Assembly (NCBI GenBank): GCA_964481345.1 | Contig: CAYZTC010000001.1 | Coordinates: 142,188 to 206,187 of the forward strand | Length of the DNA stretch: 64,000 nt | Reading direction: 5' to 3' | DNA from: an uncultured Candidatus Saccharibacteria bacterium | GTDB lineage: Bacteria > Patescibacteriota > Dojkabacteria > SC72 > JAFGCJ01 | Shown here: one piece after another, positions 1 to 64,000 of the stretch | Numbering within the stretch: the stretch's first letter is position 1 | Layout: each line of letters starts with the position of its first letter | Made by a program: the position numbers and the translations under genes | Notes under the pieces: generated by a model | The model's input: the letters and a program-made list of their open reading frames with translations, nothing else | Told to the model about the DNA's origin: nothing | The model's database searches: none

Positions 1-480
1 TAAATACAACAAAATCATTATCCTCTGTTTTCTGTGATAACCCCTGCACAACCAACTCAAAATTACTTATTGTAGCTTCATAATCAACGTACTCTTCCTG
101 AGAACTTTCAAACAGATAATATATATTTTCTGGCAGGTATCCCTCATCAATGAGCAGATCATATGCCTGTCTCGAAGAATCCCTGAACCATCCATAATGA
201 GTATCATCACCAGAAGCGCCTCCAATCACAACTGCATATTTCTGTACACTTGAACTATCACTCTCATCAACAACCGCCTCTTCTTCACCTGATTCAGTAG
301 ACTCTTCTGTATCTTCTTCAACAGAGGTCTCTTCAGTATCAACACCAAGACCTGGAATATCCTGACCTAAAGATAGTTTCACTATGACCACAGTGACGAT
401 ACATGGAACAATACAAAGTAGAAAAATTAAAACAAAGGGCAATAATATCTTTTTAAGCTGACTTTTCTTAGGGGATACGT
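1..480 (-). CDS. Partial CDS (C-terminus runs off window start): signal-anchored protein with Glu/Asp-rich linker, then domain with motif YAVVIGGASGDD..HYGWFRDS (possibly peptidase C13/caspase-like)
   Basis: Manual translation of minus strand from ATG at 478-480 (MDVSPKKSQLKKILLPFVLIFLL...), hydrophobic N-terminal helix; domain guess from motif only. Confidence 0.3.
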
Positions 481-487
481 CCATACG

Positions 488-1069
488 TTAAACAATAAAA
501 TAATCGTTATAAAGTCTGTTGATCTTCTTATTAAATTCCTCCTTTGTTCTACTGTTATCTATACTCACTTGTGCCATATCAATACACTTTTGCACATTCT
601 GTTCATTTTCGGCATTTCCTATTCCAAGATCCCTCTTATCATCGATCTTAAACTCCTCAAAACTTTTTTTATCTTCTTTATACTGTCCTTTTCTCTGAAC
701 AATCCTTTTATACCTTACCTCAATTGGAGCAGTAACGGTCATAACAAGTAGGTCGTCATCCAGCTCACTCATTAAAAGTTTCAACTCGTTGTGATTCCGA
801 ATGCTATCTATTATGAATCTGTCGGATGGATCATTTCTGATCTTTTTAATTGCTATTTGTGCAAGTGCATCTAATCCTAGTTTTTTCCTCAAGTCATCAC
901 CAACATCCTGAAGTATAGCTCTATCTTCTCTATCAAGACCCAGCCTATCACATTCATCATAAATTGGGATCGTTAATTTGTAATACCTGAACCCTTTATC
1001 CTTAAAAAATTCTGTTAAAGTCGTCTTTCCTGCACCAATAGGCGCAACTACTGCGATATGCTTTTTCAT
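488..1069 (-). CDS. P-loop NTPase, nucleoside/nucleotide kinase-like (Walker A GAGKTT)
   Basis: ORF track 193 aa MKKHIAVVAPIGAGKTTLTEFF; 4-nt overlap with upstream AMMECR1 gene suggests co-operonic. Confidence 0.5.
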   Translation of the reverse strand: MKKHIAVVAPIGAGKTTLTEFFKDKGFRYYKLTIPIYDECDRLGLDREDRAILQDVGDDLRKKLGLDALAQIAIKKIRNDPSDRFIIDSIRNHNELKLLMSELDDDLLVMTVTAPIEVRYKRIVQRKGQYKEDKKSFEEFKIDDKRDLGIGNAENEQNVQKCIDMAQVSIDNSRTKEEFNKKINRLYNDYFIV

Positions 1070-1647
1070 ATATCATCCTCCTTAAACTTCTCTACTTTAT
1101 ACCGCCTTACCTTAAGGTCACCATTTTTCCATTCTTCAGAACTTAACCCAGCTTTCACGCATAGGTTACTTAAGAAATCTTCCGGTACCGTCAGGTCTTC
1201 CCAAACTTGAGGTAAAAATGTTGCAGTATTTTGACCTTTTTCAATAATCACACCTGGCTTTTCATCCTCAAGCTTCTTTAACAAATCTTTACCATCCTTG
1301 TATTTCAATTCCTCGGCCTTACTCAGAATAGAAATTTCAATATTAACCTTTTTTAACTCATCTTTAGATAGATGGCTAAACCTGTAATCTCCAAATGCTG
1401 CACTCACTGCATTCTCAACTATATCTTTATACATTGGATTTACCGCCACTAACTTACCTATACAGCCCCGTAGTTTTCCATCAATAGTCAATGTAACAAA
1501 AGTTGCACCTTTTTCCTTCGTTTTTTCAGACAAAGCATTCTCATCTACCTCGATCTGAGTGATACCTTCAAAAACTCCCTCTATTGCCCTTCTTGTGTAA
1601 TTCAGAAGTAGTTTCTTTTCTTCTCTTGTCAATTTAGTAATTTCCAA
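1066..1647 (-). CDS. amrA: AMMECR1 domain protein (AmmeMemoRadiSam system protein A)
   Basis: 193 aa with diagnostic LRGCIG motif (GKLRGCIGKL); adjacent to MEMO1-like and radical SAM genes. Confidence 0.8.
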   Translation of the reverse strand: MEITKLTREEKKLLLNYTRRAIEGVFEGITQIEVDENALSEKTKEKGATFVTLTIDGKLRGCIGKLVAVNPMYKDIVENAVSAAFGDYRFSHLSKDELKKVNIEISILSKAEELKYKDGKDLLKKLEDEKPGVIIEKGQNTATFLPQVWEDLTVPEDFLSNLCVKAGLSSEEWKNGDLKVRRYKVEKFKEDDI

Positions 1648-2478
1648 CTATTTTTCTTGAAAAATCATTCCAGCATAACCTACCACTGCACTTTTATCAC
1701 CGGTAACATCACCTGAGTTTTTATAGTCCACTAAACCAGATTGCCAATCATTCATCTCGGCAAGTTTCATTCCAATAAGTATCCCCTCTTTACCACATGC
1801 CTCTTTTTCGTTTTCACTAAGGCCTTCATAGTCAAAGTTTAATATTGAATCAATGGTTTTTTCATCAAGACTTTTTGCAGTTTCATATGGATGATAGTGT
1901 GAAAGATCAGAGCTAATAAGTACAACCGTTTTGTCATCTAGCAGTTTGTTTATTTCTTTTGAAACAGAATCAGTGTCCACACCTGCCCCACAGCACAGGG
2001 GAACTAATTTGATCCCTTTAAACAACTTCATCAAAAAGGGAAGCTGTACCTCCAAAGAATGCTCATACAAAAACGCATCAGAAAAGTCTACAAAACCATC
2101 TTTTTTAACAAGTACTTTACAAACACTACTGGCAATTTCAACATTCCCAAATGGAATTTCCCATTCATCGTCCATATTGACAGCCACTCCCTCAAAACCT
2201 ATTTGATGTGATACTCCAATTAAAATTATTCTTTTCAATTTATCACCCCAGTCATTTTTAATTACTTTATAGACACTTGCGGCAACACCACCCGAATAAA
2301 CCAGTCCTGCATGCGGAACGATGGCAGCACTAATCTTCTCTATACCCTCTTTATCAAATAGCACAGGAGTACTCTTCAACAGAGCACCAACCATTTTATC
2401 TAACTTCTCTTTGTCTGCGGGATAAAATGATCCGGCAGCACAAGCTTTTTTAATCTTTTTCATCCTTATTTTTTTCAC
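1648..2478 (-). CDS. amrB: MEMO1-family protein (AmmeMemoRadiSam system protein B)
   Basis: 276 aa, N-terminal AAGSFYPADKEKL typical of Memo/AmrB family; part of conserved trio. Confidence 0.8.
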   Translation of the reverse strand: MKKIRMKKIKKACAAGSFYPADKEKLDKMVGALLKSTPVLFDKEGIEKISAAIVPHAGLVYSGGVAASVYKVIKNDWGDKLKRIILIGVSHQIGFEGVAVNMDDEWEIPFGNVEIASSVCKVLVKKDGFVDFSDAFLYEHSLEVQLPFLMKLFKGIKLVPLCCGAGVDTDSVSKEINKLLDDKTVVLISSDLSHYHPYETAKSLDEKTIDSILNFDYEGLSENEKEACGKEGILIGMKLAEMNDWQSGLVDYKNSGDVTGDKSAVVGYAGMIFQEK

Positions 2479-3550
2479 TTAAATAAGACTCTGCATTCCA
2501 AATACCTGGTATTTTCTCCCCACAATATTTACACTCATCATCCTTCAACCCTAAAACATTAACCGACGCCCAACTTCTTTCAATTAGTAACTTGTTGCAT
2601 TTGGGACAGTATGTAGATTGCATATCAACATCTGAAATATTTCCCCCATATACATACTTTAATCCAGCATCTTTCCCAATATCTACTGCCTTTTTTATAC
2701 TGTCAATTGGTGTGGAAGGTTTATCAACCATCTTATATGCTGGAGAAAAGGAGGTGACATGCCAAGGGATATTGTTTGATAGTTCAGATATAAACTTTGC
2801 AACACTCTCTATCTCTTTTTCATTATCATTTTCGCCTGGTATCAACATAGTGGTAAGCTCAATCCATATTCCCCTCTTAAATGCCATTTCTATACCGTCT
2901 AACACTTCCTTAAACTTTGCATTGCAATGTTTTGTATAAAACCCTTCACTAAATGCTTTCAAATCAATATTCATTGCATCAATATGGCCATCCATATAAT
3001 CGAGCAGGGGTTTTGTAAAATATCCATTTGTTATATAGACCCCCAGTAACTTTCTTTGACCACCAACCATAGCTTTTTTCATAACATCATGACTATACTC
3101 AGCAAAAATCGTGGGCTCATTGTATGTAAACGCCACAGATGGAATATCATTTTTAACACAAAAATCAACCGTCTCCTTTGGAGCTAGCTTATAGCTTGAG
3201 TATTCTGAATTTTCCGACAAAATCTCTTCTGGATTTTTACTCCTTGATATCCTCAAAAGCTGAGAAGATTGCCAGTTTTGACAAAAATCACAGAAAAAAT
3301 TGCACCCAACAGTACCTAGCGAAAATATATTTGATCCAGGAAGAAAGTGAAACAAGGGTTTTTTCTCAATCGGATCTACACTTACAGCATTTAGGTTTTC
3401 GTAAACAAGAAGTTTAAGCTTTCCATTTTCATTCTTCCTTACTCCACAAACTCCAGTATCTCCTTCTTTAATAATACATTCTCTTTTACAGGCAAGACAT
3501 TTTATCTTTCCTTCTTTTTCAGCTTTATACAACACATCCACCACACCCAT
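2450..3550 (-). CDS. amrS: AmmeMemoRadiSam system radical SAM enzyme
   Basis: 366 aa with CNFFCDFC (CxxxCxxC) radical-SAM cluster motif plus additional Cys clusters; gene order amrS-amrB-amrA. Confidence 0.8.
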   Translation of the reverse strand: MGVVDVLYKAEKEGKIKCLACKRECIIKEGDTGVCGVRKNENGKLKLLVYENLNAVSVDPIEKKPLFHFLPGSNIFSLGTVGCNFFCDFCQNWQSSQLLRISRSKNPEEILSENSEYSSYKLAPKETVDFCVKNDIPSVAFTYNEPTIFAEYSHDVMKKAMVGGQRKLLGVYITNGYFTKPLLDYMDGHIDAMNIDLKAFSEGFYTKHCNAKFKEVLDGIEMAFKRGIWIELTTMLIPGENDNEKEIESVAKFISELSNNIPWHVTSFSPAYKMVDKPSTPIDSIKKAVDIGKDAGLKYVYGGNISDVDMQSTYCPKCNKLLIERSWASVNVLGLKDDECKYCGEKIPGIWNAESYLSEKNKDEKD

Positions 3551-3680
3551 ATTTTACCAGCTTATCTGTCATATACGTTGAAAAAGTAAATGATAGGAAA
3601 TCCAAGAAGTAAACATAATACTGAAATAAGTAAAATATTTAAGGCTTTTTTAACAAGTCGCATATCAACATTATATCTAT

Positions 3681-4472
3681 TTACTTTCTTCCTGTCAGAA
3701 GTTTAGCTCGAGTTTCTCTTACAGCAATAGCAGGAAGGGATTTTTGATTTCTTACCAAGTAACTCTCAACTTCATCCCTATGGTGTTTTATCAAGGTCCT
3801 CAATAGCCAGGAAATCGCTTTGGTAATAAGTTTATCCCTCTCATATTTCAGTCTGTCAATATTTTCAAACGCCTGTCTTGAAAATACCTCATCAGCACTA
3901 TCTCTCACTGGCTTTACCAGCAGGACAAGAGATGCTCTTCTCTTATTAATAGTTTTATCCTTAGAAAGTTTGATTATGAATTCCTTCCATTTCTTCCAAT
4001 TCTTCACATAGTCATCCTTTGTAAACACAGATTGACATAAAGAGTCTACCTCCGCCCATCCTTTCAGATTACTTAGCCATTTATCTACATCCCCCGGCTC
4101 AACAATTTCCCTTACGTCTTTTCTCTTTTGAAGAATGATGCCTGCACAATATTTTTCATCACTTGAATCAGTTTTGTATAAAGAGTTTATACCCTTCTTA
4201 ATATCTTCCGGTCTCATTTTCTTATTGCCCTCTAATACATTCTGAACAATATCCTTTCTTTGTGAAGCGGTTAAGCCATAATGAAAATCATCATTTCCTC
4301 CATAACCATCAGGTAGTTTTGACGGAACATGGCTTTTCTTAGAAACCATTTGAATTTGAGCCAATATCTGTCCATGAAATAGATGCATACTGGAATTATA
4401 TCCTATACAGACCCATCTATAAAAAATACTATCAAACCTGGTCAGAAATTTCATTGATACAAAAACAAACAT
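3681..4472 (-). CDS. DNA alkylation repair enzyme family protein (HEAT-like repeat, AlkC/AlkD-like); start probably internal Met (MHLFHGQ, ~4388)
   Basis: Motifs WAEVDS and KAISWLLR characteristic of the DNA_alkylation family. Confidence 0.5.
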   Translation of the reverse strand: MFVFVSMKFLTRFDSIFYRWVCIGYNSSMHLFHGQILAQIQMVSKKSHVPSKLPDGYGGNDDFHYGLTASQRKDIVQNVLEGNKKMRPEDIKKGINSLYKTDSSDEKYCAGIILQKRKDVREIVEPGDVDKWLSNLKGWAEVDSLCQSVFTKDDYVKNWKKWKEFIIKLSKDKTINKRRASLVLLVKPVRDSADEVFSRQAFENIDRLKYERDKLITKAISWLLRTLIKHHRDEVESYLVRNQKSLPAIAVRETRAKLLTGRK

Positions 4473-4624
4473 ACCTTACTATCAGATAAAATCTGGGACC
4501 TATAGCACCTCATACCTAGTTTCAAGTTCATGAAATTTTCATGAAGACTTTCTCAAATACAGATTTAACAACCAAAATGGAATTTCCACAAACCAGGTCT
4601 GGATTCAGACAGGAGTTAGAGAGA

Positions 4625-4690
4625 GGTAAGGCCTGCTTGTCCCGCTGTATGGTGGCTTCGCGGGGGCCCTCGCGCCACAATACACGGTAT
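4625..4690. other. GC-rich (about 70% GC) hairpin-forming island in AT-rich intergenic DNA; candidate small structured RNA or terminator
   Basis: ggtggcttcgcgggggccctcgcgccac nested inverted repeats incl. GCGAAGC mini-hairpin motif on minus strand. Confidence 0.3.
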
Positions 4691-4757
4691 TTACAGAAAA
4701 GACAGATTGTTATAATATCCTATAGAGTTCTATCACAGAAAAATAAAAGGAGAAAAA

Positions 4758-4976
4758 ATGAAAACACCAAAATGGATCATGAAATTCTTCAGGTATCTTT
4801 CCGAAGAAAAAGGCACAAAAGTCTTTTGGATACTGCTAATCCTTCCAATAACCATCATAGTTGTTGGAAAAATACAGAAACTTATGTGTCTAACAGCTTT
4901 GGGAGTGGTAACACTGGTTACCTTCATTTCAATTACCTATCTTGGCCTAGCCACCAAGTATAACTTTTCAAAGTAA
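4758..4976 (+). CDS. Small membrane protein (2 TM), hypothetical
   Basis: 72 aa ORF with strong SD AAAGGAG 7 nt upstream of ATG; hydrophobic segments. Confidence 0.4.
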   Translation: MKTPKWIMKFFRYLSEEKGTKVFWILLILPITIIVVGKIQKLMCLTALGVVTLVTFISITYLGLATKYNFSK

Positions 4977-5061
4977 AACTCCCTCTCCCCACCTTGCTGA
5001 GTCATCAGTATTCTGGGGAGAGGAAAATTCAATAGAGTAAAGCAGATAAGAGGCTAATTCT

Positions 5062-5388
5062 CTATACCTTCTTTAGTCGAAGATCTCCTTTTTCTTTCTT
5101 CAATGTATCTCCTACTTTACAGTTATGAAACATCTTCTTAGAAACCCCGATTTTTCTTTCTTTCCCTTCGTCAGTATCAACTACCAAGGTATAGTAATCA
5201 TGAGTTATATTACTATCGAAATCCTCTCTCTGTTTGTGTAGTTTATCCTTTATCTTTCCCTCCCACTCACTATCTTTGGTCTTTTTTATTAAATACACGA
5301 TTAAAACAACAAAACCGACGATAAGAATAAAAAAGATAATACCAAAGCATACCGTAGGTAATATTGAGGAGATTTGTCCCTGATCCAT
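5062..5388 (-). CDS. Hypothetical membrane-anchored protein
   Basis: 108 aa ORF, N-terminal TM helix; no clear SD. Confidence 0.3.
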   Translation of the reverse strand: MDQGQISSILPTVCFGIIFFILIVGFVVLIVYLIKKTKDSEWEGKIKDKLHKQREDFDSNITHDYYTLVVDTDEGKERKIGVSKKMFHNCKVGDTLKKEKGDLRLKKV

Positions 5389-5408
5389 AATTACTTTTTA
5401 ATAAAAAT

Positions 5409-5624
5409 TTATACAATCCCTATTATACTCCTTAAATCGTTGGCCCTAACAAGATATTCTTCTTTCCATAAATCAACTGGGTCTCCTGCTTCCTGGCCAG
5501 AGCTATTTTCAGTCTGCTCTCCTTTATTTACTTCTTCATAAAAAAGGTAGGTAACAATTCCAAGTGCTACAAATAAGGCAATGTTGGAAATAATTAAAAT
5601 GATGGGTAGTTTTTTATTTGGCAT
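5409..5624 (-). CDS. Hypothetical small membrane protein
   Basis: 71 aa ORF with TM helix. Confidence 0.3.
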   Translation of the reverse strand: MPNKKLPIILIISNIALFVALGIVTYLFYEEVNKGEQTENSSGQEAGDPVDLWKEEYLVRANDLRSIIGIV

Positions 5625-5719
5625 ACAATATATATTATATCCAAAAGTAACTACCTGTCATATGAGGTCTCAGCATACCCCTATTTAGAGGCATATCATA
5701 AATATTCAAGAATAGCCTA

Positions 5720-6382
5720 TTATTTCTTCAGCTTCGAATAAAACTCTTCCAAGATTTTCCTTGCAGTATCCTTTCCCCCAAGTCCAAAGGCTAGACCTCC
5801 TGCCAGAGCTAACATTGCAATTATTCCTGAGAATAATATTCTCACCAGATCATCTGCAACCCCAAGCTGGTTTAGTATCAAAAGAATTGTAAATACTATA
5901 ACGGCATACCTGGAAAGGGTTGACAACACCCCTATTGCAGTAGCACCAAGGTCCTCTGCGCTTTGCTTAACTAAGTCTTCAACCAAAGATGCGACTACCA
6001 TACCTATAAATGCAATTACTACAGATATGAATACGTTTGGAAGGTAAAGAAGAAGCTGGCTTAACAACTCACCAACCTGACTTAAACCCCACGCGTCTAC
6101 TGCTGCAACTAAGAAAAGAATTATGACAGTCCACCTAAGCATTTCTGATACTATCTCTATCCAAAGAGTTGTCGGTACTGATTTTTCTAACTTTATTTTT
6201 TTTGCAAAATTAGACTTCACAACAAATGTATTAAGTCCAACGATAGCCTTTCTTAATACATTTCCAAGTATTAAACCAACTACCAAAAGCAAAAGCCCAG
6301 CCAAAAGCTGTGGTGCATAAGACACAATATTTGACCAAAAGTCAGTGATTATTGTTGCTGTTGTATCAACTACTGATTCCAC
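5720..6382 (-). CDS. Integral membrane protein with 'conserved TM helix' repeats (MscS-associated family-like)
   Basis: 220 aa; GTG start with strong SD AAAGGAGG 8 nt upstream; repeated hydrophobic helix pattern. Confidence 0.5.
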   Translation of the reverse strand: MESVVDTTATIITDFWSNIVSYAPQLLAGLLLLVVGLILGNVLRKAIVGLNTFVVKSNFAKKIKLEKSVPTTLWIEIVSEMLRWTVIILFLVAAVDAWGLSQVGELLSQLLLYLPNVFISVVIAFIGMVVASLVEDLVKQSAEDLGATAIGVLSTLSRYAVIVFTILLILNQLGVADDLVRILFSGIIAMLALAGGLAFGLGGKDTARKILEEFYSKLKK

Positions 6383-6566
6383 TCTACTTACCTCCTTTCA
6401 TCGAGATATAGTAATATTTACTAGTGTACATTACTAAGCATATGATACCATATAATCTTTTATTCCTGGTCTTTTCCTTACGTTTCCAGAATCTTACTTT
6501 GAAACCGACAAGAGATTCTTTCATTACTTTTAAACCCGGGAAAATAGATTGAAGAGGAGTAAAGGT

Positions 6567-6902
6567 TCAGGCCGTTAACAAAAGTGTTTTTATTTCAGTT
6601 GAAGATGCTTGTATTTTCTTTCCATTATTAAATTTTACAAAAAAGTCTGAGTTTTCTCTTACTAAATCTATTAATCTTACAGCCTGAGAAAAATCAGATA
6701 CCATTCTTCCTGGACCATTATTAATCAGGTCGTCATCGATCACTTCTGCCTTAAGCTCATTGTTATACCTCTTGGAAAGCTCAGCCAATAATGAGCAACT
6801 TGCTATATACCAATTACCTTTCTGGTCTTCAAAAACAGTATAGTCTTGAACCCCACCCCTTAACCTTTCTATCACTTTTCTTTTATAGATTTTACTAATC
6901 AT
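6567..6902 (-). CDS. Hypothetical protein
   Basis: 111 aa ORF, no recognisable motif. Confidence 0.4.
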   Translation of the reverse strand: MISKIYKRKVIERLRGGVQDYTVFEDQKGNWYIASCSLLAELSKRYNNELKAEVIDDDLINNGPGRMVSDFSQAVRLIDLVRENSDFFVKFNNGKKIQASSTEIKTLLLTA

Positions 6903-7028
6903 AATATTTAAATTCTAACACATTTTAACTAGATCCTTGGGTAGGTATTTTGCCCCGTAAGCGTGACTTCGCACTACCTATTCTACCATCAGAAAGATCT
7001 TTTACCTCCAATACTTTTTCACAGATAA

Positions 7029-7703
7029 CTAATACCCCGCCTTTACCAGTTTATCATAGGCATCTTGAACTTCAGGTGGTATTTCTTGTTCTGTTTGGAA
7101 GCCCTGTTTGGGGTATTCAATGATTCTTTTCATATTTCCAACCATATCTTTTACCAGTTTCTCCAACGTTCTCTCCTCATTACAGTAGTCCATCATACTC
7201 ACTTTCAATGATGTTACAATCGTCCTCATTTCAGGCCATTGCTTTTCTAATGTAGCCTTACCTCTTCTTTGTTTATCAGGAATATAGACCCAGATTGATT
7301 TATTTACCTTATCTCCTCTTTCCCTAAATATATCCCTGACGTTAGTTACTACCTCGCCAGCATTCTTCGATTTATCCTGCATAATTAAAGATTTTTCATC
7401 CACACCACTTTCAATTGCCCTATTCTTAAATACTTCTGCCTCAGTCAGATTTGCAAGTTTATGATCTTTTCCTAGTCCCAGCACCTCACCATAATGATGT
7501 CCACCTGAACAGACAATAATAGGTGCTAGCCCTTTCTTATAAAGATCTACCCCTACTTCAATAAGCCTTATGTCATGTCCGGTTATAACGATAAAATCAG
7601 ATTTCTCAACTGGTTCATATAAAGTATGGTAATCCCAAAGTATTTCTGCATTTTTCATGACCTCTTTTGGGATAGATGTTTCACTTTTAGAAATTTTCTC
7701 CAT
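7029..7703 (-). CDS. DUF218 / YdcF(ElyC/SanA)-like domain protein
   Basis: 224 aa; VITGHD...VCSGG pattern typical of DUF218. Confidence 0.5.
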   Translation of the reverse strand: MEKISKSETSIPKEVMKNAEILWDYHTLYEPVEKSDFIVITGHDIRLIEVGVDLYKKGLAPIIVCSGGHHYGEVLGLGKDHKLANLTEAEVFKNRAIESGVDEKSLIMQDKSKNAGEVVTNVRDIFRERGDKVNKSIWVYIPDKQRRGKATLEKQWPEMRTIVTSLKVSMMDYCNEERTLEKLVKDMVGNMKRIIEYPKQGFQTEQEIPPEVQDAYDKLVKAGY

Positions 7704-7753
7704 ATCGAAGGAATTATATCACAACAAAGAAATCTGACGGGTGTTTTAAGCAG

Positions 7754-8599
7754 TTAAATTTTTCTAAAAAGAAGGGTCGAAAAACTAGAAGCGGTTAAAT
7801 AAACTTCTTTTGCCTTTTTAGGATCGTACTTCCAATCTTCAAAATGCTCTTTTGCTACCAGTATTTTCTGAGCTAATTCTGCAGCTTCGGGAAATCGAGT
7901 TTTGTAGAGCTCTAATAGTTTTTCTCTATCATGAAAAACTTTAAGGAACTTCTTTTCTTTCAGCTCCTCATCGGACATCAACAGTTCCACTCCAAAATAT
8001 AAAAGGTTCTTTCCGTGCGACAAGGATTCGTTAAAAATTAAATCTACATCTCGATTTAAGTGATAGCCCAAAGGAATTCTATCCAGTTGTACCTTATGAG
8101 AGATTATCTTCCCCATAGCATCAGCGTGAATAGCTTTTTTTGAAACTTGAAAAACAATATCTTTCAAAACATCTTTTCCAAAAACAAGCTTTCTGCTTGA
8201 TTTAAAGCCTTCAAATACATATTCCGGGATAAAGCTGTTCCTTCTTTTAAATTCATCTGATGAGCTGGCACTAGAAACAATCGATATATTTACAAAAACG
8301 TCTTCCCCTCTCTTAAGAGGATAAGAAAATTTAAAGGGTCGTAGTTCCGAACGAACAACAAAGTCATTTATAAATTTATCAATTGCCTCAGTTAATATTT
8401 CTCCTAGTTTCCACCTACTATCATCCTGAACGGGTTCTTTATGAACTAACAACCAATTTATATCTGGCCGTGAAAGCGAGAGTTTTCCTTTCGTATAACT
8501 ACCCACCAGGTAGACAGACTCAAGTCTATTACCTAATTTTTTCTTAATTCTCTGATTTATAAAGCTGACTAGTTTTTCTACGTTTTTCTTTGTAATCAT
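7754..8599 (-). CDS. Nucleotidyltransferase (Pol-beta superfamily) domain protein
   Basis: 281 aa; N-terminal ...VYLVGSYTKGKLSLSRPDINWLL (GS...D.[DN] NTase motif, second acidic residue replaced by N). Confidence 0.5.
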   Translation of the reverse strand: MITKKNVEKLVSFINQRIKKKLGNRLESVYLVGSYTKGKLSLSRPDINWLLVHKEPVQDDSRWKLGEILTEAIDKFINDFVVRSELRPFKFSYPLKRGEDVFVNISIVSSASSSDEFKRRNSFIPEYVFEGFKSSRKLVFGKDVLKDIVFQVSKKAIHADAMGKIISHKVQLDRIPLGYHLNRDVDLIFNESLSHGKNLLYFGVELLMSDEELKEKKFLKVFHDREKLLELYKTRFPEAAELAQKILVAKEHFEDWKYDPKKAKEVYLTASSFSTLLFRKI

Positions 8600-8618
8600 T
8601 TTTTTATTTCAACTTCCT

Positions 8619-9368
8619 TTAGCTCAAATCAAACTCCTGAACTAGAACTGATTTTTTCATTATTTTTTTGAGATTCTTATAAGGATATTGCTTAAGCTCA
8701 ATTATTTCCCACTCCTCAGCTACGTTTTCCCAAGGGAACAGAGGCTCTCTCTTGTATTCAAGCCCCAACTTTTTACATTCCTCCACTGAAAGCTCCTTGC
8801 AATCATTCGTAAGTCTTCCGTAGAAGCAGACATCTGCATCTTTAACTACATGCTGATAGTTGTAGTCCATGTTCGAGGCACCATAGATAATTTTGCATTT
8901 AGGAAATGCTTCTTTTATGTCTGAGGCCGCATGTCTTGCTTGATTACCATAGCAGTGATTACCCTCTATAAGGAGGAATGTTGGATCCTTTCTAAATATT
9001 AGATCTTTGCTAATAGTCATTAATCGCCTAAGCTCACACTTATCTTTAACGAAAAAATATTTGTACTGCACAGGCAAAATAACCAGAACATCAAGGATAA
9101 AGGCAAGAAAGGTAGCAGGGATATTTCCTCCTCTCAATATTGGTACAACTGCATCAATAGTGACTTTGTTTTCCTTAACATAATCAGTGATTTTTTCAAC
9201 CAAGCATCTAAATTCTTTCTCATACTCAATCCAGCTGCGAACATAGTAACTGCTTTTCTTATACTTCTTGAGAGCGTTTTTGAGCTTGTCTTTTTCTTGC
9301 ATGGCCGAATTATACAATACTACAGGGGATGTTGTACTCAAACCTTTCAAAAAAAGGCCTACCGACAC
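8619..9368 (-). CDS. Hypothetical protein
   Basis: 249 aa ORF immediately upstream of NTase gene, 20-bp gap, probably co-transcribed. Confidence 0.45.
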   Translation of the reverse strand: MSVGLFLKGLSTTSPVVLYNSAMQEKDKLKNALKKYKKSSYYVRSWIEYEKEFRCLVEKITDYVKENKVTIDAVVPILRGGNIPATFLAFILDVLVILPVQYKYFFVKDKCELRRLMTISKDLIFRKDPTFLLIEGNHCYGNQARHAASDIKEAFPKCKIIYGASNMDYNYQHVVKDADVCFYGRLTNDCKELSVEECKKLGLEYKREPLFPWENVAEEWEIIELKQYPYKNLKKIMKKSVLVQEFDLS

Positions 9369-9404
9369 GACTGGACTGAGCCACTCTGAAGCTTTAGCGT
9401 AGAA

Positions 9405-9479
9405 TGGCTCCCCGGGTAGGACTCGAACCTACAACCAACCGGTTAACAGCCGGTTGCTCTACCATTGAGCTACCGAGGA
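9405..9479 (-). tRNA. tRNA-Asn (anticodon GTT), CCA encoded
   Basis: Minus-strand sequence TCCTCGGTAGCTCAATGGTAGAGCAACCGGCTGTTAACCGGT...GGTTCGAGTCCTACCCGGGGAGCCA folds into a canonical cloverleaf; anticodon loop CTGTTAA. Confidence 0.85.
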
Positions 9480-9525
9480 TCGATGCAGCGAAATGTTACT
9501 ATAAAAGCAACATTTTGTTAATTCG

Positions 9526-10347
9526 TCACCTCTTCTCCCTAATTTTTTTTACCCTACTTGTAAGGGATTTAACTTTAGAAGAATCTACCCTCTGATTATA
9601 CCCCTTAACATTTCTCTCCTTCGAGCTGGATTCCCCCTCCTTCAGAGCAGTACTTACTATCACCATGTCACTAAACTTCAGTAAATCTTTGATATTTTCT
9701 TCGTTTGCACCACTTCCAATTATTACAGGAACTTTCCCTCCTACTGAATTATAAACATTCTCTAATTTATTTAAATCTGGAGCATCTCCCGTCCATTTAC
9801 CTGTCACAATCACCCCATCAGAACCTTCTTGTATAGCCTCCTCAGCTGCATCAGATATTGGTCTTTTGTTTAATAACTCAGAATGCTTTACCTGAATATC
9901 TGTAAACAATTTCACATTCTCTGCCCCAATGTTTTTTCGGTAGCCTACAACTTTCTCTGATTTTCCAACTATCTCCCCAAAATCAGTCATGACATGATCA
10001 ACGAAAACCGGAACTCTGACGAACTCGCAATCATGTTTCAATGCAAGATTCAGCGCTGACTCATATGAATTCCAAAGAATACTTATTCCAATAGGAAGTT
10101 TCGTCTTTAATGAAATAAGATTAATCACATCTGACATAAAATTCTCTGTTTCCTTTTTGATTGTTATTTGATGAGGAAGATCGTAGTTGTTTTCAATAAC
10201 TATTCCATCAATTCCCCCTTTTTCAAGAGATTCAAGATCTTTAAGAGCTGTATCAACAACGACTTCCTTACCAGGAAATCCTTCAAATCCAGGAGTAGGA
10301 AGAAGGTGTACAGCTCCAAAAATTGTATTCGAACTAACAAACTTCAT
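9526..10347 (-). CDS. BtpA/SgcQ-family TIM-barrel protein
   Basis: 273 aa; GAVHLLPTPGFEGF resembles BtpA signature. Confidence 0.55.
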   Translation of the reverse strand: MKFVSSNTIFGAVHLLPTPGFEGFPGKEVVVDTALKDLESLEKGGIDGIVIENNYDLPHQITIKKETENFMSDVINLISLKTKLPIGISILWNSYESALNLALKHDCEFVRVPVFVDHVMTDFGEIVGKSEKVVGYRKNIGAENVKLFTDIQVKHSELLNKRPISDAAEEAIQEGSDGVIVTGKWTGDAPDLNKLENVYNSVGGKVPVIIGSGANEENIKDLLKFSDMVIVSTALKEGESSSKERNVKGYNQRVDSSKVKSLTSRVKKIREKR

Positions 10348-10494
10348 AGACTTAGTTATATTAAAAGATTGGATACCAAGTAGGGATGGGACTTCCTCCT
10401 ACATTTCATTTCGGCGGGATAAACTTCTCATCCCACTCTGTTAATAATGAACAACAACATTTCTACATTGCGCAAATTAATAATCTTGTACAAT

Positions 10495-10582
10495 CGATAG
10501 GGGTGGGATTCGAACCCACGGCCCCGCATTGCGGGGCACAGCTTTTCGAAAGCTGCACCTTAAGCCACTCGGTCACCCTACC
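10495..10582 (-). tRNA. tRNA-Ser (anticodon CGA) with long variable arm; CCA not encoded
   Basis: Minus-strand GGTAGGGTGACCGAGTGG...CAGCTTTCGAAAAGCTG...GCCCCGCAATGCGGGGC...GGGTTCGAATCCCACCCCTATCG; anticodon loop TTCGAAA. Confidence 0.85.
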
Positions 10583-10585
10583 CAA

Positions 10586-11119
10586 TTATTTCTGGACAGG
10601 TTTTTCTTTCTCGAGCAGGTTTATCCACCTTCCCTCAGACAACTTATCAAATGCCTTTTGATCTCTTAAGTCCTTATACCTCAGTCTCTCTTTTAATAGT
10701 TTATGAACCTCATTCATGTCCTTAGCCCCCACCAACATAATCAACCTGCTTGGAAAGGCTACCCTTGTATCTATATTCAGCAATTTCTGACCATCTTTTT
10801 CTGAAAACCAATACTCTCCCAGCCTCTCCCATTCATACTGTTTCTCTATTGTTTCCACCCCCAATGTCGTCACTAAATGATTAACATTTTCTGGCGGAAT
10901 CGTACCAAGCACATATACCAAAAACATCAAAGCCGCTATTGCCAGCATGAGACCATATTGTCCAAGAATCGCAAGTACAACAAAAAGTGCTAATACCGCA
11001 ACTGCTATACTCCAAAACTTCTTTTTATCTAGTTTTTGAAAAGTTCTCATTGGAGCTGTCCACTTATACAGAATCTCTCTTTGTATCACTTTCTCGTTCT
11101 TTTTCTCTTTTTCAGGCAT
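10586..11119 (-). CDS. Hypothetical membrane protein
   Basis: 177 aa ORF with two TM helices. Confidence 0.45.
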   Translation of the reverse strand: MPEKEKKNEKVIQREILYKWTAPMRTFQKLDKKKFWSIAVAVLALFVVLAILGQYGLMLAIAALMFLVYVLGTIPPENVNHLVTTLGVETIEKQYEWERLGEYWFSEKDGQKLLNIDTRVAFPSRLIMLVGAKDMNEVHKLLKERLRYKDLRDQKAFDKLSEGRWINLLEKEKPVQK

Positions 11120-11136
11120 TTTATTATTTATTTAAC

Positions 11137-11526
11137 TTATTTAATTAAGATTATACCAATTATAAGCAGAGCCGCTACAACTACTCCTGCTCCAATACTG
11201 AAAAAATGAAAAATATGCAATGTCAAAAGTATAAAAGTAGCAACAAAAAAACCAATCCCAAACTTAATAGGGCGATAAACATCAGGGAATTCCTTTCTCC
11301 CACAATATAAAAAATACTCAAATAGATACTCAAGTAATGACGCTAGAAGTGAAACTCCCGATGACACTAAAAAGACAAAGAAAACAATATTCCAATTATC
11401 TATATCACCCTTATAGCTAAATGGCGAAAAATATTCAAGATTCACAAGATACCAAAGTAATGATAAGTCAGAAACCAAAAGTAATATTGTTGTTACGATA
11501 AATCTCAAAAAGTGCCTTTCTAACAA
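11137..11526 (-). CDS. Hypothetical polytopic membrane protein
   Basis: 129 aa, 4 predicted TM. Confidence 0.4.
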   Translation of the reverse strand: MLERHFLRFIVTTILLLVSDLSLLWYLVNLEYFSPFSYKGDIDNWNIVFFVFLVSSGVSLLASLLEYLFEYFLYCGRKEFPDVYRPIKFGIGFFVATFILLTLHIFHFFSIGAGVVVAALLIIGIILIK

Positions 11527-11637
11527 ATAAACTTCTCGCTGTTTACTATCGACATTTACTCTGATACAATTCTACCAGAATTTCCCCCTCAAATACTGCT
11601 TTCTATCTGTCCAAAATAATTTATTAACCTTTATAAG

Positions 11638-12360
11638 GTGAACGTCTTCATTATTGAAGACTCCCCTACAATAACCCTCATTCTAGAAAGAACACTCAGT
11701 TCATACGGATACATTCCTCTTTGTCACACAAGTGACACCTTCTCAACAAAATTCCTTAAAGATAAACCTCATGAATTTTTTATTATGGATACAAATCTAT
11801 ACAAAGCAGACAGCCTAGAAATCTGTTCAAAAATAAAAGAAGTATGTCCATCTGCATACGTCATAGGTATAAATCATAGAGGAACATGGAAAGACAGAAT
11901 AGAATTTTTAAAAAGTGGTGCAGATGACTGTATTTCGTACCCTTTTCCACCAGAAGAAATACTTGTAAGAATCCAGGCCCTTCTAAGAAGACCCAAAAAA
12001 TATATCTCAAGTAACCTAAAATATGGGAAATTCTTGATTGACACATATAATCAAGAAGCCTTCTACAACAGTAGATTACTTAAACTTTCTAAAAAGGAAT
12101 ACCAAATACTTGAGTATTTTATTCGAAATAAAGAAAGGAAAGTCTCAAGATCTGAATTACTTGATCATGTATGGGACTACCGTAAATCAAGCAGCTCTAA
12201 TACAGTAGATGTTCATATCACAAAGCTTAGAAGGAAAATTACAAAAGCTAAAAACAAAAGATATCTCAACAAAGATAATTTTCAACAAAACTCTGAAATA
12301 CAAACGATATACGGAGTAGGATATCAACTTAAAGATAATTTCGAAGAAAAAGGAAGCTAA
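11638..12360 (+). CDS. OmpR/PhoB-family response regulator (receiver + winged-helix)
   Basis: 240 aa; receiver motifs (IMDTNL, KSGADDCISYPF) and C-terminal trans_reg_C-like region (ELLDHVWDY...VDVHITKLRRKI); GTG start. Confidence 0.75.
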   Translation: MNVFIIEDSPTITLILERTLSSYGYIPLCHTSDTFSTKFLKDKPHEFFIMDTNLYKADSLEICSKIKEVCPSAYVIGINHRGTWKDRIEFLKSGADDCISYPFPPEEILVRIQALLRRPKKYISSNLKYGKFLIDTYNQEAFYNSRLLKLSKKEYQILEYFIRNKERKVSRSELLDHVWDYRKSSSSNTVDVHITKLRRKITKAKNKRYLNKDNFQQNSEIQTIYGVGYQLKDNFEEKGS

Positions 12361-13499
12361 TCTATCCTCATAGGCATTATTATATGTAGGTAGTTTTCAT
12401 CCTTTTCTGACTTAAACACACCAGGTGCTGTAGAGTTACTACTCTCCATTATCATAGTCTCCCCCTCGATACAGGAAAGCATATCACTAAGAAACTTTGC
12501 ACTAAATCCAATCTCTAGCTTATCACCCTCCACTTTAGCCTTGAAACTACTCTCATTTTCACCCACCTCTACAAGTGCTGCCCCTACCTTCACTTCACCT
12601 TTTTTAGGGTCTATTTCTATTATTGCCTTATTTCCAATTACATTTCTTGCAAATATATTTACTATTCTCACAGCATTTCTAAACTCATCTGTGTCTACTT
12701 CTACCCTTGTCTGATACCCAGTAGGAATTATTTGCTTATACTCTGGAAACTGACCGTCTATCAATCTTGACGTAAGATCAACTTCCTTATATCTAAGTAT
12801 TACCTGATTTTTGCTTTTTAAAAGGTAAACCTCTACATAATCCTTCTTTTTTGAGTCTCCATCCTCATACAGATCACCTATTATTCTTGCTAACTCCTGC
12901 ATTGTTCTTGCTGGTATTAATAGATCCAAAGATTCTTTAGTACTCTTCTCAAGCTCTATAAACTGTCTTGCAAGCCTAAACCCATCCACAGATATCAGGG
13001 TTAACTTTTTTCCATCCACCTCTACTTTTATACCTGTAAGTACTGGTCTAGACTCATCAGATGCCGAAGCTATTGCTACTCTATTTATAGCATTTTGTAT
13101 TTCCTCTGGTTTAACCGAAAAAAGAAGATTCCCGTCCTCTATACTTGGAACTTTTGGAAAATCATCGGCTGGTAAAGTGTTAAATTGAGCAGAATTGTTC
13201 TTCGTTGTTACCTTTAGAATCTGCTTATCTAAAGTAAGATCAACTTTTTCCGAAGGCAGTGAGTTTACAAATTCGGAAAAAGTTCTCGCTGGAATTGTTA
13301 TTATTCCTTCTTCTTTTGCTTCAGCACCAATCCATGTATGTACCCCCATCTCTAGATCAGTTGCTGTTAGCTTAAGCTTGCTACCCTCCGCCTCTACTAA
13401 TACATTAGCAAGGATTGGAAGTCCCGGTTTACTACTTACTAATCTTCCCACTATACCTAACTGCTTAGCTAAACTAATTTGATTACAACCAATCTTCAT
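12357..13499 (-). CDS. dnaN: DNA polymerase III beta sliding clamp
   Basis: 380 aa, typical DnaN N-terminus MKIGCNQISLAKQLGIVGRL..PILANVLVEA. Confidence 0.9.
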   Translation of the reverse strand: MKIGCNQISLAKQLGIVGRLVSSKPGLPILANVLVEAEGSKLKLTATDLEMGVHTWIGAEAKEEGIITIPARTFSEFVNSLPSEKVDLTLDKQILKVTTKNNSAQFNTLPADDFPKVPSIEDGNLLFSVKPEEIQNAINRVAIASASDESRPVLTGIKVEVDGKKLTLISVDGFRLARQFIELEKSTKESLDLLIPARTMQELARIIGDLYEDGDSKKKDYVEVYLLKSKNQVILRYKEVDLTSRLIDGQFPEYKQIIPTGYQTRVEVDTDEFRNAVRIVNIFARNVIGNKAIIEIDPKKGEVKVGAALVEVGENESSFKAKVEGDKLEIGFSAKFLSDMLSCIEGETMIMESSNSTAPGVFKSEKDENYLHIIMPMRID

Positions 13500-13956
13500 A
13501 AAAAGATACTCACAAAATTATGTTTGGGCAGACTAATATAACGTAAGTTTTTTAATACAGTAATAGTATATAGTAGGCGGTGTGGAATTGTCCAGAAATA
13601 TTGATTGAGTACTGATAATACAACGTTTTTATAGAGTTCTTTATTGTCGAAAACTTTTATTTTGGTAATACTTCCAGTAGAGGTGTCTATTTGGTTGTTT
13701 TGATAGTATTTTCCTAACAAAAGAAATAGTGAAGAGAAAGAATTTCCCTTATCTATAGATATATTAACGATGTAAAACGTTTTGTGGATAACTTTTGGAA
13801 AAGTTGTTGATAAACAACATATGTTTAGTTTTTATCCATTACTGAGATTAGCTTTGAGATGGGGAACTTTTAATGGTTGTAGGTAAATATGTTAAAAGAG
13901 AGACCCGTTATTATTGCAGGCACTGTCCACAAAATGTGTCCTATTGTCCACAATAT
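13500..13956. promoter_or_regulatory. oriC half (DnaA-box cluster + AT-rich unwinding region) upstream of dnaN
   Basis: TGTGGATAA at 13783-13791, TTATCCATT 13832-13840, TGTCCACAA at 13924-13932 and 13945-13953; AT-rich stretch ~13600-13700. Confidence 0.6.
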
Positions 13957-15387
13957 TTAAGATGAGGTTTTACTTTGGTAGAGAGGTATTTCAAAATAAA
14001 ATATTGATCCTTTCCCTTTTTCACTTTTAACCCCTATTTTTCCTTTGTGCGCTTCTATAATGTTTTTTGAGACATATAGACCTAGTCCAGTACCGCCTGT
14101 TCTTACAAGAGAGTTTTGGTCTCCTCCGGTATATGGGTCTATCCTCGAGAATTTTTGAAAAAGCTCATCCTGATCCTTTTTATCAATCCCTCCCCCTGTA
14201 TCTCTTACTGACATTTTCAGAGAGCTTTGGTCTGATATTATTTCTATTTCTATGTATCCCTTGTTAGTATATTTAATGGCATTATTTAAAAGGTTATCAA
14301 TAACCTCTCTTATCCTTACTTTGTCTACTTCAGCGTGGACTTTGTTTTTAGGCTTGTCAAACTCTATTGATAACCCTTTTTCATTAGCAAGGGGGGTAAC
14401 GTCTTTAATTGCTTCACTAACAATATCTACAAAATCATGGGTGTCGATCTGGAGAACAAAATACTCATTGTCTATCCTTGTTGTTTCGAGGAAGGAATTT
14501 ATTATTTGTATTTGCCTTTCTATGCTGTCAATTAATCGTTGGAGATACGTTTTAACTTTGGAGTCAATGGCCTTTGGACTTTCTTTTTTAAGATAATCTT
14601 GCAACATATGGAGGTTTGTCTTAATAACGGACGCAGGTGTTCTGATTTCATGGCCTGCCATATCCATTAAATTCTTCTCTTTCTGATATAAAGCCTCAAG
14701 GTCATCATATAGTTTTTGAAGTTCTTTATTTTTTGACTGGAGAGATTCCGTTGCCTTGTCGATCTTTTGCTGAAGAGTTTCATTAAATGATTCAACTTCT
14801 TTATATAGAAGTGCTCTACCAATCGCTATAGAAGTATTGTCGATGATGCTTTTTAGAAGGGAAGTCTCTTTCCCCTTTGGTATTTTCTTATCGCTTGACT
14901 CTCCAAATAGAAAGAGCCCGGAATATTTAGCTTCCTTAGTCATTGGAATCACTATTTGGATATTGTGCTTCTTCATGATTTCTAATACTTCCATTTTTTG
15001 ATTTGATATCTTGTTACTTGAGTCTTCTCCAATGAGGAAGAGCTCATCTTGGAGAATAAGAGTTTTGTCGCTGTTACTGGAATAGAAGTATTTTGCAAGT
15101 TTTTTTAGCTGGTGAATATCTGGAATTTTTACCTGTTGGCTTTGTTCATAAATGATCTTCTTTTCGTCTGTATCTAATAGGACAACAGCAGATGAGGAAA
15201 TATTGAAGGTGCTATTTATTATTGAAATGAAGAGAGTGGCGATTGCATCAAGATCAAGTTCTGAGGAAAATGTGCTTGTAGAGTACAGCCTGCTTGCCGC
15301 CTTGCTCTTACGTTTAGCGAACGTGTAAAGAGACAGGGCTAGAGAGATAATTCCTGTTATTATTATTGAAACATTCTCAATTCTCAT
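13957..15387 (-). CDS. Sensor histidine kinase (HisKA + HATPase_c)
   Basis: 476 aa; H-box MAGHEIRTPASVIK, N/G-box NLLNNAIKYT...GGTGLGLYVSK; N-terminal TM. Confidence 0.85.
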   Translation of the reverse strand: MRIENVSIIITGIISLALSLYTFAKRKSKAASRLYSTSTFSSELDLDAIATLFISIINSTFNISSSAVVLLDTDEKKIIYEQSQQVKIPDIHQLKKLAKYFYSSNSDKTLILQDELFLIGEDSSNKISNQKMEVLEIMKKHNIQIVIPMTKEAKYSGLFLFGESSDKKIPKGKETSLLKSIIDNTSIAIGRALLYKEVESFNETLQQKIDKATESLQSKNKELQKLYDDLEALYQKEKNLMDMAGHEIRTPASVIKTNLHMLQDYLKKESPKAIDSKVKTYLQRLIDSIERQIQIINSFLETTRIDNEYFVLQIDTHDFVDIVSEAIKDVTPLANEKGLSIEFDKPKNKVHAEVDKVRIREVIDNLLNNAIKYTNKGYIEIEIISDQSSLKMSVRDTGGGIDKKDQDELFQKFSRIDPYTGGDQNSLVRTGGTGLGLYVSKNIIEAHKGKIGVKSEKGKGSIFYFEIPLYQSKTSS

Positions 15388-15487
15388 AGGACAGTTTATA
15401 AGTGTAAGTCTAAAGGTATTATAGTGGACAGGCTAAACTTTTTGAAATGTCTTTGTGGTGATGAAAACATCAGTTTTAAAAAATTCG

Positions 15488-15507
15488 TGGGAGTTATTTT
15501 TTGACTC
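15488..15507 (-). terminator. Hairpin GGAGT-N10-ACTCC downstream of dnaA stop, with T-run
   Basis: gggagttattttttgactcc palindrome followed by a T-run on the minus strand. Confidence 0.35.
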
Positions 15508-15532
15508 CTGTGTTGGGGTATAAAGCCCTTAT

Positions 15533-16972
15533 TCATAGCTCTATATTGTGAATTTTTTCCTTGAGTGTTTCATCCTCCTCCATCTTCTCTTCTATCCTAT
15601 CTACGGCATTGAGAACAGTCGTATGGTCATTCCTATTTAGTTCTCTTGCAATTCTCTCAAGTGGAAGGTCAAGCTCCTTTCTCATAAGGTACATGCATAT
15701 ATGTCTAGGTACCACTATCTCCGATGTTCGTCTTTTACCCCTAATATCTTTTACTGAAATCCCAAACTCTTTACTTACATTTCTGATGATATCTCTTGGA
15801 GATGTTTTCTTCCTTTTACTAGCAGAGTCTATATGAAGCATCATTGCAACTTCCTCTTGTGAGGGAATTGTTCCTCCTATTTTTACATGAGTACCTACCT
15901 TAATTAACGCACCTTCAAGTTCTCGGATATTGTCATCAAACTCTTTAGCCACAAAGTTAAGGATGTAGTCTGGAAGGAAGATTCCTTTATCATCAGCCTT
16001 TTGCTTTATTATTGCTATTCTAGTCTCATAGTCTGGTGCAGAAATATCGGCTACCATTCCACCTTCAAACCTAGACTTCAGTCGATCAGTTAGTTTTTCA
16101 ATTTCTCTTGGTGGGCAGTCCGAGGCTAGTACGATCTGTTTACCAGTTTGGTATAGGGTGTTGAAAGTGTGAAAAATCTCAGTCTGTGCCATGTCCCAGT
16201 TTGATATAAACTGGATGTCGTCTATCATTAATATATCAAGCTTTCTGTACATGTTCCTGAATTCGTTAGTATTGCCCTTTCTTATAGAATTAACCATCTC
16301 GTTTAAGAAAGATTCGCTTGGACAATAAAGAACTTTTTTGTTTGGATCTCTGTTTATTACTCTGTTTGCAATAGCATGCATTAGGTGAGTTTTTCCTAAT
16401 CCAACTCCTCCATAAATAAAAAGTGGATTGTATGATCTTCCAGGGTTGTCAGAGACAGCATCGGCTGCAGCATGGGCAAGTTTGTTGAAAGACCCAACGA
16501 CGAAGGTTTCAAATGTATATAGTGGGCTTACGTTCCCCTTTTCTCTTGCATCATCTACGAGATTTTGGTGAGTATATGGAATGTTAAAAATGGGTGCCTC
16601 GTTTGGGGAAATTGTTGTGCCATCATATCTGCTTTTTACTTTTTCTTCGCCACCATCTATTTCAAAGACAATGTCGATGTCTCTACCGGTAATTTCCTCC
16701 AGTAAGTTTTTGATAAGTTTGTGGTGATTTGAGTCAAGCCATTCTCTTGCAAAATTAGAGGGGCATGATATTGTAGCAATTCCATTTTCAACTTGTGCTA
16801 GTTCAGTATTTTTAAACCAAGCTGAAAAGTTCTGCGAGGTTATCTTCATCTGAATTTTTTCAAGTGCAATCTTCCAAACCTCGTTTGTATCAATAACCTT
16901 TTCCTTAGATCCTTTAGTGTTTGGAGTCTTCAATTTTTTTACAATAGTCTTTAGTCGGGGCAGATGGGACAA
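15533..16972 (-). CDS. dnaA: Chromosomal replication initiator DnaA
   Basis: 479 aa; Walker A GGVGLGKTHLMHAIAN, C-terminal DNA-binding domain. Confidence 0.95.
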   Translation of the reverse strand: MSHLPRLKTIVKKLKTPNTKGSKEKVIDTNEVWKIALEKIQMKITSQNFSAWFKNTELAQVENGIATISCPSNFAREWLDSNHHKLIKNLLEEITGRDIDIVFEIDGGEEKVKSRYDGTTISPNEAPIFNIPYTHQNLVDDAREKGNVSPLYTFETFVVGSFNKLAHAAADAVSDNPGRSYNPLFIYGGVGLGKTHLMHAIANRVINRDPNKKVLYCPSESFLNEMVNSIRKGNTNEFRNMYRKLDILMIDDIQFISNWDMAQTEIFHTFNTLYQTGKQIVLASDCPPREIEKLTDRLKSRFEGGMVADISAPDYETRIAIIKQKADDKGIFLPDYILNFVAKEFDDNIRELEGALIKVGTHVKIGGTIPSQEEVAMMLHIDSASKRKKTSPRDIIRNVSKEFGISVKDIRGKRRTSEIVVPRHICMYLMRKELDLPLERIARELNRNDHTTVLNAVDRIEEKMEEDETLKEKIHNIEL

Positions 16973-17172
16973 ATCCTGTTAGGATAGGACAAGTGGAATG
17001 TATCACCTTGTGGATAAGTTTTCAAACCCTTAGTGTGAAATTATGAAATTATGTTGTTGAATAGAAAGTTATCCACATGAAATATTAGCTATAATTTCGA
17101 TAGAGAGTTTTTCCATGTGAGGGAAAGTACATCCTTGAGCATTACAAAACCATATGATAAACTCCTTTCGCA
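16973..17172. promoter_or_regulatory. Second oriC half / dnaA-rpmH divergent promoter region with DnaA boxes
   Basis: TGTGGATAA at 17010-17018 and TTATCCACA at 17069-17077. Confidence 0.55.
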
Positions 17173-17358
17173 ATGCCAAAGAGAACCTATCAACCCAAAA
17201 AGAGAAGAAGACTTAAAGTACATGGATTTAGAGCTAGGATGAAAAACCCTGGAGGAAGAAATATTTTAAAAAAAAGGAGGGCTAAGGGAAGGAAGGTCCT
17301 TACAGTATCGGATGAGTTTAGAATCCTCAAAAAGAAACCAAAATCTAGAAACAAATAA
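17173..17358 (+). CDS. rpmH: 50S ribosomal protein L34 (with ~15-aa basic C-terminal extension)
   Basis: [23 protein letters not shown]...[11 protein letters not shown] matches the L34 family. Confidence 0.85.
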
Positions 17359-17702
17359 TGCTTTCAAAGGAACACAGGCTAAAAAAAACCTCTAGTTTTC
17401 AAAAAGCTCATAAGCTTGGTAAACATATCTCTGGAAAAATTGGAAGAGTAATCATTTATAATCGAAAAGATAATAGCCCATCAAAATTTGGTGTTGTAAT
17501 ATCAGCCGATAGAGGAAATGCGGCAAGACGAAACACTGCTAAAAGGAGGATAAGGCACATTTTTAGGGAAATTTGTAGTAATGTTAAGGATGGATATGAC
17601 ATTTTTTATGTAATTTGGAATGTGGAATTTAAGTATGTTGAAGCTAAATTTGAGATTGAAAAAATGTTGAAAGATGAAATACATACTAATGGGGATAATT
17701 AA
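17358..17702 (+). CDS. rnpA: Ribonuclease P protein component
   Basis: 114 aa, basic, conserved position after rpmH; RnpA-like KRRIRHIFRE. Confidence 0.85.
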   Translation: MLSKEHRLKKTSSFQKAHKLGKHISGKIGRVIIYNRKDNSPSKFGVVISADRGNAARRNTAKRRIRHIFREICSNVKDGYDIFYVIWNVEFKYVEAKFEIEKMLKDEIHTNGDN

Positions 17703-17913
17703 AATATATCAATTTTTCTTTTCATTTGACTATGGAATACCAGGAAAGTTGTTTCCTGGTGTTAGGGTGTGTCGTTTGTATCCCAGCTGTTCTCAGTATT
17801 TTTATGATGCAGTGAAAAAACATGGAAGTGTAAAAGGTACTTTTCTTGGAGTCAAAAGAATTGTAAAATGCGGGCCGTGGACGGAGTATGGTACTTATGA
17901 TCCAGTACCCTAG
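17674..17913 (+). CDS. yidD: Membrane protein insertion efficiency factor YidD
   Basis: CRLYPSCSQYFYDAVKKHGSVKG...KRIVKCGPW matches YidD signature. Confidence 0.8.
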   Translation: MKYILMGIIKIYQFFFSFDYGIPGKLFPGVRVCRLYPSCSQYFYDAVKKHGSVKGTFLGVKRIVKCGPWTEYGTYDPVP

Positions 17914-17935
17914 TTTATTTTTTTAGGTGCTTTAA

Positions 17936-18718
17936 ATGCTTTCTACAATTTGGAATACAATAATCTTTTATCCAATAATGAACGCATTGCTTGTTTTGTA
18001 TTCAGTTTTTGGTAGGAGTCTTGGATGGGCAGTAACGGTACTCACGATCGTTTTAAAGATCTGTCTTTATCCATTTACTAAAAGTCAGTTGGAAGCATCT
18101 AGAAAAATAAAGATCATCCAGCCTCAGCTAGAGAAACTTCAAAAAAAATATAAGAGAAATCCTAAGAAATTACAGGAGGAACAGCTTAAACTTTACAAAA
18201 AAGTTGGGTATAATCCTCTCGGTTGTTTTGCTTCTGTTCTCCTACCACTACCTATACTTTTGGCGATTTATCAGGCAATAAGGATATTTTCTAGCGGTGA
18301 AGTTACAGGAATTTACCAGGTTGTAAAAGATATGCTTGGTACGAATGGTGAGATAGATATCAATACATACTTTTATGTCCTCGACCTTTCAGAGTCATAC
18401 CTTCCTGTTGCCCAAGAGATTGGCTATTTTGCACTCAAGTCTATTCCCTATCTTTTTCTTGTGGTTCTGACTGGTTTAGCTCAGTACCTTTCAGTTAAAG
18501 TGTCTTCCTTGAATACTTCAGATAAGGGGAAAAAGAAGAGTGAAAATGAAGAGATGGCAGCGAGTATGAGCAAATCTATGTCTCTTACGTTTCCACTGAT
18601 GACGACTCTTGTGGCGATGAGTATGCCAGCTGGAGTTACCCTGTATTGGGTAGTACAATCTTTTGTAACCGTTGCTACCTATCTTATATATAACAAACTT
18701 AACAACAAAGTAACATGA
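17936..18718 (+). CDS. yidC: YidC/Oxa1-family membrane protein insertase (short form)
   Basis: 260 aa polytopic protein in conserved rnpA-yidD-yidC context. Confidence 0.85.
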   Translation: MLSTIWNTIIFYPIMNALLVLYSVFGRSLGWAVTVLTIVLKICLYPFTKSQLEASRKIKIIQPQLEKLQKKYKRNPKKLQEEQLKLYKKVGYNPLGCFASVLLPLPILLAIYQAIRIFSSGEVTGIYQVVKDMLGTNGEIDINTYFYVLDLSESYLPVAQEIGYFALKSIPYLFLVVLTGLAQYLSVKVSSLNTSDKGKKKSENEEMAASMSKSMSLTFPLMTTLVAMSMPAGVTLYWVVQSFVTVATYLIYNKLNNKVT

Positions 18719-19224
18719 AGAAAGAGAAGGATATACTCAAAGCAGTAAAGAAAACATTAAAAGATTTATTGAAATTTCTGAATGTTGAGGCAGGGTTTGA
18801 TGTCAAGGTTTCCAAGTATGAGGATAATGAGAAAAACAAGATAGAGTACATTGATATTGAGGTAAAAGGTGAAGATTTAGGTGTGTTGATAGGCTACTTA
18901 GGGAGAAACTTAAGAGCTATTCAGAGGATACTTGGAATGATGGTGAATAAAGAGGTGAAAGATATTGATAAAGATGCTGAGTATGTAAGAGTGGTGGTCG
19001 ATGTTGCCGGATATAGAGAAGGAAGAAAGGATCACCTGGAAAAGTATGCACTTCAGGTAAAGGATGAGGTGTTGGAATCAGGGGACGAGGTAGATATGCC
19101 AAGCATGACGGCCTTTGAAAGAAGAGTAATACATCTTACATTATCAAAATATGGTGAGGTAAAGACTGAAAGTTTTGGTGAAGGAAGAGAGAGACATGTG
19201 AGGGTGATGCCTGCCGGCAAATAA
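18715..19224 (+). CDS. jag: Jag/KhpB-like RNA-binding protein (KH + R3H)
   Basis: 169 aa; C-terminal R3H-like MPSMTAFERRVIHLTLSKYGEV; follows yidC. Confidence 0.8.
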   Translation: MKKEKDILKAVKKTLKDLLKFLNVEAGFDVKVSKYEDNEKNKIEYIDIEVKGEDLGVLIGYLGRNLRAIQRILGMMVNKEVKDIDKDAEYVRVVVDVAGYREGRKDHLEKYALQVKDEVLESGDEVDMPSMTAFERRVIHLTLSKYGEVKTESFGEGRERHVRVMPAGK

Positions 19225-20540
19225 TGAAAATTAATAAGGTAGCCTCTAAATTTACATATCTTTTACCTGCCCTAATAATATTCTTTGGCCAGTTTAATCT
19301 GGCGTATCATTTTCTTTCAACATACGCATATGTCGATGGCTGTTATGTGAATTATTACGAATTTGTTGTTCATATAGTAGACCTCTGTTTTTTAGGGAGT
19401 TTATTGTGGTATGTTTTTTACATTAAACTTTGGAAAAACAAAAACTGGATTATCCTTTCAACATTTTCTTTTTTTCTGTGGATTGTGCATAACCTGATTT
19501 TCCTTGATCCGATAGTCTTTTATTGGTCAGCAAGGTTGTTTTTGTACTTTCTCAGCGCTTTCTCCATTCATTATTCACTTTCGAGTCTGGGGAAAAAGCA
19601 AAAAGCAATAACTGGTAGATATATTGTTTTAGGCCTTGCAGTATCTTCCATATTTCAATCGGTAGTTGTTCTACTTCAGTTTTTCAGAAATCGCACAGTA
19701 GGCTTGCATTTTTTGGGAGAGTCGTTTGTTCAGTCTGGTATAAGTGGAACCAGTGCAGTTGTCCTTTCTGCTGGGACATTTTTAAGGGGATATGGGACAT
19801 TTCCACATCCAAATATTGTTGGTGGGTTTCTTTCTGTATGCTTGATATTTTATTTGTCCTATTTACTTTTTCAAAAAGAGAAAACGAGGTTATGGATACT
19901 TATACCGTTGTTGACTACCGCTGCTGGTCTGATCGTTACTTGGTCTAGGAGTGCGTGGATTTTTTTTAGTGTTGGTTTTCTTATTCTACTTTACTTATTT
20001 TTTAGAAAGCAGAGGTCGAGTTTTGCAAGAAAAGGGCTAGGTGTTTTGCTTGTTATATTTGGTGCACTTCTTATTTGGTTTGCGGTTGGTAACGATCAGA
20101 TTTCTGTTGGATTGAGAAAAAGAATAATAAGGCAGAGTGCTAATTACGACGAGAGTGTCATTCAAAGAAGGCAGCTAAACCAAAAGGCTGTACAGATGTA
20201 TGAGGACAATATTTTGACAGGTGTGGGAGCTGGGAAATTTATTGAAAGGATAAGTGCAAGTCCAGTATATACAGGTGATGGCCTAAGGATAGTGCAGCCG
20301 GTTCACAATGTGTTTCTTCTTGCAGCTGCTGAGCTAGGGTTTATGGCACTTTGGATATTTTCTTATTTTCTGTATCACTCCATTAAAGGCTTAAGAAGAT
20401 CGTGTTATTTATTCTTTCCTCTTTTGTTTCTTCTTACGGTTGGAAATCTGGATCACTATCCTATTACTCTCCCGCAAGGCTTACTAATACTCATTATTCT
20501 TGATTGGCTGGTGGTACTTGGGGAAAGTATTGGCAGTTAA
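19224..20540 (+). CDS. O-antigen ligase/polymerase (Wzy_C) family membrane protein
   Basis: 438 aa polytopic; TWSRSAWIFFSVGF loop motif typical of O-antigen ligase family. Confidence 0.65.
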   Translation: MKINKVASKFTYLLPALIIFFGQFNLAYHFLSTYAYVDGCYVNYYEFVVHIVDLCFLGSLLWYVFYIKLWKNKNWIILSTFSFFLWIVHNLIFLDPIVFYWSARLFLYFLSAFSIHYSLSSLGKKQKAITGRYIVLGLAVSSIFQSVVVLLQFFRNRTVGLHFLGESFVQSGISGTSAVVLSAGTFLRGYGTFPHPNIVGGFLSVCLIFYLSYLLFQKEKTRLWILIPLLTTAAGLIVTWSRSAWIFFSVGFLILLYLFFRKQRSSFARKGLGVLLVIFGALLIWFAVGNDQISVGLRKRIIRQSANYDESVIQRRQLNQKAVQMYEDNILTGVGAGKFIERISASPVYTGDGLRIVQPVHNVFLLAAAELGFMALWIFSYFLYHSIKGLRRSCYLFFPLLFLLTVGNLDHYPITLPQGLLILIILDWLVVLGESIGS

Positions 20541-20581
20541 GTATTTATAAAACTGGTAAATTCCTATAAAATTGTTTCATT

Positions 20582-22858
20582 GTGAAAGATTCAACTGTGG
20601 AAATTTCAAAAGCCTACGATCTTAAGGAAGAAATGGGAATATATAAGCTATGGGAGGATTCGGGTTTTTTTGATCCGGATAAGATGGAAAGTAAAAAAGA
20701 TCCATTTGTAATAACTCTCCCACCTCCTAACGCAAACGCAGGGCTTCACGTTGGAACCACTTGCGGATATTCATTTCAAGATGCGATGGGAAGATATCAT
20801 AGGATGAAGGGGCAGCCCACTCTCCTACTTCCAGGGAAAGATCATGCCGGTATTCAAACGGAGGCTGTGTTCGCAAAGGTGTTAAAAAAACAAGGTGTTG
20901 ATAAATGGGAAATTGGGAGAAAAGAGTTTTATAAGAGAGCTTATAAATTCTGTATGGATAATGCAGAACATGCAAGAAATCAGGAGAGAAGAATTGGACT
21001 TTCGGCAGATTGGTCGAGAGAGAAGTTCACGTTAGATCCAAAACTTTCGGGAGTTGTATTTGAGACTTTTTATAAAATGTTTGACGAAGGTCTGATATAT
21101 AGAGGTAGTTATATTATCAACCAGTGTACGAACTGTAGAACTGCTCTCGCTGATATTGATACAGATCATGTTATGAAAAAGGGAATTTTTGCATATATCA
21201 AATATCCGATTGCAGGGAGTAAAGATGAGTTTGTGACCGTTGCTACAACTAGACCTGAGACTATGCTTGGAGATACAGCTGTTGCTGTGAATCCAAGAGA
21301 CAAAAAGAACAAGAAGTATGTGGGGAAAATGTTGGTGCTTCCCCTTACAGACAGACAAATACCTGTGGTTTCTGATGACAGCATAGATATGGATCTTGGT
21401 GCCGGTGCATTGAAGGTTACCCCAGCCCACTCTTCCATCGATTATAAACTTGGTATAAAACATGGACTTGAAATTCTCAATGTAATAAATGAGGAAGGTA
21501 AAATGAATGAAAATGCCCCGAAGAAGTATGTTGGAATGACGGTAAATGAGTGTAGAGATGAAGTGTTAAAAGACCTGAAAGATCAGGGATATCTTGAGAA
21601 AGTTGAGGATATTCAACATGAGGTGATTGTGTGTGAACGGTGTCAGAATGATATTGAACAGATAATGTCCAAGCAGTGGTTTGTAAATGTTGATCCGCTT
21701 GCAAAGGAATGTTTGAAGGCATTAGACGAAGGTGGAACCAAGGTTATTCCAACATTTCAGGAAAAAGTATTAAGGAATTGGTTTGAGAATATTGAGCCTT
21801 GGTGTATTTCTCGACAATTGTGGTGGGGACATAGGGTTCCAGTTTGGTATTGTGGGAGTAAAGAGCTTTATGACTGGTTGCTTGATAATCCAGAAAAATC
21901 TAAGGCTGGGTTTGAAAAGGAGACAGGAAAAAAGGCCGAGGGATGTGGGCATGTGATTACAGGGGAAGTAAAGCCAGAAAAATGTAATAAGTGTGGATGC
22001 ACAAAATTTGAGCAGGAGACTGATGTGTTTGATACATGGTTTTCTTCTGGACAGTGGCCATTCAGTACAATGGGTGGAATTGAGGGAGAAGATTTCAAGA
22101 GGTTTTACCCTACTGATGTCATGGAAACTATGCATGATATTCTCTTTTTCTGGGTGGCCAGGATGATGATGCTTGGAATGTATAGGACAGGGAAAACACC
22201 ATTTCATACGGTATATCTTCATGGGATGATACTTGCGCCAGATGGAAAGAAGATGTCAAAGTCAGCTGGCAACGGTATTGAGCCTGAGGAGGTATATGAT
22301 AAGTATGGTGGGGATGCTCTTAGACTGTGGTATTTTCTGGATACTATGCCGGCAAGGCCCTCTCCTATTCGGTATGAAAAGCTTCAGGGAAATAGGAATT
22401 TCGTAAACAAGATATGGAATGCCAGTAGGTTTGTAATGATGCAGCTAGAAGATTTGTCAGGTACAGATATGAAAGAACTGGACGGTTTAGTCGAGGAAAA
22501 TGTGAAGTCTTTATCTAAATCCAAAGATAAGTGGATATCACAAACAAATGATTTTGCAAAAAGCGTGACCGAATTTATTGAGAAGTACAGATTTAATCTG
22601 GCGGTAGAAAGCTCAAGGGAGTTTTTCTGGCACACATTCTGTGATGAATGGATTGAGGAAACAAAGAATCTCATCCAAAGGGAGCCGGATAAAAAATTGG
22701 AATATTTGTCTAGGCTTATTTCTGTGCTTGTGATACAAATGAAGGTACTCCATCCGTTTGCGCCTTTTGTAACAGAAAAAGTATGGCAAAGCTTGATTAA
22801 AATAGGATTACTTGACTGGGAGAGTGAGTTATTGATGGTATCAGATTGGCCGGTTTAG
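20582..22858 (+). CDS. valS: Valyl-tRNA synthetase (short form lacking C-terminal coiled coil)
   Basis: 758 aa; PPPNANAGLHVGTT (HIGH-like) and KMSKSAGNGIEP (KMSKS); GTG start. Confidence 0.85.
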   Translation: MKDSTVEISKAYDLKEEMGIYKLWEDSGFFDPDKMESKKDPFVITLPPPNANAGLHVGTTCGYSFQDAMGRYHRMKGQPTLLLPGKDHAGIQTEAVFAKVLKKQGVDKWEIGRKEFYKRAYKFCMDNAEHARNQERRIGLSADWSREKFTLDPKLSGVVFETFYKMFDEGLIYRGSYIINQCTNCRTALADIDTDHVMKKGIFAYIKYPIAGSKDEFVTVATTRPETMLGDTAVAVNPRDKKNKKYVGKMLVLPLTDRQIPVVSDDSIDMDLGAGALKVTPAHSSIDYKLGIKHGLEILNVINEEGKMNENAPKKYVGMTVNECRDEVLKDLKDQGYLEKVEDIQHEVIVCERCQNDIEQIMSKQWFVNVDPLAKECLKALDEGGTKVIPTFQEKVLRNWFENIEPWCISRQLWWGHRVPVWYCGSKELYDWLLDNPEKSKAGFEKETGKKAEGCGHVITGEVKPEKCNKCGCTKFEQETDVFDTWFSSGQWPFSTMGGIEGEDFKRFYPTDVMETMHDILFFWVARMMMLGMYRTGKTPFHTVYLHGMILAPDGKKMSKSAGNGIEPEEVYDKYGGDALRLWYFLDTMPARPSPIRYEKLQGNRNFVNKIWNASRFVMMQLEDLSGTDMKELDGLVEENVKSLSKSKDKWISQTNDFAKSVTEFIEKYRFNLAVESSREFFWHTFCDEWIEETKNLIQREPDKKLEYLSRLISVLVIQMKVLHPFAPFVTEKVWQSLIKIGLLDWESELLMVSDWPV

Positions 22859-25207
22859 TTACAGCAAATTCTCCACTAGTTTTTTGAATTCTTTTAATTT
22901 CTCCTCAATTTTTTTCTTATCAATCTGGGAATTTCCTTGGAGTATTACAAGTATATCCTTTGTGTCGGTTGTAATTTTTGTTCTATCGCATTGTTTTACT
23001 GTAAGTCTGCATATTACACCTTTATCATCAATGTAACAGTATTCTCCTTTTTTAGCCGTCATTTTTTCATCATTTCCCATTTGAGTAAATTCTTGATCTT
23101 CTTTTAACATCACCAACTTTACATTTCCAACTATTTTTGACATATCGTGTGCGCCAAATGTAATTCCAGATTCGATTGAAAAGATGTTGTATAGGTCGAC
23201 AAATGTATTTATATTGGGGATATTTCCCTTCTCCAGAAGCAATTCAGTAAGTTTTTCACTTGCGGCCGGAAGGTTCTTTTCCTTTGAATACATGTCATGT
23301 TGCTCTCTGTATGCCTTATTTTCTGGAATGGCGGAAATGTCTTGTTTTTCATATTTTTTAATTAGTTCCTTTTGCTTTTCTTCCATCCATTTTTTTAAGG
23401 TTGAACTTTGTCTTTTGATGTTCAAGTTCTTAATTATTGTCCATGTGATTGGGATATCCTTTTTAAGATTTTCATTCTGAACTAGTTCAAAATTTGAATA
23501 GTCAACGGTTTTCACATTCTCTGTTACTGGGTCAATTTTATTAAAGAGTACTTCTGGCTTTTCTTTTATTTTGATATTCTTTAATTCTTCAAATTTCCAG
23601 CCTTCATCTTCATATTCAATGTTCAAAAGTCTGAATATTTTGTCGGATATTTCTGGCATGAATGGCCTCGATGTTATCGCCAAGGCCTTTATGATTTGAA
23701 TACAGTCATATATTGTCTGGCTGCACTTTTGTGGATCTGACTTGAGTGTGGCCCAAGGTTGATTCCTATCAAAATATTTATTTCCAAATTGGGCAAGTTC
23801 TATAAAGCTGTCAGTTGCTTTTGAAAACTCACATTTTTCGATAAGATCACCGACCCCTTTAATTGACTTGTCTATTGCGTTTTTGACCTCTGTGCTTATG
23901 GTCAGTTTTTCTTCGATTATTCCATCGAGTTTTGAAAATACAAAGTAGAGATTTCTATTTATAAAGTTCCCGAAAGTTGCGACAAGTTCATTATTATTTA
24001 GATCTACGATATCCTTATACGTGAACTTTCGATCGTGGTTTTCAGGTGCATATTTGCAGAAGAAATATCTCACTAAATCTGTACCGTACTGATCTAACAG
24101 TAAATCTGCTTCAAGTAATGTGCCTTTGCTTTTTGAAATTTTTGTTCCTCTTTCAGTAAGAAACTGGTTTGCAGGTATATTGTATGGAAGATTTAGTGGT
24201 TCGGCTCTTGTTTCTCCAGGCAAACTTGGCTCATATTTTCCATTTTTATATTTCTTGTTGTATGCAATTATTATTGCTGGCCATAGTATTGTATGAAACG
24301 GAATATTGTCTTTGGCGATGAAGTAGAAATGCTTTGCCTTAGGGTTTTTCCAAAAGTGTTCCCATTTACTTGGATCTTTGCTTTTACTTGCCCACTCGAT
24401 GGATGCGCTTAGATATCCCATTACTGCCTCAAACCATACGTATATGTCTTGGTCTTTGTATTTTTCGATTGGGATATCAACTCCGTACCCTATTTTTCTT
24501 GACACGGCCCTTTCTCTTAGTCCCTCTTTTAACCATGATTGAGCAAATCCTATTACCCTTTCTCTCCAAACATTTTTACTGTTTTTAACTAATTCTCTTA
24601 TCTGTTTATCAAACCTGGGTAGATCAAAAAATAACACTGTATGTTTTTTCAGTATAGGTTTTTCTCCCGTAAGTTTACTTTTGGGGTTTTTTAGATCTGA
24701 AGGATCAAGAGTTCTTTCACAGCCATCATTGCACTGATCGCCTCTTGCTTTTGTGTTGCCACAATATGGGCATGTGCCCTCGATATATCTGTCTGCTAGA
24801 AACTGTTTTGCTTTTGGATCGTAGTACTGTTCGACTTCTTTTGGGTATATGTCTTTGTTTTCGTACATTACTTTAAATAGGTTTTGTGCGATCTCTTTGT
24901 GGTTTTGTGATTCTGTAGTAGTAAAGATGTCCCATTGAGTATTTAGTTTTTTAAATGTTTCTAGAAAGGATTTACTGTACTTTTCTGCAAGTTTATCTGG
25001 CGGCAGTCCTTCTTTTTGGGCTTTTACTGTAACAGGAGTTCCGTGTGCATCAGCACCGGAGACCAAAAGTACGTCATTACCTTTTTGTCTGTGGTATCTT
25101 GCAAAGACATCGCATACCACATTTTGTCCTGCGAGATGACCAATATGTAACTTTGAGTTAGCATATGGCCAGGAAACACCTATAAATATTGTTTCTTTGA
25201 TTTTTAT
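22859..25207 (-). CDS. metG: Methionyl-tRNA synthetase; 5' end extended beyond ORF-track start (25120) to include HIGH motif; start codon non-canonical/uncertain
   Basis: Zn knuckle CPYCGNTKARGDQCNDGCE, KISKSKG; manual translation upstream of 25120 gives ...IKIKETIFIGVSWPYANSKLHIGHLAGQNV in frame with no ATG/GTG/TTG before the stop at 25238-25240. Confidence 0.8.
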   Translation of the reverse strand: MKIKETIFIGVSWPYANSKLHIGHLAGQNVVCDVFARYHRQKGNDVLLVSGADAHGTPVTVKAQKEGLPPDKLAEKYSKSFLETFKKLNTQWDIFTTTESQNHKEIAQNLFKVMYENKDIYPKEVEQYYDPKAKQFLADRYIEGTCPYCGNTKARGDQCNDGCERTLDPSDLKNPKSKLTGEKPILKKHTVLFFDLPRFDKQIRELVKNSKNVWRERVIGFAQSWLKEGLRERAVSRKIGYGVDIPIEKYKDQDIYVWFEAVMGYLSASIEWASKSKDPSKWEHFWKNPKAKHFYFIAKDNIPFHTILWPAIIIAYNKKYKNGKYEPSLPGETRAEPLNLPYNIPANQFLTERGTKISKSKGTLLEADLLLDQYGTDLVRYFFCKYAPENHDRKFTYKDIVDLNNNELVATFGNFINRNLYFVFSKLDGIIEEKLTISTEVKNAIDKSIKGVGDLIEKCEFSKATDSFIELAQFGNKYFDRNQPWATLKSDPQKCSQTIYDCIQIIKALAITSRPFMPEISDKIFRLLNIEYEDEGWKFEELKNIKIKEKPEVLFNKIDPVTENVKTVDYSNFELVQNENLKKDIPITWTIIKNLNIKRQSSTLKKWMEEKQKELIKKYEKQDISAIPENKAYREQHDMYSKEKNLPAASEKLTELLLEKGNIPNINTFVDLYNIFSIESGITFGAHDMSKIVGNVKLVMLKEDQEFTQMGNDEKMTAKKGEYCYIDDKGVICRLTVKQCDRTKITTDTKDILVILQGNSQIDKKKIEEKLKEFKKLVENLL

Positions 25208-25284
25208 GGTAGTAAAAATTTGATTGTTACAATAGGATTATACAAAGATTGCCATTTTTTAACAATAAAATCTATAATATCTTC

Positions 25285-25725
25285 ATGTCCATAGAACTAT
25301 TTCAACAGTATTGCAAACAAAATAAAATAGAGGTTGATGTTCTTAATGAGGGGTCTACAACTCATACAGCGAGGGACTCGGCGAAAACTCACGGTATTGA
25401 CTTGAACAGGATTGTTAAATCATTATTGATCAAAATTGGAGGTGAGTTTTGTGTTTTTCTTGTGCCAGGTAACAAAAGGTTAGACTTTAAATATCTTGAG
25501 GAACGTTTTGGTACGGAGGATATTAGAATGGCAACTGCAGACGAGGTGAAGGAGATGACCGGTTATTCTATCGGAGGTGTTCCACCTTTTGGGCATAAGA
25601 AAAAGTTGAAAACGCATATTGAAGATGGTTTTCCAGCCAGTAAGCAACTGTTAGCAGCAGCTGGAAGAGAAGATTCTGTGTTTTGGGTAGGTTTGGATAA
25701 GTTGAAAGAGATTGCCGCTGGCTAG
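25285..25725 (+). CDS. YbaK/ProX-type aminoacyl-tRNA deacylase (start may be 25249)
   Basis: MSIELFQQYC...GYSIGGVPPFGHKKK matches YbaK deacylase domain. Confidence 0.7.
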   Translation: MSIELFQQYCKQNKIEVDVLNEGSTTHTARDSAKTHGIDLNRIVKSLLIKIGGEFCVFLVPGNKRLDFKYLEERFGTEDIRMATADEVKEMTGYSIGGVPPFGHKKKLKTHIEDGFPASKQLLAAAGREDSVFWVGLDKLKEIAAG

Positions 25726-25760
25726 ACTCATAGTGTGTTTTCGTGAGATAATTCCATACG
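25721..25760. repeat. Repeat element A copy 1 (gctggctagactcatagtgtgttttcgtgagataattcc), promoter-like (TAGACT-N18-GATAAT) 25 bp upstream of gene
   Basis: Identical 40-mer recurs at 27022-27060, a degenerate third copy ~27905-27945. Confidence 0.7.
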
Positions 25761-25783
25761 TTTAATGTTTTTGGCTGGATATT

Positions 25784-26785
25784 ATGTCTCCGCAAGAAGA
25801 ATTAGATGATTATATTGCTGGCAGTGAGGATCGTGATCCATTACTAACCTTTCTGCCCCTGGGACTACCTGATATGTTCGGGCAAGAAATCATCGCTAGT
25901 CCCGATAATAAGAAATTTGAGATTATTATTCACAATGATCCTGGAGGCCACAGACCAATTGATATTTTCGAAAAGGTTGTCGGTTTCACATATGAAGTGT
26001 TGATTAATGCAAAGCGAGTTAGTGTGTGTGGGTCCTCTTTCTGCAAAGAAGACGGTAAGGAAAATATTGGAAAGATAGATAAGTTTAACGAAGACCTTGT
26101 TCTTTTCCTCCAAAAAGGGGTAATGTCGAAGTTTTTATATGATGCATTTCCCGATAATGGACTCAGAAGATCCTTTTTGGGTCGTATTATTCTTGGAGCA
26201 CCGCGGGAAATATCTATTGACTGGTATGAAAATTCACAGGAAGAGGCAGAAAAAAGAAAAAGGGAAGAAGAAGCTTTTGGATCGTTAGTAGAAATGGATC
26301 CATTAGTCGTTATGAGAATGGTGGGGGATTTCTGCTCTGAGATACCTTTAAGATATAAACAAATAATACGGAAGGAAGGGAAGAATACAGCAAATGGATC
26401 TGGACGTGTTTCTATTGCAATAACCAAGAAGGAATTTACGCTCATAAAGTATTTTGCACATAAGTTCGAACAATTCAGCCGTTTGGATGGCGTTGGTAAA
26501 CATCGCTCATTTAAGCCAGGAGGTAAATATCGTTCAAAAAAGCCAAGAGGAAGAAGAGGGAGGGAAATTATGGACCTAGAACAAAACGAGATAAAAAACA
26601 TGCTCGAATCGAATAAAGAAGCTTTATCTCCAAGGGAGAGAATCATACTTGAGTTAAGGTTTGGTCTTCAGGGTAGAGAACCAAGAACTCTTGAGGAAGT
26701 GGGAGAAAAGTTTAACTTAACAAAACAAAGAATTAAACAAATTGAAGCAAAAGCATTAGAAAAGTTAGAAGACGCATCTACTTAA
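25784..26785 (+). CDS. Sigma-70 region 4 domain protein (stand-alone r4 HTH fused to novel N-terminal region)
   Basis: C-terminus [48 protein letters not shown] is ~75% identical to region 4 of RpoD encoded at 41101-42243; no regions 1.2-3 present. Confidence 0.6.
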
Positions 26786-26917
26786 GAATTTAGCAATAGT
26801 TGAATATGTATAAACGTTGTGCAACGGCATATATTAATGATTTCCAACTTGAGGTGTTCGTAATTCCTATTTTTCCTTTTTTATAACAGCATAATTGGTA
26901 GGTGCTATCTTGAGAGA

Positions 26918-27021
26918 ATAAGAAAAGAAGAAAAGGTCAGTGAGATTTTTTGGGTTTTGTCCCCATATAGGTTTTTTAGCCAAACCACGAATTCCTTTAT
27001 CCCACTGACCATTTTGTTATC
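26918..27021. repeat. Repeat element B copy 1 (~100 bp nested inverted-repeat element) directly fused to element A copy 2
   Basis: gaaaagaagaaaaggtcagtgag...cccactgaccattttgttatcgctggctag; outer arms ggtcagtgag/cccactgacc; second copy at 27805-27915. Confidence 0.7.
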
Positions 27022-27060
27022 GCTGGCTAGACTCATAGTGTGTTTTCGTGAGATAATTCC
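27022..27060. repeat. Repeat element A copy 2
   Basis: Exact 39/40 match to 25721-25760; 30 bp upstream of ORF 27092. Confidence 0.7.
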
Positions 27061-27091
27061 CCTATCAACTAATTTCTGCATTTAATTAATA

Positions 27092-27781
27092 ATGAACTCC
27101 ATAAATGGAGGGACGAATGCTAGGAAACAAGGTTCAAGTCCTACTGAAAGAGGGGATGCAATTACTCCCATAGTCATTAATTTTTCGATGAAAGAAATTG
27201 AAAAGTGCATCAATAGTGCGGAGAAAAATCCATATGGTAGTTATTTAATAGATGTTTCTGGTGGCAATGATAGTGATGGATATGTAGACTCTTTTTGGGG
27301 TGCGGAGAACCATCTAAAAGTTTGTTTGGGGCAATATTTAGGCAGTAGAGAAAAGATCCAAAAATTGGCTGAAAGTTATGATGGTATTGAAATTTTTTAT
27401 AGGCATGTATCAGAATTTTTAGAAAATGGATTAATAAGTACTGGGTTCTACAAAAAGTTTGGAAGAGATTATTTGTTTTTGAAGTACTATGCCATGTATC
27501 TTATATTAAATAGAGATAGAGTCCTTATCCGTTACGGAGAGGAGAAGAAAAAGTCTCGGGCGCAAATCAGGCTATATGAATTGGAGAGAAAACATGGAAA
27601 CTTAGTAAATTTGGACAGCATTGACAAAATGCATCAATCTAAGGCTGCGATAGGGAGAGTCAGGCGGAAACTTCAAAGAGATCGTAAAATACAGATTAGT
27701 GCTTGTGATTACAAGGTTTTGAGTTTGTATATAGATTTGATAAAGCCATTTTTTCGTATGAGCCTTGACGACAAAGAGTAG
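27092..27781 (+). CDS. Hypothetical protein
   Basis: 229 aa ORF flanked by repeat A (upstream) and repeat B (downstream). Confidence 0.5.
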   Translation: MNSINGGTNARKQGSSPTERGDAITPIVINFSMKEIEKCINSAEKNPYGSYLIDVSGGNDSDGYVDSFWGAENHLKVCLGQYLGSREKIQKLAESYDGIEIFYRHVSEFLENGLISTGFYKKFGRDYLFLKYYAMYLILNRDRVLIRYGEEKKKSRAQIRLYELERKHGNLVNLDSIDKMHQSKAAIGRVRRKLQRDRKIQISACDYKVLSLYIDLIKPFFRMSLDDKE

Positions 27782-27804
27782 TGTTGTCGTTTTATTGAAA
27801 ACAT

Positions 27805-27915
27805 TAAGAAAAGAAGAAAAGGTCAGTGAGATTTTTGGGTTTGGTTCCCGTACGGGCTTGCTAACCAAACCACAAATCCCTTTATCCCACCGACCTTCTG
27901 TTATCGCTAGCTAGA
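27805..27915. repeat. Repeat element B copy 2 (inner palindrome cccgtacggg; inner arms gggtttggtt/aaccaaaccac)
   Basis: ~85% identical to 26918-27021 with indel in apical region. Confidence 0.7.
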
Positions 27916-28181
27916 AACTATGGATCACTTACTTTCGGTGATCATTTTTCTCTCCCACACCACGTGTAGGTCTCGTTCGCGTCTTCTTTCTCTCCTCTTT
28001 TTTGTGATCAGAGTTACGCTGTTTAGTTCCTTTTTTGCACATATATACTCCTTTGCAATTTGTGCCCTCCGACCGGGGGTTTTACAATGAGCTAGCGACA
28101 TGAGCTATAGGATATACTCTTATACCCCATTCTGTCAATATTCTGTTGTTCATAAAATATTTCTGGTAATATTTCTATTGA

Positions 28182-29207
28182 ATGGGAATACCTCTGAAAA
28201 TCGCAAAAATTGTAGGAAAAGTTCTACTTGGGTTTTTAGGTTTGATAGTGATCTTCTGGATTGTTTTATCAATACTGTCCCCTTTTGGAATTCCAGAAGG
28301 GAATAGTGTTGACTATATGAAAGGGGTATGGATGCCTGATCCGCGAGAGCATTTTTCTGCCTATTTCAATATGGAACGTTTGAGGGAAGATGGAGTGAAC
28401 ACAATTTCCCTTGGTCCCCTTGCCTACAATAAATTACTAGCGACTATTCACAGACCGTTCATTTCAGCGATAGTAAAAAAAGCACATAAAAATGGTATGG
28501 CGGTTCATATTGCCCCAAATAGCTGGGGTCCAGGATTTAGTCATGAAGATCCACACATTGAAATGGAAGATTTGCTTACAGAACAAGCTATTTACTGGGC
28601 AGAATTTGCTGAACAGTACAATGTGGAATATTTTTCTCCTCAGAATGAACATGATGTTGTACTTGGATGTGGGTTTGGTGCAAAGTGGGCCCAGGATATT
28701 TTGGATGATATTCGAGAGGTATATTCAGGTGAGATAATACTTAAAATTGGATCGGTATACTGTGAAGCTGATCCAGATTATCAAATAGAAATAAAGTCTT
28801 TAGGAGATGAAAATAGCTTCTGGCCAGGCAAATTTTCGGATGCTACGGGATACGACTATTTCATGATAGATATATTGCCATTTAGTGATGATGTGGATAG
28901 GGATTTGTTTTTGGAAGATCTTGAAAATATATTGGGGTATGCAAGACAGGAGGTTGAAAGGAAAGAATTGAAGGGGTTTATGATAGGTGAATTTGGATAT
29001 CTGACCGAAAAGCCTGCGATGGTTGCAAGTATTATGCCTGGACCAGAATTAACAGAAGAGGAACAGGCTCAAGGAATTGAGGACTATTTGGAGGTTGCAA
29101 TGCCAATGGTTGATGGAATAGTATATTGCGGCTGGACTCTAGATGGATATGGATTTAAGGACAAACTTGCCGAAGATGTAATAAAAGAAAAATTTAGTTC
29201 ATACTGA
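28182..29207 (+). CDS. Membrane-anchored putative glycoside hydrolase (TIM-barrel, GH5/GH113-like)
   Basis: 341 aa; N-terminal TM, then motifs NTISLGP, ...FSPQNEHD suggestive of clan GH-A catalytic NE[PH] motif; weak. Confidence 0.4.
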   Translation: MGIPLKIAKIVGKVLLGFLGLIVIFWIVLSILSPFGIPEGNSVDYMKGVWMPDPREHFSAYFNMERLREDGVNTISLGPLAYNKLLATIHRPFISAIVKKAHKNGMAVHIAPNSWGPGFSHEDPHIEMEDLLTEQAIYWAEFAEQYNVEYFSPQNEHDVVLGCGFGAKWAQDILDDIREVYSGEIILKIGSVYCEADPDYQIEIKSLGDENSFWPGKFSDATGYDYFMIDILPFSDDVDRDLFLEDLENILGYARQEVERKELKGFMIGEFGYLTEKPAMVASIMPGPELTEEEQAQGIEDYLEVAMPMVDGIVYCGWTLDGYGFKDKLAEDVIKEKFSSY

Positions 29208-29246
29208 GGAGCACATGTGAGGCAGAGTGCCCCTCAGAAAGAACTC

Positions 29247-29675
29247 TTATAGATGAATAGAAACGTAATATCGCTGTTGCCAGAGGTAAAAGATTTCCTC
29301 AAAATCTAAAATATGTTTCTCTGGGAAGAAAAGTTCCCAGTTTTTCTGAGTGGATAATCCGATGATATACATCGGTAGTTTGGGTAATGTTTTTCCGTCA
29401 GAAAAAGAGATAATCTTTTGATTGTATCTAACAACAATTAAATATCTTGGGCCATCTCTAGAGGGTAGAAATTTGTCCCTTCTTGTTTCGGACCCTCTCA
29501 TTATGATCTCCAACTCCTTGTATGGATCTTCTGAAACCCAGACATTTCCAGTATGGAGAGGAGAAACGTGAGATTTTTCAGCTTCTGATAACAATGCCAA
29601 TCCTAGACCTTTTAGTATAGCCTTATACTTCCAGTTTAATCTCGCGGTTTCTAAAAATGCAATTATTTCCGCCAT
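29247..29675 (-). CDS. Hypothetical protein
   Basis: 142 aa ORF. Confidence 0.4.
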   Translation of the reverse strand: MAEIIAFLETARLNWKYKAILKGLGLALLSEAEKSHVSPLHTGNVWVSEDPYKELEIIMRGSETRRDKFLPSRDGPRYLIVVRYNQKIISFSDGKTLPKLPMYIIGLSTQKNWELFFPEKHILDFEEIFYLWQQRYYVSIHL

Positions 29676-29770
29676 TTCTTCTTCTCCTTTCGTTTTTTAA
29701 GAGCTTTAGAGGATTATATGTTTTCTATGGGGTACTTGGCAATATCATTGTTGTAATACTGATATAATCT

Positions 29771-30364
29771 TTGAGTATGAAAATTGCAGTTGATTTAGAT
29801 GATGTGTTAATCCAGTTTAATAAAGGGTTTCTAGATTATCATAATAAGAAGTACAATACCTCTTTCGATATGGTTTCGGATCGTCCTTTTAGATACGATG
29901 AGTTTCTTGGGATATCTGTAGAAGAGGTTGTAGTAAGAGTTGTAGATTTTTATAAATCATCAGAATTTATGAAGTTGAAGCCTATGGATTTTTCACAGGA
30001 ATCGGTTAACAAACTTGTTAAAAATAACAAACTAATAATACTTACTTCTAGACCTCCGGACATGAGAGGACTTACAGAAGTTTGGACAAAGAAATACTTT
30101 GGGAATGTTTTTGAAGAAATTATTTTAACGGGACAATTTGATCTGTCCGCTAATAAGAAAGAGATTACCAAATCTGCAGTCTGTGAAGAAAAAGATGTTA
30201 GTCTATTTATCGATGATGCAGTTCATTATATTGAAGAGGTATCCAGGATTGGGGTCAAGTGCTTGCTTTTTGATAGGCCATGGAATAAAAGTTATGATCC
30301 TCCTAAAAATGTAAAAAGAGTGATGAACTGGAAGGAAATTGTGGATGCTGTAAGTGGATTTTAA
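29771..30364 (+). CDS. HAD-superfamily 5'(3')-deoxyribonucleotidase (NT5C-like)
   Basis: 197 aa; IAVDLDDVL motif I and IDDAVHY motif IV of HAD/NT5C family. Confidence 0.65.
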   Translation: MSMKIAVDLDDVLIQFNKGFLDYHNKKYNTSFDMVSDRPFRYDEFLGISVEEVVVRVVDFYKSSEFMKLKPMDFSQESVNKLVKNNKLIILTSRPPDMRGLTEVWTKKYFGNVFEEIILTGQFDLSANKKEITKSAVCEEKDVSLFIDDAVHYIEEVSRIGVKCLLFDRPWNKSYDPPKNVKRVMNWKEIVDAVSGF

Positions 30365-30425
30365 GTTGGACTTTCTTTTCCCTTCCCTATATATTTAGTA
30401 AAGATAAATTAATCTGTCTCTATCA

Positions 30426-31313
30426 ATGGTAACAGAAACACCTTCAAGTGCCCCTATCCCTAATCCACCAGCTCAGCAGCCTGCTCAACCAGCTCCACAG
30501 CAAGCTCAAGCTTCAAGTGAAGTTAAGGAGGTTCCAAAGCCAGCAGGAGAAAAGAAAAAGATGAAAGAAATTTACATTCTCGTTATTATGCTGGCAATTA
30601 TTGCGCTTGGACTTGTAGGGTATATCGTCTATTCTGAAATATTTTTAAGCGAAGAGCAGGAGGCTACTGAAGAAGAGGGAGAGGTGCCAGTGGAGGAAGA
30701 AGCGACGGACGTTGAAGTTGAGGATGTCGATGAGGGGGTGAGTGATACGGAAACATTTACAGGAGACTATCTTACAGCAGAAATTCCAGTTGGATGGGAT
30801 ATTATTGAGTACGAGGATGGTGATGGAACAGATATGGTCGCAAGTGGTGTCGATTTTGTGGGGTTGACTGCATTTGAGGTTTTAAACTATGGAGGTGAGA
30901 TAGTATTTAGAATGTATGCAGTATATGGCATCGGTGGTATTGATGCATGTGATGAGTATGTTCAGTTTGAGGATTTTAATGAGGATGATTATGACGATAT
31001 CGTTGAGTCATCGGCATTTGTTGATACCGTAACTGAGCTAGTTGACTACACAGATGTTGAATATACAGAGTTTACATTTCTTGGTTTAAGGGTTCGAAGG
31101 GTGGAAAAAGAGTTATTTTGGGATACGATTGAGGGAGAGACGTATTTTGAACCTGCATGTAACATATCTTATGCTGTATGGAATCTGGAAGGCCTTGTCT
31201 TTAGTGATGGTGATATGGATTCAAGTGCGTATATGTGGGAAGTGTCAGATACTGCTACAGAGGAGGAATTGCTGAAGCTTGATGAGATTCTGGATTCAAC
31301 GGACCCAGCGTAG
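30426..31313 (+). CDS. Membrane-anchored, highly acidic (D/E-rich) surface protein with PQ-rich N-terminus
   Basis: 295 aa; TM at ~50-70; long acidic low-complexity segments. Confidence 0.5.
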   Translation: MVTETPSSAPIPNPPAQQPAQPAPQQAQASSEVKEVPKPAGEKKKMKEIYILVIMLAIIALGLVGYIVYSEIFLSEEQEATEEEGEVPVEEEATDVEVEDVDEGVSDTETFTGDYLTAEIPVGWDIIEYEDGDGTDMVASGVDFVGLTAFEVLNYGGEIVFRMYAVYGIGGIDACDEYVQFEDFNEDDYDDIVESSAFVDTVTELVDYTDVEYTEFTFLGLRVRRVEKELFWDTIEGETYFEPACNISYAVWNLEGLVFSDGDMDSSAYMWEVSDTATEEELLKLDEILDSTDPA

Positions 31314-31324
31314 ATACAATTGAT

Positions 31325-32473
31325 CTATACAAAGAGCCTGAGAATACTTTGGGGTTTTGCATGTTTGTCGTATAAGTATTGTATTACTGCCTTGATAGGA
31401 AAGTATTCCAGATGAAGAATTGGAAGAAGATCCTCGAGTAAATCTGAGTTTGCCTCGTTATCGATATAAGTAACCTTTGGTTTTGGTAAGGCATGTAACC
31501 GTCTATTATCTAGTAATATATAGAACAGTGATGACTTTATATTGTCACCGTTCTCGTCTTTCTGGATATATGTGTATAATTCTTTTGGCTTAATCTTGCT
31601 TAGCTGAGACATTATCGAAACCGCATCTTTGGACACTAACGTTTTGTTTTTAAGTACCCCTAGCGCTTGTTCCGGATCGTTCACTGATTTTTCAATTGCC
31701 GTATAAGGTAAGATATATTTTTCGATTTCATATAGGTTATTTAAGGTAGCATTGGAATATTCTTGGACCATGGGATATCTTTCATCTTTTATGCAAAATC
31801 TTAATCCTGGAGATCCACTAAGAATTAAATGTTTGTCTCCGTCGCTGTGTCCCAAGGAAATAACTCTTTCAAACTGACCTTTTTCAATTAAACGTAAAAC
31901 CCCCCATCCCTTTTCTTTATCTCCTATTGTCAACCCTGGTCTCTCTATGGAGTTATTTTCATCGAATTTTACCTTGCTTGCTAGGACATTTATGTAATTC
32001 AAGCAGTTTCTATGTAGTGACATATTGATCAAATCATATATTCCACTACTAACCAGGACAGAAAAGATATTTGAGTTTTTAAGATATCGGTTTGAAATTT
32101 GTATGAAATCATTTGAAAGTGGTACCTGATCAGCAGCGTAAGACATCATTAGCAAGTACTGCATATTATTTGTCCCGAGATAGTTATCCCAGAGCATAAT
32201 AGTACTTTCAAGTGAAGAGTCTGGGACTTTGGGGTGATCTCTTCCAGTAATTGTTGAAACACCGTTAGATAATGTGCGCGAAAGGTGCCCCTGGGTAATA
32301 CACTCGTCCACATCGCTAACAAATAATGTATCTTGGTGAGGTTTTTTGTTTGATAATATTTGGTCTATCTCTGCATCTAAAAGTTGAGGATTTTCTTGGA
32401 TAATGATATCAATGATCTCTGGGGTAATGTTTGGCTTTTGAGTTTGTGGATCATTTTCTGACAAGTCTTTCAT
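31325..32473 (-). CDS. Hypothetical protein
   Basis: 382 aa ORF; no confident motif. Confidence 0.5.
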   Translation of the reverse strand: MKDLSENDPQTQKPNITPEIIDIIIQENPQLLDAEIDQILSNKKPHQDTLFVSDVDECITQGHLSRTLSNGVSTITGRDHPKVPDSSLESTIMLWDNYLGTNNMQYLLMMSYAADQVPLSNDFIQISNRYLKNSNIFSVLVSSGIYDLINMSLHRNCLNYINVLASKVKFDENNSIERPGLTIGDKEKGWGVLRLIEKGQFERVISLGHSDGDKHLILSGSPGLRFCIKDERYPMVQEYSNATLNNLYEIEKYILPYTAIEKSVNDPEQALGVLKNKTLVSKDAVSIMSQLSKIKPKELYTYIQKDENGDNIKSSLFYILLDNRRLHALPKPKVTYIDNEANSDLLEDLLPILHLEYFPIKAVIQYLYDKHAKPQSILRLFV

Positions 32474-32558
32474 TATGGAGAATGATACTATAGGGCTGGG
32501 ATAAGTTCAAGCTGGAATATTGGTTTGTTCTGTTCCAGAAGACTTTAGTGGAAAAGTA

Positions 32559-32616
32559 GTACAGGCAGCAAAAAAGGGCAATTCCAACAGATGTTCATGT
32601 TGTGAACCGCCCTTTT
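32559..32616. terminator. Cassette terminator T_A: bidirectional hairpin (aaaaagggc...gccctttttc) with A- and T-runs on both sides
   Basis: Stem aaaaagggc / gccctttttc enclosing caattccaacagatgttcatgttgtgaacc; paralogous to hairpins at 37647-37694 and 38445-38496. Confidence 0.6.
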
Positions 32617-32634
32617 TCTCTTTTGCTCATTTCT

Positions 32635-33144
32635 TTACTCGTCTAACCAACGTTGAACAACTTTCCTTGTCTCTAAAACAAGTGCTTCAACGTTTTGTCC
32701 ATCAAGGACCTTCAATACCGTGATGCTTACGGAAAGTTTCGTAGAAACTTTCCAATGTTCAGTCGTGAAAACATAGTATCTCGGATTGTCGTCATGTATG
32801 ATAATTTTTGAAAACATGATTGGCTTTCCAATATACTCTAACGTTGGGTCGTTGTCCGAGAGACGTGGGTCACTATATCTGTGTCGGGGTTGTATAGGTA
32901 TTTCAGTTAACCCATGCGATAAACCTGCTTCGCGAATACCTTTGTCTTCAACCACATATATTCTGTCGACCATCCTCGTTCCGTTAATGAGTTCCCTCAC
33001 GGTTGGAATTCGTAAGAGCCAGTCAATCTGTAAGGTCTCAACAGAAATTGTCGAAACCTTCTTGTAGTAATGTTCATCTCCCAGAGCTAGTAAGCCCAAG
33101 AACACGAAATCATCTACATAACCTAACCATTTTTTCTTTCTCAT
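32635..33144 (-). CDS. Cassette ORF A, hypothetical protein (~169 aa; true start ATG at 33142-33144 with SD GGAGG, not the GTG at 33231)
   Basis: ORF track 32635-33231; upstream 29 codons lie in the conserved non-coding leader (equivalent region in copy C carries a stop). Confidence 0.5.
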   Translation of the reverse strand: MRKKKWLGYVDDFVFLGLLALGDEHYYKKVSTISVETLQIDWLLRIPTVRELINGTRMVDRIYVVEDKGIREAGLSHGLTEIPIQPRHRYSDPRLSDNDPTLEYIGKPIMFSKIIIHDDNPRYYVFTTEHWKVSTKLSVSITVLKVLDGQNVEALVLETRKVVQRWLDE

Positions 33145-33149
33145 CGGAA

Positions 33150-33344
33150 CCTCCGATATGAGTGTTATCCTTGGATTTTCCACGTCACCGACGGGAAGGA
33201 GTAACACTACCTTCCTATGTTCCAAAAACACAAAAAGGTAATGTCACTTACAAGGATTTTTGTATAAGAGCAAAAGAGAAATTGATGTAATTGGGGCAGC
33301 CATCAATCTGGGGTGATTGTACTATGGGATGGATATTTATTCAA
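33150..33344 (-). promoter_or_regulatory. Cassette leader L_A: promoter TTGAAT-N17-TACAAT (-35 at 33339-33344, -10 at 33316-33321) plus conserved ~165-nt structured 5' leader
   Basis: ~85% identical to 38984-39191 and (first ~70 nt) 38190-38258; begins with palindrome ATTGATGG-N12-CATCAAT. Confidence 0.6.
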
Positions 33345-33579
33345 TATGTAAGATGCGTATCTTTTTATCTCTCTTCCAACTTTTTATCTGAGCTTCCCTT
33401 TTAAGAGCCTCTGACCTAGTATTGAATTTTTCTGTATAAACAAGTTTGAATGGGAGTTTTGAAGCAACGTATTTGGATCCTTTCTTTTGCTTGTGTTCGG
33501 ATAGTCTTCTTTTAAGATTTGTTGTAATACCGGTGTAAAGGGAGTTATCGTTGCATTTTAGTATATAAAGTGTGTACAT
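33337..33579 (-). CDS. GIY-YIG nuclease family protein (stand-alone, UPF0213/YhbQ-like)
   Basis: 80 aa MYTLYILKCNDNSLYTGITTNLKRRLSEHK... classic GIY-YIG core. Confidence 0.75.
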   Translation of the reverse strand: MYTLYILKCNDNSLYTGITTNLKRRLSEHKQKKGSKYVASKLPFKLVYTEKFNTRSEALKREAQIKSWKRDKKIRILHIE

Positions 33580-33773
33580 ACTGTGATTATAGAATCAGAG
33601 GGTGTGAACACAAGGGTTTCTGGTTTTCCTTCCTTTGGCCCTTCGACCAGACTCATCGCAGGTGAGTTCAGTATAGAAAAAATCAACACCGATATAACGG
33701 TATTTTAGAATAATTGTTGAAAAGCTGATTCAAAATGTGAAATAATGGTTGGTAATCTCATCAACCATTTTAG

Positions 33774-35114
33774 ATGTCTAAATATGATGTAATTGTTGTT
33801 GGTGCGGGACCTGCTGGAATATTTTCCTGTATTGAACTTATCAAGTTATCCTCCAAGAAGAATATTCTCCTTTTGGAGCTTGGGGATGGGATAGAAAAGA
33901 GGAAAGAATCTGACGTTATGACAGGTTTTGGTGGGGCTGGCACATTTTCTGATGGTAAGCTTCACTACACTCCCAAACTCTCTCATGAAAGAGCTCTGCA
34001 TCTGTTAGATATTGAAAAATATCAGGAAATACTGGATCAGGTTGATAAGACATTTAAGAAGTTTGGAGTTGAGGCGAAGTATTATCCTAAAAACGTTAAA
34101 GAGGTAGAAGCTCTTGTAGAAGATGCAATTCTTCATGACATCGATCTTGTAGTCAGGAAAACTCAGCATGTGGGTACAGACAAATTAATGCCGGTAATGA
34201 AGAAGATGCAGAAGTATTTAGAGACGTCAGGAGTCAAACTGAAGACCCATGTCAATGTGAAAGATATTATTAGAAATAGAGGGAAAGCCATTGGTGTAAA
34301 AGATAGCAATGGGAAAGAATATTTCTCAGAAAAAGTATTACTTTGTCCAGGCAGATATGGAGCAAAGTGGCTACAAAAGCTTGGAGATAAGCAAGGAATA
34401 GAATATAGGTATGAGAAGGTAGAAGTTGGTGTAAGAGTAGAGTTTCCAGCAGTAGTGATGAAAAAGTATGCTGATGCTCTATATGAAGTTGTGTTTCAGA
34501 TGCGAACACCTACATTTGATGATTTAGTAAGAACCTTCTGTTCCTGTCCGAATGGGTATGTGTCTGTGGAGAACTATGGAGGATATATATGTGTGAACGG
34601 ATGCTCGAATTCTGACCATAAGTCGAAGAATTCAAACTTTGCCCTTCTTTGTAAAGTTGGCTTGACGGAGCCAGTGGAAAACACGATTGAATATGCAAAA
34701 TCTATTGCGGAAGTTGCATCTACAATTGGTGGTGGAAAACCAATTATTCAAAGACTTGCAGATCTTCGAGCTGGAAGAAGAAGTACCTGGTCAAGTATTC
34801 TCAAATCTCTGGTATCTCCAAGTTTAAGGGAAGTTACTCCCGGTGATATTACAATGGCACTTCCGTATCGTATAGTTACTGGAATTATTGAGGGTCTAGA
34901 AAGGCTTGATGAGGTAATGCCTGGTTTAAATTCTGGATCTACCCTACTCTATGCACCAGAGGTTAAGCTTCGATCATCTAAAGTGAAGGTCACTTCAGAT
35001 ATGCAAACTACAGTAAGAAATCTCTTCGTTGCAGGTGATGCGTCTGGTGTGTCTGGATCAGTCACTGGTGCTGCTGTTACCGGAATTATGGCAGCAAGAG
35101 GTATTTCAAAATAA
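33774..35114 (+). CDS. FAD-dependent dehydrogenase (COG2509-like, Rossmann GxGxxG N-terminus)
   Basis: 446 aa; MSKYDVIVVGAGPAGIFSCIEL dinucleotide-binding motif; C-terminal GDASG. Confidence 0.7.
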   Translation: MSKYDVIVVGAGPAGIFSCIELIKLSSKKNILLLELGDGIEKRKESDVMTGFGGAGTFSDGKLHYTPKLSHERALHLLDIEKYQEILDQVDKTFKKFGVEAKYYPKNVKEVEALVEDAILHDIDLVVRKTQHVGTDKLMPVMKKMQKYLETSGVKLKTHVNVKDIIRNRGKAIGVKDSNGKEYFSEKVLLCPGRYGAKWLQKLGDKQGIEYRYEKVEVGVRVEFPAVVMKKYADALYEVVFQMRTPTFDDLVRTFCSCPNGYVSVENYGGYICVNGCSNSDHKSKNSNFALLCKVGLTEPVENTIEYAKSIAEVASTIGGGKPIIQRLADLRAGRRSTWSSILKSLVSPSLREVTPGDITMALPYRIVTGIIEGLERLDEVMPGLNSGSTLLYAPEVKLRSSKVKVTSDMQTTVRNLFVAGDASGVSGSVTGAAVTGIMAARGISK

Positions 35115-35130
35115 TTTATTTATTAATAAA

Positions 35131-36303
35131 ATGAGAACTGTGGGTACTATTGTGCGTGGCATTCGAACTCCTATTATTAGACATGGTGATGATTTGGAGC
35201 AAATAGTCATGGATTCGATAGAAAGGGCTGCTAAAAATGAAAATTTTAAGTTAAATGATAGGGATGTTATAGGTATTACAGAAGCGGTTGTAAGCATTAC
35301 ACAGGGTAATTTTGTTACGCTAGACCAATTGTCAAAAGAGTTTAAAAAGGTCTTTCCTTCAAAAGTAGGGGTAGTGTTTCCGATATTAAGCAGGAATAGA
35401 TTTTCACTCATACTTAAGGCTCTGGCAGATGTGTCGAAAGAGGTTCATGTATTATTAAGTTATCCTTCTGATGAAGTTGGTAATCAGCTAGTTAACTCGG
35501 AAGTTATGGATGCAAAAGGAGTGGACCCCTTCAAGGATTCGTTTGAAGAGCGTGAGTTTAGGGAAATATTTGGAGATAAGTTGGCTCATCGGTTTACAGG
35601 TGTAGACTATATTGAGGCGTATAAAAAGTTGGGAGATGGAAATGTAACGATACATTTTTCAAATGATCCGACATCAATACTTAAGTATACGAAAAATGTG
35701 CTCGTTTCAGATATTCACACAAGGTTTAAAACGAAAAAGATTATAAAAAAGGCGGGAGGTAAGCTAATTATTGGCTTGGATGAGATCTGTAATAAGAAAA
35801 TTAGGAAGCATGGATATAACATTGAGTATGGTTTGCTAGGATCGAATAAGGTTGCAGAGGATAGATTGAAACTTTTTCCTAGAGATTGTGATATTTTTGT
35901 TGATAAAATAAAAGATAGAATTAAGAAACGGTATAAGAAAGAGGTAGAGGTTTTAGTTTATGGTGATGGTGCATTCAAAGATCCTGTTGGAAAAATCTGG
36001 GAGCTTGCAGATCCAGTGGTGTGCCCAGGGTTCACCGAGAAACTTATTGGAACGCCCAAGGAGTTGAAATTAAAGTACATTTCTGAGAACTGGGACTCAC
36101 AGGGTGATCTTGGTGATTATGTGAAGAGTATGATTAGAATGAAAAATACTAAGGATTATGATGTAGAAAAATCTTTAGGTACTACACCAAGACAGCTAAC
36201 AGATCTGCTCGGAAGCTTATGTGATTTAACAAGTGGAAGTGGGGATAAGGGAACGCCCGTTGTGTTGGTACAAGGGTACTTTGATGACTACACTGTAGAG
36301 TAG
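35131..36303 (+). CDS. CofE-like (F420-0:gamma-glutamyl ligase family) protein; start taken at MRTVG (ORF track starts 35029)
   Basis: N-terminus MRTVGTIVRGIRTPIIRHGDDLEQIV resembles CofE/FbiB N-terminal pattern; weak, motif-based only. Confidence 0.4.
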   Translation: MRTVGTIVRGIRTPIIRHGDDLEQIVMDSIERAAKNENFKLNDRDVIGITEAVVSITQGNFVTLDQLSKEFKKVFPSKVGVVFPILSRNRFSLILKALADVSKEVHVLLSYPSDEVGNQLVNSEVMDAKGVDPFKDSFEEREFREIFGDKLAHRFTGVDYIEAYKKLGDGNVTIHFSNDPTSILKYTKNVLVSDIHTRFKTKKIIKKAGGKLIIGLDEICNKKIRKHGYNIEYGLLGSNKVAEDRLKLFPRDCDIFVDKIKDRIKKRYKKEVEVLVYGDGAFKDPVGKIWELADPVVCPGFTEKLIGTPKELKLKYISENWDSQGDLGDYVKSMIRMKNTKDYDVEKSLGTTPRQLTDLLGSLCDLTSGSGDKGTPVVLVQGYFDDYTVE

Positions 36304-36342
36304 TAGGTGGAGTTGAAGTGCTTGTACTGAGCTTGCCGAAGT

Positions 36343-36375
36343 GAAGAGAGGCAATGGGACTGGTTAGAACTTTGA
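36343..36375. repeat. Partial copy of conserved terminator-flank motif (gaggcaatgggacNggttNgaact)
   Basis: Matches 37603-37631 and 38408-38436; similar to tmRNA 3' end (gagacggtgggaattgaac). Confidence 0.45.
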
Positions 36376-36382
36376 GACTGTC

Positions 36383-37456
36383 CTATTTATTATCTGAAGT
36401 GGTGTCAAAAAGTAGTCGATTAAATAGTACTGTTACGAAAGAGGCATTAAAAAATATTCCCAACATAGCGGCAAATTGATACAAGATACTGTAGAAAGAC
36501 GGCAATTTATCTAGCTTTTCTATATTATTTCCAAGTGTTAGCATGGCTCCGGAAGTAACAAGTATAGACGCACACAAATCCTTTAACCCTGTGAAAAATA
36601 TCAAAGATAAAATTAATAATGCAATTAGATACATTCCGAGAACCCTGAAGGGTTTTTGTCCATATCCTGTTAGGCAATTGAAAACCAAAACTCTGAATAA
36701 TTTCTCGCTAAAATTATTTATGTTATATTTGGTGAAGTTATTGTTCTCTTCTATTAGGTATTGTCTGGCTTTATCTGTTACCTCTCCTGCTAGATACGAT
36801 TTCTTCAAACCCTTATAAAATAAGTATCTTTCTTTGTTTTCGGTGCCATCTCCATATCGACCTTCGAGCTTTATGTCTTTAAAAATAGTGTTTGCGTTAA
36901 AAGTACAGTTATTGAAAGAATGAGGATAGAATGAGCAATTTTCGAAAACTACATTGAAAAAATATGATTTTGTGAATTGACTAAATTGAGTGAAATCGCA
37001 ATTGATAAATTTTACGTTTCTAAACGTTGAGTAACTTGAATTGAAGAAATGAAAGTCACATTTTTTAAAGGTGGTTTGAGCAGTGTAAATATTGTCTGCC
37101 GAACAAGAGAGAAATGTGGCGCCATTAAACGTCGAAAATTCAAATTTGGCATAGTCGAATCTTATACCTTTGAAATTATCATCTTCGGGGAAATCGAGAT
37201 GTTCTCTTAACAAATATATCCCCTTTAAATCTCTTGGGGAGTCGAGTATGGGGAGATTTCCTTGGGCGTATTCGTTCGAGAGAAAGTTCTCCCCTGCACC
37301 TCCTTTAATCAGTTTGAAAATTCTCTTTTTTTGCTTTATGTTTTCTGCAGCATGCCAACGAGTTTGCCATCTTATGACGTCAGCCTCTTCATCTTTTTTT
37401 CTGGGTACTATTATTGTCACGGTCAGATAATAACAGAAGCAATACCCTATTGTCAT
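36383..37456 (-). CDS. Pentapeptide-repeat protein with C-terminal 2-TM pore-like (ion-channel-like) membrane domain
   Basis: 357 aa; long run of A(D/N)LxF/C-type pentapeptide repeats (FSTFNGATFLSCSADNIYT...NCTFNANTIF) then hydrophobic helices with TLGNN loop. Confidence 0.6.
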   Translation of the reverse strand: MTIGYCFCYYLTVTIIVPRKKDEEADVIRWQTRWHAAENIKQKKRIFKLIKGGAGENFLSNEYAQGNLPILDSPRDLKGIYLLREHLDFPEDDNFKGIRFDYAKFEFSTFNGATFLSCSADNIYTAQTTFKKCDFHFFNSSYSTFRNVKFINCDFTQFSQFTKSYFFNVVFENCSFYPHSFNNCTFNANTIFKDIKLEGRYGDGTENKERYLFYKGLKKSYLAGEVTDKARQYLIEENNNFTKYNINNFSEKLFRVLVFNCLTGYGQKPFRVLGMYLIALLILSLIFFTGLKDLCASILVTSGAMLTLGNNIEKLDKLPSFYSILYQFAAMLGIFFNASFVTVLFNRLLFDTTSDNK

Positions 37457-37602
37457 AATTATGATTTATATCAGAAGAGAAAATTCTTCAATTTTATATT
37501 TGAACGAAATTTGGAGTATGACAAAAACAAGGGATATCGAACCCATGAATATTCTGTTCCAATAAGACTTTTCGATGAAATAGATAACACAGACTCTCAT
37601 CT

Positions 37603-37631
37603 GGTAGAGGCAATGGGACGGGTTGGAACTT
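37603..37631. repeat. Conserved terminator-flank motif copy (gaggcaatgggacgggttggaacttgagg)
   Basis: Direct repeat of 38408-38436 and 36343-36375. Confidence 0.5.
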
Positions 37632-37646
37632 GAGGTTTAGGCAACA

Positions 37647-37694
37647 AAAAAGCGGCTTGTTCGTTTTTACGGAACTCGCCGCGATTTTGCTTTT
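37647..37694. terminator. Cassette terminator T_B (aaaaagcggc...gccgcgatttt hairpin, bidirectional)
   Basis: Hairpin immediately 3' of ORF B stop (37696); flanked by A-run and T-run. Confidence 0.55.
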
Positions 37695-37695
37695 G

Positions 37696-38070
37696 CTAAA
37701 TAATTTTGAGTCGAATATCTGTTACTGGATATCCGTAATATTCTCCTCTTATTTTTTCTCGGAACACAAAAGGTTGAATGTGTACTGGGGTCAGGAGTAT
37801 TTTTCTATTAGGGGAATGTTCAAAACAGACAATTCTCACAAAGGTGTCATCAGAAAGGAATCTTCTTATTGGTTTGTAGTATGTCCATTTACCGTTACGA
37901 TTCATGTGTCTGAAGGATACTACATTATCCAATCGTTCTAATCCTCTGTAGATTTCTACCAAAGACCCCTTCTTTAGTAAGAATTCGTTTTGTCCTTTTC
38001 TATGTTGACGACGGGCTATTTTTTTAGCTCGAGGTCTTAATAAGTAAGTCCACAACTCTTTAATATTCAT
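37696..38070 (-). CDS. Cassette ORF B, small basic hypothetical protein (~124 aa; start ATG 38068-38070 with SD GGAGAA)
   Basis: ORF track gives 37696-38220 but N-terminal 50 codons overlap conserved leader; internal Met MNIKELW has SD. Confidence 0.45.
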   Translation of the reverse strand: MNIKELWTYLLRPRAKKIARRQHRKGQNEFLLKKGSLVEIYRGLERLDNVVSFRHMNRNGKWTYYKPIRRFLSDDTFVRIVCFEHSPNRKILLTPVHIQPFVFREKIRGEYYGYPVTDIRLKII

Positions 38071-38258
38071 TTTGCTTCTCCGTTTATTTTCTTTTTCAAA
38101 AGATGATAAGTTCAGTTCCCCCGTTCTATCCACGAGGTGTGAACAGGATGGGAGAACCAAATAAATGAGAATATTGTATAAGAGCAAAAGCAAAATTGAT
38201 GTAATCGGGGTAGCCATCAATGTAGATGGATTGTACTATGGGATAATAGAAATATCAA
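38071..38258 (-). promoter_or_regulatory. Cassette leader L_B: promoter TTGATA-N17-TACAAT (-35 38253-38258, -10 38230-38235) plus leader sharing first ~70 nt with L_A/L_C
   Basis: Sequence alignment of three copies; palindrome ATTGATGG-N12-CATCAAT retained. Confidence 0.55.
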
Positions 38259-38260
38259 GT

Positions 38261-38293
38261 TGGCAATATTGTTTGTGTTGTTGTATTGCCAAT
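38261..38293. other. Perfect 9-bp inverted repeat TTGGCAATA-N15-TATTGCCAA just upstream of the L_B -35 box
   Basis: ttggcaatattgtttgtgttgttgtattgccaa. Confidence 0.4.
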
Positions 38294-38407
38294 ATGGAGC
38301 ATAGTAGATAAAGTCGGAAATTATTTCAGAATCAACAATTCCCCTATCCTACTAGTGTAAACTGATGTTTGTTGAAGTATGGAGTGTAGATAAGTGAAAA
38401 ATGAGGA

Positions 38408-38436
38408 GAGACAACGGGACAGGTTGGAACTTGGAG
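38408..38436. repeat. Conserved terminator-flank motif copy (gagacaacgggacaggttggaacttggag)
   Basis: Direct repeat, see 37603-37631. Confidence 0.5.
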
Positions 38437-38444
38437 TACAGCCA

Positions 38445-38496
38445 GCAAAAAAGGGGGTCATAACAGATGTTCATGTCATGAACACCCCTTTTTTCT
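38445..38496. terminator. Cassette terminator T_C (aaaaagggggt...acccctttttt hairpin enclosing palindrome gttcatgtcatgaac)
   Basis: Strong GC stem with flanking A6 and T6 runs; 5 bp from ORF C stop. Confidence 0.6.
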
Positions 38497-38500
38497 TTTG

Positions 38501-38983
38501 CTACTTATTTTTCAGTACAATAACATTGTACCGTGGAATGATATTCAAAATACCCGTCTCTTCTTGGTAAGTTGTTTGGACATAGATATATCTAACAACC
38601 TTACGGAAGTGAAATTGGGGTAAATTTTGGATTGGCTCCCCGTGTACAATAATTCTTTTCCGAATAATTGGGAATTTCTTAAGGAGACCACTCAAAATAT
38701 TGCTCACTGCTCGTTGTTCTTTTTGAGCTGGTATCTTCAGTATATCCCATTCCTCCTTCGGATTTGTACTTTCTCTAACGGAATATATATTTTCCGTAGT
38801 GAAGATGCCAGTATCTGCATTGTATTCATCAACAAGGGTTCTATTGAACCATTCCTGATTCATGATACCAACCGTTATTGATTCTCCTTTTTGTAAAAAA
38901 ACTAGAGCACCTCTTCGTATCTTCAGAATCCTCCTTAATTCGGAGAACTCTTTTAACAATCCGGAAAGCTTTTGTTTATTCAT
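38501..38983 (-). CDS. Cassette ORF C, hypothetical protein (160 aa)
   Basis: ATG with SD GGGAGG 5 nt upstream; sits between L_C and T_C. Confidence 0.5.
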   Translation of the reverse strand: MNKQKLSGLLKEFSELRRILKIRRGALVFLQKGESITVGIMNQEWFNRTLVDEYNADTGIFTTENIYSVRESTNPKEEWDILKIPAQKEQRAVSNILSGLLKKFPIIRKRIIVHGEPIQNLPQFHFRKVVRYIYVQTTYQEETGILNIIPRYNVIVLKNK

Positions 38984-39191
38984 GGAAACCTCCCGTCTCC
39001 CTTTCTAAGTGTTATCCTTTGATTTTCCACATCACGTGGAAGGAGTAACACTACCTTTATATGTTCCTAGGAACACATGAAGGTAATGTCACACATCAAG
39101 GATATTTGTATAAGAGCAAAAGAGAATATTGATGGAATTGGGACAGCCATCAATCTGGGTGGATTATACTATGGGGTGATAGAAATGTCAA
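38984..39191 (-). promoter_or_regulatory. Cassette leader L_C: consensus sigma70 promoter TTGACA-N17-TATAAT (-35 39186-39191, -10 39163-39168) and ~170-nt conserved structured leader, 36 bp downstream of tmRNA 3' end
   Basis: Perfect consensus hexamers with 17-bp spacer; leader begins with perfect palindrome ATTGATGG-N11-CCATCAAT. Confidence 0.65.
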
Positions 39192-39227
39192 TGTAGTGAA
39201 GTCGGGATTATGCTGTTATATAAGCAC

Positions 39228-39638
39228 TGGTGGAGACGGTGGGAATTGAACCCACGTCCAAAAGAATCGTCAAATGCAATGATACAAGCTTAGTCAGTTT
39301 GACTAATCAAGGATTTAAAAACTGACAAAATAATCCCTGAAGAGGTGATTTTAAAAATTCTCAGGTTGGGCTCACCTGGTTACCCTTCCTGTATATCCCG
39401 AAAATGAACGAGCTTTAGATACCTCATCGGGAAGAAGTGACCCAAGCTCACAGTGGAATTACCCTACTGACATGTTCATGTTGAGACCAGCAAAAGCTGA
39501 GTTAACACCTGCTGCAAATTTCTTTGCTGCTAGTTGAACACGGTTTTTAAGTGAATCTGCACTTATTTTTTGTTTTTAAGAGCGATTACTCTGCTTGGTG
39601 CATAGGACTTTAGCTTTTGTCGAAGCCTTGTCGTCCCC
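39228..39638 (-). ncRNA. ssrA: tmRNA (ssrA), one-piece, ~411 nt
   Basis: 5' GGGGACGACAAGGCTTCGAC... pairs with 3' ...GGGTTCAATTCCCACCGTCTCCACCA (tRNA-Ala-like acceptor with G3:U70, T-arm, encoded CCA); TATAAT boxes just upstream at 39651-39666. Confidence 0.8.
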
Positions 39639-39731
39639 AAGTAAAAAAGCATTATACCACATTATAGGATATAGAAATTTTGTGTTATTCTGTCGACAAT
39701 GAAATTGAAAAATGCTAACCTAGTGGGAGCT

Positions 39732-40298
39732 ATGGCCCAAAAGAAACTGCCCAAGAATATAAATCTGCTTCAACCATCATTTTCTCCCCAAACAACATGG
39801 GACAAAATATATGACTGGGTATTCCTCGCTGGAAGATATGTGATAGTTATTGTTGAGTTGGTAGTATTGATTGCGCTTGGTTCTAGGTTTTATTATGACA
39901 GAAAAAACAATGATCTCTCAGAATCAATCAGAGCCAAAACTCTCATGCTGGACAGCATGCAGGAAACTGAAGGAGAAATTAGAGGAGCTCAAGAAACCCT
40001 AGCAAATATCGCAGTGATGCTTGCGACACAGGAAAAAGAGTCGATCGTTCTTAGTGATATTGAGGCAAACATCCCATCTTCTATTGTAATTCAAGGACTG
40101 TCCTTGAACGAAGATAGCTTAAGCATTACTGGTATGGCTTATGGATATACATACATAGAGAAACTGGAAAGCAATTTCGAGTCGGATGCTAACTGGGCGG
40201 AGGTTGAGGTTACCCTAGTATCATCTGGATCTGAGAGACAAGTGGATTTTACAATGACCGCTAATTATATTGGGGGAGGTGAAAATGCCACAGACTAA
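39732..40298 (+). CDS. pilN: Type IV pilus assembly protein PilN-like (start at MAQKK with SD GGGAG; ORF track 39699)
   Basis: N-terminal NINLLQP motif followed by single TM, ~190 aa. Confidence 0.55.
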   Translation: MAQKKLPKNINLLQPSFSPQTTWDKIYDWVFLAGRYVIVIVELVVLIALGSRFYYDRKNNDLSESIRAKTLMLDSMQETEGEIRGAQETLANIAVMLATQEKESIVLSDIEANIPSSIVIQGLSLNEDSLSITGMAYGYTYIEKLESNFESDANWAEVEVTLVSSGSERQVDFTMTANYIGGGENATD

Positions 40299-40878
40299 AG
40301 GAAGTCCAACAATCAGAAGGGCGATGGAGTCAGTTACGTCAAAGACCTATACGTTTATAGGTGTCACTCTAATTACTGTTTTGGTGTTTCTCTTGGGTGC
40401 AATTAAACCTACGTTTTCTGCAATCTCTAGAATTCAAAATGAGGTTCAAGAAAAGGAGAGGGTTGATGCTCAATTACAAAGTAAAATCAATGTGCTAACT
40501 ACTCTTCAAAACTCAGTGAGTGAATATGAGGAGGACTTGGAAATTCTCAATACTTATTTTCCATCGAACTCTGACTACAGTGTGCTCATGGCTGGCTTGG
40601 AAAGAATAACCGCTTCTTATGGATTTCAAATGGCTAGTTTAAGCATTAAAGTAGATGAAATTGAAGATGAGTCTACTCAGATATATCCGGAAATGCAACT
40701 TGTGGAAATCAAGATTGTGACTTCTGGACCAAAATCTCAGGTAACGGAGATAGTGGAGCATCTTGAGAATATTCCAGTAATTCCTGATATTGTAAAGCTA
40801 AGCTATGTGTTGGATGAGTCTTACAGAACAGGGTTTGTAAGCCTCTCGGTTATCATGAATATATATAAAATGGAGTAA
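40285..40878 (+). CDS. pilO: Type IV pilus assembly protein PilO-like (start MPQTKG with SD GGAGGTG)
   Basis: Single TM followed by coiled coil; gene order after PilN; overlaps pilN stop. Confidence 0.5.
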   Translation: MPQTKGSPTIRRAMESVTSKTYTFIGVTLITVLVFLLGAIKPTFSAISRIQNEVQEKERVDAQLQSKINVLTTLQNSVSEYEEDLEILNTYFPSNSDYSVLMAGLERITASYGFQMASLSIKVDEIEDESTQIYPEMQLVEIKIVTSGPKSQVTEIVEHLENIPVIPDIVKLSYVLDESYRTGFVSLSVIMNIYKME

Positions 40879-40885
40879 GAAAAAA

Positions 40886-41104
40886 ATGACTAAAAGATTA
40901 CTAGGAATAATAATTTTTTCAGTATTGACTGTTGTTATATGGATTGGATTTGAGGTATGGATGAGGCTTGGTTCTCAGGAAATACAGTTGAACTATGAAA
41001 ACTATCTTCAGACTGTAGATTCAGAGTTTGATTCAGAAACGATAGATGAACTTGTGACAAGGGAGGAAGAGTATATGCTTATAGATCGTGACGACTTGGA
41101 CTAG
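40886..41104 (+). CDS. Small membrane-anchored hypothetical protein
   Basis: 72 aa ORF with N-terminal TM, follows pilO. Confidence 0.35.
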
Positions 41105-42243
41105 TCAATATAATCCTTGAGCTGTTTTTCAGAGGAAAATGTCTTTAGCTTTTTCAGTGCCTTTGCTTCAATCTGTCGGATTCTTTCTCTTGTTACGCCA
41201 AACTCTCTTCCCACTTCTTCAAGGGTTCTCGTGACTCCATCCTGAAGACCAAACCTTAACTCAAGTACCCTTCTTTCCCGGTCCTGGAGAGAGTTTAAGA
41301 TATCTCTCATTTGGCTTTGAAGAAATGCGTTTGTGGCAAGATCTTCTGGCGAAAGAGTTTTTTCGTCAGGGATTATGTCTTGAAGTTGGCTATCCTGCTC
41401 TTTTCCGATGGGAGTAGAAAGAGACTTAGGATGCTGTTGAATTTTGAGAATATTATTTACCTTATCCACCTCTAGTTCCATCACCTTTCCTATCTCTTCT
41501 GGGGTGGGTTTTCTTCCGAGTTCTGCTGAAAGCTGAGCTGAGACCTTACTCAGTTTATTGATTGTTTCATGCATATGTACTGGTATTCTGATGGTTCTTG
41601 CCTGGTCAGCAATAGATCTTGTAATTGCCTGTCTTATCCACCAGGTAGCGTATGTTGAAAACTTAAATCCCCTTTTATAATCAAACTTTTCAACAGCCCT
41701 CATTAGTCCAATATTACCCTCCTGGATGAGATCTAGAAGATGTAATCCCCTGTTTGCATACTTCTTTGCTATGCTAACAACAAGTCTCAGGTTTGCAGTC
41801 ACGAGAAGCTGCTTTGCCTCCTCCTCCTTCTTTTCGACTCTTTTTGCCAGAGTAACCTCTTCCTCTTTAGTGAGAAGTGGGGTCTTTCCGATCTCTTGAA
41901 GATATGATCTAATAGCGTCATTTGAGATATTTGACTGGATAGATTTAAGTATCTTTATCTTCTTCTCCAATGTCATCTCTTCCTCTTCTTCCTCAAGCTT
42001 CTCCTCTGGCACATCAAGTACTTCGATACCGTTGTATTGGAGGGTGATAAATATTTCATCTAGTGCATCTAGATGGTTTTCTATGTGTGGAATTTCTTTT
42101 AGTATGTCCTCCTGTGTTAAAAAACCCTGCTCTTTTCCCTGCTTTACTAACAGTTTCATAACCTTTTCAATTTTTGCTTTTCTTGAGCTCTTGGGTTTAG
42201 TTTTTGTTTTTTTAGTTCTTTTAGTTTTTTTCTTACCAGCCAT
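41101..42243 (-). CDS. rpoD: RNA polymerase sigma factor RpoD (sigma-70) with basic N-terminal tail
   Basis: 380 aa; regions 1.2, 2 ([12 protein letters not shown]), 3 and 4 ([12 protein letters not shown]...[13 protein letters not shown]) all present. Confidence 0.9.
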
Positions 42244-42274
42244 TGTTTAGTGCTATGTTATAATACTATATCTT

Positions 42275-42631
42275 ATGGCAAATTTTAAAAAGATTCGTAA
42301 TTCCAATGATGAGCAGAAGCAGATTTTTCTTGAGAATGTTGCTCGATACTGTGATAAATGTGGTAAACCATATGATATTAATGATGTTGAAATACTTCAA
42401 CAAAATAACTACTCGGTCATTATACACTTCTCGTGCAAAAATTGTAAAGCAAGGCATCTTGCTACGTTTATTAAGCCTCTAGGAGTGTCGAGTAGGATGC
42501 CTGTAAATACAGATCTGTCAATCGATGAGATTGCAGGGTTTGCCTCTAAAAGGGCTATTTCTACGAACGAGGTGCTCGATGTGCACGACGCTCTGAAAAG
42601 CAAGGATGTCAAAATCTCTGATATTGCCTAG
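42275..42631 (+). CDS. Hypothetical Cys-rich (zinc-ribbon-like) protein
   Basis: 118 aa; CDKCG...CKNCK; TTATAAT -10 element in the 32-bp divergent region with rpoD. Confidence 0.45.
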   Translation: MANFKKIRNSNDEQKQIFLENVARYCDKCGKPYDINDVEILQQNNYSVIIHFSCKNCKARHLATFIKPLGVSSRMPVNTDLSIDEIAGFASKRAISTNEVLDVHDALKSKDVKISDIA

Positions 42632-42699
42632 TTTGATAAACAATGGAACAACCATGGAGATAGAGTTTGTTTATTCCTTGATTTATTATTTGAATTTGA

Positions 42700-43044
42700 A
42701 TGAAAAAAATTGATAAGAATAATCAAAATATTGTAAATAGTGAAACCTGTGGTGAGCTATTGGAAGTATTGAATTTGAAGGGTGTACCAGTAAGTGTAAC
42801 TCAAGCTGTAAACCTCAGACCTACAAAACCTCATTATCATAAAGTTGGTACAGAAATATTTTGGGTAAGAAAAGGTGAGATTACAGTGAAGGTAGATGAA
42901 AGTGAACCAGTAAAAATTTGCTCAGGTGAAGTCCTCGTAATTTCTCCTAACGAGGTTCATGAAGTTGTTGAGACATCGGATGATAATGAGGTTATTGTGA
43001 TTAATAATCCCCGTTGGGAAAAGGGGGATGAATATCAAAGTTGA
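42700..43044 (+). CDS. Cupin-2 domain protein
   Basis: 114 aa; HYHKVGTEIFWV...EVHEV metal-binding cupin motifs. Confidence 0.65.
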   Translation: MKKIDKNNQNIVNSETCGELLEVLNLKGVPVSVTQAVNLRPTKPHYHKVGTEIFWVRKGEITVKVDESEPVKICSGEVLVISPNEVHEVVETSDDNEVIVINNPRWEKGDEYQS

Positions 43045-43066
43045 TTGGTACAACATTTGAATAGTT

Positions 43067-43456
43067 GAGGTTTTGAACGAAATGGAAGAGATTCTATCGT
43101 CCCCTTGTCAGGGTCCTCCAGAAATACTCATTTTTCATAGTTTGAACTGAATTCATAGAGTATCTCTGGACTCCCGCGAAGCGGGGGGATAGAGTCTTGA
43201 ACCATTGGGAAATTGAGGTTGAACCTGAAGATTATCGTGTAACAGCAGCAAAGATCAATAGTTTCAAATTGTTTTATTTTTAAATCGATAAGTGATGTCG
43301 TTAGACTAGTGTTTTCTTGAGGTTGAACCTCAAGACTCTTTTGATTAACATTTATCTAGTAACATTAACTGCATCCAAATTTACTATAAGGTGTATGTTA
43401 AGAGTAAAAAGTAAAGGTTTAGTTATTGCGAGGATACATTTTGCAGGTTCGACCTG
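43067..43456. repeat. Series of short palindromes GAGGTT-G-AACCTC and variants in a 426-bp convergent intergenic region, plus GC mini-hairpin cccgcGAAgcggg at 43173-43186
   Basis: gaggttttgaacg 43067; gaggttgaacctgaag 43215; gaggttgaacctcaag 43319; caggttcgacctg 43444. Confidence 0.5.
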
Positions 43457-43471
43457 ATTTTCTCAGATCGT

Positions 43472-45037
43472 TCAAAACTCAGAAATTCCTACTAGATACT
43501 CCAGCACAGATGTTTTGTCACTTCCTGTGAGGAATCTTGGCTGGCAGTAGTCATGCATCCTTGTTGGTAAGACATCTACGTTTGCTATTGTTCCATTGAA
43601 TAAGTGAATCTTCAGAACTATGCTGAGTCTTGTCTCTGCTGACCACATTTGGTCAAAAAGAAAATTGCCAAGGCCATAAAATACCGGTTTGTCATTGTAA
43701 AAAGTAATCCCTTGAACCTCGTGAGAGGACACTCCAGTCACAATATCTACACTATTGTCTATGGCTTCTTGGGTAAGGGCGATCTGCTCCTCTGAGGGAG
43801 ATATGCCGTATTCTGGCCAAAGATGCGTATCCAACCAAATGATATCTACAGTGTCTACGATTTCGTTTAAGGTCTGAAGAAAAATCTCTTGGTCGTAGTA
43901 TGCTGTACCTGCAAGGACGTCTGTTGCAATTATTCCGTCTGGCCCCATTCTGTTATATCCCAGAAATGCTATTGTGCCAGCAGTAGTCTCAATAATCAGA
44001 GGCTCCCATGCTTTATTGGAGTTTTCTCCTGACGCAAAGTATAGAATGTCGTTTTCCAGATATGTTTGCATTGTATTGGAAAAATAGTCCCTACCATAAT
44101 CGTTCATATGGTTTCCGGTTAAGCTGACGATATCGATTCCCATATCTAAAAGATTTTGAATGTATGTTGGCTTTCCGCAAAATGCAGTTGTGCCAGCTGG
44201 TTGTGAACATCCTTCTACAAATGATGACTCGTTGCTGATCATTGAAATATCAGCATTTTCCATGGTTTCTTTCACCTCATCGATTGGGTATGACAGGATT
44301 CCCTTTGAGTTTTCGCATAACTGCCATCCTGGGCCGCCCGCTACTGTTGTGCCAGTCTTTATTATCTCAACAAAATCGTTGGGTTCTGGATAGTTTAAAG
44401 TGTAGCCACTAGATGTCAGTTCTAGATTATTCTCAAGCTGATCAAAAAGATCACTCACTCTTTCGTTTCCCCATACTTCAATTTCAAGGGTAAGTGGATA
44501 ATTTTTATTTTCCCACCATGAGTCTTCGAAGGTACTTTTGTTTGCAATATCTATTGCAATTCTGGTTGAGTCGATATCATTTAATGTCTCAAGTTTCAAA
44601 CCACTATTGCTTTCCGTATTTATGGAAAAATATGTTTGGTCTATAAGGCCAAAGGTATCTTCATCTATATTTTCAGATATTTGAGATATTGTATCTCCTG
44701 GACTAATTGCAAGTTGACTCCAGTCTTTTGTGACAACCCAGAATTGATATATTGATCTATATTCTTCATCTGAAGAGTCAATACCGATATAAACATCCGC
44801 ACTTTCATCTACAATTTTCCAGTCATTCTCTGATGCAATTTCTTGAATTATTTCCCTTAAGTTTTCAGGAATGTTACTGAATGTGTGTATACTCACGGTA
44901 GAATTATTATCTTGTGTGGGTTCCGGTGGGGATGTTTCGTTTTTGTAAAATATTGAGTATAAATAAAACCCTACAACCCCTATTATTGCAGTAAAAATGA
45001 GGATTATCAGGAACTTTTTTAATCTAGTACATCCCAT
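43472..45037 (-). CDS. CapA/PGA_cap-family metallophosphoesterase (poly-gamma-glutamate/capsule biosynthesis-like), N-terminal TM anchor
   Basis: Motifs SLTGNHMNDYG, DIIWLDTHLWPEYG, GLGNF typical of PGA_cap; start set at MGCTRLKK (SD GGAG) rather than 45130. Confidence 0.65.
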   Translation of the reverse strand: MGCTRLKKFLIILIFTAIIGVVGFYLYSIFYKNETSPPEPTQDNNSTVSIHTFSNIPENLREIIQEIASENDWKIVDESADVYIGIDSSDEEYRSIYQFWVVTKDWSQLAISPGDTISQISENIDEDTFGLIDQTYFSINTESNSGLKLETLNDIDSTRIAIDIANKSTFEDSWWENKNYPLTLEIEVWGNERVSDLFDQLENNLELTSSGYTLNYPEPNDFVEIIKTGTTVAGGPGWQLCENSKGILSYPIDEVKETMENADISMISNESSFVEGCSQPAGTTAFCGKPTYIQNLLDMGIDIVSLTGNHMNDYGRDYFSNTMQTYLENDILYFASGENSNKAWEPLIIETTAGTIAFLGYNRMGPDGIIATDVLAGTAYYDQEIFLQTLNEIVDTVDIIWLDTHLWPEYGISPSEEQIALTQEAIDNSVDIVTGVSSHEVQGITFYNDKPVFYGLGNFLFDQMWSAETRLSIVLKIHLFNGTIANVDVLPTRMHDYCQPRFLTGSDKTSVLEYLVGISEF

Positions 45038-48000
45038 TGTATTTCGAACTCCTTGTCTGTATCTAGCTCTGTCCTGATCATCAATGAGTTTATTTCTCTT
45101 TGGATATTGGTTGAGTCTATAGGTGTCCATGAACTTGGATGGTTTATTTCTATTGTTACAGGATCATCAATAAGTCCTGGTTGTTTTATTAAGTTAAGAG
45201 TATAGCTTATTCTTCCATCACTTGTTGCTAGTGGGAAGTTTTCAACCAGAAATCTATTGAGTGTATAACTAACCTTAAGTGTCTCGTTTTCCTCAATAGG
45301 TACAGTAATGAATCCAGCAACCACCTCCTTTTGTACAGAGCTGTCCGTATATTTTCTTGAGTTTTCCATACCTGTTACGTTTGAAATACTTGCTCCCAAT
45401 GGAAGATATATTCTTATGTAGTTTTCATATGGTCCTTCTGGGTATTCATCTTGAGTACTGTTATTTAGGTAGCTAATCTCGATCTCTTGGTTTATTGTAG
45501 TCTCATCGATGATATTTACATTTACTTTTGTAGATCTATCTATGAAATAGTTGGCTTTATTTCCACCCCAATTCCATTCTACTGGAAACAAAGTATTTGT
45601 CTTGTTTCCTACTCGTCCGCTTAACCCGAGACGATTAATATTTTCGTCGATTTCTGTGTTGTAGAAGTATATAAGTACATGTTTTTTCTCTAACCCATCA
45701 GATATTACTTGAGATATTTCGGACCATTTATCTTTTGAAGTTTGGAAGATATTTTGCATAATCTCATTAGCCAGATTTGAAAGAAAGACCTCTTTCCTAT
45801 TACTTCCCGGAGTAAACTGTCTATGAATTTCAATAACTTTGTAGTACAGATTATCTTTTGTTACTGGTTCTGTCTCTCCCGGTACTATAACTTGGCCCCA
45901 TATATCAATTAAATTTCTAACAAATTCTAAGTCGATGGCGATTACTCCGTCCACAGAGTAGACCTGGTCAGTCAAAGTAAGAAAGTACTCCGCCGCCTCT
46001 GCGGCTTGTGGAAAGTCTGGATTCCAGTTTGATAAAGATAATGTCCATTCGTCGATATTGAGCTGTGACTTCATGTCAGAGGGTGGCTCTACAGTTTCAC
46101 TTATTTGGCCGTCTACGTTATATACATCTTCAACCTCAAGAACTCTGATCTGTCCCTGCTCTATCCCTACTATTGCAAAGCTTGTTAGCCAGCCGCCAGT
46201 ACTTCTTATCTCCATCGGGTTTTGGAAAAGAACGATGTAGTTTTTTCTTTCATCCTTACCCAGAATATCAGGTATAAACCTCACAAAATCATTTAAAGTA
46301 CTAAGAATATTCTCTGCATCCTTAGTGGAATGCTGAAGCTGTCCTATATATTCACCTATTATGCTTGGGTATACATCCTTATCGATAGCATTTAAAGAGT
46401 TTGTAGCCTGTGCAATTTCAATAGTAGCCCTATCAATATAGGGAGTACTCTTTTCGATACGCTTAAGTTCATTTAGATACGTTCTAGAGCCTCCAGTGCC
46501 ACCTCCGTCAAAAGATGTTATAGGTTCAAATACTTTGAAATACTCAACGTATGGATGGACTCCTTGTGATAGGTAGTATGCACCTTCGGATAGGTGGTTG
46601 ATTCCGTTTAATAGTAAGGAAGTATTGTCATAAAAGTTTGCTACCGGAGGAATATAGCTTATCCATTTCAAGCCATGCCATCCTTGTCTAAGTACATCTG
46701 AAAAGAATTTTGCCTTTTCAAAACTGTTTTGTGCTGTTTCGGTTTCAAGTTCGTATGACTGGCGATATCCTCTTTTTCCATAGTAATAAGTTAGTCCTCC
46801 TCCAATAATTAGCTGAGTGAGTGGTGCAAAGACGAATAAGTATAATGTGACAAAAAGTCCTATCTTGAATGATGTTTTGGCTATTCCGGCTGGGGTTATT
46901 TTTATTTTTTTTATTTTTTTGACTGATCTTTCGAAAAACTCGAATAAGTATATAAATGGTAGGGCAAAAGATTGGAAAAATTTTCCTACTGGTGTTACCT
47001 GCTCTGATATATGAATTTTAATGTCATCTCTTTTCTTTCTCTTTTCCGGTTCGATTTTTTCTGGAATGAAATCCTGTTCTGGTTTATCTTTCCACGCTAT
47101 CTTGTACTGTTCATGGACATGCTCAAGGGTTTCGAGTATTGCTTTATCAAATCTTACTTTTGGTTTCCATCCAATTTTGCTGAGGTTTTTGGCTGGAACG
47201 TATATCTGTTGTGGAGTTTCATCTTCCGCTTCTGTAAAAGCAATCTCTTGTGCTTTAGGGTTTAGTTCTAGTACTTTGTATGCAAGACTTAGGGTCGATA
47301 TTTCTTCAGGATATGAAAGTGAAAAAACTTCTCCATTTGTTTTATTACTGAAGACGGTTTTAATAAGGCCATAAACAACGTCCAGTATGTGAATGTAGTA
47401 AGCAGAATCCAACCCTTCTCCCTTTATTGTTATTCTTGGTTTTGTTACAGACTCTTTTATGAGATCTGTAAAAACAGTGTTTTTTTCAAGTGAAATTCCT
47501 TTTCCTATGATTTCCCCTACTCTTGCAATTCTAATATCTAGGGATGTTTGGTCATGGTACTCAGCTGAGAGTGTTTCGCAGTACCTTTGAAGTTCAACAA
47601 GAGCATAAGCCTTACTTCTTGAGGTGTCAGAAAGGTTTTCGATTCTTAGTGACTCTAGATTTGCAAGCTTTCTGTGAAGTCTGATTGTAGAAGTAAGTAG
47701 TACCTTCGAGCCGTGCTTGTGTGCCAACTTTAGGATTGCATCTACCGAGTTTGTTATCGATAAGAACTGTTTACTTGAAATCTCTGGATGAAGATCAACA
47801 TACTGATTTAAAAGGACGAATACATAGTCGACTCTCTTTATTTTATCTGTAAGAGACTCCATTCCTGAAAAGTCATACCCCTTAACATTGTGGTCTTTTT
47901 TAATTTGTTTTATTTGAGCTTTTGTTTCTCTATTAAACTCGTCAATAAGTATGATGTTGCTTTTTTGAGTAGAAAGGAGTTCGACGAGTTTTGCACCGAG

Positions 48001-48060
48001 AGGATTTCCCCCAAATACAATTAAAGTTGTTGGTTTGTTTGACTGCATTGTATTTGTCAT
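45019..48060 (-). CDS. Large multidomain envelope protein: N-terminal NAD-dependent epimerase/dehydratase-like Rossmann domain, central TM segments, C-terminal ~570-aa extracytoplasmic domain (DUF4012-like)
   Basis: 1013 aa; LIVFGGNPLGAKLVELL Rossmann motif; hydrophobic helices ~aa 360-440. Confidence 0.55.
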   Translation of the reverse strand: MTNTMQSNKPTTLIVFGGNPLGAKLVELLSTQKSNIILIDEFNRETKAQIKQIKKDHNVKGYDFSGMESLTDKIKRVDYVFVLLNQYVDLHPEISSKQFLSITNSVDAILKLAHKHGSKVLLTSTIRLHRKLANLESLRIENLSDTSRSKAYALVELQRYCETLSAEYHDQTSLDIRIARVGEIIGKGISLEKNTVFTDLIKESVTKPRITIKGEGLDSAYYIHILDVVYGLIKTVFSNKTNGEVFSLSYPEEISTLSLAYKVLELNPKAQEIAFTEAEDETPQQIYVPAKNLSKIGWKPKVRFDKAILETLEHVHEQYKIAWKDKPEQDFIPEKIEPEKRKKRDDIKIHISEQVTPVGKFFQSFALPFIYLFEFFERSVKKIKKIKITPAGIAKTSFKIGLFVTLYLFVFAPLTQLIIGGGLTYYYGKRGYRQSYELETETAQNSFEKAKFFSDVLRQGWHGLKWISYIPPVANFYDNTSLLLNGINHLSEGAYYLSQGVHPYVEYFKVFEPITSFDGGGTGGSRTYLNELKRIEKSTPYIDRATIEIAQATNSLNAIDKDVYPSIIGEYIGQLQHSTKDAENILSTLNDFVRFIPDILGKDERKNYIVLFQNPMEIRSTGGWLTSFAIVGIEQGQIRVLEVEDVYNVDGQISETVEPPSDMKSQLNIDEWTLSLSNWNPDFPQAAEAAEYFLTLTDQVYSVDGVIAIDLEFVRNLIDIWGQVIVPGETEPVTKDNLYYKVIEIHRQFTPGSNRKEVFLSNLANEIMQNIFQTSKDKWSEISQVISDGLEKKHVLIYFYNTEIDENINRLGLSGRVGNKTNTLFPVEWNWGGNKANYFIDRSTKVNVNIIDETTINQEIEISYLNNSTQDEYPEGPYENYIRIYLPLGASISNVTGMENSRKYTDSSVQKEVVAGFITVPIEENETLKVSYTLNRFLVENFPLATSDGRISYTLNLIKQPGLIDDPVTIEINHPSSWTPIDSTNIQREINSLMIRTELDTDKEFEIQWDVLD

Positions 48061-48674
48061 TCTGTGGTAATTGGCTTAATCATTAAATCAAACTCTGCAA
48101 TTAACGTATATCCATCTCTGGATATTACCGAGACTTCCGATCCTTCATACCCCTCCGCTTCTACCGATATTACATGCTCACAGCTTTCGATATCGTCTAT
48201 TACTAAAGGGGAATCAGTATATTCATCGCTATCAATTGTGAGTGTAGAATTCTTTGGATTTGTACTGATGTACATCGATGAATTATGGGAATTGTTATCC
48301 CTGTAATAGACAACCGTTGTTGAACTAAACTGTTGTGAAGGACCAATCTCAACTTCTACAAGTGTTCGGGTGTTCTGCTCAATATGGATTTCCCTTGTTA
48401 CCGTAGTGTAAAACCCTTGTTGTGAAGTGATTCTTTTTATTTCAATGCTATAATCACCAGGAGAAAGATTATCCGCCGATAGTGGTGTCTCTCCCATCTT
48501 ATCTCCATTTAGAAAAACCTCTGATTTTCCTCCAGATGAGTTTACAGTAAGTGCAGAGTTTTGCCCAATCAATGAAAGATTAAACAGGTATTTCCATGGT
48601 TGCCAAATAGAGATACCAATCACGATACATATTACAAGTAGAACTAAAGCTATCTTTTTAAGCGATTTCGGCAT
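48057..48674 (-). CDS. PEGA-domain protein (two PEGA repeats) with N-terminal TM
   Basis: 205 aa; VFLNGDKMGETPL...LSPGDYSIEIKR PEGA-like repeats. Confidence 0.55.
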   Translation of the reverse strand: MPKSLKKIALVLLVICIVIGISIWQPWKYLFNLSLIGQNSALTVNSSGGKSEVFLNGDKMGETPLSADNLSPGDYSIEIKRITSQQGFYTTVTREIHIEQNTRTLVEVEIGPSQQFSSTTVVYYRDNNSHNSSMYISTNPKNSTLTIDSDEYTDSPLVIDDIESCEHVISVEAEGYEGSEVSVISRDGYTLIAEFDLMIKPITTE

Positions 48675-48712
48675 GTTAGTATTATAAGTTTGAGGCAGAT
48701 AAAAAACAACAT

Positions 48713-49879
48713 TTAGTATGAGTACTTCTTTTCTGGAGATTCCTTTTCGATATTTTCCTCTTTGGTTTTTTGTTTTTTACTTTCCCTGATTGTGATGTAG
48801 GCTATGAAAACTGAGATTCCTATAAATCCCATTAATATTACAAATGCTCTCAATGCGCCAGAAACAGCAAGAGTGATGGCTCCAAAAACAGTTGTGATAA
48901 GGTATTCAGTAAATGAAACCTGTGTTTCAGATAGTCCTAGGTGAAGAAGTCTGTAATGAAGGTGAGTTTGGTCGCTTATTCCGAGTATTGAGAGTATGTT
49001 TTTAGGTTTGTGTTTTCTATATCTACCAATGAGTACCCATGTAAAATCGAGAATTGGGAGCAACAAGATAAGGATACTTGTCGCTAGTTTTGCCCCTACA
49101 GATACACTTATGGTAGCAAGTATGAAGCCGTAGGAAGATTTTCCCGCTGAGCCTGACCGGATTTTAGCTGGATAGAAGTTATAAAATAGAAATCCAAGTA
49201 TAAGTCCTGCAAAAAGTACACTAATCATTGCGGAATCCCATATTTGGAATCTTATTGCAAGAATAAACACTATTATTGTCGATATCAAAGTATTTCCCTC
49301 CATTAGACCGTCTGTACCTGCCGACACTTTTATTGCAATAGAACAAATTGCAATCCAGAGGATCATTAATAAATCACCTGGCCAAACAAATTCTATCGGA
49401 AGACCGATAAGAGTTGAGGTCCATTTGAATGATTCTAGGTTGATATTAACTCCAAGAGGGTTTCTCATTTCATCAAGATTTAGTGGTGATATTGCTACAA
49501 TAGTTGATGCAATAACGATTGTGAGTAGCTGTAGTCTTCCTGAGAGGTCTAAAGAGTCATCGATTACTCCCATTATGACGATAAGCAGAAGTGCCAGTAT
49601 AAAGAAAATAATTTGAGAGGATGGTGAAGTGTGAATAAGTATCAGGATAATTAGTGGAAGTACGACAGCAAGTCCTCCGAGAAGTGGTGTTGGTTGTTTT
49701 TCTAGGTGTCTAAAATCTGATGGTTTGGTACCTTCTCTCATACTTGGCGGAAGTCCGACCATGACAAGTTTTCTTGAAATATAGCCAACAATTGGGGTTA
49801 ATATGAAACTTACAGCGAATGCAAGTATGAACTCGGGAAGGTAGTTTAGATATTTTTCATATTCAGTGGGAATAGTCAT
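48713..49879 (-). CDS. Glycosyltransferase family 4 polyprenyl-phosphate sugar-1-phosphate transferase (WecA/MraY family)
   Basis: 388 aa polytopic; VIDDSLDLSG (DDxxD-like) motif and 10-11 TM segments. Confidence 0.7.
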   Translation of the reverse strand: MTIPTEYEKYLNYLPEFILAFAVSFILTPIVGYISRKLVMVGLPPSMREGTKPSDFRHLEKQPTPLLGGLAVVLPLIILILIHTSPSSQIIFFILALLLIVIMGVIDDSLDLSGRLQLLTIVIASTIVAISPLNLDEMRNPLGVNINLESFKWTSTLIGLPIEFVWPGDLLMILWIAICSIAIKVSAGTDGLMEGNTLISTIIVFILAIRFQIWDSAMISVLFAGLILGFLFYNFYPAKIRSGSAGKSSYGFILATISVSVGAKLATSILILLLPILDFTWVLIGRYRKHKPKNILSILGISDQTHLHYRLLHLGLSETQVSFTEYLITTVFGAITLAVSGALRAFVILMGFIGISVFIAYITIRESKKQKTKEENIEKESPEKKYSY

Positions 49880-49901
49880 ATTTCACATGTTAATAATATT
49901 T

Positions 49902-50351
49902 TTATGCAACTACAAGAGATAGTGACTTATAGAGAGATATAAAAAATGTAACTGATGTTATAGCAATACATACGAGCAAGAAAGTTGCCAAAGGTCTAAA
50001 TCTGGAGGAAATTTTATAGGCAAGGATAACTGAGACGAGTTGGATAAAAAGGTAAATGAAAATTGTATTTATAACATCAGTGAGAGAAATAAATCTTTTT
50101 GATTCGTTGGAAAAATAGTAGAAGAATGTAATTTCATCTGGAAGTTTATCCCAATTTGAATAAATCCAAGTTGTGGAATATGTTGTTGCAGCAGCATTTA
50201 TGAATATGTCAAACCATAGTAAGGGTGATCTCCAGAATTTGAACTGATCTAAAAATGCAGAAATTTTTAAAAGTCTGTATTTAATCCGGTTCAAAATGTT
50301 TCCAGAATACTTTAGTCCCATCTTCATCTGAGGTTCTTTCTTTTTACTCAT
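49902..50351 (-). CDS. Hypothetical membrane protein
   Basis: 149 aa, 4 TM. Confidence 0.4.
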   Translation of the reverse strand: MSKKKEPQMKMGLKYSGNILNRIKYRLLKISAFLDQFKFWRSPLLWFDIFINAAATTYSTTWIYSNWDKLPDEITFFYYFSNESKRFISLTDVINTIFIYLFIQLVSVILAYKISSRFRPLATFLLVCIAITSVTFFISLYKSLSLVVA

Positions 50352-50709
50352 CGTGCCTTATTATACAACATTAAAATGTCAGTGATTTGTTCAGTCTATG
50401 ATTGAGATGAATGTCTTGATTAGTTATCATACTTTTTGAAATACTTAGATATAATCTCAAATATTGTTTAGATCGGCGTAGATATTAGATTATTCTTAGG
50501 GTGTTTCTTGGTTTTCGAGAATTTATTTTTTAATTAAGATATGTACATATAAAATTATTCAGTAATCAGCCTTGAGTGGTGGTGGATAGAATCTCCAACT
50601 AACATTGATAAACATGGGACGAAATAGGATGATATCTCTTTTTGTTATACTATATTACTTCCTGATCTTTTGATATAATCCGTCTGGGATCTTTAAATGG
50701 AGGTTAACG

Positions 50710-50946
50710 ATGGAAATAGAAAAAGTACTTGCTGGTCTAGCAATAATGTGTGCTGGAGGGCTTGTGTGTGTGAAGGGATATTTTACAGCAGCAGCACATG
50801 TTATTGTAGCTGCAGAGCTGCTTGCAGTAACCACCGTTGGGGTTTCTGATCGATTTGAAAAACTCCCGGCGCTAGTGCAAATGATCATGGGCCTGATGGT
50901 ACCGGGGATTATATATCTTGGGCTATGTCTTGATACTGCCCAATGA
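50710..50946 (+). CDS. Small hydrophobic protein, hypothetical
   Basis: 78 aa ORF; overlaps antisense ORF 50655-50888; either may be spurious. Confidence 0.25.
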   Translation: MEIEKVLAGLAIMCAGGLVCVKGYFTAAAHVIVAAELLAVTTVGVSDRFEKLPALVQMIMGLMVPGIIYLGLCLDTAQ

Positions 50947-51114
50947 ATTTCTCCAACACTTTAATACTCCTGGTATTACCCCAAAGATCCTATACCAGGA
51001 GTAAATTTCTAGTTGCAACAAGGCTCTCTTTCAACATCATCCAGTATTACCTTTAGGATTTCTAATTAGGTTTGTATAAAGGGAAAAGGGTTTAACCTAA
51101 AGCCTGTAGAGGGG

Positions 51115-52065
51115 TCACCTTGAGATTAGAGGGTATCTTAAATCGTATATCCCGTTTTCAAATTTATACATTGATTTACAGTTCCTACACCTGATTTTAG
51201 AGTTTTCAAACTGTAAAGAACCTTTGCATTTTGGACAGGATAGTATTTCCTCCATATTATTAACCTTTTGGTTGTTTCCAGATCGTTTTCTTAGTTTAAG
51301 GAAAATACTTGGAGGCAAGTTTGACCAGCCTAATAGTTTTTGAAAAATTTTCTCGGTAAGGAGAAGTGGCTTTGTACCTAAAAGCCTTTTAAGGAAGGGA
51401 ATTCTTAAGAAGGATACTGAGATTTTCTTTAGAATTCTATATTCATGAGAAACGAGTAGAGTTTTTATCCACTGTGGGTGGAGATTAAGAATAATTCCCT
51501 CATTCTTCCTATTAGCTCCCTCGCATGATCCCTTAGATTCTATTTCATAGGGCTTCTTTGAGAAGATGAAAAATGGTTTAAACCTAAAAAGTGCTCTAAT
51601 TGATGCCTTAATGTTAATTTTGTTTGCATATTCAAGAATAAAGATACCTGATTTTTGAATAACTCTGGATGTTTCATTTATAGCCCTCTCGGGCTCCTCA
51701 AGGTGGTGAATTACTCTTATCATTGATATACCGTTGAATACCGAGTCCTTGAAAGGAAGATTGTAAGCATTGGCAGCAACAAGAAAGACATTTTTTGCAG
51801 AGTTATCTTTTATTGTTTTTTTTGCTTGTTTTAGTGCTCCGATTGAGTAATCACAAATAATCTTGTTTTCATAGTTATCCTGATAGAGGTTTAAGTGTCT
51901 GCCGTACGAACCACCAATATCTAAAAACCAGGTACCTTTTTCCCCAGAAAGCATATTGTTTATTGCGTATTGCTCTGATAGATGCTCATACTGTCTGTTT
52001 TTCCAGTAAGTACTATAGTCATAACTAAACTTGTCGTAATCAGTGATATCGGGTGAAGTTATCAT
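51115..52065 (-). CDS. Class I SAM-dependent methyltransferase with C-terminal Trm112-like zinc ribbon
   Basis: 316 aa; FLDIGGSYGRH (motif I), C-terminal CPKCKGSL...CRNCKSMY. Confidence 0.6.
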   Translation of the reverse strand: MITSPDITDYDKFSYDYSTYWKNRQYEHLSEQYAINNMLSGEKGTWFLDIGGSYGRHLNLYQDNYENKIICDYSIGALKQAKKTIKDNSAKNVFLVAANAYNLPFKDSVFNGISMIRVIHHLEEPERAINETSRVIQKSGIFILEYANKINIKASIRALFRFKPFFIFSKKPYEIESKGSCEGANRKNEGIILNLHPQWIKTLLVSHEYRILKKISVSFLRIPFLKRLLGTKPLLLTEKIFQKLLGWSNLPPSIFLKLRKRSGNNQKVNNMEEILSCPKCKGSLQFENSKIRCRNCKSMYKFENGIYDLRYPLISR

Positions 52066-52093
52066 ATTGTGATTCTACAGGAAACAATAGTAT

Positions 52094-53896
52094 TTAGGAA
52101 CGAGTTAATTTGTCTAGTTCCTCAATTTTTTGGTTTACCTTATTTAATATTTCATTCGATATTTTTGTGTTGCCTTTTTGTTCTGTAATTGTGAGCTTCT
52201 CTCTTAGTTGTGAAATTTCGTTTTTTACAAGATCAACAGTGAGTTTTTTTACGGTATCTTCAAACTCTATTATTAGGTCTTTTATTAATGGTTTTTCGGA
52301 CCAAATAGGTCTCATGGCAGAATCTTGAAGAATACTTGCTCCTTTTTCCGATAGTTTTTTCTTTATGCTTTCAATGTTTAGTTCCTTTTGGTTGATTATT
52401 TGGTCGATAGCGTTTTTTATAGCCTTTTTTATGTTATTGTTTTGTATTATCTCTGCATCTATATCTATTATTTCATTTTTAAGTTCCTGAGAGTATTGAA
52501 GGATCATTGCGAGAAGGTAAGCCTCGGTTGGAATTTCTTTTTTGGGCGGAAGAGTGCTTTTGATTGATGCTTCAATGTTTTCAACTCCCTTCCCTGTCAG
52601 GGTTTCTCGGAGAATTTCTTCACTGATTTCTGTAAGGTTTGAGATCTCTTTTATATGGTGCTCTTTTGTTACATTATCCTTTAGTGATAACATTAATGGC
52701 CATATCTTCTCAATGATTGCTTTTTTACCATTAAGACTCTTGGGAGAATATTTTTGGGCTATTATATTAAGGAAAAAGCTCACGACTGGAATCCTTTTTT
52801 CTATCGTTTTTTCCCATAGCCCTTTATCTTTCTTAATACATTCATCAGCGTCTTGGCCATATAATATCTGTGATGCATACACATTCATTTCTTTATTTAA
52901 TGCAAGTAATGCTGTTCTCATGATTGCTCTTAGACCCGCACTGTCAGAGTCAAACGCGAGTATAAGATCGGGAGTTATTTTTTTAAGCTTTTCAAGTTGC
53001 TCTGTAGTTACTCCTGTACCAAGAGGTGCGACTATGTTTTTTATCCCTGCTTGCCAAGATGAAATAACATCAGTTTGACCCTCAACCAGGATTGTATATT
53101 TGTGCTTTCTTATTGACTGCCTTGCTTGGTAAAAGCCAAATAGGTTTCTTCTTTTCTGGAAGATTATTGTTTCAGGAGAGTTTAAGTATTTTGGTCTATC
53201 TTTATCTTTTCCAAGTATCCTTCCGCTAAATGCGATAGTTCTACCGGATTGGTCAAGTATTGGAAACATTAGCCTGTCAACAAATTTGTCTACAATTTTT
53301 CCATCTCTTTCTACAGCAAGTCCCAGATCAATTAGGTCTTTTTCGGTACATTTATGTTTTGATAGATAGTTTGATAAAGCACGACCGTTGGTTAGTCGAG
53401 GAGCATATCCAATCTTAAATTCATTTATTGCCTTTTGAGAGAATTTTCGCTTTTTAATGTAGTTCCTCGCTTTTTCTCCAAGCTTGCTTTCCTTAAGTAC
53501 CTTGGAGTAAAAATTTGAGGCAAGCTTATGCGATTCATTTGCCTTGTTGAATTTTTCTGATTCTTTTGGATCTCTTTGGGTGTATTTCAACTTGATGCCC
53601 GCTTCATCTGCAAGCAGAGAAAGGACCTCCTTGAATTCAAGGTTTTCAATCTTTTCGAGAAAGGTAAAAACATCTCCACCTTCACCACAGCCAAAGCACT
53701 TGAAGATTTGCATTTCGGGATTGACGGAAAAGGATGGGGTATCTTCTTTATGAAAGGGGCATAGCCCAAATAAATTTTTTCCAGAGGGCTTGAGTCTAAC
53801 GTACCTAGAGACAACGTCTTCTATGGATATACGTGATTTGATTTCATCAATTTGGCTTCTGTCAAATCCTGTTGGTTTAACAATGTTTCCTGCCAT
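52094..53896 (-). CDS. dnaG: DNA primase
   Basis: 600 aa; CHC2 zinc finger CPFHKEDTPSFSV...CFGCGEGGDVFTF and Toprim region. Confidence 0.9.
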   Translation of the reverse strand: MAGNIVKPTGFDRSQIDEIKSRISIEDVVSRYVRLKPSGKNLFGLCPFHKEDTPSFSVNPEMQIFKCFGCGEGGDVFTFLEKIENLEFKEVLSLLADEAGIKLKYTQRDPKESEKFNKANESHKLASNFYSKVLKESKLGEKARNYIKKRKFSQKAINEFKIGYAPRLTNGRALSNYLSKHKCTEKDLIDLGLAVERDGKIVDKFVDRLMFPILDQSGRTIAFSGRILGKDKDRPKYLNSPETIIFQKRRNLFGFYQARQSIRKHKYTILVEGQTDVISSWQAGIKNIVAPLGTGVTTEQLEKLKKITPDLILAFDSDSAGLRAIMRTALLALNKEMNVYASQILYGQDADECIKKDKGLWEKTIEKRIPVVSFFLNIIAQKYSPKSLNGKKAIIEKIWPLMLSLKDNVTKEHHIKEISNLTEISEEILRETLTGKGVENIEASIKSTLPPKKEIPTEAYLLAMILQYSQELKNEIIDIDAEIIQNNNIKKAIKNAIDQIINQKELNIESIKKKLSEKGASILQDSAMRPIWSEKPLIKDLIIEFEDTVKKLTVDLVKNEISQLREKLTITEQKGNTKISNEILNKVNQKIEELDKLTRS

Positions 53897-53908
53897 ATAG
53901 TGTGTAAA

Positions 53909-54877
53909 CTAAGGTTTTTGGCAGTTTACAGTTTCTTTTTCTAACTTGCACTCGATTATACCTATACCCGAATCACTTATGTATAGTAGTTTTTCTTCTT
54001 CATTAATTTTTAGCTTCGTCGATGGAACCTTTCCTGTTTTTAAGTAGATGCTCTTCTCCGCTTGATATTCTAAAGTTGTACCGGGAAGTACTATAGATGT
54101 AATTTCTGGCCTTTCGTCTATTTCTACTTCCAGCCATGTACTTTCTTGGGTTATTTCTATTGAAATTTGCATCGTTATTGAAGTTTCTTCTTTTTCTATT
54201 TCCTCACCAGCAACTTCCTCATTAGCTTCTTCTGCAATAGGAGGACTGTATTCAATATTTCTGGTTAGTACTGCCTCTTTGCCTATATCATCTGGATGTT
54301 TTGATTTAATCACAATGGTGTTCTGACCTTCACTTAGTGTTATATTCACTTCAAAACTACCATCCTCGTTAATTCTGATTGCTTCGTCGTTTATTGTTAG
54401 AAACATATCTCTTTTCGTCTTTCCCTTTACGGTGATTTCGTTTGATTCAACGGTAGAGTTATTTTCGGGAGAATGAATCTCTAGCATTGGGGGCTTTTGA
54501 AAGTTGTAAAACTGGTAGAAAAGATATCCGAGTGTAGAAACCACAAGAAGTATTATCGAAGTAATAATTATTACACTTGGTGTTACAGTAAATTTGACAT
54601 CTTTAATAGATCTTTTAGAGTACCTCACTTCCGCTTTCGAGTTGTCATCTACCGATCTTCTAAAAAGGGCAAGTACTTTTCCTGGATCGATTTTGAGGTA
54701 CCTTGCATAGTTTTGGAGAAAACCTTTCGCATATACAGCAGATGGAAATTTCTCGTATTCGTCGTTTTCCAATGCTTCAAGATAGTGCTTTTGAATTTTT
54801 GTTCCTGCCGATATGTCCTCCAATGACAGATTTTGTCTTTCTCTTTCTTTTTTTATTATTGTACCTGCAGTTAACAT
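53909..54877 (-). CDS. rodZ: RodZ-like cytoskeleton protein (XRE-type HTH + TM + extracytoplasmic domain)
   Basis: 322 aa; N-terminal HTH MLTAGTIIKKERERQNLSLEDIS..., single TM ~aa 100-120. Confidence 0.55.
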   Translation of the reverse strand: MLTAGTIIKKERERQNLSLEDISAGTKIQKHYLEALENDEYEKFPSAVYAKGFLQNYARYLKIDPGKVLALFRRSVDDNSKAEVRYSKRSIKDVKFTVTPSVIIITSIILLVVSTLGYLFYQFYNFQKPPMLEIHSPENNSTVESNEITVKGKTKRDMFLTINDEAIRINEDGSFEVNITLSEGQNTIVIKSKHPDDIGKEAVLTRNIEYSPPIAEEANEEVAGEEIEKEETSITMQISIEITQESTWLEVEIDERPEITSIVLPGTTLEYQAEKSIYLKTGKVPSTKLKINEEEKLLYISDSGIGIIECKLEKETVNCQKP

Positions 54878-54963
54878 TTGGCTTTTGTAATAGGCTTATA
54901 TTTAAGTGATGAAACGAGTGGGCTGTGCTCAATTATATCATCACTGGGGCAGTGAATGAATTT

Positions 54964-57159
54964 CTACTGATCTTCTGTCATCTCTCCATCCATCCTGGTA
55001 AAGAATGCTTCGGCACTCGATATCAGTACCTCCCGTGGTTTACTTCCATCTTGTGGTCCAATTATCTTTGCAGCAAATAGTTCGTCAGTAATTCTTGCGG
55101 CCCTATTGTATCCAATTCTCAGCTTTCTTTGAAGAAGAGAGGATGATCCTTTTCCTGCATTCACTACCACCTTGACGGCTTCTCTAAAAAGTGGATCTTC
55201 TGGCTTTTTCATTACCATTCCGGGTCCAATCTTACTGCCTGGTTTCGGTTTAGTAACCTCTTTATTATATCTGTGATTCTTGCCCTGATCTCTACAATGA
55301 CTTGTTATTTTTGATATTTCATCGTTTGAAAGAAATGCACCTTGTATTCTAAAAGGCCTTGAGCTGCTGGGATCCCTAAATAGCATATCTCCATTTCCTA
55401 AAAGATTTTCTGCGCCATTCATATCTAGTATCACCCTTGAGTCGGTAGAGGTTGCTACGTTCATTCCTACTCTTGCTGGTATGTTTGCCTTAATTAGTCC
55501 CGTTAGCACATCCACTGAGGGTCTCTGGGTAGCCAAAATCAAGTGTATTCCAGTAGCTCTAGACATTTGTGCCAGTTTTACAATTTTGTTTTCAACTTCT
55601 ATTCCAGATGAAAGCATTAGATCAGCCATTTCATCTACAACAAGGCACAAATATTGCAGGGCAGGAAATCCCATTTTTGCATTGTATTCTTGGATATTTC
55701 TCACTGCAGATTTATTAAATATTCTGAATCTTTTTTTCATCTCGACAAGTAGCCAGTCAAGTGAATATACAACCTTTTCAACATCAGTAATTACCGGAGT
55801 TAACAGATGGGGGATACCATTATATGGAGGGAGTTCTACCATTTTTGGATCTACGAGTATGAATTTTACATAGTCGGGAGAGTGTCTCATCAGCATTCCA
55901 CAAATTATCGCATTTATACTTACAGACTTTCCTGATCCAGTAGCTCCAGCCACTAAGATATGGGGCATTTTTGTAAGGTCTCTAACGATAATTTTTCCAG
56001 TAAGGCCTTTTCCAAAAATAAGTGGAAGGTTTCCCTCAAATTCCTGCCATTCTTTTGAGTCAGTTACCTCACTCATTGATACAAGGGATGCATTAGCATT
56101 TGGCATTTCGATTCCAATGAGTGATGTTCCCGGTATTGGCGCAACGATTCTAACTGATCCTGAAGGTGCCGCAAGAGCAAGTGCGAGGTCATTTCCTAGG
56201 CTGCTGATTCTTGATACTCTTGTTCCGATAGTGATGCTAAGTGCATACTGTACAACCCTTGGTCCGACAGATCTTTCTGTAACTTTTGCCATAATCTTAA
56301 AGCTCTTTAGTGTATCTTCTATAATCTTTGCATTCTTCTTATGAATTTCTGGATCTTGTTTTACCGGTTGGGATGGATTTAAAAGGTCGAGAGATGGTAT
56401 TTTCCAGCTTGGATATTTAATAATGTCCTCTTCTTTCGTTGACTCCACATTTCCGACTCCGTTGTCATTAGTTAGATACGCAGGTGATTCTTTGGGAGTT
56501 TGTTTTTCTTCCTTTAACTTAGACTTTTCGATTTTATCTGATTCGTCAGTTTGAGAGTCATTTATTTTTGTTGAGCTACCTACAAATTGGGTTGAGGTCT
56601 CTAAATCTTCTGAGATTTTGGGTTTTCTTGAGAATGTCTCTGAAAGCTTTTTGAAGAGGTTGTCGAAGAACTCTTTCATCTGGTTGATACTCGTGTCTGA
56701 TATAAGGGAGATGGATATGAGTCCGGTTATTGCAAATATTATTACAGAAGCTATCCTTCCAAATGTGTCAATCATTACCTTATTTAGCTGATATCCTAGC
56801 ATTCCCCCTCCTTCGCCTTGGAGTGCTTCGAATTTTGCGTCCTCAACTGGGATTACAAAATGTGAGATTGTAGAGAATATTAATGTTAACAACACAAAGC
56901 CAATAATTTGCTTGGGCTTGTTGATGAAAAGATCGTATCCAAGTATGTACAGTCCAAGTAATATTAAGGTTATTCCTCCAGGTACTGCACCAATACCTAC
57001 CAATCCTTTTACTTTTTCAAAAATAAGCCCATCTAAACTGAAACTCATCACTGAAAGTAATCCAAGTATTGAGAAGATTAAGCCAACGAAAGTCTTTGTT
57101 TCCTGGCTTTTTATAGTAATTTCTTTTTTGCGTGGACGTCCTCGTTTTCTCCTACTCAT
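54964..57159 (-). CDS. ftsK: DNA translocase FtsK/SpoIIIE
   Basis: 731 aa; N-terminal TM segments, Walker A ILVAGATGSGKSV, C-terminal gamma domain. Confidence 0.9.
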   Translation of the reverse strand: MSRRKRGRPRKKEITIKSQETKTFVGLIFSILGLLSVMSFSLDGLIFEKVKGLVGIGAVPGGITLILLGLYILGYDLFINKPKQIIGFVLLTLIFSTISHFVIPVEDAKFEALQGEGGGMLGYQLNKVMIDTFGRIASVIIFAITGLISISLISDTSINQMKEFFDNLFKKLSETFSRKPKISEDLETSTQFVGSSTKINDSQTDESDKIEKSKLKEEKQTPKESPAYLTNDNGVGNVESTKEEDIIKYPSWKIPSLDLLNPSQPVKQDPEIHKKNAKIIEDTLKSFKIMAKVTERSVGPRVVQYALSITIGTRVSRISSLGNDLALALAAPSGSVRIVAPIPGTSLIGIEMPNANASLVSMSEVTDSKEWQEFEGNLPLIFGKGLTGKIIVRDLTKMPHILVAGATGSGKSVSINAIICGMLMRHSPDYVKFILVDPKMVELPPYNGIPHLLTPVITDVEKVVYSLDWLLVEMKKRFRIFNKSAVRNIQEYNAKMGFPALQYLCLVVDEMADLMLSSGIEVENKIVKLAQMSRATGIHLILATQRPSVDVLTGLIKANIPARVGMNVATSTDSRVILDMNGAENLLGNGDMLFRDPSSSRPFRIQGAFLSNDEISKITSHCRDQGKNHRYNKEVTKPKPGSKIGPGMVMKKPEDPLFREAVKVVVNAGKGSSSLLQRKLRIGYNRAARITDELFAAKIIGPQDGSKPREVLISSAEAFFTRMDGEMTEDQ

Positions 57160-57329
57160 GCTTTCATTCTATATTGATATTGAAGTAAAATGCAATTATA
57201 TTGCTAATGTAAATATTGTATTGGTAATTTTTAAGATTCTGAAGTGTCAAATGTGAAAAGAGGCAATGTGACTGGCTGGAAAAGGCACGTGGTATAATCG
57301 AAACGTTAAGTTAATCCTCATAAATCACA

Positions 57330-58271
57330 ATGTTCAAGAAAGCAGTTCTTATTGATTTTCAAGAAGGAGATATTCCTGATAAGTATTTCAATAAACTTAA
57401 GAAGAGTCTTGAGTCATATGAAATGGTGACGAGAGATAAAGCTCCTAATTTTGTTGGTGACTCAGATTGTTTTTTGGTGAAGATTTCCACAAAAATTGAT
57501 AAGGAATTAATTGATTCTGCGCCTAATCTCAAGTATATAGGTGTACTTTCTACTGCTTATGATGCAATAGATGCAAAGTATGCTAGAGAAAAGGGAGTTG
57601 ATGTGTGTAACTTGGGTGGCTATAGTACTGAAGCAGTTGCAGAATTTGCAATTGCGGCATTACTTGAGGTAGTGAGAGAACTTACTAGGGCTAAGGAACA
57701 GGAACAAAATCAGGATTACTCCTTCAACAAGTTTATGTGTTCTGAGTTGAAGGATAAAGTCCTTGGGGTTATTGGTGCTGGAAAAATTGGTGGAAGAATA
57801 GCAGAGATAGCGAATGGTTTTGGGATGAAGGTGAAATATTTTTCTCGTTCAAAGAAACCTAATTTGGACAAGTTTGGAGCTATTAAAGAAGAGTTAGATA
57901 AGGTTATCTCTGACTCTGATTATCTCGCTTTAGCACTTGTCTTGAATGATGAAACAAGAGAAATTTTATCCAAAGAGAAATTAGATATGATTAAGAAAGA
58001 TGTAATTCTTGTAAATATTGCACCTATGGAATTACTGGATAAAGATGCTGTATTAGAAAAAACTAATAGGGGAGATTTTACTTTGATTTTTGACCATTCA
58101 GATGATATTACTCCAGGACTTGCAAAGAAATTTCTTGGTTCTAAAGGATGTATTGTGTATCCGCCTGTTGCATTCAGGACAGATGAGGCAAATATTGCGA
58201 AGCTAACAATTTTTGTGGAAAATGTTGAAAAATTTCTATCTGGGAAACCGATAAATGTAGTGAATGTGTGA
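57330..58271 (+). CDS. D-isomer-specific 2-hydroxyacid dehydrogenase (NAD-binding)
   Basis: 313 aa; GVIGAGKIGGRIAE NAD motif; TATAAT at 57283-57288 upstream. Confidence 0.75.
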   Translation: MFKKAVLIDFQEGDIPDKYFNKLKKSLESYEMVTRDKAPNFVGDSDCFLVKISTKIDKELIDSAPNLKYIGVLSTAYDAIDAKYAREKGVDVCNLGGYSTEAVAEFAIAALLEVVRELTRAKEQEQNQDYSFNKFMCSELKDKVLGVIGAGKIGGRIAEIANGFGMKVKYFSRSKKPNLDKFGAIKEELDKVISDSDYLALALVLNDETREILSKEKLDMIKKDVILVNIAPMELLDKDAVLEKTNRGDFTLIFDHSDDITPGLAKKFLGSKGCIVYPPVAFRTDEANIAKLTIFVENVEKFLSGKPINVVNV

Positions 58272-58348
58272 ACGTTATAGTAATAAGTGAAGCTGCAATT
58301 TGAAAAACCGAGAATTATGTGTATAATAAGTATTTAGCGCGTTTTTAG

Positions 58349-58378
58349 TTTGACTTTGGCGTTTTGCTGTGATAAAAT
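58349..58378 (+). promoter_or_regulatory. Putative sigma70 promoter for rpoB-rpoC (TTGACT-N18-TAAAAT)
   Basis: ttgactttggcgttttgctgtgataaaat ~150 bp upstream of rpoB ATG. Confidence 0.4.
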
Positions 58379-58528
58379 CAGCGAACTTTTTTGTGCCAAT
58401 TGGCTAAGAACATTTTTGTAATAGTGTTTTTTGAAGTTTTTACAGATTCAAAGTAGGTTTTAAACAGAAAGAGGCTCTCTAGAGGAGCTTTTTTTACGGT
58501 TCAAATATATAACAATTAAGAGCCTGAT

Positions 58529-61500
58529 ATGAAAGAACCAACAACAAATTCTGCAGGTAGGTACAATTTAGGTTCCATCGATCCACTCATTCCACTGCCA
58601 AACCTAATAGAAGCTCAGAAGAAATCATTTGGAAGATTTATTGATGGAGGAATGAAGATTCTGTTTGATGAGATTTCTCCTGTGAAAGATACGTTGGGGC
58701 GAATGTGGACATTAGAGTTTGGTAAATATAGGTATGGTAAACCGAATAGGTCTCCAGGGGAAGCTGTAGAAAAGAACCTTTCTCACGATGCACCACTTTA
58801 TGTAACTTTTCGACTAACAAATGAGAGAACTGATGAAATAAAGGAGGAGGAGATTTTCGTTGCGGATATGCCAATAATGACTGACAGTGGAACTTTTGTC
58901 TTTAATGGAGTTACTAAGGTGGTTGTTCATCAGATTGTCAGAGCTGAGGGTGTACTTTTTGATGAGTGTAAATATAAAGCACCTGATAGAAAACTATATT
59001 CTGCTAGATTGATGCCAACAAGGGGTCCATGGTTTGAGTTTGAGGTAAACAAAAACGATGTGATGATGATAAGGTTAGTAAATAAGAGACCTAAGGTTTT
59101 AGTGACGACATTGCTTAGAGTTCTTGGTTTTTCAACGGATGACGATATAAAAAAACTGTTTAAGGGTGTACTTGGAGTGGAGCACGACCTTATCGAGTCT
59201 ACGCTAGAGAAAGACGCTACTATCAATAGAGAACAGGCAATAATAGAGATTTATAATAAGATACGGCCTGATGAGTCTGTTACTCTTGAGTCTGCAGAAA
59301 AGTATATAAAAGGGTTCTTTTTTGATACAAGAAGATTTGATCTTGGGGAAATTGGTAGATACCAGATTAATAAGAAGCTAGATCTTGATTTCAAGATGAA
59401 ACCAGAGAACTTCAGGCTTTTTGTTGAGGATGTTGTTGCAATAATAAAGTCACTTGTCGAAGTAAATAACGGAATTAGATCTCCTGACGATATTGATAGT
59501 CTAGCAAATAGAAGAGTTAGAAGTGTTGGTGAGATAATGGTTGATGAGTTTAGGGTGGGTGTAAGAAGGATGGAAAAGACAATAAGAGATAGGATGAGTA
59601 TGCATGGAGAGGATGAAAAGGTTACTCCTTCAATGCTTATCAGTACCAAGCCTATTACAGCAGCAATTAACAGTATGTTTGGTACTGGTCAGTTCTCAAG
59701 ATTTATGGAACAGAATAACATTTTGTCTGAGTTAGCACATAAAAGAGAGGTAACTGCCGCCGGTCCAGGTGGTTTGACGAAGGAAAGAGCAACATTTTCA
59801 GTAAGGGATGTCCATTTTTCTCATTACTCAAGGTTTTGTCCAGTTCAAACTCCTGAGGGTCAAAATGTTGGTTTAGTATTGCAGCTTTCTTTGTATGCAA
59901 GGATTAATGATTTTGGATTTGTTGAGGCACCTTATGTAAAAGTATTGCAAAAGGTTAAGAGTAATAAGACCTCACTTGTTGGAAGGATCCCGCTTTCCGA
60001 TGTAAAAACCAAAAGAGGAAAAGTTTTAGCAAAGGGTGGAAAAATAATTGACGAAAAAACAGCTGACAAGATAGTAAGTGAAAAATCTATAAAAGAAGTT
60101 GAAGTTAGGTCTTTTAGAAGCGACGAGGTTGAGTATTTAGATGCATCTGATGAACTTGAGCATGTAGTTTCCATGTCTACATTAGATATGGATGAGTATG
60201 GGAATATTAAAGATAAACTTGTTTCAGTAAGGGCTGAGGGTCACTTTTTTGTTAGGCCAGCTCAAGATGTTGATTTGATGGATGTAGTGCCATCTCAGAT
60301 GGGTGGGCTATCTCTTGCCACAATTCCCGGAGTGCCCAATGACTACTCATATCGTGTAATGATGGGTTCAAACATGCAGAAACAGGCGGTACCTTTAATT
60401 AAAAATGAGTCAGCAATAGTAGGCACTGGCTATGAAGATGTAATTGGCAAGGAGTCTGGCTGGGGAATCTACTCAGAGGGTGATGGTGAGGTGGAGTATG
60501 TTGACGGCAAAAAAGTAATTGTTAAATACGACGGAGTTGGTAAGCCTGGAGAATATGAAATAACATCATTTTTTGGTACAAACCAGGGAACATGTTATGC
60601 CCAAAGACCAGTTGTTGATGTGGGGCAAAAGGTGAAAGAAGGAGATGTTTTGGTCGATGGTCCCAGTATGGAAAATGGTGAAATGGCATTAGGTACAAAC
60701 ATTGTTAGTGCATACATGTTTTTTGAGGGGTATGTATATGAGGATGGGTTCTTGATTTCTGAAAGACTAGTTCAAGATGATGTTCTAACCTCAATCCATA
60801 TTAAAAAGTACGAGCATGAAATCCAAGAGACTGATTTGGGTCCACAGATTATGACAAATGATATTCCTAATGTTAGCGAAAGAGCATTAAGAAACCTTGA
60901 TGAGAGAGGTATTGTAAGGGTTGGATCTAGAGTTCAATCACAGGATGTTCTTGTAGGCACAATTTCTCCAAAGGGAGAGCAAGAGCTTACCTCAGAAGAA
61001 AGACTTCTTAGGGCAATCTTTGGTGAACAAGCTAGTGATGTAAGGGACGTCTCGTTGAAATTACCACATGGTCAATCTGGTGTAGTAATAAAAACCCAAG
61101 AGTTATCTGCTGAAAATGATGACAAGCTATCCTCTGGTGTTATAAGACAGGTAAATGTGTGGGTAGCGCAGACAAAGAAAATTTCCTATGGAGATAAACT
61201 TGCAGGAAGGCATGGTGATAAAGGAACGATTGCTGGAATTCTTCCCGTCGAGGATATGCCATTTATGGAGGATGGTACTCCTATTGATATAGTTATTAAT
61301 CCAAATATTATTAAGAGAATGAATATTGGACAGCTATGGGAAGTAAGGCTTGCAAAGTTATCCGATGAACTTGGAATAAAAATTGCAGCTCCTAATTTTG
61401 AGGGCTTGAACATAAAATGGCTGTATGATCAATGTGAAAAAGAAGGGTTAGATACAGATGAAAGGGTAACTCTTTATGACGGTAGGACTGGTAGGAAGTT

Positions 61501-61924
61501 TCCAAGAAAAATTAAGGTTGGGCCAAAGTATACTGGCAAGCTTGAACATATTGCTGACATGAAAATACATGCGAGGTCAACAGGTCCATATACTTTAGTC
61601 ACCCAGCAGCCACTTGGTGGTAAGGCACAAATGGGTGGACAGAGGTTCGGAGAGATGGAGGTGTGGGCGCTTGAAGCACATGGTGTACCAAATACTTTGC
61701 AGGAAATGTTGACGATTAAGTCGGATGATATGAGAGGAAGAGCAGAAGCATACAAAGCGATCATTCATGGTGAAAAGGTTGAATCAGTTTCAACACCGGA
61801 AGCGTTTAAAGTGTTGGTTAAAGAGCTAAATGCACTGTCATTAAATATTGATTTAATTTATCAGGAAGATGAAGAAGATGGATTCGGAGAAAAGGCCGTT
61901 TCTACAAAAGAAGAGGAGAAATAA
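58529..61924 (+). CDS. rpoB: DNA-directed RNA polymerase beta subunit
   Basis: 1131 aa; conserved RpoB blocks throughout. Confidence 0.95.
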   Translation: MKEPTTNSAGRYNLGSIDPLIPLPNLIEAQKKSFGRFIDGGMKILFDEISPVKDTLGRMWTLEFGKYRYGKPNRSPGEAVEKNLSHDAPLYVTFRLTNERTDEIKEEEIFVADMPIMTDSGTFVFNGVTKVVVHQIVRAEGVLFDECKYKAPDRKLYSARLMPTRGPWFEFEVNKNDVMMIRLVNKRPKVLVTTLLRVLGFSTDDDIKKLFKGVLGVEHDLIESTLEKDATINREQAIIEIYNKIRPDESVTLESAEKYIKGFFFDTRRFDLGEIGRYQINKKLDLDFKMKPENFRLFVEDVVAIIKSLVEVNNGIRSPDDIDSLANRRVRSVGEIMVDEFRVGVRRMEKTIRDRMSMHGEDEKVTPSMLISTKPITAAINSMFGTGQFSRFMEQNNILSELAHKREVTAAGPGGLTKERATFSVRDVHFSHYSRFCPVQTPEGQNVGLVLQLSLYARINDFGFVEAPYVKVLQKVKSNKTSLVGRIPLSDVKTKRGKVLAKGGKIIDEKTADKIVSEKSIKEVEVRSFRSDEVEYLDASDELEHVVSMSTLDMDEYGNIKDKLVSVRAEGHFFVRPAQDVDLMDVVPSQMGGLSLATIPGVPNDYSYRVMMGSNMQKQAVPLIKNESAIVGTGYEDVIGKESGWGIYSEGDGEVEYVDGKKVIVKYDGVGKPGEYEITSFFGTNQGTCYAQRPVVDVGQKVKEGDVLVDGPSMENGEMALGTNIVSAYMFFEGYVYEDGFLISERLVQDDVLTSIHIKKYEHEIQETDLGPQIMTNDIPNVSERALRNLDERGIVRVGSRVQSQDVLVGTISPKGEQELTSEERLLRAIFGEQASDVRDVSLKLPHGQSGVVIKTQELSAENDDKLSSGVIRQVNVWVAQTKKISYGDKLAGRHGDKGTIAGILPVEDMPFMEDGTPIDIVINPNIIKRMNIGQLWEVRLAKLSDELGIKIAAPNFEGLNIKWLYDQCEKEGLDTDERVTLYDGRTGRKFPRKIKVGPKYTGKLEHIADMKIHARSTGPYTLVTQQPLGGKAQMGGQRFGEMEVWALEAHGVPNTLQEMLTIKSDDMRGRAEAYKAIIHGEKVESVSTPEAFKVLVKELNALSLNIDLIYQEDEEDGFGEKAVSTKEEEK

Positions 61925-64000
61925 CAATTTTGACGCAATAAAGGTAACGCTTGCTTCACCAGATCAAATACTCTCTTGGTCTCATGGTGAGGTTAAAAAG
62001 GCTGAAACAATAAATTATCGAACTCTTAAAACAGAAGTAGATGGGCTGATGTGTGAAAAGATATTTGGGCCCACAAAGAACTATGAGTGTTATTGTGGAA
62101 AATACCGAAAGGTAAGGTATAAAGGAATCATTTGTGATAAGTGTGGTGTTGAAGTAACTCATAAGGGTGTAAGAAGAGAAAGGATGGGACATATAAAACT
62201 GGCCGTTCCTGTCACTCATCTTTGGTTTGCATATAGTATTCCCAACAAGATTGCTACGGTACTGGATTTATCTCAGAAAATCCTACTTTCAGTCGTTTAT
62301 TACACAAGGTATATGGTAGTTGAGACGGATAAATCGAAGAAAAAAGAGATACTTCCATCGGTAGATAAAGAGCAGGAAGAAAGTGAGAAGAATTTAGACA
62401 AAGAGTTGAAGGACAAGATCTCTGAGATTGAGGGTGAGTATAAGAAACAGATTGGTAAGATTTCTAAATCAGAAAAGAACAAGGAAAAAGCGGAGTTCCA
62501 GTCAGAGACGCTTAAGCATGAGCAGAGTAAAAAGGTTGCCGCCTTAAGGAAAGAGTATGCAGAATTAGAGGAAAATCTGGCTGAAAAATATAATTCATTA
62601 AGAAAGCTTGTTGAAAGGATTGAGGTAAAAGAGATTCTTTCTGAAGATGAATATATTATTTTAAAAGAAAAGGATTACGAATTCTTTAGGGCAGAGATGG
62701 GTGCTCCAGCGATTAAAGAACTTCTGTCTCGAATCGATTTAGGAAAGGAGTCAAGGAAATTGAGAAATGCTATTAACTCAACTCAATCATCTGCGAAAAG
62801 AGCAAAACTTATTAACAGGATGAGACTTATAGAGGGCTTCACTAAGAATAATGTCAATCCAGAATGGATGGTTCTCGATGTTCTACCGGTATTGCCACCA
62901 GACTTAAGGCCAATAATTCAGCTTCCTGGTGGGAAGTTTGCGACATCTGACTTAAATGATCTCTATAGAAGGGTTATAAATAGAAATAATAGATTGAAAA
63001 GACTTATTGAAATAGGAGCCCCTGACGTTATTCTAAGAAACGAAAAAAGAATGCTTCAGGAATCTGTAGACTCACTGATTGATAATAGTCATAGACCAAG
63101 TAAGCCCTTTGTAAATCTTAGGAGAATGCCGTATAAGGCTTTAACAGATAACCTTAGAGGTAAAAAGGGAAGGTTTAGGAGAAATCTTTTGGGTAAAAGA
63201 GTCGATTATTCTGGTAGGGCTGTAATCATTGGCTCTTCAAAGCTTAGGCTTAATCAGTGCGGTATTCCTAAAACTATGGCTCTTGAGATGTTTAAACCCT
63301 TTGTAATAAGAAAGCTTATCGAAGAGGATGATGCACTAAATATTAGAATGGCAAAGCAAATGATAGATGATGAAGAAGATATAATTTGGGATATTCTTGA
63401 AGAGATTACAAAGGATAGACCGGTACTTCTTAATCGTGCACCAACACTACATAAGCAGGGTATTCAGGCGTTCTATCCAATACTTATTGAAGGTGACGCA
63501 ATCAGGATTCATCCACTTGTTTGTGGGGGCTTCAATGCTGACTTTGATGGTGACCAGATGGCAGTGCATATTCCTTTGACTGATGATGCAATTAAAGAGG
63601 CAAAAGAGGTGATGCTTGCCCAGGAAAATATTATTAAACAGGCAGATGGAAGTATACTATCTGTTCCTGTAAAAGGAATGCTTTTAGGGTTATTCATGCT
63701 TACTGAGATGAACGATGAAGATGAAAATCCAGTGACATTTGTCTCTCGAGATGAGGCTGTTTCAGCCTATGACCTGGGAGAAATATCACTTATTAAAAGA
63801 ATCGCATTGAAAATTGGTGGTAGGGTAATTGAGACTAGCACAGGTAGGATAATTTTCAATGAGGCGCTTCCTAAAGGTTATCCATTTGTAAATGAGCAAA
63901 TTAATAAGAAAATGACTGGGCAACTAATAAAGGATGTGGTTATGAATTACCCGAGGGATCAGGTGGTAGATGTGCTGGATAAAATTAAGGATTTGGGCTT
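61869..64000 (+). CDS. rpoC: DNA-directed RNA polymerase beta' subunit, 5' part (runs off window end); start overlaps rpoB 3' end
   Basis: Manual translation: MKKMDSEKRPFLQKKRRNNNFDAIKVTLASPDQILSWSHGEVKKAETINYRTLKTEVDGLMCEKIFGP..., zinc finger CYCGKY...CDKCG, catalytic NADFDGDQM at ~63530-63560; not in ORF track because unterminated. Confidence 0.9.
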   Translation, partial: MKKMDSEKRPFLQKKRRNNNFDAIKVTLASPDQILSWSHGEVKKAETINYRTLKTEVDGLMCEKIFGPTKNYECYCGKYRKVRYKGIICDKCGVEVTHKGVRRERMGHIKLAVPVTHLWFAYSIPNKIATVLDLSQKILLSVVYYTRYMVVETDKSKKKEILPSVDKEQEESEKNLDKELKDKISEIEGEYKKQIGKISKSEKNKEKAEFQSETLKHEQSKKVAALRKEYAELEENLAEKYNSLRKLVERIEVKEILSEDEYIILKEKDYEFFRAEMGAPAIKELLSRIDLGKESRKLRNAINSTQSSAKRAKLINRMRLIEGFTKNNVNPEWMVLDVLPVLPPDLRPIIQLPGGKFATSDLNDLYRRVINRNNRLKRLIEIGAPDVILRNEKRMLQESVDSLIDNSHRPSKPFVNLRRMPYKALTDNLRGKKGRFRRNLLGKRVDYSGRAVIIGSSKLRLNQCGIPKTMALEMFKPFVIRKLIEEDDALNIRMAKQMIDDEEDIIWDILEEITKDRPVLLNRAPTLHKQGIQAFYPILIEGDAIRIHPLVCGGFNADFDGDQMAVHIPLTDDAIKEAKEVMLAQENIIKQADGSILSVPVKGMLLGLFMLTEMNDEDENPVTFVSRDEAVSAYDLGEISLIKRIALKIGGRVIETSTGRIIFNEALPKGYPFVNEQINKKMTGQLIKDVVMNYPRDQVVDVLDKIKDLG

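What the first reader, a model, noticed from the sequence alone, without database searches (positions are those of the whole stretch)
38984..39191. Conserved leader begins with palindrome ATTGATGG-N11-CCATCAAT directly after a consensus promoter
The three cassette leaders are L_C 38984-39191, L_A 33150-33344 and L_B 38071-38258. In all three the transcript would start ~7 nt after the -10 box and immediately contains an 8-bp perfect (C) or 7/8 (A, B) inverted repeat. The repeat is followed by a U-rich tract (UUCUCUUUUGCUCUU). This looks like an operator for a shared repressor overlapping +1 to +35, or an attenuator or RNA-level switch. Further downstream, A and C share potential long-range pairings (GGAAGG/CCUUCC and GUGUUAYUCC/GGAUAACAC). 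These pairings could sequester or expose the SD, a riboswitch- or thermosensor-like architecture.
Basis: seen in the sequence. Interest (0 to 1): 0.65.

Follow-up and report, generated by a model that had tools for sequence, protein, structure and literature searches.

The report
Duplicated promoter–leader module heading ORFan genes
Three unrelated orphan genes next to the tmRNA gene of an uncultivated Patescibacteria (CPR) bacterium carry copies of one promoter plus structured leader, a known kind of promoter reuse, and whether its palindrome works as DNA or as RNA is still open.

Summary
On the minus strand, three copies (C 39191-38984, B 38258-38071, A 33344-33150) share a sigma-70-type promoter. 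C has the only 12/12 consensus promoter in the window. Each promoter is followed 1-2 nt after the inferred start by ATTGATGG-N11-CCATCAAT (perfect in C, 7/8 in A and B) and by an invariant 17-mer, CTTTTGCTCTTATACAA.

Only about 86 nt are common to all three copies. A and C also share the rest of the leader. B diverges there but has a different long hairpin at the same place.

The palindrome arms and the 17-mer are far less variable than the segments between them (1/33 against 11/24 positions). The long hairpin P3 keeps its pairing through six A/C substitutions via G·U pairs, so it is an RNA-level structure.

The downstream ORFs are mutually unrelated. A and C have no homologues in 5.8 and 1.8 billion proteins; B could not be searched that deeply.

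Cassette A is missing at the same site in two relatives, and a third relative has other genes after tmRNA. I found no copy of the leader in Rfam, GTDB genomes, metagenomes, IMG/VR, phages or plasmids.

Best reading: a propagated, recombining promoter plus 5'-UTR module ("mobile promoter", PeSL-like). Operator against RNA hairpin is unresolved. Riboswitch, attenuator and SD-sequestration readings are not supported.

The parts
39163..39191 (-). Copy C promoter, TTGACA-17-TATAAT
   Evidence: It is the only 12/12 match in the window.
39128..39154 (-). Copy C palindrome / hairpin P1: ATTGATGG, CTGTCCCAATT, CCATCAAT. It begins 1-2 nt after the inferred start site.
   Evidence: The RNA hairpin is -7.5 kcal/mol and stable in the ensemble.
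39106..39122 (-). Copy C invariant pyrimidine-rich 17-mer, CTTTTGCTCTTATACAA. It marks the end of the core shared by all three copies.
39014..39103 (-). Copy C three-way junction: outer helix P2 (39095-39103 with 39014-23), long hairpin P3 (39045-39092), short hairpin P4 (39025-39041)
38989..38994 (-). Copy C Shine-Dalgarno GGGAGG, 5 nt before the ATG at 38983
38501..38983 (-). ORF C, 160 aa, ORFan
   Evidence: Reading frame 0 is the best by codon score.
38407..38493 (-). Cassette C 3' flank: a terminator like that of A (38447-38493) overlapping a D2 element like that of B (38407-38456)
38230..38258 (-). Copy B promoter, TTGATA-17-TACAAT. A B-specific inverted repeat (38260-38292) lies just upstream.
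38195..38221 (-). Copy B palindrome / P1 (7/8)
38174..38190 (-). Copy B 17-mer
38111..38160 (-). Copy B long hairpin. Its sequence is unrelated to P3 of A and C, but its position and size are the same.
37696..38070 (-). ORF B, 124 aa, no family match. SD GGAG at 38075-38081.
33316..33344 (-). Copy A promoter, TTGAAT-17-TACAAT. Its -35 overlaps the last codon and stop codon of the GIY-YIG gene.
33281..33307 (-). Copy A palindrome / P1 (7/8)
33260..33276 (-). Copy A 17-mer
33167..33257 (-). Copy A three-way junction, with P3 at 33201-33247
32635..33144 (-). ORF A, 169 aa, ORFan. SD GGAGG at 33150-33154.
32571..32617 (-). Cassette A terminator, shared with cassette C
39228..39638 (-). tmRNA gene (ssrA), 36 nt upstream of the copy C -35

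Best explanation
The flagged region is one of three copies of a duplicated, recombining promoter-plus-5'-leader module. This is a 'putative mobile promoter' family. It supplies expression signals to three unrelated ORFan genes in the flexible region beside ssrA of a Patescibacteria genome.

Proposed mechanism:
1. A sigma-70-type promoter fires about 7 nt after the -10.
2. The transcript begins almost at once with the 8-bp hairpin P1.
3. An invariant single-stranded pyrimidine-rich 17-mer follows.
4. Next comes a three-way junction dominated by a hairpin of about 22 bp, P3.
5. A strong Shine-Dalgarno sequence and the ORF follow.

Shown in silico:
- The promoters, the palindrome and the 17-mer exist, and constraint is concentrated on the arms and the 17-mer.
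- Pairing in P3 is maintained on the sense strand.
- Copy C is a mosaic of the other two copies.
- The ORFs are orphans.
- Cassette A is absent at the same site in two relatives.

Inferred:
- The start site.
- That the module gives common, strong and probably post-transcriptionally tuned expression.
- That homologous recombination between copies shuffles cassettes.

For the palindrome itself I slightly favour an RNA role. It would be a 5'-terminal stem-loop that shields the mRNA from 5'-end-dependent decay or serves as a protein-binding handle. My reasons are that it starts 1-2 nt from the inferred 5' end and that the rest of the leader is demonstrably an RNA structure. A DNA operator is a nearly equal rival.
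For: - Promoters. Copy C is the only 12/12 consensus in 64 kb.
- Three copies only, all within 6 kb.
- Pairwise blocks: A-C 174 nt at 85.6%, A-B 71 nt at 87%, B-C 86 nt at 84%. Shared 3' flanks also exist.
- ORFs are not alignable to each other. A and C have only self-hits in 5.8e9 and 1.8e9 proteins.
- Variation is non-uniform: 1/33 variable positions in the arms plus 17-mer, against 11/24 in the discriminator, loop and linker (p = 1e-4).
- Leaders fold far better than shuffles (z = -4.6, -5.5, -3.9).
- P3 carries six A/C substitutions with no loss of pairs (P = 0.004 uniform, 0.058 transition-biased). The sense strand folds much better than the antisense (A: -26.0 against -8.5 kcal/mol).
- B has a non-homologous hairpin at the same place.
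- Mosaic copy C: it resembles B upstream of the -10 (3 against 10 differences) and A downstream (6 against 11; p = 0.03). It has an A-like terminator plus a B-like D2 element.
- Cassette A is absent in relatives L097 and L098. Relative L099 has other genes after tmRNA.
- The ORFs have lower codon-usage scores than host genes.
- A second duplicated promoter pair in the same window shows that promoter reuse recurs in this genome.
Against: - There is no transcript data, so the start site and promoter activity are inferred.
- Only three copies exist, two of them nearly identical, so there is no covariation in P1 and little statistical power.
- The 11-13-nt loop is large for a pure stabiliser hairpin.
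- The arms are sequence-invariant, and the single change breaks a pair rather than compensating. This fits sequence-specific protein recognition at least as well.
- The segment partition used in the constraint test was partly post hoc.
- A and C show a weak collinear global similarity (z = 4.0, 0 of 500 shuffles). They may be very diverged paralogues rather than unrelated genes.
- No recombination intermediate or population polymorphism was seen. All six assemblies are essentially identical: five at 100%, and L013 differs by 3 mismatches and lacks about 200 nt inside the F420-ligase gene.
Confidence: 0.5

Rival explanations
1. DNA operator. The 8-N11-8 dyad at +2 to +28 is bound by a dimeric repressor encoded elsewhere in the genome. 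This would keep three strong promoters of foreign or orphan genes silent until a common signal arrives.
For: - The DNA palindrome is perfect in the strongest promoter copy.
- The arms are sequence-invariant with no covariation, and the only change is at the innermost position.
- The dyad overlaps the inferred start site, a classical repressor position (established knowledge, for example lacO1).
- The spacer varies more than the arms (3/11 against 1/16).
Against: - No HTH or other regulator gene lies within about 10 kb either side (Pfam list of L012).
- No further sites exist in 84 kb, and isolated half-sites occur at the chance rate.
- The half-site centres are 19 bp apart, which is not an integral number of helical turns.
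- This reading does not explain the invariant non-palindromic 17-mer or the RNA-level conservation of P3.
Confidence: 0.3
2. PeSL-like recombination linker. The main role of the conserved ~86-bp core, and of the shared 3' elements, is to provide homology for excision, insertion and shuffling of ORFan cassettes. The regulatory signals come along as passengers.
For: - Flanks are mosaic.
- Unrelated ORFs sit between shared 5' and 3' flanks.
- Cassette A is an indel relative to two relatives, with the break about 15 nt upstream of the -35.
- The ORFan association and the ~100-bp promoter plus stem-loop format match the PeSLs described in PMC2839356.
Against: - The indel in L097 is not a clean leader-to-leader deletion. 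A cupin remnant fills the gap.
- No polymorphism among the six assemblies affects the leaders or cassettes.
- No phage genes or recombinase are nearby.
- Purifying constraint is focused on the arms and the 17-mer rather than spread uniformly, which points to a function beyond mere homology.
Confidence: 0.15
3. Attenuator or riboswitch. P1 plus the U-tract terminates transcription early unless a ligand or protein intervenes, or alternative pairings such as GUGUUA/UAACAC gate the SD.
For: - The hairpin is followed directly by a U-rich run.
- Alternative complementarities exist.
- The U-rich element is more complementary to the cassettes' own RBS regions than to most RBSs in the window. Ranks are 0/52 for B, 3/52 for C and 8/52 for A.
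Against: - P1 is weak (-5.5 to -7.5 kcal/mol), has an 11-13-nt loop and is not flagged as a terminator. The genome's real terminators have G+C-rich stems.
- Rfam gives no match even at E <= 10.
- In A and C the ensemble strongly favours P2/P3/P4, and in C the SD is largely unpaired.
- The RBS complementarity is not copy-specific. C's element pairs best with B's RBS.
- No homologues are available for covariation analysis.
Confidence: 0.07
4. Neutral relic. The similarity only reflects recent segmental duplication, and the palindrome and 17-mer have no function of their own.
For: - There are only three copies, all within 6 kb.
- The element is absent from every other genome searched.
Against: - Variation is strongly non-uniform.
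- Similarity starts at the promoter and stops abruptly at the end of the 17-mer (B) or at the SD (A and C). The adjoining ORFs are unalignable.
- A perfect consensus promoter and a perfect 8-bp dyad are each improbable by chance.
Confidence: 0.1
5. Translated leader. Either the GTG-started extension of ORF A, or a short peptide from the AUG inside the 5' arm, is translated. In A and B that peptide reads MA.PITSI.LLLLY, and the 17-mer then encodes Leu-Leu-Leu-Leu-Tyr.
For: - The frame is open in A from 33231.
- A and B share the peptide reading (read directly from the sequences).
Against: - Copy C carries a 1-nt insertion before the 17-mer that shifts this frame. A and C differ by several indels that are not multiples of three.
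- There is no SD, because the AUG lies about 6 nt from the inferred 5' end.
- Strong SDs sit at the proper distance before the annotated ATGs.
Confidence: 0.02

Closest known systems
Putative mobile promoters (PMPs; Matus-Garcia, Nijveen & van Passel 2012, PMC3488235)
   Same: Homologous upstream sequences of at least 50 nt at 80% identity or more lie in front of non-homologous CDSs within one genome. Families are small and often recent. The three leaders meet the operational definition.
   Different: This family carries a long structured 5' UTR, a dyad at the start site and shared 3' flanks. The PMP definition says nothing about any of these. The host is an uncultivated CPR bacterium.
PeSLs, promoter-early stem-loop cassettes of T4-type phages (Arbiol et al. 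2010, PMC2839356; PMC4122927)
   Same: These are conserved modules of about 100 bp that combine a strong sigma-70-like promoter with a stem-loop. They sit preferentially upstream of ORFans in hypervariable regions and are proposed to mediate modular shuffling. One PeSL subclass places the stem-loop just downstream of the -10.
   Different: - PeSLs are phage elements. No phage genes are found here.
- PeSL stem-loops are G+C-rich and are demonstrated terminators. P1 is A+U-rich with a large loop and is not terminator-like.
- There are dozens of PeSL copies per phage against three here.
- No minicircles or recombinants have been observed for this element.
5'-terminal stabiliser stem-loops of bacterial mRNAs (for example ompA in E. 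coli, aprE and ermC leaders in B. subtilis; from established knowledge, not tested here)
   Same: A hairpin lies within a few nucleotides of the 5' end of a long leader, ahead of a strong SD.
   Different: Stabiliser function is unproven here. The loop is unusually large and partly conserved. The decay machinery of this organism was not examined.
Repressor operators overlapping +1 (for example lacO1 and phage early operators; from established knowledge)
   Same: A perfect dyad lies immediately downstream of the -10 of a strong promoter and is repeated at several promoters.
   Different: No cognate regulator was identified. The dyad has an 11-bp spacer. No additional sites exist elsewhere in 84 kb.
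Integron gene-cassette arrays
   Same: Short single-ORF cassettes of unrelated orphan genes lie in a row with repeated boundary sequences.
   Different: There is no IntI integrase and no attC-type sites. Each cassette has its own promoter, whereas integron cassettes are generally promoterless.

Membership tests
Putative mobile promoter (PMP) family | Upstream regions align over at least 50 nt at 80% identity or more | tested here: met
   A-C 174 nt at 85.6%, A-B 71 nt at 87.3%, B-C 86 nt at 83.7%. In B the shared core lies at -104 to -188 from the ATG, only partly inside the -50 to -150 window used in PMC3488235.
Putative mobile promoter (PMP) family | Downstream CDSs do not align | tested here: met
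   BLASTP E >= 0.09 for all pairs, and no nucleotide blocks inside the ORFs. Caveat: the A-C global alignment gives z = 4.0.
Putative mobile promoter (PMP) family | Upstream neighbours are not homologous | tested here: met
   The upstream neighbours are tmRNA (C), the 3' flank of cassette C (B) and the GIY-YIG gene (A).
PeSL (promoter-early stem-loop) | Strong sigma-70-like promoter plus an adjacent stem-loop in a conserved motif of about 100 bp | tested here: met
   This is in silico only.
PeSL (promoter-early stem-loop) | The stem-loop is an effective transcription terminator | tested here: not met
   P1 is -5.5 to -7.5 kcal/mol with an 11-13-nt loop and 3 G-C pairs. The terminator scan did not flag it. 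No functional assay was possible.
PeSL (promoter-early stem-loop) | Resides in hyperplastic regions of a T4-type phage genome | tested here: not met
   The chromosomal context includes rpoB/C, rpoD, tmRNA and pilN. No phage genes are present and there are no phage matches.
PeSL (promoter-early stem-loop) | Recombination between copies generates indels or minicircles | tested here: inconclusive
   Copies are mosaic and the cassette is an indel relative to two relatives. No polymorphism affects the leaders or cassettes among six assemblies. Circles cannot be tested here.
Riboswitch or other curated cis-regulatory RNA | Match to an Rfam covariance model | tested here: not met
   Only tmRNA and tRNAs reach the gathering score. 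Nothing meaningful appears at E <= 10.
Riboswitch or other curated cis-regulatory RNA | Conserved aptamer with covariation across species | not testable with these tools
   No homologue was found in GTDB representatives, JGI metagenomes or IMG/VR by pattern search, nor in relatives' loci.
Intrinsic terminator / attenuator | G+C-rich stem, loop of 3-8 nt, followed by a U-tract | tested here: not met
   The U-tract is present, but the stem is A+U-rich and the loop is 11-13 nt.
Repressor operator / regulon | Dyad-symmetric site overlapping the promoter | tested here: met
Repressor operator / regulon | A cognate DNA-binding regulator, and further sites at other promoters | tested here: not met
   No regulator domain is found among genes within about 10 kb either side. 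There are no further dyads in 84 kb, and half-sites occur at the chance rate.
Integron cassette array | IntI tyrosine recombinase and attC sites | tested here: not met
   No integrase appears in the gene lists. The repeated 3' element D2 has no hairpin symmetry.
Type III toxin-antitoxin (ToxIN-like) | Tandem array of short RNA repeats upstream of the toxin gene | tested here: not met
   No tandem repeats lie in 32400-39700, and PADLOC gives no hit for the ORFs.

The most novel reading that the evidence does not exclude
The module could be a previously undescribed structured leader RNA class of CPR bacteria. It would consist of a 5' hairpin, an invariant 17-nt single strand and a three-way junction with an RNase-III-sized hairpin. 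It would subject newly acquired orphan genes to one post-transcriptional control. Its conserved core could also serve as the recombination linker of an integrase-free cassette-exchange hotspot beside ssrA, a cellular counterpart of phage PeSLs.
Probability: 0.12. Interest if true: 0.65.

Novelty: new member of a known kind. Interest (0 to 1): 0.33.

Why it matters
Gene regulation and gene gain in Patescibacteria/CPR are almost unexplored. If the reading is right, this locus shows orphan genes being expressed from a reusable promoter plus 5'-UTR module, in a variable region next to the tmRNA gene, with the copies exchanging segments. That gives a concrete and testable example of how reduced genomes wire in new genes.

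The element is compact enough for reporter tests. Arm-swap mutants would separate the DNA operator reading from the RNA hairpin reading.

It is limited to one lineage and three copies, so its general importance is modest unless more members are found.

Tried and rejected
1. Homologues of the leader elsewhere.
- Exact-pattern scans of GTDB genomes, JGI metagenomes and IMG/VR gave only chance hits, which I checked by context.
- blastn against phages and plasmids gave nothing.
- nhmmer and blastn against relatives' loci and against 20 kb of extra flank gave nothing.
- The source contigs themselves were not in the two large collections, so absence there is weaker evidence than it looks.

2. Function of the ORFs.
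- Pfam, PADLOC, PHROGs and NCBIfam gave no hits for A, B or C.
- PDB sequence search gave nothing significant.
- tblastn against phages and IMG/VR gave none.
- Single-sequence AlphaFold models were unusable, with pLDDT 37 and 42, so I ran no fold search.
- The one weak hit for ORF C (P0123) is a tandem-repeat artefact.

3. The 3' element D2 as decayed tmRNA att sites from tandem integrations. I rejected this because its similarity to the tmRNA 3' end is no better than shuffles.

4. Foreign base composition of the cassettes. G+C shows no anomaly.

5. A leucine-rich leader peptide encoded by the 17-mer. I rejected this because the frame is shifted in copy C and there is no SD.

6. Copy-specific co-variation between the U-rich element and the RBS. 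It is suggestive for B and C but not copy-specific.

7. An analogous repeated promoter module beside tmRNA in relative L099. None was found.

8. Strain variation to use as a natural mutagenesis screen. The six assemblies are identical across the leaders and cassettes. Five are 100% identical, and L013 has 3 mismatches and a ~200-nt gap inside the F420-ligase gene.

Full report
**What is in the sequence.**

All relevant features are on the minus strand. A tmRNA gene occupies 39638->39228. Thirty-six nucleotides downstream of it lies a perfect TTGACA-17-TATAAT promoter at 39191->39163. It is the only 12/12 match in the 64-kb window, where shuffles give 0.07.

Nine nucleotides after the -10 hexamer, which is 1-2 nt after the inferred start site, the palindrome ATTGATGG-CTGTCCCAATT-CCATCAAT begins (39154->39128). 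The start site is inferred from the promoter and has not been mapped. A U/C-rich stretch follows and contains CTTTTGCTCTTATACAA (39122->39106).

Two further copies exist. Copy B has its promoter at 38258->38230 and its dyad at 38221->38195. Copy A has its promoter at 33344->33316 and its dyad at 33307->33281. Each dyad has one mismatch, at the innermost position of the 3' arm.

There are no other copies in the window or in 20 kb of additional flank recovered from the source assemblies. Isolated half-sites occur at the chance rate.

**Extent of the repeat.**

- B and C share 86 nt, from the -35 to the last base of the 17-mer, at 84%.
- A and B share 71 nt at 87%.
- A and C share 174 nt at 85.6%, from just upstream of the -10 almost to the Shine-Dalgarno sequence.
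- A and C also share a 70-nt terminator region after the ORF.
- B and C share a different 50-nt 3' element, D2.

The three ORFs are C (160 aa), B (124 aa) and A (169 aa). Each has a good SD and reads best in frame 0, but all score below the host genes for codon usage.

They do not align to each other. A and C show only a weak collinear global similarity (z = 4.0). They match no Pfam, PADLOC, PHROG or NCBIfam family and no PDB sequence. ORF A finds only itself among 5.8 billion proteins. ORF C finds only itself among 1.8 billion representatives.

**Evidence for constraint.**

Among the three copies, variable positions are very unevenly spread. The 5' arm has 0/8, the 3' arm 1/8 and the 17-mer 0/17. 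Against this, the discriminator has 5/8, the loop 3/11 and the linker 3/5. That is 1/33 against 11/24 (Fisher p = 1e-4). The partition was partly chosen after seeing the data.

The leaders fold much better than shuffled controls (z = -4.6, -5.5, -3.9). The robust elements in the ensemble are P1 (-5.5 to -7.5 kcal/mol) and a long hairpin P3 of 21-23 bp. In A and C, P3 sits in a three-way junction with an outer helix P2 and a short hairpin P4.

P3 differs at six positions between A and C, yet loses no pair. There is one double compensatory change, and the other changes create U·G pairs. The chance of this is 0.004 under uniform substitution and 0.058 with transition bias.

Because of the G·U pairs, the sense strand folds far better than the antisense: -26.0 against -8.5 kcal/mol in A, and -26.1 against -17.9 in C. 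As plain DNA the arms are only 77-83% complementary. P3 is therefore an RNA-level, strand-specific structure.

Copy B has no sequence similarity beyond the 17-mer. It nevertheless carries a hairpin of the same size at the same distance (38160->38111).

**What the data do not support.**

- Rfam gives nothing, even at E <= 10.
- P1 plus the U-tract does not resemble the genome's real terminators, which have G+C-rich stems and U6 runs.
The SD is largely unpaired in C's ensemble. In A the start codon sits in a small local hairpin instead.
- The U-rich element is more complementary to the cassettes' RBS regions than to most RBSs in the window (ranks 0, 3 and 8 of 52). This is not copy-specific.
- Translation of the leader is not supported. 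The A-specific GTG frame and a possible peptide from the AUG inside the 5' arm are both broken in C by indels.

**Genomic and evolutionary context.**

The organism is a Patescibacteria/CPR bacterium. Its FAD-dependent protein is 61-67% identical to most listed homologues, several of them named as Patescibacteria, Amesbacteria among them. Neighbouring genes include DUF4012 and PilN.

The same locus occurs in six assemblies, identical across the leaders and cassettes.

- In a relative whose FAD protein is 86% identical (L097), homology to the window stops at 33359, 15 nt upstream of leader A's -35. It resumes at 31303. Leader A, ORF A and the 382-aa gene are therefore missing.
- In a second relative (82%, L098), the homologue of the 382-aa gene abuts the FAD gene with only 110 nt between them. 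The GIY-YIG gene and cassette A are absent.
- In a third relative (PilN 74% identical, on an 844-kb contig), tmRNA is followed directly by entirely different genes and no leader is present.

Copy C is a mosaic. Upstream of the -10 it resembles B (3 against 10 differences). Downstream it resembles A (6 against 11; p = 0.03). Its 3' flank joins an A-like terminator to a B-like D2 element.

No integrase, phage gene or regulator lies within about 10 kb. Base composition is unremarkable.

**Interpretation.**

The simplest account that fits everything is a duplicated and recombining promoter plus 5'-UTR module. It heads orphan genes in the flexible region beside ssrA.

It meets the operational definition of a putative mobile promoter family: at least 50 nt at 80% identity or more, upstream of non-homologous CDSs (PMC3488235). 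In format it resembles the PeSL cassettes of T4-type phages. Those are modules of about 100 bp with a strong promoter and a stem-loop, placed in front of ORFans in hypervariable regions and acting as recombination linkers (PMC2839356). It is not a PeSL in the strict sense. It is not in a phage, and its stem-loop is not terminator-like.

A second, unrelated pair of duplicated promoters with shared 3' flanks lies in the same window (25716-25755 and 27021-27060). Promoter reuse is therefore recurrent in this genome.

**The palindrome itself.**

Two readings remain close.

For an RNA 5'-terminal stem-loop:
- It starts 1-2 nt from the inferred 5' end.
- It is stable in the ensemble.
- The remainder of the leader is demonstrably selected as RNA.

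For a DNA operator:
- The dyad is perfect and Watson-Crick only.
- The arms are invariant in sequence and show no covariation.
- The one change breaks a pair.
- The site overlaps the start of a very strong promoter.

No regulator gene and no wider regulon could be found, but only 84 kb of the genome was visible. I put the RNA reading slightly ahead.

Overall probabilities: about 0.5 for the general module explanation, 0.3 for an operator as the main function of the dyad, and below 0.1 for an attenuator or riboswitch.

**Verdict.**

The feature is real and probably functional. It is new in sequence but belongs to a known kind, promoter/leader propagation. It is confined to one lineage with three copies.

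Interest is moderate to low (0.33). It would rise if more copies or covariation turned up, or if cassette shuffling beside ssrA could be shown.

Noticed in passing
window 36347-36396, 37606-37655, 38407-38456 (minus strand): A conserved element of about 50 nt, D2 (consensus CTCAAGTTCCAACCnGTCCCrTTGyCTCT), follows three consecutive genes: ORF D, ORF B and ORF C. In B and C it lies after the terminator. It has no hairpin symmetry and is not significantly similar to the tmRNA 3' end. Its function is unknown.
   Followed up: partly
window 32571-32617 and 38447-38493: Cassettes A and C share a terminator of the form AAAAGGG...CCCTTTTTT. It encloses an inner palindrome: TGTTCATG-A-CATGAACA in C, and an imperfect version in A.
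   Followed up: partly
window 25716-25755 and 27021-27060; also 26919-27010 and 27805-27895: This is a second duplicated promoter family. A 40-nt segment, 100% identical in both copies, contains TAGACT-18-(TG)GATAAT. It lies about 30 nt upstream of two non-homologous ORFs (333 aa and 229 aa), which also share a 3' flank of about 90 nt at 81-89%. Promoter and flank reuse therefore seems recurrent in this genome.
   Followed up: partly
window 38260-38292: A perfect 9-bp inverted repeat, TTGGCAATA-N15-TATTGCCAA, lies immediately upstream of the -35 of copy B only.
   Followed up: no
window 36383-37456 and 31325-32473 (minus strand): ORF D (357 aa) has pentapeptide repeats plus C-terminal membrane helices. 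It gives a weak match to the Hailong effector HalA, 31.6 bits against a cutoff of 250. The 382-aa ORF downstream of cassette A has a weak PADLOC '2TM effector' hit (E = 0.003). Both lie in the variable region and may be defence-related, but the evidence is thin.
   Followed up: no
window 33337-33579 (minus strand); L097 1610-1852: A stand-alone 80-aa GIY-YIG protein lies directly upstream of leader A. It is present in relative L097 and absent in relative L098, so it is itself a variable gene.
   Followed up: partly
L097 1431-1589 against window 42877-43035: In relative L097, the gap left by the missing cassette A contains a remnant similar (69%) to the cupin gene that lies about 10 kb away in the window. 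This indicates rearrangement in this region.
   Followed up: no
ORF A (32635-33144) against ORF C (38501-38983): There is a weak collinear global similarity (z = 4.0, 0 of 500 shuffles), although no local BLAST hit is significant. The two may be extremely diverged paralogues that have kept near-identical UTRs.
   Followed up: partly
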